Shown: in pieces, positions 1 through 32,000 of the stretch
Position numbering within the stretch: the stretch's first letter is position 1
Layout: every line of letters begins with the position of its first letter
DNA from: Nonlabens ponticola
Lineage (GTDB): Bacteria > Bacteroidota > Bacteroidia > Flavobacteriales > Flavobacteriaceae
DNA length: 32,000 nt
Direction of reading: 5' to 3'
Assembly: GCF_003966335.1 (NCBI RefSeq)
Contig: NZ_CP034549.1
Location: 1,740,001 to 1,772,000, forward strand
The notes under the pieces: generated by a model
What the model was told of the DNA's origin: nothing
The model's input: the letters and a program-made list of their open reading frames with translations, nothing else
Databases searched by the model: none
Made by a program: the position numbers and the translations under genes

Positions 1-549
1 ATCTTCTAGCGTTGCTAGACCCAGCGTATAAGTGCTTTGATTAAGTAACGTTCTAAAGTTGCTGCGTGTCAATTGAATGCCATCAATGCGATTGAAGATC
101 ATGCCTCGCTCCACGCCATTTTCTGCCGCGCTTGAATTATTTTGTGTATATCGTACAAATCCAAAAACGTTGGCATCATTATCTGGATATTCTACCAGGA
201 CAAATTCCATACCGTTGGATGGACTTTGTCCTGACAATACTTGCTCTAATGCTATATAATCATCGTAAATGATGGAGAATTTATCACGATCAAATTTAAG
301 GGAATTGAAAAATTCTTCTGGTGAATCAAACTGCTTGTGATATTCCTCTAGCTCATTAACTGTTTCAAATCTATCGTCAGCCAGTACCGGAATCTCTGCC
401 TTATATAGATAAAAGGCGTTCATGCCACGATATACAAAGTTCTTGATGGTGACATCACTGGCAAAGCGATCATCATTATCATCTGCACATCCAATAATTA
501 AACTAGTTGCAGCAATAAAGGAAATAAGTAAAAGAGGTCTATAATTCAT
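1..549 (-). CDS. S41-family (C-terminal processing type) peptidase, N-terminal part; the gene runs off the left edge
   Basis: My own translation of the reverse strand from the ATG at 549-547 stays open to base 1. It begins MNYRPLLLISFIAATSLIIGCADDNDDRF (lipoprotein-type signal), then FVYRGMNAFYLYKAEIP and a PDZ-like stretch GFVRYTQNNSSAAENGVERGMIFNRIDGIQL. It is absent from the ORF track because it is truncated. Confidence 0.6.
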   Translation of the reverse strand, partial: MNYRPLLLISFIAATSLIIGCADDNDDRFASDVTIKNFVYRGMNAFYLYKAEIPVLADDRFETVNELEEYHKQFDSPEEFFNSLKFDRDKFSIIYDDYIALEQVLSGQSPSNGMEFVLVEYPDNDANVFGFVRYTQNNSSAAENGVERGMIFNRIDGIQLTRSNFRTLLNQSTYTLGLATLED

Positions 550-718
550 AAAGCAATTTTAAGTCAGCATTAAAAATAAAGAATTAAGCAGCATAAGGTT
601 CAATCTATAGTGAAACTATTGTGCCATACCTACGATATAAAAGGCCTATTTGTTTTAAAAATTTGATGACCTTGTAACAAATTGAAAACAGGCTCGTCAT
701 GCCTATAGAGACGTTTAC

Positions 719-1228
719 ATGAACCAACCAACTTTCATAGCGACATTTCAAGACGTACAAAAAAGAATGTACCAATTGTCAAGAAGATTGCTCACCTCGC
801 ACGAGGAAGCAGCAGATGCCGTGCAGGAAACCATGCTCAAGCTATGGGAAAAGCGCGAGAAGTTGAAAGATGTAAATAATAAGGAAGCCTATGCCATGCA
901 AATGGTGAAGAACTTCTCTCTAGATCGATTGAAGAGTAAGCAGGCTGGACATCTTAAAATTGTCCATAATAATTATGACTCAGGCGATCGCAACGCACAG
1001 GAAGAAATGGAGCGAGCTACCACGGTAAGCACCGTACAGCAGCTCATCGCAGATCTTCCAGAGAATTATAGAATGGTCATACAACTGCGTGACATACAGC
1101 AATATGACTATGAGGCGATAGAGAAAATAATGAATATGAAGGCAACGGCAGTGCGTGTTAGTTTAAGCCGGGCACGCAAGTTGCTTAAAGAACGAATAGA
1201 ACAGTATCACAACACAGAAACAGCATGA
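719..1228 (+). CDS. RNA polymerase ECF-type sigma-70 factor
   Basis: 169 aa with an ATG start. Region 2-like segment EEAADAVQETMLKLWEKREKL and region 4-like segment LPENYRMVIQLRDIQQYDYEAIEKIMNMKATAVRVSLSRARKLL. Its stop overlaps the next start (ATGA at 1225-1228). Confidence 0.85.
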   Translation: MNQPTFIATFQDVQKRMYQLSRRLLTSHEEAADAVQETMLKLWEKREKLKDVNNKEAYAMQMVKNFSLDRLKSKQAGHLKIVHNNYDSGDRNAQEEMERATTVSTVQQLIADLPENYRMVIQLRDIQQYDYEAIEKIMNMKATAVRVSLSRARKLLKERIEQYHNTETA

Positions 1229-1689
1229 ATGATTTGTTAGAAAAATACTGGAATGGTGCTACCAGCCTGCAAGAAGAGCAGCAACTGCGCGATTATTTTG
1301 CAGGAGACTCTGTGGCGAGAAGCCACGAGGTGTACCGCAGCTTGTTCAACAGTTTTGAGCTGGAGAGTAGGTTAGAGGATGGTGATTATGACGCTTTCGC
1401 GAAAGTGAAATCAAAACAATCACAAGACCACATTTTTAACCGCAGAACATGGAAAGGAATCGCCATAGCAGCAAGCATGGCCGTGGCAGTAGCGGTAGGA
1501 ACTGGATATTTTGAGACCCAGCAGCAACAAGATTTAGGCACCTATGAAACGCCTGAAGAAGCGTATGAAGCAACCGTGGCAGCGCTAGAAATGGTAAGTG
1601 CCAGAATCAATAAGGGTAAAAGCACCTTGCAGCCCATGAAAGAAATTAATCAACAAGCAGCGCCAGTCATACAGCTGGCTCAAAAATAA
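1225..1689 (+). CDS. Putative anti-sigma factor or membrane-anchored partner of the ECF sigma
   Basis: Translationally coupled to the sigma gene. It has one predicted TM segment (WKGIAIAASMAVAVAVGTGYF). The function is inferred from position only. Confidence 0.5.
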   Translation: MNDLLEKYWNGATSLQEEQQLRDYFAGDSVARSHEVYRSLFNSFELESRLEDGDYDAFAKVKSKQSQDHIFNRRTWKGIAIAASMAVAVAVGTGYFETQQQQDLGTYETPEEAYEATVAALEMVSARINKGKSTLQPMKEINQQAAPVIQLAQK

Positions 1690-1715
1690 TTATCAAAACA
1701 ACAAAAATTAAAAAC

Positions 1716-2237
1716 ATGAAAAATTTACTTTACATAGCGACTTTTATTCTAGCAGGAATGACCGCTACCGCCCAAAACTTCAATAAGGTAGGCAACTTAC
1801 CGAAGGTAAGTGAGACCTATATCACAGGAGAAATGTTCAAGATGATATCCGGCATTGATAGCGAGGATCCAGAATTTAATGAGCTCATGAAAAGCGTCGG
1901 TAACTTAACAGAGCTGCGTGTTTACACAACTCAAAATGCCTCAAGTGCTATACAAATGAAAAAGTTTACGGACGATTTTGTTACCACTAGCAAGATGCCA
2001 TTACTCATGAGTGTTAAGGAAGGCAATCAAAAATTCACTTTTCACGCTCGTAAAGGTAGCAGCGATTCTAAGGTTAAAAATCTCGTGATGTTTATTGAAG
2101 GAATGGATAACAATATGGCAGATAGTGTTTTGCTAGTCATTTCTGGTGATATTGATTTGAATCAGATTGCTAAGATTACTGAAAAGATGGACGTTCCTGG
2201 ACAGCGCCAGATAGAAAAGGCGACCAAAGGAAACTAA
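1716..2237 (+). CDS. DUF4252-like secreted protein
   Basis: N-terminal signal peptide (MKNLLYIATFILAGMTATAQ). The GNLTELRVY and LVMFIEG...SVLLVISGDIDLNQI pattern recalls DUF4252 proteins, which commonly follow ECF sigma/anti-sigma pairs in Bacteroidota. Confidence 0.55.
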   Translation: MKNLLYIATFILAGMTATAQNFNKVGNLPKVSETYITGEMFKMISGIDSEDPEFNELMKSVGNLTELRVYTTQNASSAIQMKKFTDDFVTTSKMPLLMSVKEGNQKFTFHARKGSSDSKVKNLVMFIEGMDNNMADSVLLVISGDIDLNQIAKITEKMDVPGQRQIEKATKGN

Positions 2238-2270
2238 GTCAGTAAACCAGCTAACCAAAAAAACACTACT

Positions 2271-2849
2271 ATGAATAGGCTAATATTTAAAGTTATCGCG
2301 TTGAGTCTAGTAGCATTATCCATGCTTACTTCATGCGAGAAACCAGAATCATTGCAGCAGTACTACTTAAACAGCCAGGAAAAAGACGGTTTCATAACCT
2401 CATCGATTCCTAAAGGTATCATGGAAATCAATACTGATAACATGAGTGATGAAGCACAAAATGCTTATAATTCCATAGACAAGGTCAATGTTCTTGCACT
2501 ACCTGTAAATGAGGAGAATCGTGCTCAATACGATCTAGAATCGGTAAGGCTGAACAATGTATTTGCTAATGAAGATTACAAGCTGTTGATGTCTCACAAT
2601 AGCGATAGTTTGAAGATTAAGATGATGTACGATGGTACTCAAAATGCGATTGATGAAATCATCGTTTACGGTAATTCACCTAAAATGGGATTAGGTGTGG
2701 CAAGAGTCATAGGTGATGATATGAATGTTGCCGCTATCATGGAGATGCTCAAGGAATTGGAGAATGATAAAAACGCCGCAAGTAACATTGAAGGATTGTT
2801 AGGTGATATGGGAATCTCTACAAGTGACATCAGCATAGACCCTAAATAA
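2271..2849 (+). CDS. DUF4252-like lipoprotein (second copy)
   Basis: Lipoprotein signal (LSMLTSCEK) and the same operon position. Family assignment is by recollection of the architecture and was not searched. Confidence 0.5.
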   Translation: MNRLIFKVIALSLVALSMLTSCEKPESLQQYYLNSQEKDGFITSSIPKGIMEINTDNMSDEAQNAYNSIDKVNVLALPVNEENRAQYDLESVRLNNVFANEDYKLLMSHNSDSLKIKMMYDGTQNAIDEIIVYGNSPKMGLGVARVIGDDMNVAAIMEMLKELENDKNAASNIEGLLGDMGISTSDISIDPK

Positions 2850-2868
2850 TCGTCATTAGAATAATTTT

Positions 2869-2907
2869 AAAGCTCTTTGATTTGTAAGGATCAAAGAGCT
2901 TTTTTTG
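2869..2907 (+). terminator. Rho-independent terminator after the ECF/DUF4252 operon
   Basis: aaagctctttgat / atcaaagagcttt stem followed by a T-run (agagcttttttt). Confidence 0.6.
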
Positions 2908-2972
2908 TTGGTGACCATTAATCGGTAAGCTATCAGCAGTTGTTATATTTGCAGCCGCTTAAAACATCATTT

Positions 2973-4067
2973 ATGAAAGCTGGTATTGTAGGATTACCCA
3001 ACGTTGGAAAATCAACCCTTTTTAATTGTCTATCAAACGCCAAGGCGCAAAGTGCCAACTTTCCGTTTTGTACGATTGAACCTAACGTGGGCGTGGTCAA
3101 CGTGCCAGATCCACGTTTAAGAAAACTAGAAGAACTGGTCAATCCAGAAAAAGTAATTCCTGCAACCGTAGAGATTGTCGACATCGCTGGACTTGTTAAA
3201 GGAGCCAGTAAAGGAGAAGGTCTTGGGAATCAGTTTCTAGGCAACATTAGAGAAACTGATGCGATTATTCACGTATTGCGTTGTTTTGAGAACGATAACA
3301 TTGTTCACGTTGATGGTAGCGTTGATCCTATTAGGGATAAGGAAACCATTGATATTGAGCTACAGCTCAAAGATCTTGAAACCGTCGATAAGAAACTTGA
3401 GAAAGTAAACAAGGCCGCTCGCACAGGAAATAAGGACGCGATTAAGGAACAAGAAGTCTTGCAGAAAATCAAGAATGCACTAGAGTCGGGAAAATCTGTC
3501 CGCACGGTCGAGCTAGACGAAGAAGTGCGCAAAGAGTACGTCAAGCCATTACAATTTATCACTGATAAGCCAGTCATGTATTTATGTAATGTAAATGATG
3601 ACGATGCGGTATCTGGTAATAAATATGTAGATCAGGTGAAAGAGTTAGTAAAGGATGAAAATGCAGAGGTACTGGTTCTAGCCGTAGGAACAGAAGCCGA
3701 CATTGCAGAGCTAGATGACTATGAAGAACGCAGGGAATTTCTTGCCGACATGGGACTTGATGAAGCAGGAAGCGCAAAACTCATACGATCTGCTTACAAA
3801 TTACTGAATCAAGAAACATACTTCACTGCTGGTGAGAAAGAAGTACGTGCGTGGACCATCAATGCAGGTTCTACCGCACCACAAGCGGCTGGTGTCATCC
3901 ACACAGATTTTGAAAAAGGATTCATACGTGCTGAGGTGATCAAATACGATACTTATGTAGAGTATGGATCAGAAGCGAAGGTTAAGGAAGCCGGTAAACT
4001 CAAGGTTGAGGGAAAGGAGTACACCGTGCAAGATGGCGATGTGATGCACTTCTTGTTTAACGTTTAA
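2973..4067 (+). CDS. ychF: Redox-regulated ATPase YchF (Obg-family GTPase-like)
   Basis: MKAGIVGLPNVGKSTLFN P-loop at the ATG at 2973; the track start at 2940 is a TTG extension. Also DIAGLVKGASKGEGLGNQFL and the C-terminal TGS-like end GKEYTVQDGDVMHFLFNV. Confidence 0.95.
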   Translation: MKAGIVGLPNVGKSTLFNCLSNAKAQSANFPFCTIEPNVGVVNVPDPRLRKLEELVNPEKVIPATVEIVDIAGLVKGASKGEGLGNQFLGNIRETDAIIHVLRCFENDNIVHVDGSVDPIRDKETIDIELQLKDLETVDKKLEKVNKAARTGNKDAIKEQEVLQKIKNALESGKSVRTVELDEEVRKEYVKPLQFITDKPVMYLCNVNDDDAVSGNKYVDQVKELVKDENAEVLVLAVGTEADIAELDDYEERREFLADMGLDEAGSAKLIRSAYKLLNQETYFTAGEKEVRAWTINAGSTAPQAAGVIHTDFEKGFIRAEVIKYDTYVEYGSEAKVKEAGKLKVEGKEYTVQDGDVMHFLFNV

Positions 4068-4078
4068 TTGAAATATTA

Positions 4079-4152
4079 CGGGATGTAGCGCAGCCTGGTA
4101 GCGCGCGCGCATGGGGTGCGTGAGGTCGCAGGTTCAAATCCTGTCATCCCGA
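4079..4152 (+). tRNA. tRNA-Pro (anticodon GGG)
   Basis: Hand-folded cloverleaf. Acceptor cgggatg/catcccg, D-arm gcgc-agcctggta-gcgc, anticodon arm cgcgc-atGGGgt-gcgtg, T-arm gcagg-ttcaaat-cctgt, discriminator a. It is 74 nt and CCA is not encoded. Confidence 0.9.
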
Positions 4153-4163
4153 CAAGCAGATGT

Positions 4164-4190
4164 CCAGCGTTGAAAACGCTGGGCTTTTTT
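4164..4190 (+). terminator. Terminator after tRNA-Pro
   Basis: ccagcgt-tgaaa-acgctgg hairpin followed by gctttttt. Confidence 0.6.
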
Positions 4191-4330
4191 ATTTGTGCCG
4201 CCTCTAGCGCAGCTAGAAAGGTGGCTAAAAATAAAAATGACCAGAGCCGCAAATGCGGCTGGACATCTATTTGCACCCAATGCGATGTAAAAGGATTATT
4301 GAAATCCTGCTAGAAATGCAACTAAAAATT

Positions 4331-4367
4331 AAAATGACTAGAGCCGCGATAGCGGCTCTAGTCATTT
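4331..4367 (-). terminator. Strong hairpin, likely terminator of the minus-strand gene 4418..4879
   Basis: Perfect 17-bp stem aaaatgactagagccgc / gcggctctagtcatttt with A/T runs on both flanks. A degraded copy lies at about 4231-4262. Confidence 0.55.
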
Positions 4368-4417
4368 TATTATGTTATGCAGTGCAATAGCTCTAAAGCT
4401 ATTTATACCAATAAAAT

Positions 4418-4879
4418 TTAATAGCCCAAAAACTGAACACTCACCCAAGTGTCTAGATATTCATCCAGGCTTTCTGGATTTAATTGTTCGTATAGTTTGG
4501 CCAACTGCTTATTCTCTAAGTTAATAGTGAGTAATAAATGTTGCTCGTCCAATTCATTTTTGAATTCGGTTTTGTTGTCAGCTTTTCTAGCAGCTCTTCT
4601 CAGCATTCTCAAGACTACCTTTTTAGAATAAACTTCTGTTCCTAGAGAAAAGTCTGTTGTGGATTTTCCTGACTCTTTAGCAAATCGATGATAGTCAAAT
4701 TCATCTATGGCGTTTATCTCCTTTACGATAGAAAACACCGCGGCCGTATTTGAAAGTTGACTGCTAGTCGATATAGTGACATCATCCAGATGAACCATTT
4801 TAGATGATGTATGCATGTGTTGTGCATATGAATTAAATGATAGTAAAATTGTCCCGATAGTAAAAAGTAAAGTTTTCAT
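4418..4879 (-). CDS. Secreted protein of unknown function
   Basis: ATG start and signal peptide MKTLLFTIGTILLSFNSYAQ. I recognise no motif. Confidence 0.5.
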   Translation of the reverse strand: MKTLLFTIGTILLSFNSYAQHMHTSSKMVHLDDVTISTSSQLSNTAAVFSIVKEINAIDEFDYHRFAKESGKSTTDFSLGTEVYSKKVVLRMLRRAARKADNKTEFKNELDEQHLLLTINLENKQLAKLYEQLNPESLDEYLDTWVSVQFLGY

Positions 4880-5022
4880 GATAGTTGTTTTTAATTACGG
4901 CACAAATATAGGTTTGTTATGTAGTTGAGTTGTTTTACATCATTCACTTGTAATGTTATATTATTCCTGTAATCGATATTTTAAGTAGATATAGAACGAT
5001 TATAGGAAGGCGCGTAGTTAGG

Positions 5023-5110
5023 ATGTCTGCTCGAGCGCAGTCGAGAGCTACCTCGTTCCGAGAAAGTTTTTGATTTGAAAAAGAGGTCTCGACGGCGCTC
5101 GACCAGACAT
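5023..5110. repeat. Intergenic imperfect palindromic element (24-nt arms, 40-nt spacer)
   Basis: atgtctgctcgagcgcagtcgaga (5023-5046) against tctcgacggcgctcgaccagacat (5087-5110) gives 22/24 complementary positions. Confidence 0.5.
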
Positions 5111-5284
5111 TTCACGCCGCTAATCTTTTGATTTGAACTAGACCGCCACTCATATCACGACTATAGCTAGAAATAGCTACTTTTTTTAATAAAATTTAAG
5201 CAACTGAATTGAGCTGAGTCCCAGTAATATTAAAAAGTAGAAAGTATTTGCTCTAAACGACAAAATTATTCAACTGCCTTAAAC

Positions 5285-5506
5285 CTAGTCTTCATGGAAA
5301 GTATCCAGGTACAATTGTTCGACCTTCTCGCGAGCCCATGGCGTACGACGCAAAAATTTGAGGCTGGATTTCACCGTCGGATTTGTATTAAAGGCATTGA
5401 TGCGTATGTGGCCGCCTAGGTCGTGCCAGCCATAGTGATCGACTAGTTTCTCAACCATATCGGCCAGTTTCACGCCGTGTAGTGGATTGTTAGGTTGTGA
5501 TTCCAT
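5285..5506 (-). CDS. DUF2132 / VF530-family small protein
   Basis: MESQPNNPLHGVKLADMVEKLVDHYGWHDLG...KSSLKFLRRTPWAREKVEQLYL matches my memory of the DUF2132 signature. The ATG at 5506 overlaps the upstream TGA by 1 nt; the track start at 5509 is a TTG. Confidence 0.7.
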   Translation of the reverse strand: MESQPNNPLHGVKLADMVEKLVDHYGWHDLGGHIRINAFNTNPTVKSSLKFLRRTPWAREKVEQLYLDTFHED

Positions 5507-6027
5507 CAATCTTCCTCGCTCATGACCATAGTTTCCTTGACCACGCCAGTATTGCCGTTTTTGTCAATGGTGACCTTAAAGAATGTTTCATAATCATCTT
5601 CTGATAGCTCGCCGTAGGTTTCATCGTTTTGTAGATCGTTGACATAACCGTTAATGGTGTTGCTATGACCATAAACCACTACCGTTTTACAGCGATAATC
5701 TTCTAGCAATTGTTTGCCGGTAAGTGTGCTCACATCATAAGTTTCTATAGCTACCTTTTGCGCCTTTGCAAGCGGTGTAGCGGTTGCCTGAGTGCGTTTA
5801 AAGTCAGATGACAGCACGTGATCCACATCTTTTAAGAAGAAATAATTTACCCATTCTTGTGCACGCTTCTGGCCAGCTGGTGCAAGCTCTGGATCGCTGC
5901 CTTGATCGGTTCGTTTTTCTGCATGGCGCATGAAATACAGTGTGGTCAAACCATCGTTTGATTGTGAATTTCCTTTTTCATTGCAGGAAACAAGCATCAT
6001 CATAGCAAGCAGGAACGTGATTCTCAT
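5506..6027 (-). CDS. Histidine phosphatase (phosphoglycerate mutase / SixA-like) family lipoprotein
   Basis: LYFMRHAEK (RHxE catalytic motif) and a later GHSNT. ATG at 6027 gives a lipoprotein signal MRITFLLAMMMLVSC; the track start at 6057 is a TTG. Confidence 0.75.
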   Translation of the reverse strand: MRITFLLAMMMLVSCNEKGNSQSNDGLTTLYFMRHAEKRTDQGSDPELAPAGQKRAQEWVNYFFLKDVDHVLSSDFKRTQATATPLAKAQKVAIETYDVSTLTGKQLLEDYRCKTVVVYGHSNTINGYVNDLQNDETYGELSEDDYETFFKVTIDKNGNTGVVKETMVMSEED

Positions 6028-6122
6028 GAGATCTTCTTTGGTCTCAAAAATAGGCAATTATGCAGCAGCATGGAACCTACTCGTTATTCACAAATCGTGG
6101 TGAAATGATGTTGATTAATTTT

Positions 6123-6136
6123 GCTTTCGCGAAAGC
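6123..6136. repeat. GCTTTCGCGAAAGC palindrome copy, 51 nt upstream of parE and fused to a TAATTTTG -7-like box
   Basis: Exact 14-nt palindrome. The 21 nt taattttgctttcgcgaaagc are identical to the copy at 11115-11135. Confidence 0.7.
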
Positions 6137-6186
6137 TAACACACCACAATCTTTGTTACATTACAAGCTAGGACATAAGGAAGAAA

Positions 6187-8046
6187 ATGGCTGGAGAAAC
6201 TAAATATACCGAGGATAATATACGGTCGCTGGACTGGAAGGAACACATCAGGATGCGTCCTGGAATGTACATAGGTAAACTGGGCGATGGCTCAAGTGCT
6301 GATGATGGTATCTATATTTTATTGAAGGAAGTCATCGATAATTCTATCGATGAATTTGTCATGGGCGCTGGTAAAACCATTGAGGTTTCTATTCAAGGCG
6401 AGCGTGTGATCGTGCGCGATTACGGTCGCGGTATACCGCTGGGTAAGGTGGTTGATGTAGTGTCCAAAATGAATACCGGTGGTAAGTACGACAGTCGTGC
6501 CTTTAAAAAATCAGTAGGTCTTAATGGAGTAGGAACCAAGGCTGTGAACGCATTGTCCAACTACTTTAGGGTTGAGTCTACCAGAGACGGCAAGAGCGCC
6601 AGTGCAGAGTTTGAGCGTGGTGAATTGCAGGATAAAGAAATGCTTGACGAGACCAGCCGCCGTAAAGGAACCAAGATCACTTTTGTACCAGACGACGAGA
6701 TCTTCAAGAATTTCAAATACCGTCCAGAGTATGTGGTGCGCATGTTGAAATATTATGTGTATCTCAATCCTGGCTTGACGATCATCTTTAATGGTGAGAA
6801 ATATTACAGCGAGAATGGTCTAAAGGATCTATTAGGCGAGACGATTAATGAGAGTGACCGATTGTACCCAATCATTCACCTACGCGGCGAGGACATCGAG
6901 ATTGCTCTTACACATAGTAAAACCCAGTACAGTGAGGAATACCACTCTTTCGTCAATGGTCAGAACACCACCCAAGGTGGTACGCATCAGGCAGCTTTTA
7001 GAGAAGCAATAGTCAAAACCATACGTGAGTTTTACAACAAGAATTATGACGCGAGCGATGTGCGCAAGTCCATTGTGAGCGCGATTGCGGTAAAAGTGAT
7101 GGAGCCGGTTTTTGAATCACAGACCAAAACTAAACTAGGTTCTACCGAAATGGGTGGCAAACTACCAACGGTACGTACATTTATCAATGATTTTGTTAAG
7201 ACTCAGCTAGATAATTACCTGCACAAGAATGCAGAAACTGCCGATGCGCTGCAACGCAAAATCATTCAGGCAGAACGTGAGCGCAAGGAATTATCAGGAA
7301 TACGTAAACTAGCCAAGGATCGTGCTAAGAAAGCCAGCCTACACAACAAGAAACTGCGCGATTGCCGTGTTCATCTAACTGATAATAAGAAAGACGCGCA
7401 CCTAGACAGCACGCTCTTCATTACGGAAGGTGATAGTGCTAGTGGATCCATAACTAAATCTCGTAATGTGAATACCCAAGCAGTGTTTTCGCTGCGTGGT
7501 AAGCCGCTTAACTCATACAACATGAGTAAGAAGATTGTCTATGAGAATGAGGAGTTTAACCTACTGCAAGCAGCATTGAATATTGAGGATAGCATGGAAG
7601 ACCTGCGCTACAACAAGATCGTGATCGCTACCGATGCCGATGTTGATGGTATGCACATACGATTACTACTCATCACGTTCTTCCTGCAGTTTTTCCCGGA
7701 GCTTATCAAGAAAGGACATTTGTACATTTTGCAAACACCACTTTTTAGAGTACGTAACAAGAAAGAAACACGCTATTGCTACACGCCAGAAGAACGCGCT
7801 CAAGCACTAGCAGAACTGGGCAAAAACCCTGAAATCACTCGATTTAAGGGTCTAGGTGAGATAAGTCCAGACGAGTTCGTTCATTTCATAGGCGACGACA
7901 TCAGATTGGATCCTATAATGCTAGACGAGAACATGAGCATCGAGGAATTACTCAAATTTTACATGGGTAAAAACACACCAGACCGTCAAGAATTTATCAT
8001 CGATAATTTGAAAGTGGAGTTGGATGTGGTTGAGGAAAGTGCTTGA
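6187..8046 (+). CDS. parE: DNA topoisomerase IV subunit B (type IIA topoisomerase ATPase subunit)
   Basis: 619 aa. GHKL ATPase motifs ([26 protein letters not shown]) and a Toprim region ([19 protein letters not shown]). Its size and pairing with the downstream ParC-type subunit favour ParE over GyrB. Confidence 0.85.
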
Positions 8047-8145
8047 TAGCTGTCAGTTGTCAGTTGACAGTTAACAGTTGCTTGTCGTAATGTGAGGACT
8101 GAGGCACTCGAAGTCCGATTTTAAGTAAAAATTAAAATTTATAAA

Positions 8146-8367
8146 GTGAATAGTAAAACCATCCTTGTAATAACCTTAGTAATCGCGATGCTACTAATCG
8201 TAACAGGCGCGCTATTCAAAATCCTGCATTGGGGTTTTGGCGAGAATGCTTTTATAAATGGTAATGTGATTTTGGCAACTGGATTGGCGCTGAAAGTGAT
8301 GGCGTTGATTGTTTTCATGGGCAAGCTATTGAAAGCAAATAAGAGCGAAACAATTGATGAAAAATAG
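8146..8367 (+). CDS. Small two-TM membrane protein (GldL-N-terminus-like GALFKILHW motif)
   Basis: 73 aa with a GTG start. Two hydrophobic helices. The motif resembles small Bacteroidota membrane proteins and the GldL N-terminus. Coding status is uncertain. Confidence 0.4.
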   Translation: MNSKTILVITLVIAMLLIVTGALFKILHWGFGENAFINGNVILATGLALKVMALIVFMGKLLKANKSETIDEK

Positions 8368-8402
8368 TTAACTGTTAACCAGCAACAGATAACCGACAAC
8401 AA

Positions 8403-11096
8403 ATGAGTAAAGAAAACCTAGAACAAGAAAATAACAATTTGCCGATAGAGGAACAGGCAACCGAAACCATCACACGTGTTACCGGCATGTATAAGGAATG
8501 GTTTCTGGATTATGCCAGTTATGTAATCTTAGAGCGTGCCGTACCGGCAATCGAGGACGGTTTTAAACCAGTACAGCGCCGTATCATGCAATCTATGAAA
8601 GATCTTGATGATGGTCGCTATAATAAGGTAGCCAATATTGTAGGTCACACCATGCAATATCACCCGCATGGTGATGCGTCCATAGGCGACGCGATGGTGC
8701 AGATAGGGCAGAAAGACTTGCTCATAGATATGCAGGGAAATTGGGGTAATATACTAACCGGTGATCCATCGGCTGCCTCGCGATATATTGAGGCACGATT
8801 ATCTAAGTTTGCCCTAGAGGTACTCTTCAATGCCAAAATTACCGAGTGGCAATCCAGCTATGACGGTCGCCGCAAGGAGCCCATCAATCTACCGGTAAAA
8901 TTCCCATTGCTACTCACTCAAGGCGCCGAAGGTATTGCCGTGGGTTTGAGTACCAAAGTCTTGCCACATAACTTCAACGAGATTATCGATGCCAGTATCA
9001 AGCACCTGCAAGGCAAGCGATTTAAGTTATTTCCAGATTTCCCAACAGGTGGTGAGGCAGATGTTTCCAATTATAATGATGGCATGCGTGGCGGCAAGGT
9101 GCGCGTACGTGCCAAAATGCACTCGCCAGACCGCAATACAATCATCATTACTGAGATCCCGTATTCCACGACTACTGGATCACTTATTGATTCTATCCTT
9201 AAAGCCAACGATAAAGGCAAGATCAAGATCAAAAAGATCGAGGATAACACCGCTGCAGATGTAGAAATTCAAATTCACTTGCCAGCAAACATCTCACCAG
9301 ACAAAACAATGGATGCGCTGTATGCATTTACAAATTGTGAGGTAAGTATATCGCCACTAGGTTGTGTGATTGAGGATAATAAACCACTTTTTGTAGGTGT
9401 TACAGAGATGCTGCGCCGCAGCACTGATCACACAGTAGAATTGCTACGTCAAGAATTACAAATCCAGCTGGATGAAGTCGAGTCTCAATGGCATTTTGCT
9501 TCACTGGAACGTATTTTTATTGAGAACCGTATCTATCGCGATATCGAGGAAGAAGAAACTTGGGATGGCGTGATCAATGCGATTGACAAAGGCCTCAAGC
9601 CACATATTGGACATTTAAAAAGAGCCGTCACGGTTGATGACATTGTGCGATTGACAGAAATACGCATCAAGCGCATATCAAAATTTGATATAGACAAGGC
9701 ACAGCAAAAGATTGAAGCACTTGAAGATCGCATAGCAGAACTCAAGAAAAATCTAGAGCATCTCATTGAATTTGCCATTGACTATTTCAAAAAGCTCAAG
9801 ACTGATTACGGCAAGGATCGTGGTCGCAAGACAGAGCTCAAGGCTTTTGAAGATATAGTCGCCAGTAAGGTGGTCATTAGAAATACAAAACTGTACGTCA
9901 ATCGTGAAGAAGGCTTTATAGGTACCAGTCTAAAGCGTGATGAATATGTCGCAGACTGTTCGGATATTGATGATATTATCGTTTTCACCAAAAGTGGAAC
10001 CATGATAGTCACTAAGGTTGATGCCAAGACTTTCATAGGTAAAGGCATCTTGCACGTGGCTGTTTTCAAGAAAAAGGACAAGCGCACGATCTATAATCTT
10101 ATTTATAGAGACGGTAAATCAGGACCTAGTTATGTCAAGCGATTTGCCGTGACCAGTATGACCCGTGATCGCGAGTATAGTGTTGGTAATGGCAATCCAG
10201 GAACACAGGTACATTATTTTAGTGCCAATCCTAATGGAGAGGCAGAAGTTGTGACCATTCATTTGAGACAACAAGGCAGCATCAAGAAACTGAAATGGGA
10301 TCTTGATTTCAGCGATATACTGATTAAGGGTCGATCGTCTAAGGGAAATCTGGTAAGCAAATACAGCATCAAACGTGTTGAACTAAAAGAAGAAGGCGTG
10401 AGTACGCTCAAACCACGTAAAATCTGGTTTGACGATACTGTACAAAGACTTAACGTTGATGGTCGTGGCGAACTACTGGGTGAATTTAAAGGAGAAGATC
10501 GCCTACTTATCATTAATCAAAAAGGAGTGGTGCGCACTATTATTCCAGAGGTTACTGCGCGATTTGATGAAGACATGATCGTATTAGAAAAATGGCAACC
10601 TAATAAGCCGATAAGTGCGGTTTACTTTAATGGTGAACGCGACTTATTTTACGTCAAGCGATTCTTGGTCGAGAATGAAGACAAGGAAGAACTATTCATC
10701 ACAGAGCATGATAATAGTTACTTAGAAGTGGTTTCTACAGATTATAAACCTGTCATAGAGTTGATTCACAACAAACCACGTGGCAAAGAGCAACCACCTA
10801 ATGAAGAAGTAGAGTTAGAGGAATTTATCGCTGTCAAAGGAATAACGGCACAAGGAAACATGCTGACCAAAAGCAAGATCAAGCAAATCAACCTGCTGGA
10901 TCCATTGCCACATGAGCCTGAACCAGAGATCGATCAAGAAGAACAAGCCGAACCTCAGGATGAAGAAAGTGAGTCTAATGTTGCTGATACTTCTCAATCT
11001 GAAAGTAGCACTGCGAATACTATTTCAGTAGATAAGCCGCAGGAAAGCAAGGACGATGATCCTAAGGGTGATGGCGAGCAAGGCAGTTTGTTTTAA
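8403..11096 (+). CDS. parC: DNA topoisomerase IV subunit A
   Basis: 897 aa. DGFKPVQRRIM, the HPHGD motif and the active-site region SRYIEARL are all present. It has an acidic low-complexity C-terminal tail. Confidence 0.88.
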   Translation: MSKENLEQENNNLPIEEQATETITRVTGMYKEWFLDYASYVILERAVPAIEDGFKPVQRRIMQSMKDLDDGRYNKVANIVGHTMQYHPHGDASIGDAMVQIGQKDLLIDMQGNWGNILTGDPSAASRYIEARLSKFALEVLFNAKITEWQSSYDGRRKEPINLPVKFPLLLTQGAEGIAVGLSTKVLPHNFNEIIDASIKHLQGKRFKLFPDFPTGGEADVSNYNDGMRGGKVRVRAKMHSPDRNTIIITEIPYSTTTGSLIDSILKANDKGKIKIKKIEDNTAADVEIQIHLPANISPDKTMDALYAFTNCEVSISPLGCVIEDNKPLFVGVTEMLRRSTDHTVELLRQELQIQLDEVESQWHFASLERIFIENRIYRDIEEEETWDGVINAIDKGLKPHIGHLKRAVTVDDIVRLTEIRIKRISKFDIDKAQQKIEALEDRIAELKKNLEHLIEFAIDYFKKLKTDYGKDRGRKTELKAFEDIVASKVVIRNTKLYVNREEGFIGTSLKRDEYVADCSDIDDIIVFTKSGTMIVTKVDAKTFIGKGILHVAVFKKKDKRTIYNLIYRDGKSGPSYVKRFAVTSMTRDREYSVGNGNPGTQVHYFSANPNGEAEVVTIHLRQQGSIKKLKWDLDFSDILIKGRSSKGNLVSKYSIKRVELKEEGVSTLKPRKIWFDDTVQRLNVDGRGELLGEFKGEDRLLIINQKGVVRTIIPEVTARFDEDMIVLEKWQPNKPISAVYFNGERDLFYVKRFLVENEDKEELFITEHDNSYLEVVSTDYKPVIELIHNKPRGKEQPPNEEVELEEFIAVKGITAQGNMLTKSKIKQINLLDPLPHEPEPEIDQEEQAEPQDEESESNVADTSQSESSTANTISVDKPQESKDDDPKGDGEQGSLF

Positions 11097-11121
11097 TGTA
11101 GAGAAGATTTAGGGTAATTTT

Positions 11122-11135
11122 GCTTTCGCGAAAGC
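11122..11135. repeat. GCTTTCGCGAAAGC palindrome copy, 31 nt upstream of mscL and fused to a TAATTTTG -7-like box
   Basis: Exact 14-nt palindrome. The 19 nt tgctttcgcgaaagcggaa are identical to the intragenic copy at 15439-15457. Confidence 0.7.
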
Positions 11136-11165
11136 GGAATAGTTCCCATTATAACAACAAATAAT

Positions 11166-11612
11166 ATGGCTTTAGGACTACTTAAGGAATTCAAGGAATT
11201 TGCCGTAAAGGGCAACATGATCGACATGGCGGTAGGTATCATTATAGGTACTGCGTTTAACAATGTGGTGCAGACTATTGTGAAAAAAGTGATGCTGCCA
11301 CCACTTACCTTGATTACTGATGGTATAAGCTTTGCAGAGCGCAAATGGATTTTGCGAGATGCAGTGATTAATGAAGCTGGTGAGACCACGGCTGCTGAGG
11401 TGGCCATAGGTTATGGAGAACTCATTGAGGTGAGCATCGATTTTCTGGTGATAGGATTTACGGTATTTGTAGTGGTAAAACTTATGAACCAGTTGAGAAA
11501 TAGGGCAGAAGATACTAAGGATAAAGAAGTAGTGACACCCAAGGATATTGAGTTGTTAAGTGACCTTAAAGGGCTCATGCAGGAACAAAATAAGCTGCTG
11601 GCTCAAAAATAG
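11166..11612 (+). CDS. mscL: Large-conductance mechanosensitive channel
   Basis: LLKEFKEFAVKGNMIDMAVGIIIGTAFNNVVQTIVKKVMLPP is the canonical MscL N-terminus and TM1. Confidence 0.9.
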   Translation: MALGLLKEFKEFAVKGNMIDMAVGIIIGTAFNNVVQTIVKKVMLPPLTLITDGISFAERKWILRDAVINEAGETTAAEVAIGYGELIEVSIDFLVIGFTVFVVVKLMNQLRNRAEDTKDKEVVTPKDIELLSDLKGLMQEQNKLLAQK

Positions 11613-11615
11613 CGT

Positions 11616-11993
11616 CTATTCTACCTTTCTGGCTTCACCTCGATAGATCTCGTCGCGACCTGATTGTGTGAATTCAAATGTGTAAGAATTTGCTGTGGTG
11701 TTCAATATTTTGAAGAGATAAGCGCGGCTGTCTGCGTTTGTTTTGGGATTTACCGGTATGATACGCCATTCGCACTCGTTGACCCATTCCACTCGTGATG
11801 TATCGGTCACACCTTCAAAGGTTTCTATTTGCATATCCTCTGTTCTAACAAAAGTGGTTTTGAGTAGCTTGCCACCGGACTCTTGTTCCCACACAAAAGT
11901 ACCTGTCCTGAAATCGTCACAATCTCGCTGATTCTCGTATTGTTTACAGGCAATACAACTAACGAGCAGTAGTAAAAGGAAAGTCTTTTTCAT
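11616..11993 (-). CDS. Small lipoprotein of unknown function
   Basis: The ATG at 11993 gives MKKTFLLLLLVSCIACK (lipobox). The longer track ORF (to 12113) is an upstream extension through the neighbouring gene. Confidence 0.5.
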   Translation of the reverse strand: MKKTFLLLLLVSCIACKQYENQRDCDDFRTGTFVWEQESGGKLLKTTFVRTEDMQIETFEGVTDTSRVEWVNECEWRIIPVNPKTNADSRAYLFKILNTTANSYTFEFTQSGRDEIYRGEARKVE

Positions 11994-12567
11994 TGTGGTT
12001 TTTGAATAGATAATACAAGATAGCATAGACCAACATGTGTACAAATACCAATGCGATAAAAGCGTACACGGGAACGCCAAAGATCTGATAAGGCCAATAG
12101 TATTGCCATACACCAGCGGCGATAGCGATCATCTCACCATACGCAGGTATCACAATAGTCAAAAAGATCATGAGCAACACCTGATTTGTGAAAGATGGAT
12201 TTTTAAGACATGGCGTCAGTTTTTTTTCTAATCTATATAGGTAATGAAAGGCAAGCATCCATGCAAAAGGTAACCACGCTGGCAAGCTTACTGTTACATC
12301 ATTGTATTCCCAGTAATCGTTTGACGTGCCCCAATATTCACCAATGAGTCCAAAGATGCCTGTTAAAATCATTCCAGTAAATAAAATCCAATTATTCTCA
12401 CCTGTCTTGAACACTTTCTTGTAGCAAACATGTGCCACACGCAAAAAAAGAATCGCAGCCAGCACCCAATGATATTCTCTCAATAAACCTAGGAGTAAAC
12501 CAGCAATGGTGAGTTTGCCTAAATTCTTAAGGATTTCTAGAAAAAAAGTTTTGGGTTGTGATAGCAT
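11959..12567 (-). CDS. Polytopic integral membrane protein of unknown function
   Basis: ATG at 12567 (MLSQPKTFF...). It has several hydrophobic segments. Its 3' end overlaps the lipoprotein start by 35 nt. Confidence 0.5.
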   Translation of the reverse strand: MLSQPKTFFLEILKNLGKLTIAGLLLGLLREYHWVLAAILFLRVAHVCYKKVFKTGENNWILFTGMILTGIFGLIGEYWGTSNDYWEYNDVTVSLPAWLPFAWMLAFHYLYRLEKKLTPCLKNPSFTNQVLLMIFLTIVIPAYGEMIAIAAGVWQYYWPYQIFGVPVYAFIALVFVHMLVYAILYYLFKNHNEKDFPFTTAR

Positions 12568-12647
12568 CTTGAACTTTGTGCAAAAATACTTTATAAAGCA
12601 AGCATGTAGATATGGACGGATAATAAATGTCAAAACCGTCTAGTCCA

Positions 12648-13106
12648 TCATTTAGAGGTTAACTCTTCAAAAGTACCGTCGTTATATATCAAAATCACTT
12701 TTGATATATTTTTCCCTTTATTTATTTGATTAGATGATGGCGTGTTGTCAGTTACGATCGTTTTGTTTTGTGTAGGATCTGTCGGCTTTTTGATTTCCTC
12801 TTTAGATACATTTACTTTGATTGCCTCTGTTTTTTCTTCTACCTTGGAATTAACGGTTGCAGATTCTTTTGATTTTTTAATGGTAGAGTAGTCGTCTTTA
12901 CCATTCAATAACCAGTCATAAGTGATGCCGTCAAACTGATCAACTACACTCATCACAAAATCTAGACTAGGCTTGTTGCGACCTGAAAGTATGTGCGAGA
13001 TAGAGCTGCGACCCACGCCTATGAGCTGCGCAAAACTCGACGCATTAAGGTCGTGAGCGTCCATTATTTGCTCTAATCGCTTAGAAAATCTTTGTGAATC
13101 TGTCAT
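12648..13106 (-). CDS. XRE-family helix-turn-helix transcriptional regulator
   Basis: ATG at 13106 (MTDSQRFSKRLEQIMD). The HTH is SSFAQLIGVGRSSISHILSGRNKPSLDFV. The linker is low-complexity and the C-terminal end is ILIYNDGTFEEL. Confidence 0.75.
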   Translation of the reverse strand: MTDSQRFSKRLEQIMDAHDLNASSFAQLIGVGRSSISHILSGRNKPSLDFVMSVVDQFDGITYDWLLNGKDDYSTIKKSKESATVNSKVEEKTEAIKVNVSKEEIKKPTDPTQNKTIVTDNTPSSNQINKGKNISKVILIYNDGTFEELTSK

Positions 13107-13109
13107 GAC

Positions 13110-13405
13110 TACAAATGTAGCAATTGATAAAATCATAAACGCTCAATTATGTTTACAATTGTACAATTTGCGGTTAATTCACGCCTATTGATAGCGTAAC
13201 TAGATAAACTATCAGTTTAGATAAAACATTCTATTATTCTGAATTAAAGAATAGTATGATATATTGTTTTGACAAGTTTTAAAAGTAGCAAGAGTTCACA
13301 GCAATCATCACCAACTTGATCATCTTGACGTTCACATATGTAACACAATCAATATCAATCTTTGTTTACAAATGTAACAAACGCATTGTTTGCAATTGTA
13401 AACGC
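13110..13405. promoter_or_regulatory. Cluster of four operator-like TTTRCAAWTGTAA half-palindromic sites in the divergent intergenic region
   Basis: tacaaatgtagcaattg (13110-13126), gtttacaattgtacaa (13151-13166), tgtttacaaatgtaacaa (13363-13380) and tgtttgcaattgtaaacg (13388-13405). Confidence 0.4.
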
Positions 13406-13476
13406 CGCCAAGATGTCTAGCGAACCACCGAATATTAGTACTTTTGGCGACTCATAATTATTTGTGCTTTTTGTCA

Positions 13477-14571
13477 ATGATCAACTTACCTAGATATTAT
13501 ACCTACCAGCAATTTGAGAATGTCTTTATGAAAGTTGTAGAGCAACTGCCTCAAGATTTCTATAGGTTCTCATACCTAGGTTCATCAGTTCAGGATAGAT
13601 CGATTTACGGTATTGAATTAGGAAACGGAAACACTAAAATTTTGGCATGGTCTCAAATGCACGGTAATGAATCATCCTCTACACGAGCGATCATCAAATT
13701 ACTTCAAGATGCAGATTTGGTTGAGATATTGAAGAATGTAAGATTATATATTATTCCTGTTTTAAATCCAGATGGTGCAGACGCCTGGACACGATTCAAT
13801 GCAAATGGCGTAGACTTAAATCGAGATGCTGTAGATCTTACTCAGCCTGAAAGTGATATTTTAAGAGAGGCGATAGATTTTTTTGAGCCAGATGTTGCTT
13901 TCAATCTACATGGTCAGCGATCCATATATGGTACAACTAACTCTAGCTTACCAGCCCAAATGTCATTTTTATCTCCAGCAGCAGATAAAGGAAAGAGCAT
14001 CACACCTGCAAGAATCAAATCCATGGCGGTAATAAATGCTATACTTGGTACAGTTGGTAATAAGATACCAGCAAGCATTGCGAGATATGGTGACGACTTT
14101 AATATAAACTGCATAGGCGATTACTGTCAATCTTTAGGAATACCGACGGTATTGTTTGAGTCTGGACATGCAGGTAACGATTATTCTAGAGACGCCGTTA
14201 CTGATTATACGTTAGATGCTATTAAAGTTGCAATCCGTTACGCTGACGATCTCAGTGTTATTAGTGAAGATGAAGTGGTACAGCAATATCAACAAATACC
14301 GGATATAAAGGCGAATTACTGTGACATCCTAATACATAACGTACCGCAAAATGACAGACTTGCCACAATTGCTGTAATGTATCATGAGCAAATAGTTGAT
14401 GACAAGCTCTTGTTCATACCTATGGTCTATGCGATCAATCCAAAAGAGATTTTATATGGTCATCGATCAATTGATTTAAACGAGTTTAAAGATTTTAATG
14501 ACGATCTGGTTATTGAGGATTCCATGCGAGTGAGTAGCACATCGCTGGACATCGACATATTTACTAATTAA
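13477..14571 (+). CDS. M14-family zinc carboxypeptidase-like protein
   Basis: The HGNE (HxxE) zinc motif sits in WSQMHGNESSSTRAI, followed by PVLNPDGA and NLHGQ. ATG at 13477; the track start at 13444 is a TTG. Confidence 0.7.
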   Translation: MINLPRYYTYQQFENVFMKVVEQLPQDFYRFSYLGSSVQDRSIYGIELGNGNTKILAWSQMHGNESSSTRAIIKLLQDADLVEILKNVRLYIIPVLNPDGADAWTRFNANGVDLNRDAVDLTQPESDILREAIDFFEPDVAFNLHGQRSIYGTTNSSLPAQMSFLSPAADKGKSITPARIKSMAVINAILGTVGNKIPASIARYGDDFNINCIGDYCQSLGIPTVLFESGHAGNDYSRDAVTDYTLDAIKVAIRYADDLSVISEDEVVQQYQQIPDIKANYCDILIHNVPQNDRLATIAVMYHEQIVDDKLLFIPMVYAINPKEILYGHRSIDLNEFKDFNDDLVIEDSMRVSSTSLDIDIFTN

Positions 14572-14647
14572 GTGATAAACCTTCAATAAAATTAGGTATT
14601 CGTTGATGTGAATAGTTATTTTGTATTAAATCATAAAGAATATTTCT

Positions 14648-15121
14648 ATGGCCAAGATTGATGACATTGATAAGCAAATACTCGATGTGTTAATTGAAAA
14701 TACAAGAACTCCATTTACAGATATTGCCAAACGGCTCAATATTAGTGCAGGAACGGTACACGTGCGAGTGAAGAAGATGGAAGAGTCAGGAATCATTCAC
14801 GGTTCTTCATTAACGGTAGATTACAAACAACTAGGCTATAATTTTATTGCGTACATAGGCGTCTATCTAGAAAAGACTAGTCAGACACAATTTGTATTGG
14901 GCCGCATAAAGGAGATTCCTTATGTTACAGTTGCCCATATCACGACAGGTAAATTCAACATCTTCTGTAAGATAAGAGCAAAGGACACTACTCACGCCAA
15001 GAAAATTATTTTCATCCTCGACGATATAGAAGGTGTTAACCGCACAGAGACTATGATAAGTCTTGAGGAAAGTATCAATGATAAGAAGCGATTGCTGCAC
15101 AAGGTTTTTCAAGACCTATAA
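14648..15121 (+). CDS. Lrp/AsnC-family transcriptional regulator
   Basis: DKQILDVLIENTRTPFTDIAKRLNISAGTVHVRVKKMEESGII is the HTH, followed by a C-terminal RAM-like domain. Confidence 0.9.
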   Translation: MAKIDDIDKQILDVLIENTRTPFTDIAKRLNISAGTVHVRVKKMEESGIIHGSSLTVDYKQLGYNFIAYIGVYLEKTSQTQFVLGRIKEIPYVTVAHITTGKFNIFCKIRAKDTTHAKKIIFILDDIEGVNRTETMISLEESINDKKRLLHKVFQDL

Positions 15122-15637
15122 ATGATATTTAGAAGAGATATCCAGCCGCGAGAATATGCGGCCTATTATGAGCCTTACATAAATACTGTTTCTGGGGACA
15201 CAACAATGGTAGATGCTCTAGAATCGTCTTTAGTAAGCTGCTCCACAATACTTCAAGACATCATCAAACCTATGGATTATCGCTACGGCGATGATAAATG
15301 GACGATAGGACAATTGGTCTCGCATTGCATAGATACTGAGCGTATTTTCAATTATCGAGCACTTGCTTTTTTGAGAGATGATGCAGCCATGATTCCTGGT
15401 TTTGATCAGGATATTTATGCCAACAGTTTGAACGATTATGCTTTCGCGAAAGCGGAACTACTAAAATCCATGAAGGTGGTAAGAGCTGCAACGCTAGATT
15501 TATTTACTACTGCAAACCCTATGGCGATGCTCAAAACAGGTGTTGCTAGCGACAATATAATGTCAGTGAGAGCTATACCATTTATAATAGCAGGACATTA
15601 CAACCACCATTTCCATATTTTGAAGGAGCGTTATTAA
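15122..15637 (+). CDS. DinB-family protein
   Basis: 171 aa, starting 1 nt after the Lrp stop. Histidine-containing four-helix pattern (SHCIDTERIF ... AGHYNHHFHIL). It contains an in-frame GCTTTCGCGAAAGC copy at 15440-15453. Confidence 0.7.
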   Translation: MIFRRDIQPREYAAYYEPYINTVSGDTTMVDALESSLVSCSTILQDIIKPMDYRYGDDKWTIGQLVSHCIDTERIFNYRALAFLRDDAAMIPGFDQDIYANSLNDYAFAKAELLKSMKVVRAATLDLFTTANPMAMLKTGVASDNIMSVRAIPFIIAGHYNHHFHILKERY

Positions 15638-15752
15638 CGCGAATTAAGACTTGCTAGAAGATTTTACCTATTCCCTAAGTATTTCTTCCGTTGCCTTTAA
15701 CCCTTCTAAGTCCTTTTGTTTTAGAAATTTGGAACATCTAAAAATTAAAATC

Positions 15753-16298
15753 ATGAAAAAGGTAGCTATACTAGCCACAAATGGCTTTGAAGAAGTAGAA
15801 TTGACCAGCCCAAAAGAAGCGCTTGAGAGTAAAGGCGTCGCTGTACACATCATAAGTCCAGAAAAGGGCGAGATCAAAGCATGGAAAGATGGTAATTGGT
15901 CTAAATCATACAAAGTTGACAAACAGGTCGAGGAAGTAAGTGCTACTGACTACAATGCCTTGTTGCTACCTGGTGGCGTGCTCAATCCCGATCAGTTGAG
16001 GCAAGATGCAAAATCCATCGATTTTATCAAAGATTTTTTCAAGCAAGGAAAACCAGTGAGCGCTATATGCCATGGCTTACAAACCCTAATCGATGCTGAC
16101 GTATTAAAAGGTAGAAAGGTGACTTCTTTTCCTTCAATTAAAAAAGATCTTGAAAATGCAGGCGCACATTGGGTTGATGAAGAAGTAGTGGTGGATTCAG
16201 GATTCACCACAAGTAGAACTCCAGACGATTTACCAGCCTTCAACAAGAAAGTGGTTGAGGAAGTTATGGAAGGAAAGCATGAAGAACAACATGCATAA
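15753..16298 (+). CDS. DJ-1/PfpI-family (type 1 glutamine amidotransferase-like) protein
   Basis: ATG at 15753 gives MKKVAILATNGFEEVE. The nucleophile elbow AICHG is present. The track start at 15651 is an upstream extension. Confidence 0.85.
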   Translation: MKKVAILATNGFEEVELTSPKEALESKGVAVHIISPEKGEIKAWKDGNWSKSYKVDKQVEEVSATDYNALLLPGGVLNPDQLRQDAKSIDFIKDFFKQGKPVSAICHGLQTLIDADVLKGRKVTSFPSIKKDLENAGAHWVDEEVVVDSGFTTSRTPDDLPAFNKKVVEEVMEGKHEEQHA

Positions 16299-16319
16299 AA
16301 ATTGAATTGATATCAAATA

Positions 16320-16345
16320 AAAGGCTCGCAATTGCGAGCCTTTTT
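16320..16345. terminator. Bidirectional terminator between convergent genes
   Basis: aaaaggctcgc-aatt-gcgagccttttt. Confidence 0.65.
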
Positions 16346-16367
16346 ACATCTATAAAATGCTAATCAC

Positions 16368-17483
16368 TTATTGATTCAGCATTACTGGCATAACTAGCAT
16401 GGTGACGTTTTCACCTTCTTCAAGTCCGTCAACCGGTGTCAAGATTCCTGCGCGATTAGGCAAGGACATTTCTAGCGAGACATCGTCACAAGTCAAGTTG
16501 TTGAGCATCTCAATCAAGAATCTACTATTGAAGCCTATTTGCATGTCATCACCTTGATAATCGCAGGTCAGGCGCTCATCTGCCTTATTACTGTAGTCTA
16601 GATCTTCTGCAGAAATGTTCAATTCTGCACCAGCCATTTTAAGGCGTATCTGGTGTGTCGTTTTATTAGAGAAGATACTAACCCTGCGTACTGAGTTTAA
16701 GAACTGTGTACGTGATATCGTGAGTTTGTTAGGGTTCTCCTTAGGAATTACAGCTTCATAATTAGGATATTTACCATCTATCAATCGGCAGATGATCGTT
16801 GTATTCTCATAGGTGAATTGAGCGTTGCTCTCATTGTATTGAACAAGAACTTCAGCTTCATTACCTTGAAGTATAGACTTGAGAATGTTTAATGGCTTTT
16901 TAGGCATGATAAATTCTGCCGTGTCTTGAGCACTCACGTCTTCTCGTCTATAGCGTACTAGCTTGTGTGCATCGGTAGCTACAAAGGTCAATCCATCGCT
17001 CGCAAATTGAAAAAACACACCGCTCATCACTGGTCTTAGGTCATCATTACCAGCAGCAAATATCGTTTTATTGATCGCTGTTGCTAGCGTGTCACCCATA
17101 ATCGTAGTGCTGCTAGGATCTGTAAGAGTTACTGTTTTAGGAAATTCCTCAGCAAGCGCACAGGCAATCTCTGACTTACCTTTATCATGACTCACAGTCA
17201 TCATATTATCTTCACTGTGAAAGGTAAGCGGCTGCTCTGGAAATGTCTTGAGTGTATCTAGAAGTAATTTTGCTGGAACCGCAATGTTTCCATCGTCCTG
17301 GCTCTCCACTTCTAATCTAGTGGTGATTGTCGTCTCCATGTCAGATGCTGACACCTTTAACTCACTACCTTTTAACTCTAGTAAAAAATTGTCTAGGATA
17401 GGTAAGGTGTTGTTATTATTTATCACGCCACCTAACAGCTGTAGATTTTTTTGTAAGTAAGAACTAGAAACAATAAACTTCAT
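16368..17483 (-). CDS. dnaN: DNA polymerase III beta subunit (sliding clamp)
   Basis: 371 aa. The N-terminus MKFIVSSSYLQKNLQLLGGVI...NTLPILDNFLLEL and the C-terminal end MLVMPVMLN are typical of DnaN. Confidence 0.95.
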   Translation of the reverse strand: MKFIVSSSYLQKNLQLLGGVINNNNTLPILDNFLLELKGSELKVSASDMETTITTRLEVESQDDGNIAVPAKLLLDTLKTFPEQPLTFHSEDNMMTVSHDKGKSEIACALAEEFPKTVTLTDPSSTTIMGDTLATAINKTIFAAGNDDLRPVMSGVFFQFASDGLTFVATDAHKLVRYRREDVSAQDTAEFIMPKKPLNILKSILQGNEAEVLVQYNESNAQFTYENTTIICRLIDGKYPNYEAVIPKENPNKLTISRTQFLNSVRRVSIFSNKTTHQIRLKMAGAELNISAEDLDYSNKADERLTCDYQGDDMQIGFNSRFLIEMLNNLTCDDVSLEMSLPNRAGILTPVDGLEEGENVTMLVMPVMLNQ

Positions 17484-17647
17484 CTTCTATAAATAAATTT
17501 GAATACCATGTTAATTAAATGTAAAGAATATGGTATAGATTTTGTAACTATATAATTAAATTGCGACTATGCAATTGAAGACAAAGATATTTTTTAATTG
17601 ACCATTTAAAAAGTTTCTTATTAACAAATAGACCATACTTATACAAT

Positions 17648-19543
17648 ATGATGACCAAAAAACTACTAGTAGCCATTACGATCTTGACAAGCTTCAGTGC
17701 TCTTGCCCAAACACCAGCGCAACGTGCACGTATCACGGCAAACTACGATCACGATAAGATTGAATCTATTAAACAAGATTTCCTTAAGCAACAAGAGATC
17801 AATAAGTCAGAAGTTGAAGCTTATCTAGCTGCAAACCCATCCATCGCTAAATCTTTCATTCAAGGCGACGAGGACGAAGTATGGATTTCAGGAATAGATA
17901 GATACGGTCAACCAATCATTATCACAACAACAAATTTTGAAGGTGGTGAGACTATTGGGTCTGTACACCTTTATGATGGAGGCTCTTTGGGGCTCAATAT
18001 AGACGGTAGCGGTATTACTGCTGGAATTTGGGATGGCGGTTATGCTCGTCAAAATCATGCTGAGTTTGGAAGGCGTGTGGATATAGGTGAAAGTGGTCAA
18101 GAAGATAGCGCGCATGGTACTCACGTAGGTGGTACTATGATTGCAGAAGGTAAGAATGATATAAGACTTAGAGGTATAGCTCCTAATGGAAATCTAATCA
18201 CGTATCGATTTGACAACGATGCTTTTGAAATGCTTGAAGAGGCGCAGAACGGTATGCTTGTTTCTAATCACTCATATGGACGTGGAGTTACCGAGAATAC
18301 TGATGTAGCAATATTTGGTAAATATGATGGCTCATCACAACAATTTGATATCATTACAGATGCTAATCCTTTTTATCTACCTGTTGTCAGTGCTGGTAAT
18401 GATAGAGGTAAAGGCCTCAATGCAAGAAAAAGCGGTTATGATCTATTGACAGATAGAACTCTTTCTAAAAACAGCCTAGTGGTAGGTGCCATCCTTAGTG
18501 TTGAAGAATATGTAGATGAGGATGATGTAACAATGTCAACTTTCAGTTCTTGGGGTCCTAGCGACGATGGTAGAATCAAGCCAGATGTAGTTGCAAAAGG
18601 CGTTAATGTTTTAAGTACTTATAGTAGAAGTACTACAGACAGCGCTATACTTCAAGGAACAAGTATGTCAGCGCCTATGGTCTCTGGTGCTGTGATGTTG
18701 CTACAACAGTTGTATAGCGAGCAAGAAGGAACTTTTATGAAGTCTGCCACAGTAAGAGGTCTAGTATCAATGACCACAAAGGAAGCTGGTAAGAATGAAG
18801 GTCCAGATTATCAATACGGTTGGGGTCTCCTGGATGTTGAAGCAGCTGCCAAGATGATTTTAGGATTGAATGAAACATCATTTATTGAAGAAAAAACATT
18901 GTTCAATGGTCAGGCACAAGAGCAAACTTTTGCGACTCGTGATGATGATGAATTAACTTTTACCATTAGCTGGACAGATAGACCAGGACAACTTCCTAGT
19001 GAGGAGCGAGATGATCGTACACCGGTTTTAGTAAATAATCTTGATATTAAGGTTGTTGCCGAAGATGGTACCGAGTTCTTCCCATATTTGTTAGATCCTT
19101 CAAGCACTAGATCTTCTGCACAGCGCGGTATCAATAATGTTGATAATATCGAGGTAGTAAAAATCTCAAAACCATCGGGTAACTACAGAGTAATTGTAAG
19201 TAATCAAGGAATATTAGATGGTTTCCAGCAGGACTATACGATGATGGTAAACGGCGCAACGCCATCAACCGCATCAAACATACAGCAGGACATTGCTTCA
19301 TTGAGTGTTTATCCTAATCCTGCCAGCAACTTCTTTAATGTGACGTTTAGCTCTGGAATAGATGGACGTGAGGTAGATATCAATGTTTACAATTCATTAG
19401 GTCAGCAAGTGATCTCAAAGACTTTTGATAACAACGGTAACTTTAATCAACGTATAAATACACAAGGTTTGAGTAGCGGTTTATACGTCGTACAAATAGG
19501 CGATGGCAATGTATCAACGACTCGCAAGTTGGTGATAAGATAA
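17648..19543 (+). CDS. S8-family subtilisin-like serine protease with a T9SS C-terminal sorting domain
   Basis: Signal peptide. The catalytic triad contexts are AGIWDGG (Asp), HGTHVGGT (His) and GTSMSAPMVSGA (Ser). The C-terminal ~80 aa LSVYPNPASNFFNV...GLYVVQIGD...RKLVI is a Por/T9SS tail. Confidence 0.85.
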   Translation: MMTKKLLVAITILTSFSALAQTPAQRARITANYDHDKIESIKQDFLKQQEINKSEVEAYLAANPSIAKSFIQGDEDEVWISGIDRYGQPIIITTTNFEGGETIGSVHLYDGGSLGLNIDGSGITAGIWDGGYARQNHAEFGRRVDIGESGQEDSAHGTHVGGTMIAEGKNDIRLRGIAPNGNLITYRFDNDAFEMLEEAQNGMLVSNHSYGRGVTENTDVAIFGKYDGSSQQFDIITDANPFYLPVVSAGNDRGKGLNARKSGYDLLTDRTLSKNSLVVGAILSVEEYVDEDDVTMSTFSSWGPSDDGRIKPDVVAKGVNVLSTYSRSTTDSAILQGTSMSAPMVSGAVMLLQQLYSEQEGTFMKSATVRGLVSMTTKEAGKNEGPDYQYGWGLLDVEAAAKMILGLNETSFIEEKTLFNGQAQEQTFATRDDDELTFTISWTDRPGQLPSEERDDRTPVLVNNLDIKVVAEDGTEFFPYLLDPSSTRSSAQRGINNVDNIEVVKISKPSGNYRVIVSNQGILDGFQQDYTMMVNGATPSTASNIQQDIASLSVYPNPASNFFNVTFSSGIDGREVDINVYNSLGQQVISKTFDNNGNFNQRINTQGLSSGLYVVQIGDGNVSTTRKLVIR

Positions 19544-19566
19544 CACAGTAACTCTTTTCTCAAAGT

Positions 19567-19598
19567 AAAAAACCTCGACCGTATGGTCGAGGTTTTTT
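19567..19598. terminator. Bidirectional terminator
   Basis: aaaaaacctcgacc-gtat-ggtcgaggtttttt between convergent genes. Confidence 0.65.
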
Positions 19599-19618
19599 GA
19601 TTACGATACAATTGTAAT

Positions 19619-20074
19619 CTAATAAATCTCTTTGATTTTGTATTCCTTATCGTTGAATTTAAATTCATCTCCTTCTTTAAGACCGTCCATAGCCTTGTAT
19701 AGTGGTGCCTCTGTAGATATGGCATAAACCTTATCATGTCCTTCCATCATGGTAAGTTCACCCATTGGGATGCTCACTAGAAAAACATTATTCTCTGTCC
19801 TGACAATGGCACCTTGTTGCACGTCCTGCTTACCACCGTGAAAATCGATATTTCCCCATTTGATCAACATATCCTCATGCTCTTCACGCAATTGGGCATA
19901 ACGTTCCAGATCGCCTAGAAGTTCGCCATGACTATCGTCATTATCATACCCATGTTTCACATCGCCACTTTCCAGTGTCTCGTTGATGTTTTCCATCTTC
20001 TCCTTATAAACAGCGGTGCGTTCCTGTATCTCTTTTTTGAGAGCAGCAACAGCAATCTTCTTCAAATCTTTCAT
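19619..20074 (-). CDS. Protein with a GreA/GreB C-terminal-domain-like region
   Basis: The N-terminal half is charged and coiled-coil-like. The C-terminal AISTEAPLYKAMDGLKEGDEFKFNDKEYKIKEIY fits the GreA C-domain pattern IS..SP.G.AL.G...GD. Confidence 0.5.
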   Translation of the reverse strand: MKDLKKIAVAALKKEIQERTAVYKEKMENINETLESGDVKHGYDNDDSHGELLGDLERYAQLREEHEDMLIKWGNIDFHGGKQDVQQGAIVRTENNVFLVSIPMGELTMMEGHDKVYAISTEAPLYKAMDGLKEGDEFKFNDKEYKIKEIY

Positions 20075-20143
20075 AGTTGATTTTTGAAGTAAAGATATAG
20101 GCAGGCAATAGCGCTAATGGCTGTCTTAATTAAAATTTAGCAT

Positions 20144-20557
20144 TCAGGAAAGATCGATGGATGGGCGCTCAAACATCTGTATACTGCTTATCAATCGCTC
20201 ACGCACGATATTCATCATGCGCTTGTTTAGTGCGCTGCTATTGGCAATATAAGACGCATACTCAGGCATGGTAAACATACCTATGATAATGCCCTTAAGC
20301 GAGTTACGGAATTTTTGATCCCTATTCACCGCATTTTCAATGTAATCCACTCGCTTTACTGCTGTCAAACCGTAAAACACATTCTTATGCTTCCTGATGT
20401 AGTTATGAAAAACCTGTATAAGCAGGTCATGTTGCAGCTTTGCGACCGGTCGCAACGTTCTGTTTTGAAACTGCTCATCAGCACTCATCGTATCGTCCAC
20501 ACGCGCATTCGGCAATTCAGGTCTCAGGGCTACAAGATACTCGTCTCTATTTTTCAT
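20144..20557 (-). CDS. Conserved-looking hypothetical protein
   Basis: 137 aa with an ATG start, in an apparent operon with 19619..20074. I recognise no motif. Confidence 0.5.
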   Translation of the reverse strand: MKNRDEYLVALRPELPNARVDDTMSADEQFQNRTLRPVAKLQHDLLIQVFHNYIRKHKNVFYGLTAVKRVDYIENAVNRDQKFRNSLKGIIIGMFTMPEYASYIANSSALNKRMMNIVRERLISSIQMFERPSIDLS

Positions 20558-20595
20558 AATGGCAGTTTTTTAAATGTAGTGATGATGGTGATTTG

Positions 20596-20617
20596 TTAGC
20601 TTTCGCGAAAGCTAACT
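20596..20617. repeat. Perfect 22-nt palindrome gttagctttcgcgaaagctaac (extended member of the GCTTTCGCGAAAGC family) in a divergent promoter region
   Basis: Self-complementary over 22 nt. It shares 18 nt (gctttcgcgaaagctaac) with the parE-upstream copy. Confidence 0.7.
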
Positions 20618-20710
20618 TTCTAAACAACCTTATCAACAGGAAGCAATAGTTAAACCCATGTAAAGTGATCCTGCACGGCGGCGGCATTGACTTATTTTTA
20701 AAATAAAAAC

Positions 20711-22075
20711 ATGATAACCACCATCAACCCATATACCGGCAATGTCCTTAAGGAGCATGTGCCAGACAGCGCAGATCAAATTGAAACTAAACTTAAAATA
20801 GCAGACAAAGCCTACAAACACTGGCGAGATACTGACATGGAGTTCCGTGCCCAATTGATACGTCGGGTAGGCGAATTTCTTAAGAAAAATGAAGATGAGT
20901 ATGCAAAGCAAATGACCCTTGAAATGGGAAAACCTATCTCGCAATCCAGATCAGAACTTGAGAAATGTGCGTGGTTGTGTGAATATTATGCTGATAAGGC
21001 GCCAGAGTTTTTAAAAAGTGAATCCTTTGCCACTGAATATTTCAAATCCTATGTGAGCTATGAGCCTATAGGTGTCGTGCTAGCAGTCATGCCGTGGAAC
21101 TATCCATTCTGGCAAGTAATGCGTTTTATCGTGCCAGCACTCATGGCCGGTAATGTAGGAGTGCTCAAGCATGCCAGTAGTGTGATGGGTAGCGCGCTAT
21201 TACTTGAACAATTATTCAGTGATGCAGGATTTCCTGAAGGTTGTTTTACCAACCTTACTGTGAGTAGCGATCCTATAGAAGAGGTGATAAAAAATCCTAT
21301 CATCAAGGCAGTAACGCTTACAGGTTCAAAACCTGCAGGTAGTGCCGTTGCTGGAACAGCTGGCTCACAAATCAAGAAAACTGTCTTGGAATTAGGCGGT
21401 AACAATGCGCTGGTTGTTTTTAAGGATGCACATATTGATAGTGCGGTGGAGACCTGTGTTACCGCCAGATATCAAAACACGGGACAAAGCTGTATTGCTG
21501 GCAAACGATTGTTATTACATGAGGATATCTATCATGAATTTCTCGCCAAATTTACCGATAAGGTAAAAAGTCTGAAATCAGGTAATCCACTAGACGAGGA
21601 TACGTATATAGGAGTGATGGCACGTGAAGAACTCGCTGAAGAGCTGGAAGAATTAATGCACAAGTCTGTTGAGATGGGAGCACAATTTCATCTAGGTGGT
21701 AAACGTGATGGTGCTTATTTTCAGCCTACTATCTTGACGCATGTTACACGCCATATGCCTGTGTTTAAGGAAGAAACCTTTGGTCCACTTATTGCCGTCT
21801 CCAGTTTTACAACAGATGATGAAGCTATCGATATGATCAATGATTCGGATTTTGGATTAGGAGCTAGCCTTTTTTCTCAAGATCTGGAGCGCATGCAGAA
21901 GCTGAGTCCACGAATTGATGATGGTGCTGTATTTATCAATGAAAAAGTGACGAGTCATCCTAATTTACCTTTTGGAGGTACTGGAATTTCGGGTTACGGC
22001 CGTGAGCTGTCCGAGTTTGGTATCAGAGAATTTGTCAATATTAAAACTGTGGTGGTCAATTTATACCAAGAATAA
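20711..22075 (+). CDS. NAD(P)-dependent aldehyde dehydrogenase (succinate-semialdehyde dehydrogenase-like)
   Basis: 454 aa. The ALDH motifs are MPWNYPFWQ, LELGGNNA (catalytic Glu), GQSCIAGKR (catalytic Cys) and EETFGP. Confidence 0.9.
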   Translation: MITTINPYTGNVLKEHVPDSADQIETKLKIADKAYKHWRDTDMEFRAQLIRRVGEFLKKNEDEYAKQMTLEMGKPISQSRSELEKCAWLCEYYADKAPEFLKSESFATEYFKSYVSYEPIGVVLAVMPWNYPFWQVMRFIVPALMAGNVGVLKHASSVMGSALLLEQLFSDAGFPEGCFTNLTVSSDPIEEVIKNPIIKAVTLTGSKPAGSAVAGTAGSQIKKTVLELGGNNALVVFKDAHIDSAVETCVTARYQNTGQSCIAGKRLLLHEDIYHEFLAKFTDKVKSLKSGNPLDEDTYIGVMAREELAEELEELMHKSVEMGAQFHLGGKRDGAYFQPTILTHVTRHMPVFKEETFGPLIAVSSFTTDDEAIDMINDSDFGLGASLFSQDLERMQKLSPRIDDGAVFINEKVTSHPNLPFGGTGISGYGRELSEFGIREFVNIKTVVVNLYQE

Positions 22076-22110
22076 AATTGCGGTCACATGAGTCTTGAAC
22101 AGCCGTTGAT

Positions 22111-22692
22111 CTAGCGATCAGCGGTTTTTTGGTTGAGAAAAAACCATTGTAATCCTATCAAACTTATGCTGTTGTTAATTTCTTGAGCCATGAGCATGCG
22201 GTAGGCTTCTTGTCTAGAAATTTTTACAAGTTCGATATCTTCCTTTTCTGCAGGATTTCCTGATGCATCATTTGTCCTATCGTGAGTACGGACTTGTGCA
22301 TAGAATAATTGTATTTGTTCTGAGCAGCCACCTGGCGATGGAAAATAGCTAGCGATCCTTTCAAGGTCTTTAATTTGGTAACCTAATTCTTCTAAGGTTT
22401 CTCGTTTGGCACAAGCTTCTGGTTTTTCGTTTTTATCAATGGATCCAGCGACCAACTCCAACATCCATGGATGTTCACGTCGTGCACTAGGATACCTGAA
22501 TTGTCTGGTAAAAATGAATTGATCAGTATCTTTTTCATAAATCAGCACTGCGGCGCTGTCACCTCGTTCTAGACATTCTCTCGTTGCATTGATCTTTTGA
22601 TTATCATGAAAACGATCATGAATAACTTGTGCTTTTATCACCCTAAGAAATCCGTCGTATACAGCTTTCTCATTCTCGATTGTGTAGTTCAT
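22111..22692 (-). CDS. NUDIX hydrolase (ADP-ribose / nucleotide-sugar pyrophosphatase-like)
   Basis: The Nudix box GSIDKNEKPEACAKRETLEELGY fits GX5EX7REUXEEXGU exactly. Confidence 0.85.
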   Translation of the reverse strand: MNYTIENEKAVYDGFLRVIKAQVIHDRFHDNQKINATRECLERGDSAAVLIYEKDTDQFIFTRQFRYPSARREHPWMLELVAGSIDKNEKPEACAKRETLEELGYQIKDLERIASYFPSPGGCSEQIQLFYAQVRTHDRTNDASGNPAEKEDIELVKISRQEAYRMLMAQEINNSISLIGLQWFFLNQKTADR

Positions 22693-22785
22693 TAAAGTTT
22701 GGCTTGTGTGTCAAGTTAAGAATGTAGCTGCTCAACTGGCGCTTCGCTTTCAAATTCTTAACTTTATGGTCTAATCATTTTTTTC

Positions 22786-25233
22786 ATGAACAAGAAATTA
22801 TTGCTATCCATCCTGCTAGCAGGAACCCTAGGTTTTTCAGGATGTAAATCCAGTAAACCAGCAGTCGCTGCAAAAAAATCACAATCGTCAAAGGACGATA
22901 AAATGGAATCTTACTCAAAAGTCATAACCAGCAAGGCTGTGACTGATGAAGGATTGTTTGCAGTACATAAAGTAGGAGATAAGTATTATTATGAGATACC
23001 AGACAGTTTACTAGGCCGTGATATGCTGTTAGTAAGCCGTATTGCTCAAATACCAGCTAATCTAGGTGGTGGCTACCTTAATGCAGGAAGCAAGACTAAT
23101 GAGCAAGTGGTTTCATGGGAGCGATTTCAGGATAATATTTTATTGAAGGTTAAATCTTTCGCAGAGATATCGTCTGATCCCAACGCTGCCATAGGAAATA
23201 GTGTACGCGTCAATAATTATGAACCGACGCTGCAAGCGTTTGAAATAAAAACCATCAATAACGACTCTACCGCAACTGTGATTGATGTGACAGGTTTCTT
23301 CAAGGACGATATACCTGCATTGAGCGGATTGAATTCAAGATTGCGTACCAGTTATAAAGTGAGGAATCTAGATAAGGATCGCAGTTTTATAAACTCTATG
23401 AAGAGTTTCCCAATGAATGTTGAGGTAAAACAAGACTTTACCTATAATGCATCAAATCCACCTTCTAATTCCTCAGTAGGTTCTATAAGTCTGCAAATGA
23501 ATCAATCAATGATCTTGCTGCCAGAAGAGCCTATGCAACCTCGATTATTTGATCCTCGTGTAGGATTCTTTACTGTAGATCAAATAGATTATTCCAGCAC
23601 TGCCTTAAAAGCAGATGAGAAAACTTACATAAGAAGATGGAAGCTAGAGCCTAAAGATCCTGAAGCTTATGCTCGCGGTGAGTTGGTAGAACCGATAAAG
23701 CCTATCGTGTATTACCTAGACCCAGGAACACCAGAAAGTCTCAAAAAATACATCAAACAAGGAATAGAGGATTGGCAAGGGCCGTTTGAAACAGCAGGTT
23801 TCAAAAATGCCATCATCGCCAAGGATGCTCCAACGGCAGAAGAAGATCCAGAATTTAGCCCAGAAGACATCAGGTATTCTGTTGTTCGTTATGTGGCGAG
23901 TACAACGCGTAATGCAGTTGGCCCAAGTGTAAGTGACCCAAGATCTGGTGAGATTATTGAGAGTGACATCATTTGGTATCACAATCACCTGAGATCTTAT
24001 AGAAATAGATATTTATTGGAAACAGGTGCTGCGAATCCTTCAGCGCGCACGCTGGATACTCCAACCGAAGAAATAGGAGAGATGATGCGTCAGGTTATCG
24101 CCCATGAAGTAGGCCACGCGCTAGGTTTTCCACATAATATGGCCGCAAGTTATGCTTATGAGGTAGAAGATTATCGCGATGCCGCATTTACACAAGCAAA
24201 TGGTATTGCTGCCAGTTTGATGGATTATGCTCGTTACAACTACATCGCACAGCCTGGTGATGAAGGTGTGAGATTTGTTCGTCAAATGGGACCTTATGAT
24301 CACTATGCGGTTAATTGGGGTTATCGTGTACTACCAGATGCCGAAAGTCCAGAAGATGAAGTAGCAACACTTAACAAGTGGATTCTGGAAAAGGCAGATG
24401 ATCCACGATATAAATTTGGCCGCCAGAGCAGCCGTTTTGATCCACAATCGCAGACAGAAGCCATAGGAAATGACCCGTTGAGAGCCAGTAGCTACGGAAT
24501 CAAAAACCTAAAATACGTTGTTCAAAATTTGCCTAAATGGACGTCTGACACCACAAATGATTACGACGATTTAGAAGAATTGTACGGTGAATTATTAGGC
24601 GTTTGGTCTAGATATACTGGTCATGTTGTGACCAATGTAGGTGGCGTGAATGAGGATTTGAAGAAGCCAGAACAAAACGGCACGGTTTACTCTAATGTTG
24701 ACAAAGAAACACAAGAGAAATCTGTGCAATGGTTGTTTGATAATGTGTTTGAAACACCTCAATGGTTGCTTGATAAAGACATTCTACAAAACATCGATTA
24801 CTCTGGCTATGCAGAGCGTATGAGATCGATTCAGGTACGACAGCTTAATAATTTGTTGAGCTTGGACCGTATGGGTAGATTGATTAATGCAGAGACTGTG
24901 AGCGATGAATACTACAGTGCTAATGATTTACTGAGCGATGTTTCTCAAGGTATGTTCCAGCAGTCAGGCAGGCTGGATGTTTATCAACGTAATTTACAAC
25001 GCGCTTATATTGATAGATTGGATTATTTAATGACTGGCGAGATGCAACGTGGTCGTAGCGGTTATTATTACGATGTCAATCAAAGCGATGTAAGAGCCAT
25101 TACTCGTGGTGAACTCAATAGATTAAAGCGCACACTGGCTAGCAAAGCAAGAGGTACGCGTGATACGGTAACAAGATATCATTATGATGACCTTTTGGCG
25201 AGAGTAGATAATATTCTCAATCCAGAGAAATAG
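22786..25233 (+). CDS. Large secreted zinc metalloprotease (DUF5117/DUF4953-type) lipoprotein
   Basis: Lipobox LGFSGC. The zinc motif is HEVGHALGFPHN. The 815-aa architecture is common in Bacteroidota. Confidence 0.8.
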   Translation: MNKKLLLSILLAGTLGFSGCKSSKPAVAAKKSQSSKDDKMESYSKVITSKAVTDEGLFAVHKVGDKYYYEIPDSLLGRDMLLVSRIAQIPANLGGGYLNAGSKTNEQVVSWERFQDNILLKVKSFAEISSDPNAAIGNSVRVNNYEPTLQAFEIKTINNDSTATVIDVTGFFKDDIPALSGLNSRLRTSYKVRNLDKDRSFINSMKSFPMNVEVKQDFTYNASNPPSNSSVGSISLQMNQSMILLPEEPMQPRLFDPRVGFFTVDQIDYSSTALKADEKTYIRRWKLEPKDPEAYARGELVEPIKPIVYYLDPGTPESLKKYIKQGIEDWQGPFETAGFKNAIIAKDAPTAEEDPEFSPEDIRYSVVRYVASTTRNAVGPSVSDPRSGEIIESDIIWYHNHLRSYRNRYLLETGAANPSARTLDTPTEEIGEMMRQVIAHEVGHALGFPHNMAASYAYEVEDYRDAAFTQANGIAASLMDYARYNYIAQPGDEGVRFVRQMGPYDHYAVNWGYRVLPDAESPEDEVATLNKWILEKADDPRYKFGRQSSRFDPQSQTEAIGNDPLRASSYGIKNLKYVVQNLPKWTSDTTNDYDDLEELYGELLGVWSRYTGHVVTNVGGVNEDLKKPEQNGTVYSNVDKETQEKSVQWLFDNVFETPQWLLDKDILQNIDYSGYAERMRSIQVRQLNNLLSLDRMGRLINAETVSDEYYSANDLLSDVSQGMFQQSGRLDVYQRNLQRAYIDRLDYLMTGEMQRGRSGYYYDVNQSDVRAITRGELNRLKRTLASKARGTRDTVTRYHYDDLLARVDNILNPEK

Positions 25234-25249
25234 TATTTTAATAAAACAG

Positions 25250-25279
25250 AAAAGCAGGCAGTATGGCCTGCTTTTTTTA
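25250..25279 (+). terminator. Rho-independent terminator
   Basis: agcaggc-agtatg-gcctgct followed by ttttttt. Confidence 0.6.
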
Positions 25280-25363
25280 TGCTTTGTTTTTTGTTTCTTG
25301 CATTACCATTTATCTCAAAATGGTAGCTTAGCGTAATGTATCATTAAACCTTCACCTACATAA

Positions 25364-26794
25364 ATGCTCAGAGTAGTTAAACATATTCTTATTAAGTCAA
25401 AGGAGTACACGCTGATTGCATTTTTTCTCATGTCCACTAATGCACTAGCACATATCTCTGAAGCGCATGAACGCATAGAAAAGGAGGCATATAAACTATT
25501 GATAGAGCAAGAAGCTACTGAAAATCATCCAGATGGTCTTAGCATGTTCAACTATTTGGTAGCTCAAAATTATATTAAAGAATCTGATGAGGCGAGTAGT
25601 GCCTACCCAGATCTAGACTTGAGTCGTCAATTTCTTTCTGATAGACAGATTTATCATTTTATGGCAAGTAGTCGCTATGTAATGCAAGCGCTACGTCGTT
25701 ATGATAACATAGATGAGCAGCAACATTATATTATCAGTAAAGCATTGCCAGAATGCATCAATCTGCTATACACCTTGACTCGTGAGACGATTGATAATCC
25801 AACTGGAGCCAATCAAGCAGGTCGCGGCATATACGTGTTGATGCACGCCATCACTGATTCCTATTCTAGGGAGCATACGATAAGGCAACCTATTACTCAC
25901 AACATTCAAAATATTAAAAGTTGGAAACTGTCACGTCTATTTTGGCCAGAAGTAGCCAAGTTGAAGGCTGATAACTCAAATGATGAAGTTGAGACCTTGG
26001 TGTTTCTTCACTCTATTGAGGGCAAGGCAGATGCAGAATGGGTCGACGAAGAAGGAAATTTAAATGAAGAAGCAAAAGCAGCGGTAAATGCTATAAAAGA
26101 GCTGCTAATTATCATTTACCAAGCAACACAAAATAAAGCTGAGGTAGATTCATTGATCACTTCTTACATAGGCAAACATTTTCAGCCAGTTGGTGCGGTG
26201 GTGAATGACCAACAATTTGTCTTTGAGACTGAGAATACGACTATGGATTTGAGTTATGAAGATGGATATTTTGATAATTCAAATGTTCTAGAGTTAGACC
26301 GCTATCCACATTACTCACATATGCTTACTTTTCAAAATGGATTATCCCAAATTGAAAGACCATCTTTTGGGTATGAGTTAGGTATTCACATATCGCCCAG
26401 AGCTGCATTTTCCTCAACATCCTTTTTCCAGAGACTGCCTTACGGCATTGTGATAGGAATCAATGAGAATACTGATATTTTACCAGATGCATCGCTAGTA
26501 GAATCCTTACAATTCAAAGCCGCTGCCAAGGTGATGTTTTATCTACCGCTGCGCAATTTGGTACTGGAACCCAGATTAGGATTGGGAATGACGCCTCTCA
26601 ATTCTAATGACAACAACCTTGGCTTACTTACGGGCTTTGATGTGGCATTCAATCTAGGTAGAGACAATAATCGCCAACGAACCAAACGTTTCTCCATAGG
26701 CTATGAGTACGATGCTTCTGGACTTCATTCTTACAACAGTATTTTGTTGAAAGCAGGTTTCAATAATTGGCAAGGGCGAGTTGTAAAGAAGTAA
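25364..26794 (+). CDS. Secreted protein: N-terminal phospholipase C / P1-nuclease-like zinc-site motifs, C-terminal beta-rich region
   Basis: Signal peptide ends ...NALA|HISEAH. The motif MHAITDSYSREH (H-x3-D-x5-H) has the spacing of the zinc ligands H118/D122/H128 of B. cereus PLC and H116/D120/H126 of P1 nuclease. Function is tentative. Confidence 0.45.
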   Translation: MLRVVKHILIKSKEYTLIAFFLMSTNALAHISEAHERIEKEAYKLLIEQEATENHPDGLSMFNYLVAQNYIKESDEASSAYPDLDLSRQFLSDRQIYHFMASSRYVMQALRRYDNIDEQQHYIISKALPECINLLYTLTRETIDNPTGANQAGRGIYVLMHAITDSYSREHTIRQPITHNIQNIKSWKLSRLFWPEVAKLKADNSNDEVETLVFLHSIEGKADAEWVDEEGNLNEEAKAAVNAIKELLIIIYQATQNKAEVDSLITSYIGKHFQPVGAVVNDQQFVFETENTTMDLSYEDGYFDNSNVLELDRYPHYSHMLTFQNGLSQIERPSFGYELGIHISPRAAFSSTSFFQRLPYGIVIGINENTDILPDASLVESLQFKAAAKVMFYLPLRNLVLEPRLGLGMTPLNSNDNNLGLLTGFDVAFNLGRDNNRQRTKRFSIGYEYDASGLHSYNSILLKAGFNNWQGRVVKK

Positions 26795-26826
26795 GGTTTT
26801 GAGTGGTTAGGAATGAAATTAAAATG

Positions 26827-26893
26827 CTGTAACGACTGTTGCCAAGCAAAAGCCCGATTTTTAAATATTATTTTCTCATATACAATGTTGTTT
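26827..26893 (-). repeat. Degenerate or truncated terminal attC-like remnant
   Basis: ctgtaac...gttgttt ends. The inner part gccaagcaaaagcccgatttttaaatattatttt resembles gccacaagccagatttttaaattttactattt inside the 27552-27749 repeat. The left L-box arm is not recognisable. Confidence 0.35.
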
Positions 26894-26907
26894 ATAGTAC
26901 TTACACG

Positions 26908-27534
26908 TTAACTTGTTGTATAATAGTTTATTAATAACTTGTCATCATTCCGCCATTCTAGCCAACCTTTTATTTTCCGTCCATTTTCACAATGTTCGCC
27001 TGTCTCAACTTCAATCCAATCATTCTGCATTCGTATTACGGTGAAACAGTCCTCTTTAGAACCCAATTTTACTATTTCTGAATTCGTAAATGGTTTTGAA
27101 TAAATATTCTGTGTGTTTTTATCAACTCTTTCAATGCTAAACATATTTTGAAGATATTCTTCCCACGTGTGAAATTCAATGTAATCTGTATTCTTTATCC
27201 ACATGGTTTTAGTGTCTGAAACATAAATTTCAAAACAGTCAGTTTCATTCGTTTTAGTCCTGAACGAGAATTGGTGATAATCTAACCATAACGATTCTGG
27301 CTGCAGCCATTGTTGTTGATTCTCCAAGTCTTTAATATTCCAACTATTGATAGACTCGTCTTTGAAGAACTCAATAGTTTTCACTTTTTTATTTAAATCT
27401 GAACCCTCGTAAAAGTCTATTAACGTGTTGTTGTTGTTGTTGAAATTTATTGAGACAATTCCGATTCCTAACTCACTTTGGGAAAGAGAAGTTAATGATA
27501 CTAAATTTAAAACTAATAATATTATTATTCTCAT
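26908..27534 (-). CDS. Cassette ORF: secreted protein of unknown function (possible SH3b-like C-terminus)
   Basis: ATG at 27534 gives MRIIILLVLNLVSLTSLSQ. The C-terminal CFTVIRMQNDWIEVET...IKGWLEW is SH3b-like by eye. The track start at 27555 is a GTG inside the attC. Confidence 0.55.
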   Translation of the reverse strand: MRIIILLVLNLVSLTSLSQSELGIGIVSINFNNNNNTLIDFYEGSDLNKKVKTIEFFKDESINSWNIKDLENQQQWLQPESLWLDYHQFSFRTKTNETDCFEIYVSDTKTMWIKNTDYIEFHTWEEYLQNMFSIERVDKNTQNIYSKPFTNSEIVKLGSKEDCFTVIRMQNDWIEVETGEHCENGRKIKGWLEWRNDDKLLINYYTTS

Positions 27535-27551
27535 TGGTTTTTTCGCATTAT

Positions 27552-27749
27552 GCACAACGGTCTTGTGTATGGCTTGTTGCGTGCAAATTAGCGATTAATT
27601 TTCGGTTGAGCCACAAGCCAGATTTTTAAATTTTACTATTTATCTTTTTTCTTGGAAATCGTCAAATTTAAAAATTTGGCGACTTTCCAAATATACCTTA
27701 ACTTTGGTTTAAGCAACTGATTAGCAATGAGCTATACACGTTGTTGGCA
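27552..27749 (-). repeat. attC-like site (long variant, 198 nt)
   Basis: gcacaac-ggtctt-gtgtatggcttgttgc ... gcaatgagctatacac-gtt-gttggca. The internal hairpin is ggaaatcgtcaaattt/aaatttggcgactttcc. Confidence 0.65.
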
Positions 27750-27757
27750 AACGTTTT

Positions 27758-28351
27758 TTAGTCAATTCCTAAATCATTTGTTATTGAGTGTTCCAATTTT
27801 ATTTCGCTAATTGGTATTCCCAAGTTTTTGTTTATTATTCCAATTACAATTCGCTCAACCACGTATTTGTCCGTTATTTTTTCAATATCAATCAGTTTTT
27901 CTTGGTTCAAAGCGATTGTCCAGTCAACTAATTCGCGCAAAGTTCCGCTCGAAACAGGCGTGGTTCGTTTAATCGTTTTAATTCCAAAAATTTTGACGTG
28001 AGAACCTAATTCCGGATTAAAATCAAGTGCAACCAATTCAGGCAAATCAAGTCCGATTTCGGTTTTTAGTAGATGCCAATTTTCTTTCAATTCCGTTTGA
28101 GTGAGCAATTCCGATATTTTGGTTTCGGGTTTGATTTCTTTTTCGGTCAAATTTAAGTTCCGAAATGCTTTTCTAATTCGATAAAAGACAATTTGGGTTA
28201 AGCATTTTTCATTCGGATTGGTGATTATTTTACTGTAAACACAATCCACAAAATTTTGAACGGTATAAATCTTTTCCGCTTCGGAATCCTCAATTCGTAT
28301 TCCAAATTTGTCTTCAACTGACATCAATAATTCAACGGAATCTAATCCCAT
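27758..28351 (-). CDS. Cassette ORF: acyl-carrier-protein-like (PP-binding-like) repeats in a shifted phase
   Basis: The N-terminus [38 protein letters not shown] aligns by eye to E. coli ACP [41 protein letters not shown]. The C-terminus [32 protein letters not shown] aligns to ACP helix I plus the DLGAD motif. Start is ATG at 28351, or TTG at 28357. Confidence 0.55.
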
Positions 28352-28372
28352 TCTCAATTTGGTTTAAATGTT

Positions 28373-28504
28373 TGCCAACGGTTTCGGCTATGCGCAGTTG
28401 CGTACCTTATCCTTGTCTATCCAAATATACCCAAACCGTAGAAAATTTCGCAGAGATTTTCGTCTGAGCAAGAACCAAGCAATTGCGTATAGCCCTTGTT
28501 ACCA
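28373..28504 (-). repeat. attC-like site (132 nt)
   Basis: tgccaac-ggtttc-ggctatgcgcagttgc ... gcaattgcgtatagcc-ctt-gttacca. The central hairpin is gaaaatttcgcagagattttc. Confidence 0.7.
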
Positions 28505-28510
28505 CACGTT

Positions 28511-29155
28511 TTATTCGCGTTGAAATTTCTTTTCGACGCTCAACTTAGCTATCAAATCTTCTGCTTTCTTATTCAGCTTTACAATAGGTAGTTCTTGGTT
28601 GTATTCGTAATTTAAATTTGGTTTTGAGATGAACGAAGTGCTATCTATTGACGTTGTCAAGTCAAATTTATCAAAATCCGAGGTATAATTCTTATTCTCT
28701 GCTGTGAACCAATAATATCTTAAAGGCTGATGTGTAACAGTTGTGTATTCATTTTCGCCTATTTGATATTGTTTAACTTCCGAGATGATAATTTCTTGCT
28801 TGTTATCTAGATAGTATTCTAATGGCTCTGATTGCGAAAGTTTAATTGGTTCAAATTTTCCGCAGTTATCAAATTTCTGAATGAAGTTTGATTCATTTTT
28901 GTTCCAGAATGCAAAGAGCTGGTAATAGGTTCTCTTTGGCAGGCAAACTTTCTTTTTCGAATATCCTTTTTTTATGAATGTTATAGTCCCGTATTGAATG
29001 TATTGTACAATGAAATAGTCTTTGACGCCCATTTCCTTCATCGATGATTGAATTTGAGAAATATGCTCCATAGCATCTAAGTCGGTGTTATTAATGTTAG
29101 AAGTTTTACAGCTAACAAGTAATAAGATTAATACTGTAGTGATTAAATGTCTCAA
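28511..29155 (-). CDS. Cassette ORF: lipoprotein of unknown function
   Basis: The TTG start at 29155 is the only start codon after the upstream in-frame stop. The signal is (M)RHLITTVLILLLVSCKTS (lipobox). Confidence 0.55.
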   Translation of the reverse strand: MRHLITTVLILLLVSCKTSNINNTDLDAMEHISQIQSSMKEMGVKDYFIVQYIQYGTITFIKKGYSKKKVCLPKRTYYQLFAFWNKNESNFIQKFDNCGKFEPIKLSQSEPLEYYLDNKQEIIISEVKQYQIGENEYTTVTHQPLRYYWFTAENKNYTSDFDKFDLTTSIDSTSFISKPNLNYEYNQELPIVKLNKKAEDLIAKLSVEKKFQRE

Positions 29156-29167
29156 TGTCCAAATGTG

Positions 29168-29299
29168 TGGTAACGGTCTTGTATAAGAATAGTGCGGTTT
29201 TGTGTGCGAGGATTTTCCGAAGGAAAATCAGACGTAACAAAATTGCACTAACCTTTGATTAAGCACTAAACTACGCATTATTTTTATACGTTGTTGTGT
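29168..29299 (-). repeat. attC-like site (132 nt)
   Basis: tggtaac-ggtctt-gtataagaatagtgcg ... cgcattatttttatac-gtt-gttgtgt. The central hairpin is gattttccgaaggaaaatc. Confidence 0.7.
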
Positions 29300-29306
29300 G
29301 CAGTTT

Positions 29307-29765
29307 TTATTGTTTTAATCTTTCATTTTTTAATTCTTTCATATCATAAACATTAACTCCAAGAGCTCTAGCATAGTCAGATAGAGCGGAGTCTGATGTT
29401 ATGAGCATTTCGCAATCTTTGGCACATTCTAAAATCAGCGTATCTGCAAGTCCGAGGTCATAAAATGAATAATTGTTTTCAACCATTTTAGATTCAAGAT
29501 ACTTTTCGGAAGTTATTTTAATTGTTTCGATTATTCTTTTTACATATAATTCTTTTTGACTACCTGTGAACTTATTAAGTAAATTGTCAACTTCAGTCCA
29601 GATATTTGGAAGAACTACTATTGATTCTATTTTTTTAATTGCAGAAACTAAATTATGAAAATCTTCCTCTTCATAAATAGACGTTTTACTGTGCTTATTT
29701 ATTAAAGCAGGATTCATTAATCCTAATATTAAAACTAAAAGAGAGTTAGAATCTATTAAAATCAT
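29307..29765 (-). CDS. Cassette ORF: PIN-domain nuclease (VapC-like toxin candidate)
   Basis: The four acidic PIN positions appear in context: ILIDSN, WTEVDNL, GLADTLILE and LITSDSAL. It is 152 aa. Its ATG shares 1 nt with the upstream stop (TAATG). Confidence 0.65.
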   Translation of the reverse strand: MILIDSNSLLVLILGLMNPALINKHSKTSIYEEEDFHNLVSAIKKIESIVVLPNIWTEVDNLLNKFTGSQKELYVKRIIETIKITSEKYLESKMVENNYSFYDLGLADTLILECAKDCEMLITSDSALSDYARALGVNVYDMKELKNERLKQ

Positions 29766-30034
29766 TACTTTTCATAGATATAAAATCCAATAACATTTTT
29801 TTCATTGTCTATTTTTACTTTCTTATAAATTCTATGATATGTAAATCCAGATGTCAAAGCTCCTAGTGGAGACGTTGGTTTATTTGTGTTTTCGACTAAA
29901 TATGAAACAACAATTTCCCAAATTTTTTCCTCTTTTTGATATTCAGCTTGTTCTAATCTGAAATCTGAATTGTCAAGTGATGAAAGTCCTGACAATTCAG
30001 TTTTAGCTATTTGATATAATTCTTTTAAATTCAT
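29765..30034 (-). CDS. Cassette ORF: 89-aa partner of the PIN gene (antitoxin candidate of unrecognised type)
   Basis: It is translationally coupled upstream of the PIN gene within the same cassette. No RHH, AbrB or Phd-like motif is visible. The pattern W-EIVVSY...KKVKIDNEKNVIGFYIY is PepSY-like by eye. Confidence 0.5.
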   Translation of the reverse strand: MNLKELYQIAKTELSGLSSLDNSDFRLEQAEYQKEEKIWEIVVSYLVENTNKPTSPLGALTSGFTYHRIYKKVKIDNEKNVIGFYIYEK

Positions 30035-30058
30035 ATTGTCTTTGGTTTGTCAAATTGC

Positions 30059-30190
30059 ACACAACGGTCTCGGCTATGAGTAGTTGCGTGGGTTAGCCTT
30101 GTTTTCTCAAATGTACCCAACCCGTAGAAAATTTCGTAGAAATTTTTGGATGACCACAAACCGAGCAATTGTGTATAGCCCGTGTTGTAA
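30059..30190 (-). repeat. attC-like site (132 nt)
   Basis: acacaac-ggtctc-ggctatgagtagttgc ... gcaattgtgtatagcc-cgt-gttgtaa. The central hairpin is gaaaatttcgtagaaatttt. Confidence 0.7.
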
Positions 30191-30199
30191 AACGTTTAT

Positions 30200-30802
30200 T
30201 TAGTAGCAATGAAGCGTTCGATGTTCCTCTTCTTCGTGATAATTTATTTCGCCACTAATAGCGTCGATTAGTAGTATTTCATCCTTTGAATAACATTTCT
30301 CCTCGTAAAGCGTGTTGAAAACTTTCCATTCATATTTGTCAGTATGAATATTCCACTCCAATCTCATTGTTATAGGCGATACAGCTTTCTTTAATTTTAT
30401 TTTCGATACGATGTTTTCGACTTGTTTTTTGGTCAGAAAATTTGAGTTTTCATTTTTGAGCAAATATTCCGGTATTCGCTCATCAAAATACATATCAATA
30501 AATTTCAATGAGGTATCAAATTCCATATAAACTCCAAGATGTACATTTTCGAACGTGAAATTTGGATGGTTTAAATCATATAAAACTTCATATCTATCAA
30601 AAGGCGAAGAAATCACATCTAAGCTATCAGTTTTGGCTAGCCGAGACTCTTTATCTAAACTGAAGTATTCAATTAAATGTTTTCCGAAATGGGCATTTAA
30701 TACACTATCTGCTTTCACTAAAATTTGAGAGGCAGTATGATTTTGACCATTGCCATGGTAAGCCATTGAAACAAAAAAGAAAAATGTAATTAAAGGTTTC
30801 AA
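30200..30802 (-). CDS. Cassette ORF: secreted protein of unknown function (PepSY-like C-terminal pattern)
   Basis: TTG start at 30802, 11 nt from the attC edge, with no other start after the upstream stop. Hydrophobic N-terminus KPLITFFFFVSMAY. The C-terminal YEWKVFN...EILLIDAISGEI resembles PepSY. Confidence 0.5.
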   Translation of the reverse strand: MKPLITFFFFVSMAYHGNGQNHTASQILVKADSVLNAHFGKHLIEYFSLDKESRLAKTDSLDVISSPFDRYEVLYDLNHPNFTFENVHLGVYMEFDTSLKFIDMYFDERIPEYLLKNENSNFLTKKQVENIVSKIKLKKAVSPITMRLEWNIHTDKYEWKVFNTLYEEKCYSKDEILLIDAISGEINYHEEEEHRTLHCY

Positions 30803-30813
30803 TTCTAAATGTT

Positions 30814-30944
30814 TTACAACGGTCTCAGCTATGAGTAGTTGCGTGGTTTAGCACTTAACTTTGCAAGTACACACCTAACTGAAAATCCGCGAGGATTTTC
30901 AGAAGTAGGCGAGAACCAGCAATTACTTATAGCCATTGTTGTAC
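30814..30944 (-). repeat. attC-like site (131 nt)
   Basis: ttacaac-ggtctc-agctatgagtagttgc ... gcaattacttatagcc-att-gttgtac. The central hairpin is ctgaaaatcc-gcg-aggattttcag. It is nearly identical to the site at 31753-31883. Confidence 0.75.
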
Positions 30945-30951
30945 ACAGTAT

Positions 30952-31734
30952 TTATTTACTTAATTCTATTTGAAATTTTGTCGCATTAAATGCTGCTTGC
31001 AAACCTCTTAAATTTGTTTCAGATTTATTTTGTTCAAATAATTCAGCCAAGTATTCAGCTTGTTTGGTCACATTATCATTCTCCTTTTTAAATATTTGAT
31101 ATTTTAAAAGAATCAAATTCGCCATGATTTTATCTGAAATAGTTATATCACCTTGGTTTAGGTATTCCTTTATTGTACTTCCTATCTCGGAATCGTTTTC
31201 AGATAGTTCATCGAATAAGTAAGCATTAGCCAAGTCAGATTTATTCATAGTTGAGTAATCGTTTTGGTCAGACATATCTTTTCGGTAAGTCATTTTGTTG
31301 CCATTTAGAAAATACCATCTGGTGTAAGAATCATTTTCCATTTTGATTTCTTTTTCAAAAGCTTTTTTCTTTACAGTCCAATTTGTGAAAGCAATCAAAA
31401 GTTCAGTTCCGTCATCTTTCTTTAATATGGTAAATCGAATCAAGTAATTTCTTTTCCCTGGTTTTTCAATTTCGATGTCTAATTTATTTTCTACAGAAAC
31501 ATATTTTTTCAATGCTTTTAGAACTGATGAAACATCTTCAGGACTTGCTTCAGGAAATAAGTTTTCTCTTAAAAACAAATCAATGTATAAGTAATGAGTT
31601 AAATAAAAATCATCCATTTTCAGATAATTCGCCTCTGTCAAATGTTCGGTTTTGATATTGATTTTGTCTGATTGAGAATATCCAAAATTTGTGAATATTG
31701 CTAAAAGTAAAAGTGTGATTATTTTTCTGTTCAT
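30952..31734 (-). CDS. Cassette ORF: secreted protein of unknown function
   Basis: ATG start and signal peptide MNRKIITLLLLAIFTNFGYSQ. It is 260 aa with no recognised motif. Confidence 0.55.
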   Translation of the reverse strand: MNRKIITLLLLAIFTNFGYSQSDKINIKTEHLTEANYLKMDDFYLTHYLYIDLFLRENLFPEASPEDVSSVLKALKKYVSVENKLDIEIEKPGKRNYLIRFTILKKDDGTELLIAFTNWTVKKKAFEKEIKMENDSYTRWYFLNGNKMTYRKDMSDQNDYSTMNKSDLANAYLFDELSENDSEIGSTIKEYLNQGDITISDKIMANLILLKYQIFKKENDNVTKQAEYLAELFEQNKSETNLRGLQAAFNATKFQIELSK

Positions 31735-31752
31735 TCTGTTGGGTTATATTGT

Positions 31753-31883
31753 GTACAACGGTCTCGGCTATGAGTAGTTGCGTGGTTTAGTACTTAACTT
31801 TGCAAGTACACACCAAGTTGGAAATTCCGCAGGAATTTCAAAAGTAGGCGAGTAGAAGCAATTACTTATAGCCATTGTTGTAT
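31753..31883 (-). repeat. attC-like site (131 nt)
   Basis: gtacaac-ggtctc-ggctatgagtagttgc ... gcaattacttatagcc-att-gttgtat. The central hairpin is ggaaattcc-gc-aggaatttc. Confidence 0.75.
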
Positions 31884-31891
31884 GCTGGCTT

Positions 31892-32000
31892 TTAAAGTCT
31901 CATCATTACCTCCGTTAATTTATTTTTTCTAATTTTCCATTGAAATTCTCTTAACTCCTCTATTTCAATGTTGCCATCTTTCGCTTTTAAAGTTTCAATG
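31892..32000 (-). CDS. Cassette ORF, 3' end only (the gene continues beyond the right edge)
   Basis: This is the only minus-strand frame open from 32000 down to the TAA at 31894-31892. My own translation ends ...IETLKAKDGNIEIEELREFQWKIRKNKLTEVMMRL*. The stop lies 8 nt from the attC edge, as in the other cassettes. Confidence 0.45.
   Translation of the reverse strand, partial: IETLKAKDGNIEIEELREFQWKIRKNKLTEVMMRL

Follow-up and report, generated by a model that had tools for sequence, protein, structure and literature searches.

A gene-cassette array of Nonlabens ponticola that probably belongs to an integron-like gene-capture system of Bacteroidota

In the 'inverted' chromosomal integrons of the Treponema denticola type, the integrase is transcribed in the direction of the cassettes, it keeps the IntI additional domain and the sites are detected as attC. 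On Acinetobacter plasmids, pdif modules carry sites in alternating orientation and use the XerC/D of the host. In canonical integrons, most attC sites have a G after AAC, and the choice of the attC strand is set by extrahelical bases on the R''-L'' arm (PMC2727003). Archaeal IntIs have been reported with the IntI-specific additional domain and with canonical attC folding (PMC9668308).

We analyzed a window of 32,000 nt from Nonlabens ponticola (NZ_CP034549.1, positions 1,740,001-1,772,000, forward strand), in which positions 26827-32000 are occupied by an array of gene cassettes. This segment very probably represents the distal part of a chromosomal array, one that belongs to a widespread Bacteroidota system of integron-like gene capture. 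Its features are listed below; the coordinates of the full sites run from AAC to GTT.

26827..26899, + strand: decayed terminal attC-like site (AAC 26831-33, GTT 26887-89, 10-nt flank)
26908..27534, - strand: cassette ORF, 208 aa, signal-peptide-like N-terminus; no Pfam or PADLOC hit
27556..27745, + strand: attC-like site, long type, 190 nt; model 58 bits, E 1.4e-11
27758..28351, - strand: cassette ORF, 197 aa; partial acyl-carrier-like PP-binding match (PF00550, E 3.7e-6)
28377..28500, + strand: attC-like site, 124 nt; model 103 bits
28511..29155, - strand: cassette ORF, 214 aa, lipoprotein-like N-terminus (…LLVSC); no family hit
29172..29295, + strand: attC-like site, 124 nt; model 96.6 bits, flank pairing
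29307..30034, - strand: two-gene cassette, 89-aa ORF (29765-30034) overlapping a 152-aa ORF (29307-29765)
30063..30186, + strand: attC-like site, 124 nt; model 90.6 bits, flank pairing
30200..30802, - strand: cassette ORF, signal-peptide-like, 200 aa from a TTG start; no family hit
30818..30940, + strand: attC-like site, 123 nt; model 109 bits
30952..31734, - strand: cassette ORF, 260 aa, shared with GCA_001306415.1
31757..31879, + strand: attC-like site, 123 nt; model 109 bits
31892..32000, - strand: 3' end of a further cassette ORF that leaves the window (frame-1 translation; stop codon 31892-31894)

An earlier reading made from the letters of this DNA (the sequence-only reading) had placed six full repeats here, separated by one minus-strand unit each. 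All six are present, 123-190 nt long, together with one decayed copy; the limits given earlier take in four flank bases per side. The AAC-to-AAC spacings of 725, 821, 795, 891, 755 and 939 bp agree with those it had listed, each interval holds either a single ORF or the pair of 152 aa and 89 aa, and the layout it described (AAC, 6-nt spacer, 16-nt arm, variable part, 16-nt arm, 3-nt spacer, GTT) is correct. Between an ORF stop and the GTT side there are ~7-12 nt, and between a start and the AAC side ~12-25 nt. What had been called a PIN pair stands as a two-ORF unit, while the PIN call for the 152-aa ORF is weak (PF01850, E 5.6e-4, below the Pfam cut-off); the 89-aa and 152-aa ORFs possibly encode an antitoxin/toxin pair. 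The decayed site forms the distal end of the array, 36 nt past the stop of a 476-aa chromosomal gene. This 67-nt remnant of a long-type repeat lacks the 5' stem arm but retains the two ends and some of the interior, the latter matching (D7) that of the repeat at 27556; its flank is complementary to that of the next repeat at just 6 of 10 positions. On the other side the array would go on past 32000 toward its head, where the recombinase would be expected on the minus strand. No recombinase was found within the window (to base 32000), and the array could therefore be an orphan cluster.

A covariance model (R1) built from 60 non-redundant relatives matched the six full repeats exclusively on the + strand, with 58-109 bits (E 1e-11 to 6e-24), and did not detect the remnant at 26827. 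The model had no match in the other 26.8 kb of the window, nor in the ~10 kb upstream of each recombinase at loci L122-L125. Given that nothing else was found in the 26.8 kb, the repeats are not scattered REP or MITE elements, an identity that the sequence-only reading had named as one that would refute it; genome-wide repeats of this kind were rejected, with copies seen only in co-oriented arrays and none in window positions 1-26800. No Rfam family matched the repeats.

Sites of this family are 123-200 nt long and form an imperfect palindrome at the 3' end of a promoter-less unit of one ORF (303 units; median size 841 bp, longest ORF opposite to the repeat strand in 88%). In the folded bottom strand, which is the + strand of the window, AAC pairs with GTT to close the structure; unpaired spacers of 6-7 nt on one side and 3 nt on the other separate this pair from the 16-bp stem, and the variable top follows, the interior measuring ~60 to 130 nt. 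AAC was invariant in 424 and GTT in 426 of 427 mapped repeats, as was the G following AAC in the repeats. The base adjoining AAC/GTT is Y/R in 98-99% of copies (YAAC/GTTR), whereas the next three positions deviate from the YYY/RRR of the RYYYAAC/GTTRRRY consensus. In 96 non-redundant repeats the stem was 92% paired with compensatory changes at 13 of its 16 pairs, and its covariation score of 0.423 exceeded those of shuffled (0.113; 0/500) and slid (0.05-0.12) controls. Stem positions 7 (85/96) and 12 (77/96) hold fixed G·T wobbles, and flank position 8 a fixed T·G (262/303). The repeat strand folded more stably than its complement in 92% of 359 repeats (mean -2.7 kcal/mol, DNA parameters), and R1 gave 109 bits on the repeat strand versus 22 bits on the complement. 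The main class of sites, in which the arms are equally long, has no extrahelical bases on the R''-L'' arm; a minority of repeats carries one extra base, on the arm opposite to R''-L''. A promoter-like motif, TAnnTTTG, was seen at a fixed position on the + strand in 64 of 418 repeats.

We compared the 10 nt after GTT with the 10 nt before AAC at 302 adjacent-site junctions from 122 sequences. The flank after the GTT of one site was 89-95% complementary to the flank before the AAC of the following site, and ~35% complementary when set against its own site or random sites. Flank complementarity thus follows the cassettes and not the repeats, which places the crossover at AAC/GTT, as in integrons. 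All five complete junctions of the window have nine Watson-Crick pairs out of ten plus the wobble; the left flank of the site at 28377 (aatgtttgcc), for example, pairs with the right flank of the previous site (ggcaaacgtt). The crossover falls in the AAC/GTT triplet that is more distant from the ORF to which the site belongs, so that a cassette excised as a circle would restore, from the two 10-nt flanks that it carries, a site with complete pairing.

Related arrays carry at their head a 375-aa Xer-like tyrosine recombinase co-oriented with the cassettes. This arrangement was found in 8 of the 11 loci that show a recombinase, and loci L073, L083 and L090 have other Xer-like genes in other arrangements. 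In a reciprocal test, arrays followed five of five recombinase homologues picked without regard to repeats, and no repeats lay upstream of them. The recombinase has an extra N-terminal domain of ~105 aa. BLASTP of the head recombinases against IntI1 revealed that the IntI-specific domain is absent, ~40 residues being missing between KDR and HxLRH, and TIGR02249 aligns in two stretches around this gap. Five of these proteins scored 148-210 bits with TIGR02249 (cut-off 265; IntI1 control 509) and 80-161 bits with NF011946 (cut-off 435; IntI1 control 800); their best family was NF040815 (XerA type, 192-243 bits), and the catalytic core is closest by sequence and fold to XerA-type proteins (4a8e, E 2.9e-46; 5hxy). 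A divergently oriented recombinase with the IntI-specific insertion had been expected from the sequence of the window; in the related arrays the gene runs with the cassettes, and the protein lacks the insertion and stays below the TIGR02249 cut-off. In the related loci, and only there, we found an attI-like site consisting of a perfect small hairpin followed by A(A/G)TTGTT, ~40 nt past the recombinase stop. The flank beside its GTT is the reverse complement of the first cassette's own-site flank in five of six cases; the first cassette of L124 (1/6) is without such complementarity. The attI-like hairpin could also simply be the terminator of the recombinase gene.

The cassette at 30818-31760 (260-aa ORF and 3' site) recurs at ~99% identity in a different array, in GCA_001306415.1; relative to the AAC triplets, the breaks are offset by 0 and +3. 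Its site subtype (30818-30940) is found at 92-97% identity across many genera, and the long-type site at 27556-27745 has copies at 91-95% identity in other genera. Among 12 ORF modules common to several genomes, the 3' site was kept in five and the 5' site in none, the background being 5.5%; the 3' site was different in about 5 of the 12, which strict units of ORF plus 3' site do not predict. Two Cellulophaga strains share 99.6% identity over 11 kb up to the GTT, 42 nt past the recombinase stop, and are unrelated thereafter. The same near-identity up to GTT followed by unrelated sequence was seen between L125 and L126, and strains with an identical recombinase differ in their first cassettes. 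Plasmid-borne versions of the arrays were also found. The sequence-only reading had proposed comparing relatives for cassette variation at AAC/GTT junctions; shared cassettes show breaks at AAC, and related strains show turnover at the attI-like GTT. The central claim of that reading, that a Flavobacteriia chromosome carries a cassette array of integron type with an attC-like family of its own, is backed by direct footprints of site-specific recombination in the sequence: the flanks, the shared cassettes and this turnover. In two plasmid arrays, group II introns are inserted at TTGT↓T of the bottom strand, in the gap that separates an ORF from its site, the same position that was described for group IIC-attC introns in integrons (PMC3001079).

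We propose that the reaction is carried out by the dedicated 375-aa Xer-like tyrosine recombinase without the IntI-specific domain, which would be encoded at the array head in the orientation of the cassettes. Circular cassettes would be inserted at the attI-like site, hairpin plus GTT, ~40 nt past the recombinase stop, and excised by recombination between two sites. The substrate would be folded single-stranded bottom-strand DNA, in which three fixed G·T wobbles, and not extrahelical bases, may mark the correct strand. Transcription of the cassettes is probably by read-through from the recombinase side. Both single-stranded recombination and catalysis by the recombinase we infer from association and from sequence asymmetry.

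Recombination of duplex DNA at a short AAC-adjacent core, in the style of Xer/dif or Acinetobacter pdif and without use of the palindrome as a single-stranded substrate, is unlikely. It would suit a recombinase that is closest to the XerA type and has no counterpart of the domain with which IntI acts on folded DNA, as well as an attI-like site that is a small palindrome resembling a classical core site, and directly repeated AAC-proximal cores would yield identical cassette boundaries. However, it leaves unexplained why the GTT-side and AAC-side flanks of the same cassette are complementary, why compensatory changes keep the 16-bp stem, and why three G·T wobbles are kept on one strand, hence the folding-energy strand bias of 92%; moreover, group II introns, which target single-strand stem-loops, use the same strand. 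Modules of the pdif type were rejected, as the sites share one orientation per array and are structured palindromes of 123-200 nt.

It is quite improbable that the array is an ordinary integron or CALIN whose repeats are true attC sites that have diverged and whose integrase is a canonical IntI, encoded past the window end or at another place in the genome. The geometry is that of integrons (AAC-G…GTT ends, unpaired spacers, bottom-strand bias, ORF-distal crossover and a site 3' of the ORF), and a 2021 review counts Bacteroidota among the phyla with integrons (PMC8618304), but IntegronFinder surveys list only In0 and one Salinibacter integron for Bacteroidetes (PMC9024848). A tblastn search of ~130 loci with IntI1 returned only recombinases without the IntI insertion, at 187-210 bits with TIGR02249 (cut-off 265), and the arrays are consistently headed by a Xer-like gene. 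Furthermore, extrahelical bases are absent in the main class of sites, and class 1 attC sites went undetected with the family model. That the repeats serve as structural elements between genes (REP/MITE-like repeats, terminators or genes for antisense RNA) and not as recombination sites is largely refuted and hardly credible: they are structured and lie between ORFs, the wobbles, being of the G·U type, are also compatible with an RNA read from the + strand, and some carry the promoter-like motif, but copies outside the arrays and an Rfam match are both lacking in the DNA searched, the flank complementarity tracks cassettes, unrelated arrays contain identical cassettes that break at AAC, and near-identical strains differ abruptly in content from the attI-like GTT onward.

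Returning to the integron-like system, the head recombinases have no IntI-specific domain and score below the cut-off, and the sites have no extrahelical bases; the window array is therefore, as far as sequence can tell, integron-like in function yet outside the canonical integrons as strictly defined. We found no description of such a Bacteroidota system in the literature searchable here. On balance we lean slightly towards a broader view, that this is a second integron lineage, independent or very anciently diverged and missed by standard tools, in a phylum long regarded as almost devoid of integrons. Such a lineage would combine a Xer-like recombinase that lacks the IntI domain and has a new N-terminal domain with long hairpin sites whose strand is set by G·T wobbles and whose R box has a cassette-specific 10-bp extension; it would occur on chromosomes and plasmids in several classes, exchange cassettes between genera and be parasitized by group II introns as true integrons are.

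Like the archaeal integrons (Ghaly et al. 2022, PMC9668308), the Bacteroidota arrays are an integron-type system outside the classical proteobacterial range, but they have neither the IntI-specific domain nor canonical attC folding. NCBI names the archaeal and Bacteroidota protein groups alike, 'site-specific tyrosine recombinase/integron integrase'. With XerA, XerC and XerD and the pdif modules they share a catalytic core closest to XerA and modules bounded by recombinase sites; Xer sites, in contrast, are duplex cores of ~28 bp, whereas those of Bacteroidota are long hairpins of a single orientation with strand-specific wobbles, and unlike pdif modules the arrays have a dedicated recombinase linked to them. 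The direction of the recombinase gene is that of the Treponema denticola type, but the additional domain of that type is absent here, and its detection as attC probably does not extend to these sites. Compared with canonical integrons, the recombinase is without the IntI-specific domain, falls below the integrase cut-off, has the additional ~105-aa N-terminal domain and is read in the direction of the cassettes. At 123-200 nt the sites exceed those of canonical integrons in length, and they have a 16-bp stem; extrahelical bases are mostly absent and are replaced by three fixed G·T wobbles, the R box is lengthened by 10 cassette-specific complementary nt, conservation is limited to YAAC/GTTR, and the attI-like site is a perfect small hairpin. 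Yet, as in the class 1 integrons and the Vibrio superintegron, each cassette has one mostly promoter-less ORF and a 3' folded imperfect palindrome with AAC-G…GTT ends, unpaired central spacers and a variable terminal structure, and the bottom strand folds better than the top. In both, the crossover is placed in the ORF-distal AAC/GTT, which makes the outer half of a site part of the adjacent cassette, and the attI or attI-like site ends in GTT beside the recombinase gene. Both also carry cargo mostly of unknown function together with toxin-antitoxin-like pairs, and group II introns on the bottom strand between gene and site.

A covariance model trained on 60 non-redundant relatives detected six full repeats on the + strand at 58-109 bits, which together with one decayed copy occupy the window from 26827 to its end, where the sequence-only reading had put an integron-type cassette array. 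The sites and two genes outside the array are:

27556-27745, + strand, site 1, AAC to GTT (covariance model)
28377-28500, + strand, site 2, AAC to GTT (covariance model)
29172-29295, + strand, site 3, AAC to GTT (covariance model)
30063-30186, + strand, site 4, AAC to GTT (covariance model)
30818-30940, + strand, site 5, AAC to GTT (covariance model)
31757-31879, + strand, site 6, AAC to GTT (covariance model)
25364-26794, gene for a 476-aa product, the neighbour before the array
4079-4152, tRNA gene (Rfam RF00005, 59.8 bits), unconnected with the array

ORF mapping confirmed that each interval carries a single minus-strand ORF or one pair (89 aa and 152 aa), the last ORF being cut by the window end. 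The cassette products were mostly without family match; Pfam gave a weak PIN match and a partial acyl-carrier (PP-binding) match, and several N-termini resemble signal peptides or those of lipoproteins. Of the cargo first proposed, unfamiliar products with secreted- or lipoprotein-like N-termini are present, and the assignment of a PIN toxin is weak. PADLOC found no defence genes among the window cassettes. Rfam reported the tRNA alone and no family for the repeats. Readings of the repeats as a CRISPR-like array, tandem paralogues or an RNA element were rejected, as was a generic genome-wide REP/MITE family, given that the covariance model found no further site in the remaining 26.8 kb of the window.

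Searching species-representative genomes with a degenerate 27-nt pattern derived from the repeats yielded at least 120 matching stretches; among the matches listed, all were from Bacteroidota, chiefly Flavobacteriaceae but also Saprospiraceae, Sphingobacteriales, Cytophagales and Prolixibacteraceae. nhmmer recovered 470 copies across 122 sequences, mostly several per 8-kb block. Site subtypes (e.g. those at window 30818-30940 and 27556-27745) were 92-97% identical in different genera and families and, in some cases, in different orders, next to cargo that differed; this conservation is far above what constraint on the stem alone would demand. The proposed attC-like architecture was borne out: AAC is kept in 424 and GTT in 426 of 427 mapped copies, and in 96 copies of less than 85% mutual identity the 16-bp stem is 92% paired, with compensatory changes at 13 of its 16 pairs. 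The covariation score of the stem was 0.423 vs 0.113 for shuffled alignments (0/500 as high) and 0.05-0.12 when partners were slid. A G invariably follows AAC, as it does in most canonical attC sites (PMC2727003). At two stem positions G·T is fixed instead of a Watson-Crick pair (85/96 and 77/96), and flank position 8 has a third fixed wobble, T·G (262/303). Since all three wobbles lie on one strand, they become A·C mismatches on the other, and the repeat strand is the more stable: of 359 unique copies, 92% fold better on it than on its complement (mean difference -2.7 kcal/mol, DNA parameters). This better-folding strand is opposite to the cassette ORFs and corresponds to the integron 'bottom' strand. 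Of 418 repeats, 64 have a Bacteroidetes-type -7 promoter motif, TAnnTTTG, at a fixed place on the repeat strand (positions 30-39; window 30851-30858 is an example), antisense to the cassettes; it is restricted to one repeat subfamily, was therefore rejected as a general site feature, and may be just part of an inner hairpin.

The flanks of the sites carry a second, cassette-specific signal. Writing each site as n10..n1-AAC…GTT-m1..m10, we compared m of site k with n of site k+1 in 302 adjacent pairs. Complementarity was 89-95% at positions 1-6, 71% at position 7 and 86-90% at positions 9-10, position 8 being the fixed wobble, vs about 35% when m was compared with n of its own or of random sites. 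All four nearest positions were paired in 83% of cassettes vs 7-9% of controls, and all five complete window junctions had nine Watson-Crick pairs plus the wobble. This is the footprint that would be expected from cutting and joining within AAC/GTT, at the site end that lies away from the ORF; an excised circle would then restore a site out of its own two flanks.

Evidence on the platform comes from related loci, as the recombinase of the window's own array would lie past base 32000. tblastn with IntI1 (our query was 100% identical to annotated intI1 genes, with a full NF011946 match) identified tyrosine recombinases in 11 pattern-derived loci; in 8 of these the gene stands at the array head, on the cassette strand, one cassette length before the first site. 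The divergent orientation predicted from the window was thus not what relatives have, the recombinase being co-oriented with the cassettes. In a reverse test, five homologues of the 375-aa array-head protein were picked regardless of repeats (Cellulophaga algicola DSM 14237, a second Cellulophaga strain, Formosa, Maribacter and one Logan contig). All five are followed by an array of short unannotated ORFs parted by family sites, and none of the five loci has sites upstream of the recombinase. The anticipated attI site has a counterpart in these relatives, a small perfect hairpin with A(A/G)TTGTT about 40 nt past the recombinase stop codon. The 11 kb leading up to the GTT of this hairpin site are 99.6% identical between the two Cellulophaga strains, and the sequences beyond it are unrelated; a Maribacter pair likewise diverges straight after the attI-like GTT. 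In 5 of 6 first cassettes the flank that follows the attI-like GTT is the reverse complement, wobble included, of the one preceding the site of that same cassette, the pattern that marks attI x attC-type insertion. A conserved gene runs divergently ~90 nt upstream from the array-head recombinase; its product of ~126 aa has an N-terminal CxxC…CxxxC zinc-ribbon and a weak DUF2116 match and might regulate the system or serve it as an accessory factor. The gene was located in six numbered loci:

L093, 3436-3810, ~126-aa zinc-ribbon gene
L122, 9535-9915, ~126-aa zinc-ribbon gene
L124 (Formosa), 9529-9909, ~126-aa zinc-ribbon gene
L125 (Maribacter), 9531-9908, ~126-aa zinc-ribbon gene
L126, 660-1037, ~126-aa zinc-ribbon gene
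L127 (Chondrinema litorale plasmid), 6336-6725, ~126-aa zinc-ribbon gene

Elsewhere, Xer-like genes stand beside single repeats in layouts unlike the platform (L073 4700-5776, L090 2540-3677, L083 2581-4678); two of these recombinases have 272-289 aa and no N-terminal domain, and one, of 376 aa, is divergent. The Maribacter platform has a relaxase and an IntDOT-like integrase just upstream (L125 4367-8538) and a DDE transposase within its array (L125 16193-17734).

The IntI-specific insertion foreseen for the integrase is absent from the array-head recombinases of relatives. Alignment of the 375-aa protein with IntI1 showed 30% identity, with ~40 residues absent at the position of the IntI-specific domain; on TIGR02249 it scored 187-210 bits, below the cut-off of 265, matching in two stretches, and its best family was the XerA-type NF040815 (210-243 bits). 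Ranked by sequence against proteins of known structure, XerA was closest (E 2.9e-46), followed by VchIntIA (8e-34) and XerD; for the predicted structure (mean pLDDT 76), XerA and VchIntIA were similarly good matches. The prediction also shows an extra ~75-residue beta/alpha N-terminal domain, for which structure comparison of the model identified no relative. From gene position and site structure we infer that this protein catalyses the cassette reactions and that recombination proceeds on folded single strands.

Turnover of cassettes at AAC/GTT junctions, expected of a mobile array, was seen among relatives: shared cassettes break at AAC, and strains diverge after GTT. The window cassette 30818-31760 is present at ~99% identity in GCA_001306415.1, in an otherwise unrelated array, homology stopping at the two AAC triplets (offsets 0 and +3); in further shared cassettes the breaks lie 0 to -5 from AAC(k) and +2 to +25 from AAC(k+1). 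Of 12 ORF modules common to genomes, 5 kept their 3' site and none its 5' site (background 5.5%), indicating that the moving unit is the ORF with its 3' site. About five module pairs (L006/L047/L056, L085/L106 and L055/L107) share the ORF and both 10-nt flanks beside clearly different inner repeats (51-65% identity), and therefore inner sites and ORF modules sometimes reassort. Occasional top-strand events that move the crossover to the other box are one possible explanation; attC mutants without extrahelical bases show such a shift in top-strand events (PMC2727003). An rve transposase borders the GCA_001306415.1 array where the contig ends (L001 1-830). Arrays are frequently on short contigs, probably because assembly breaks at the repeats. 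In the Formosa array (L124 11315-19893) DUF6090 paralogues occupy 6 of the 9 cassettes visible after the recombinase, two of the six matches being weak; the series points to duplication or repeated capture inside one array. Besides the repeated DUF6090 genes, relatives carry a Gp49/HTH toxin-antitoxin pair and TIR and SIR2 domains as cargo.

Bacteroidota plasmids encode recombinase homologues at ~40% identity. On the 15-kb plasmid of Chondrinema litorale and the 66-kb plasmid of Chryseobacterium sp. SNU WT5 the family model found sites after cassette genes, the recombinase being followed by cassettes annotated as GNAT acetyltransferase, sigma factor, SDR, Crp/Fnr, RidA and metallophosphoesterase. 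Such plasmid platforms may be the mobile equivalents of arrays on chromosomes. Both plasmid arrays contain group II introns (Rfam RF02001, RF00029; ltrA) on the bottom strand between a gene and its site, with the 5' junction …TTGT|GTGTG at the site end in two cases; group IIC-attC introns of classical integrons have equal strand and position (PMC3001079). The introns are:

L127 (Chondrinema plasmid), about 8650-10462, minus strand, group II intron
L128 (Chryseobacterium plasmid), about 14690-16542, minus strand, group II intron
L063, 5630-6783, repeat ('bottom') strand, group II intron

Integrons have a puzzlingly patchy distribution: Gammaproteobacteria have many, and Bacteroidetes, Firmicutes and Alphaproteobacteria have almost none (PMC9024848). 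If the Bacteroidota arrays are functionally equivalent, hairpin-based cassette capture would not be bound to the IntI-specific domain, a large unannotated pool of mobile genes would be revealed in marine Flavobacteriia and Bacteroidota plasmids, and a system with another recombinase and strand-marking code would offer a natural comparison for the essential features of attC recognition. The cassette-specific complementary flanks might help explain the origin of cassettes and sites. Another site model and another recombinase profile would have to be added to the tools that search for integrons.

IntegronFinder surveys list for Bacteroidetes only In0 elements and one Salinibacter integron (PMC9024848); a 2024 preprint names Bacteroidota a clade without integrons, and reviews count it among integron-bearing phyla. 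A search of the mainly open-access literature turned up no account of arrays like these from Flavobacteriia or other Bacteroidota. Run on plasmid pXD35001, the family model missed all six class 1 attC sites (best score 8.6 bits). Judged from its sequences, the Bacteroidota system is integron-like in function and lacks two defining marks of canonical integrons, the IntI domain with its integrase-level score and the extrahelical bases of the sites. It differs from them further in site length, in its extended cassette-specific R box and in its hairpin attI-like site, but like them it moves an ORF with its 3' site and carries bottom-strand group II introns between gene and site.

Follow-up and report, generated by a model that had tools for sequence, protein, structure and literature searches.

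Repeats and cassettes at the right end of the window

The window, that is the whole stretch of 32,000 nt of Nonlabens ponticola DNA analysed here, carries toward its right edge a series of minus-strand open reading frames (ORFs) separated by six repeats, all of them oriented on the plus strand and spanning 4.3 kb (Table 1). These repeats had been proposed by a sequence-only reading of the same DNA, and all six were located again, each running from AAC to GTT on the plus strand; the sites are delimited here in this way, and the positions of that reading begin 4 nt ahead of each AAC. AAC is followed by a 6-nt spacer (GGTCTY or GGTTTC) and then by a 16-bp stem, free of gaps, around a variable middle; a 3-nt spacer leads on to GTT. 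Set against canonical attC features (PMC7439510; PMC11641012), the window sites are imperfect palindromes with ...AAC and GTT... ends, two stems, an unpaired spacer and a variable centre. Extrahelical (bulged) bases, of which attC sites normally have two or three, are absent from the six stems, all gapless over 16 bp. A long site class of about 180-190 nt, like site 1, also occurs in related loci, and site 3 contains an inner mini-hairpin, GGATTTTCCGAAGGAAAATC, at 29210. The sites lie directly downstream of stop codons, with GTT 13-15 nt away. A covariance model scan found no further sites in the left 26.9 kb of the window; at the Rfam gathering score, a tRNA-Pro at 4079-4152 was the sole window match, and no family matched the sites.

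Each cassette would comprise a minus-strand ORF, or an ORF pair, followed by its site. The remnant at the distal end directly adjoins the stop codon of a 476-aa chromosomal gene; its match is borderline (it scores 39, where shuffles reached at most 36), and it was missed by covariance model CM R1. No family match was found for the ORF of cassette 2, while the two-gene module of cassette 3 is likely a toxin-antitoxin pair. At the right edge, the outer-stem half of cassette 6 (31880-31893) should find its partner in a flank of a seventh site past the edge. With orphan ORFs and a PIN module, the cassettes have the content usually seen in sedentary integrons.

Table 1. Sites and cassettes of the window. 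Site extents run from AAC to GTT on the plus strand; scores refer to covariance model CM R1 on the plus and minus strands.
Feature	Positions	Strand	Description
Cassette 0 (distal)	26793-27557	-	ORF 26908-27555 and decayed site remnant (about 26793-26917)
Site 1	27556-27745	+	190-nt attC-like hairpin; stem GTGTATGGCTTGTTGC / GCAATGAGCTATACAC; G:T at stem positions 7 and 12, T:G at 11
Cassette 1	27558-28378	-	Site 1 and ORF 27758-28357 (weak PP-binding match); outer-stem halves 27746-27759 / 28363-28376 (GTT + 7 bp, G:T wobble, 3 bp)
Site 2	28377-28500	+	124 nt; stem GGCTATGCGCAGTTGC / GCAATTGCGTATAGCC; 90.6 bits (+), 11.2 bits (-)
Cassette 2	28379-29173	-	Site 2 and ORF 28511-29155; outer-stem halves 28501-28514 / 29158-29171
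Site 3	29172-29295	+	124 nt; stem GTATAAGAATAGTGCG / CGCATTATTTTTATAC; 96.4 bits (+), 10.2 bits (-)
Cassette 3	29174-30064	-	Site 3, PIN-like ORF 29307-29765 and 89-aa ORF 29765-30034; outer-stem halves 29296-29309 / 30049-30062
Site 4	30063-30186	+	124 nt; two extra wobbles; A.G mismatch at stem position 8
Cassette 4	30065-30819	-	Site 4 and ORF 30200-30802; outer-stem halves 30187-30200 / 30804-30817
Site 5	30818-30940	+	123 nt; A.C mismatch at stem position 1
Cassette 5	30820-31758	-	Site 5 and ORF 30952-31734 (260 aa)
Site 6	31757-31879	+	123 nt; 107.1 bits (+), 18.3 bits (-)
Cassette 6	31759-32000	-	Site 6 and 3' end of an ORF running past the window edge

Inner stem, outer stem and strand asymmetry

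Pairing of the inner stem was clearly maintained across the six sites, with 98.2% of cells paired, against 25-48% in slid controls, and the observed pairing and covariation were reached in none of 500 shuffles. Both sides are altered in 10 of the 16 stem pairs, i.e., the changes are compensatory, and the arm pairs quoted earlier in favour of covariation (GGCTAT/ATAGCC, GTATAA/TTATAC, GTGTAT/ATACAC, AGTA/TACT, CGCA/TGCG and AATA/TATT) are correct. In site 1, one of the pairs at positions 8-11 is a T:G, missed at the time. G opposite T at stem positions 7 and 12 is indeed invariant (6/6 sites), as had been stated with two examples that we found to be exact (31772 G with 31867 T, and 31777 G with 31862 T). 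In site 4, the two additional wobbles on the plus strand are present as described, but the A.G mismatch at position 8 had been omitted. In site 5, A stands opposite C at position 1 on the plus strand, the one mismatch that favours the minus strand.

An outer stem of 14 bp forms only between the two flanks of an ORF. It is made up of AAC/GTT, seven cassette-specific base pairs, a T:G wobble, which is the third invariant wobble of the plus strand, and three further base pairs. Over exactly 10 nt, the 5' flank of each following site, once reverse-complemented, is identical to the 3' flank of the site before it (5/5); a site's own two flanks match over just 3-6 nt, and its own outer stem is mostly unpaired as it sits in the array. 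All seven variable pairs have changed on both sides and 100% of the cells are paired, which was reached in 0 of 500 shuffles. Among 228 pairs of adjacent sites from the whole family (see below), flank positions 1-7 are Watson-Crick pairs in about 83%, and position 8 is G:T in 194 and A:C in none. Divided in this way, the outer stem represents the R box that mobile cassettes carry in split form. It should be noted that the strand-biased wobble is limited to the three conserved positions, G:T (58) and A:C (64) being equally rare at the other stem positions; the wobble argument thus rests on three fixed positions and not on a general strand bias.

The predicted DNA stability of the two strands differed modestly, with values (plus minus minus) of -0.9, -1.2, -2.6, +1.7, -2.2 and -3.9 kcal/mol for sites 1-6 as they stand in the array. 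Folding both strands, a check suggested by the sequence-only reading, therefore favoured the plus strand in five of the six array sites and gave the opposite result for site 4. Once the cognate outer stem was added, the plus strand was the more stable in 5/5 cases, by 0.7 to 7.4 kcal/mol. Over the family (228-341 sites), the wobble strand was more stable in 95% of the cognate forms (mean of -4.0 kcal/mol) and in 91% when only AAC..GTT was folded. Two observations thus back the folding of the plus strand that had been proposed: the three invariant wobbles, all with the same polarity, and this asymmetry in energy.

The same structures could act at the level of RNA, either by terminating or stabilising the cassette mRNAs or within a plus-strand antisense RNA, the link with cassettes being secondary. 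G:U pairs are typical of RNA structures, and the close distance to the stop codons (13-15 nt to GTT) would suit such a role. However, the cassette mRNA corresponds to the minus strand, and there the fixed positions give A.C mismatches in place of G:U; moreover, the sites match no Rfam family, and neither the outer-stem halves that pair only across each ORF nor the AAC breakpoints (see below) would be explained. We consider a role in RNA very unlikely.

The site family in Bacteroidota and the exchange of cassettes

The same type of site was found in at least 120 genome stretches, nearly all of them from Bacteroidota. A gapless scan retrieved 361 family sites. In 359 unique sites, the three wobbles, the 6-nt/3-nt loop and the orientation of the ORFs recur, the ORFs being on the complementary strand in 175 of 224 intervals and on the same strand in 5. 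Arrays are unidirectional, with covariance-model matches on one strand per locus, and the sites are spaced by one ORF (median of 828 nt). The unusual geometry suspected earlier in the window repeats, without bulged bases and with a loop of 6 nt against 3 nt, holds true across the family, and the G:T wobbles and this loop are the only irregularities of window and family sites.

Traces of mobility were found between genomes. Cassette 5 (942 nt, site 5 and the 260-aa ORF) recurs with 10 differences in L001 (GCA_001306415.1, contig LDJX01000007.1). Near-identity covers window positions 30818-31759 and stops within the 5' AACG of site 6 (31757-31760), and the 5' flank of site 5 differs between the two genomes. 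In other loci, shared blocks stop at +3 to +6, or start at -3 to 0, from the 5' AAC. Judging from these alignments, the crossover lies within the 5' AACG of site 6, four letters common to both sequences, and a breakpoint at this place implies that the plus strand carries the crossover. Two to three shared blocks end on the GTT side and some start in the 3' arm; furthermore, in L091 and L120 (96% identity) the ORF and both flanks are kept while the body of the site is different. Exchange at the GTT end thus seems to occur too. Breakpoints, flank exchange and ORF polarity taken together show the features of integrons, namely a crossover at AAC on the ORF-complementary strand and a split R box. 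Breakpoints and ORF polarity, apart from the wobbles, back the earlier designation of the plus strand as bottom strand, and the sequence data support it as the candidate recombinogenic strand, complementary to the cassette ORFs.

The minus strand of the same system might nevertheless be the active one, with the A.C mismatches at positions 7 and 12 and the three surplus loop bases of the 3' arm as equivalents of the extrahelical bases. In canonical attC sites, the extra bases lie on the 3' arm of the bottom strand, as in the VchIntIA-VCR structure, and on the minus strand the longer spacer (GAGACC) is indeed on the 3' arm; mismatches at a fixed spacing could act as landmarks, and site 4 folds slightly better on that strand. 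Yet the strand cut by a tyrosine recombinase that sits on the outer stem is the one running from the 5' arm into the loop, and activity of the minus strand would put breakpoints at the plus-strand GTT, whereas the sharp ones cluster at the plus-strand 5' AAC. The ORFs would then sit on the recombined strand in 175 of 180 decidable family intervals, the opposite of every integron known to us, and the minus strand is the less stable one in 91-95% of family sites. Activity of the minus strand therefore appears improbable.

Recombinases of related loci, proposed mechanism and known systems

The sequence-only reading had placed attI and an integrase gene beyond the right edge. The 32-kb window contains no recombinase, hence none to the left of the array there. 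In related loci, 12 tyrosine-recombinase ORFs were found, and the gene lies on the foreseen side, with an attI-like junction adjoining, in 8 of 11 recombinase-bearing loci. In these eight, the gene points the same way as the cassettes ("reverse integron" layout). A 10-mer with AAC at its end, matching the last cassette's flank, lies about 28-180 nt past the stop codon of the recombinase gene (in six loci, about 30-50 nt) and is followed by a short hairpin that does not resemble the attI sites described so far. L087, L097 and L077 show other arrangements; if L087, where the recombinase is divergently oriented, is counted, the AAC-junction match beside the gene is found in nine loci.

The eight array-linked recombinases score 148-227 bits (in two stretches) against TIGR02249, whose integron-integrase cutoff is 265. 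They lack the IntI-specific I2 insertion: in the alignment with VchIntIA (2A3V), a segment of 64 chain residues (183-246) has 21 query residues opposite it, while the alignment with XerA is uninterrupted (E of 1e-42 to 1e-46). Neither the I2 helix nor a score above TIGR02249 or an intI_Cterm match, which mark integron integrases, was found in the recombinases of related loci, which have about 43 residues fewer, including the I2 region, an N-terminal extension of 75-110 aa and a C-terminal SPLD motif.

Such enzymes could carry out ordinary double-strand recombination at the AAC core, as I2-less Xer-type enzymes do, the palindromy being incidental or serving duplex binding. The continuous alignment with XerA is in favour of this, as is published work in which I2 is the device for recognition of single-strand attC (PMC7790495). 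On the other hand, the arms covary without conservation of sequence, in the inner stem and in 7 bp of the outer stem, as expected for intrastrand pairing and not for sequence-specific duplex binding, and all three fixed asymmetries between arms are G:T on one strand. In addition, I2-less Xer enzymes do recombine a folded single-stranded hairpin in CTX phage (PMC7790495). Recombination of duplex sites is thus, in our view, a poor candidate.

Intergenic imperfect palindromes after stop codons are also known as REP/BIME, MITE and intrinsic terminators, and a REP- or MITE-like spread by a transposase or by replication slippage, unrelated to a tyrosine recombinase, has to be weighed. The palindrome family is indeed repeated between genes of many genomes, and an rve-family transposase lies at the end of the L001 contig. 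By contrast with such elements, the sites are confined to one-directional arrays, one ORF apart, none being dispersed and none present in the left 26.9 kb of the window; target duplications were not found, the flanks are exchanged between neighbouring sites, breakpoints fall at AAC, the wobbles are on the strand that is not the mRNA, and in eight loci a recombinase gene and its matching AAC junction form the end of the array. This origin seems extremely improbable.

We regard it as likely that the six repeats serve as attC analogues in a chromosomal cassette array, integron-like and of a Bacteroidota type. From a mechanistic point of view, the enzyme at work would presumably be a neighbouring tyrosine recombinase, a relative of IntI and XerA expected past the right edge. 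After excision of a cassette as a circle, the plus strand of its site would fold into a hairpin made of the 14-bp outer (R) stem, the loop of 6 nt (5') and 3 nt (3'), the 16-bp inner (L) stem and the variable centre. The recombinase would bind both stems and cleave this single-stranded substrate at the 5' AAC beside the 6-nt loop; that strand alone would be exchanged, and the junction may then be resolved by replication. As the three wobbles become A.C mismatches on the other strand, they may, with the unequal loop, bias folding and recognition to the plus strand, and the ORFs of inserted cassettes would consequently face away from the end where the recombinase lies.

The repeats probably represent a widespread Bacteroidota variant of integron sites in which sites and neighbouring recombinase are both devoid of hallmarks thought necessary for single-strand recombination. 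More tentatively, and with slightly less than even confidence, we propose that Bacteroidota possess their own, widespread integron analogue, in which an I2-less Xer/IntI-like recombinase acts on folded hairpins without extrahelical bases, strand choice is made by the three G:T wobbles and the 6/3 loop, the outer stem provides a cassette-specific 7-bp "barcode" and attI is a mini-hairpin. If so, hairpin-based cassette capture would be older than the acquisition of I2, or would have arisen twice, and a phylum considered almost devoid of integrons would harbour a large stock of cassettes that present tools may overlook.

Likeness to sedentary chromosomal integrons, e.g., the Vibrio cholerae repeats, is extensive: a promoterless ORF followed by an AAC...GTT imperfect palindrome, a crossover at the 5' AAC of the ORF-complementary strand, a split R box, two stems kept apart by an unpaired spacer, a centre that varies, arrays that run in one direction and contain orphan ORFs and toxin-antitoxin cassettes, and a linked tyrosine recombinase of IntI-like sequence including the SPLD motif. 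Unlike them, Bacteroidota sites combine three fixed G:T wobbles with the lack of extrahelical bases, a 14-bp outer stem of which 7 bp are cassette-specific, a 6/3 loop and a continuous 16-bp inner stem; their recombinase is shorter by about 43 residues including I2, extended by 75-110 aa at its N-terminus and below TIGR02249, and closely past the recombinase gene the attI-like site takes the form of a short hairpin. In Treponema denticola, the integrase has the IntI insertion and the attC sites are of the canonical type, whereas the Bacteroidota recombinase and sites show neither hallmark. This T. denticola reverse integron, described as an integron (PMC4909258), shares the layout found in 8 of the 11 recombinase-bearing related loci. 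CTX and other IMEXs differ in relying on host XerCD and dif for a whole phage genome, in contrast with a dedicated recombinase beside an array of many cassettes. CTX integration involves one strand exchange, resolved by replication, and other IMEXs likewise use XerC/XerD. Lastly, "integron-like" simple tyrosine recombinases were classified as proteins only, with no cassette arrays or hairpin sites for the members without the insertion (Smyshlyaev et al., 2021), and the Bacteroidota recombinases may belong to this group.

Structure and distribution of the cassette array

The array, at about 26.8-32.0 kb, fills the window's right-hand end and is unlike the remainder. Its G+C content is 0.30-0.34 (positions 27000-32000), against 0.38-0.43 in the flanking chromosome, and its sizeable ORFs all lie on the minus strand, with six copies of an imperfect palindrome, probable analogues of attC sites, between them (see table). 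The genes to its left are ordinary chromosomal ones, for YchF, an ECF sigma factor, tRNA-Pro, topoisomerase IV subunits, DnaN, an aldehyde dehydrogenase, a subtilase with a type IX secretion sorting domain, a NUDIX protein and a zincin, a gene content which identifies the window as part of a Bacteroidota chromosome. The 32 kb contain no gene for a tyrosine recombinase, and no Rfam family matched inside the array. Cassette 3 comprises two overlapping ORFs, one of 152 aa with a weak PIN-domain match, preceded by one of 89 aa; this pair is probably a toxin-antitoxin module, of the type common in sedentary integron arrays.

Every site follows the same order: AAC, a 6-nt spacer, a gapless 16-bp inner stem with a variable centre, a 3-nt spacer and GTT. 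When the arms of the six sites were aligned without gaps, 98.2% of the inner-stem cells formed standard pairs and 10 of the 16 pairs were altered on both sides. The observed pairing values were reached by none of 500 shuffles, and slid registers were only 25-48% paired. Non-pairs among the 96 cells numbered 2 on the + strand and 16 on the minus strand. The sequence-only reading had described stem positions 7 and 12 as G opposite T, which indeed holds in all six sites, with exact coordinates. Its list of mismatches was correct for this invariant G:T but overlooked an A opposite C at position 1 of site 5; the two extra wobbles it gave for site 4 are present, together with an A.G mismatch that it missed, and its covarying positions 8-11 also include an overlooked T:G pair in site 1. 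Its expectation of an unusual extrahelical-base geometry was borne out, the sites being free of bulged bases.

A second stem is split between neighbouring sites. Over exactly 10 nt (GTT plus 7), each site's 3' flank reads as the reverse complement of the next site's 5' flank, and beyond this an invariant G in the 3' flank faces a T in the 5' flank, followed by three further pairs; the two flanks of one and the same site match over just 3-6 nt. A cassette closed as a circle would provide its site with a 14-bp outer stem, in which seven of seven variable pairs show compensatory changes among five cassettes while the wobble is invariant. Such a split flank pattern is the signature of integron cassettes, where the R box is divided at insertion. 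The outer-stem wobble, with T on the 5' side, is a third + strand-specific wobble, the earlier reading having reported those of the inner stem alone.

A search of species-representative genomes with the pattern AACGG-N4-GGCTATG...ATAGCC-N3-GTT gave at least 120 genome stretches carrying the site type, and all but a few of these come from Bacteroidota; the window's own genome is absent from the loci listed. Among the matches listed, Flavobacteriaceae were the majority, with some Saprospiraceae, Chitinophagales, Sphingobacteriales, Cytophagales and Prolixibacteraceae, and one Melioribacteraceae (Ignavibacteriota). Cultured carriers include the Winogradskyella strains of L004 and L102. Two loci, L005 and L088, lie on short contigs of MAGs labelled Nanoarchaeota and Roseobacteraceae, respectively. 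L005 shares a 1.1-kb block, 89% identical, with the Bacteroidia MAG L117, which points to binning contamination of these non-Bacteroidota bins rather than cross-phylum spread.

A hairpin scan of all listed loci, scoring G:T and A:C equally, gave 361 sites (359 unique), among which the unequal 6-nt and 3-nt spacers noticed in the window were the most frequent geometry. Across 228 adjacent-site pairs from the listed loci, flank positions 1-7 were Watson-Crick in about 83% of cases, while the two flanks of a single site, which seldom pair with each other in the array, reached about 33%; flank position 8 was G:T in 194 of the adjacent-site pairs and never A:C. The covariance model proposed as a check was built from 65 sites of 120-127 nt (CM R1). 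With this model, the window's five short sites scored 84-107 bits on the + strand and 10-18 bits on the minus strand, and there was no other match in the window; the 190-nt site 1 was not recovered whole because of the length of the sites used to build the model. In the first 60 of the loci listed it found 240 sites, those of any one locus all being on the same strand.

At the array's distal end, next to the stop codon of a 476-aa chromosomal gene, a 27-nt stretch is identical at 24 of 27 positions to the interior of the 190-nt class of sites, at the expected offset. The match is borderline (score 39, shuffle maximum 36), AAG stands where AAC is expected, and CM R1 gives no match at this location. 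This left end may tentatively be regarded as the remnant of a seventh site.

Coordinates of array features in the window and of related features in other genomes (L-numbers are loci carrying the same site type)
Locus	Feature	Position	Strand	Remark
Window	Candidate seventh site	26793-26917		decayed
Window	Site 1	27556-27745	+	AAC...GTT palindrome
Window	Site 2	28377-28500	+	AAC...GTT palindrome
Window	Site 3	29172-29295	+	AAC...GTT palindrome
Window	Site 4	30063-30186	+	AAC...GTT palindrome
Window	Site 5	30818-30940	+	AAC...GTT palindrome
Window	Site 6	31757-31879	+	AAC...GTT palindrome
Window	Cassette 3 ORF pair	29307-30034	-	
Window	260-aa ORF	30952-31734	-	cassette 5
Window	Block aligned with L001	30818-31759		
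Window	Centre mini-hairpin	29210-29229		
Window	Centre mini-hairpin	30881-30900		
L091	Block shared with L120	7134-7989		oriented
L120	Block shared with L091	3156-4000		oriented
L025	Recombinase	4875-6065		N-terminal extension
L108	Recombinase	5138-6349		N-terminal extension
L102	Recombinase	239-1366		N-terminal extension
L004	Recombinase	6745-7869		N-terminal extension
L015	Recombinase			N-terminal extension
L087	Recombinase			N-terminal extension
L004	attI-like junction	6700-6745		oriented; just downstream of recombinase stop
L102	attI-like junction	6586-6635		oriented; just downstream of recombinase stop
L015	attI-like junction	5879-5920		oriented; just downstream of recombinase stop
L011	attI-like junction	7252-7297		oriented; just downstream of recombinase stop
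L074	attI-like junction	7549-7597		oriented; just downstream of recombinase stop
L025	attI-like junction	848-879		oriented; just downstream of recombinase stop
L108	attI-like junction	5107-5138		oriented; just downstream of recombinase stop
L121	attI-like junction	6936-7059		oriented; just downstream of recombinase stop

Mobile unit and probable recombining strand

Flank complementarity is symmetric and hence silent on the strand involved, so the same cassette was sought in other genomes. Among the window proteins looked up by exact match (the PIN, 476-aa, 815-aa and 260-aa ORFs), only the 260-aa protein was on record; it is also encoded in GCA_001306415.1 (contig LDJX01000007.1, locus L001), in a different array and with other neighbours. 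The alignment is gapless, with 10 differences in 942 nt. On the right it ends inside the 5' AACG of site 6, beyond which spacer and body are unrelated, and at its left-hand end the 5' flank of site 5 differs. These breakpoints define the mobile unit as an ORF plus the site to its left in + coordinates, i.e., downstream of the ORF, with the junction at the 5' AAC of the + strand. Relative to this AAC, shared blocks among related loci start at -3 to 0 (four pairs) and end at +3 to +6 (five pairs). A breakpoint at the boundary between loop and inner stem (AAC+9), suggested by a spacer that differs in two shared-cassette pairs, was rejected, being contradicted by these five sharp right-hand ends.

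In canonical integrons, the exchange point on the folded bottom strand separates A from C in 5'-RYYYAAC-3' (PMC7439510). By this criterion, the breakpoints designate the + strand as the putative bottom strand, complementary to the cassette coding strand, in agreement with the sequence-only reading. Wobble polarity and ORF strand are concordant: of 224 intervals between sites in the listed loci, 175 have their dominant ORF on the complementary strand and 5 have it on the same strand. Exchange at the GTT side, or site-to-site conversion, seems to occur as well, since L091 and L120 share an ORF and both outer-stem halves at 96% identity next to site bodies of different subtypes, and several weaker shared blocks in related loci begin in the 3' arm. 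In the cassette shared with L001, the site diverges much more rapidly than the gene: of the 10 differences, 9 are in the site's 123 nt (in the spacer, at stem position 1 and in the centre) and one is in the other 819 nt.

The weight of the wobbles deserves caution. Among 257 unique sites of the listed loci outside the search-pattern selection, stem position 7 was G:T in 180, Watson-Crick in 73 and A:C in 2, the corresponding counts at position 12 being 188, 63 and 5. Treating such counts as independent evidence was rejected: hundreds of sites are not hundreds of trials when positions are conserved. As A:C is, moreover, unreachable from G:T by one change, the evidence comes down to three fixed positions with shared polarity. 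At the remaining stem positions of the listed loci, G:T (58) and A:C (64) were equally rare. The check proposed earlier, folding of both strands with DNA parameters, favoured the + strand in five of the six sites as they stand in the array, by 0.9-3.9 kcal/mol, while site 4 was reversed by 1.7 kcal/mol. In the cognate form, i.e., the site with its own cassette's outer stem, the + strand was predicted to be more stable in all five testable cassettes, by 0.7-7.4 kcal/mol. In the listed loci, the wobble strand was the more stable, by prediction, in 95% of sites in cognate form and in 91% when limited to AAC..GTT. This predicted energy advantage of the + strand is real, yet small for any single site. 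The wobble evidence is convincing only jointly with breakpoint side, ORF polarity and loop asymmetry, which are all concordant.

Linked recombinases and attI-like junctions in relatives

Twelve ORFs in the listed loci resemble IntI1. The IntI1 sequence served only as a probe, family assignment being drawn from TIGR02249 and XerA scores, Pfam, and alignments with 2A3V and XerA structures. In 8 of 11 assessable loci, the recombinase lies on the side equivalent to the window's right, on the same strand as the cassettes and with its 3' end towards the array, the 'reverse integron' layout of Treponema denticola (PMC4909258); L087, L097 and L077 show other arrangements. Each of those eight loci has a 10-mer ending in AAC about 28-180 nt past the stop codon of the recombinase gene (in six of them, about 30-50 nt past it), and the last site's 3' flank is the reverse complement of this 10-mer. 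In L087, where the recombinase is divergent, the equivalent 10-mer is upstream of the gene. The junction continues as AAC-nnTT-GTATA..., then a short inverted repeat, a hairpin which resembles the inner stem of cassette sites and has, in L074, G:T at position 7. This AAC junction joins the array physically to the recombinase gene and marks a putative attI-like site, unusual in that it looks like a miniature cassette site.

The array-linked proteins scored 148-227 bits with TIGR02249 (cutoff 265), in two stretches, and about equally with the XerA model, and Pfam gave generic integrase and SAM-like domains only. Against the VchIntIA structure (2A3V), 21 residues stand opposite chain residues 183-246, about 43 residues being missing, while XerA structures aligned end to end and with better E-values. 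The absent segment corresponds to the integron-specific insertion, and these recombinases are, judging from their sequences, not canonical IntI. The I2 helix of that insertion touches attC near an extrahelical base (PMC11641012), and its gain is held to have made single-strand recombination possible (PMC7790495); current accounts make single-strand attC recombination dependent on the reading of extrahelical bases by this helix (PMC7790495, PMC11641012). With the insertion missing and the sites devoid of bulged bases, protein and site lack their matching hallmarks together. Array-linked recombinases carry a 75-110-aa N-terminal extension, with a conserved (R/K)WS...(Y/W)(Y/H)(I/L)P motif and no Pfam match; two shorter recombinases, in L097 and L077, are without it.

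Relation to integrons and proposed mechanism

The array matches canonical integrons in its structure, the polarity of its ORFs, its AAC/GTT palindromes, the splitting of the R box and the side of the crossover, but fails two practical defining hallmarks, an IntI with the insertion and extrahelical bases. The element is most likely integron-like in its working. In IntegronFinder surveys, Bacteroidetes yielded almost nothing, only In0 elements and one Salinibacter integron (PMC9024848), and a 2024 preprint placed Bacteroidota among clades earlier found without any integrons. In a classification of tyrosine recombinases, the insertion was not fully conserved in an 'integron-like' subgroup, for which no arrays were described (PMC8138268). 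The full-text literature covered, an incomplete set, gave no account of flavobacterial cassette arrays or of these sites, and an earlier description may exist. What is present in these 120 or more, nearly all Bacteroidota, genome stretches is a cassette system with clear signs of mobility and neither hallmark.

Structure, covariation, breakpoints, polarity and linkage are observed; the chemistry of exchange proposed here is inferred. On the folded + strand, both stems, outer and inner, would be bound by a recombinase dimer. The loop strand of 6 nt would act as crossover region beside the cleaved AAC, and the 3-nt partner strand would be too short for a second exchange. A single strand may then be swapped, the partners being either two folded sites or one site and the attI-like hairpin, with replication resolving the junction; wobbles and unequal loop would work against the complementary strand. 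The seven cassette-specific outer-stem pairs would be possible only in the excised circle, and since a site's own flanks are seldom paired, circle integration may face the strongest structural selection. If active, the system would offer a natural test of the features truly required for structure-specific recombination, a new reservoir of mobile genes in marine Flavobacteriia, and compact hairpin sites with programmable stems for engineering.

The 'variable' centre of the sites also contains a conserved mini-hairpin, in two forms, GAAAATCC-loop-GGATTTTC or the swapped GGATTTTCC-loop-GGAAAATC. It was found in 153 of 359 family sites, from 80 of the listed loci, at a fixed distance from AAC (about 60 or about 30 nt), and may be a second protein-binding element.
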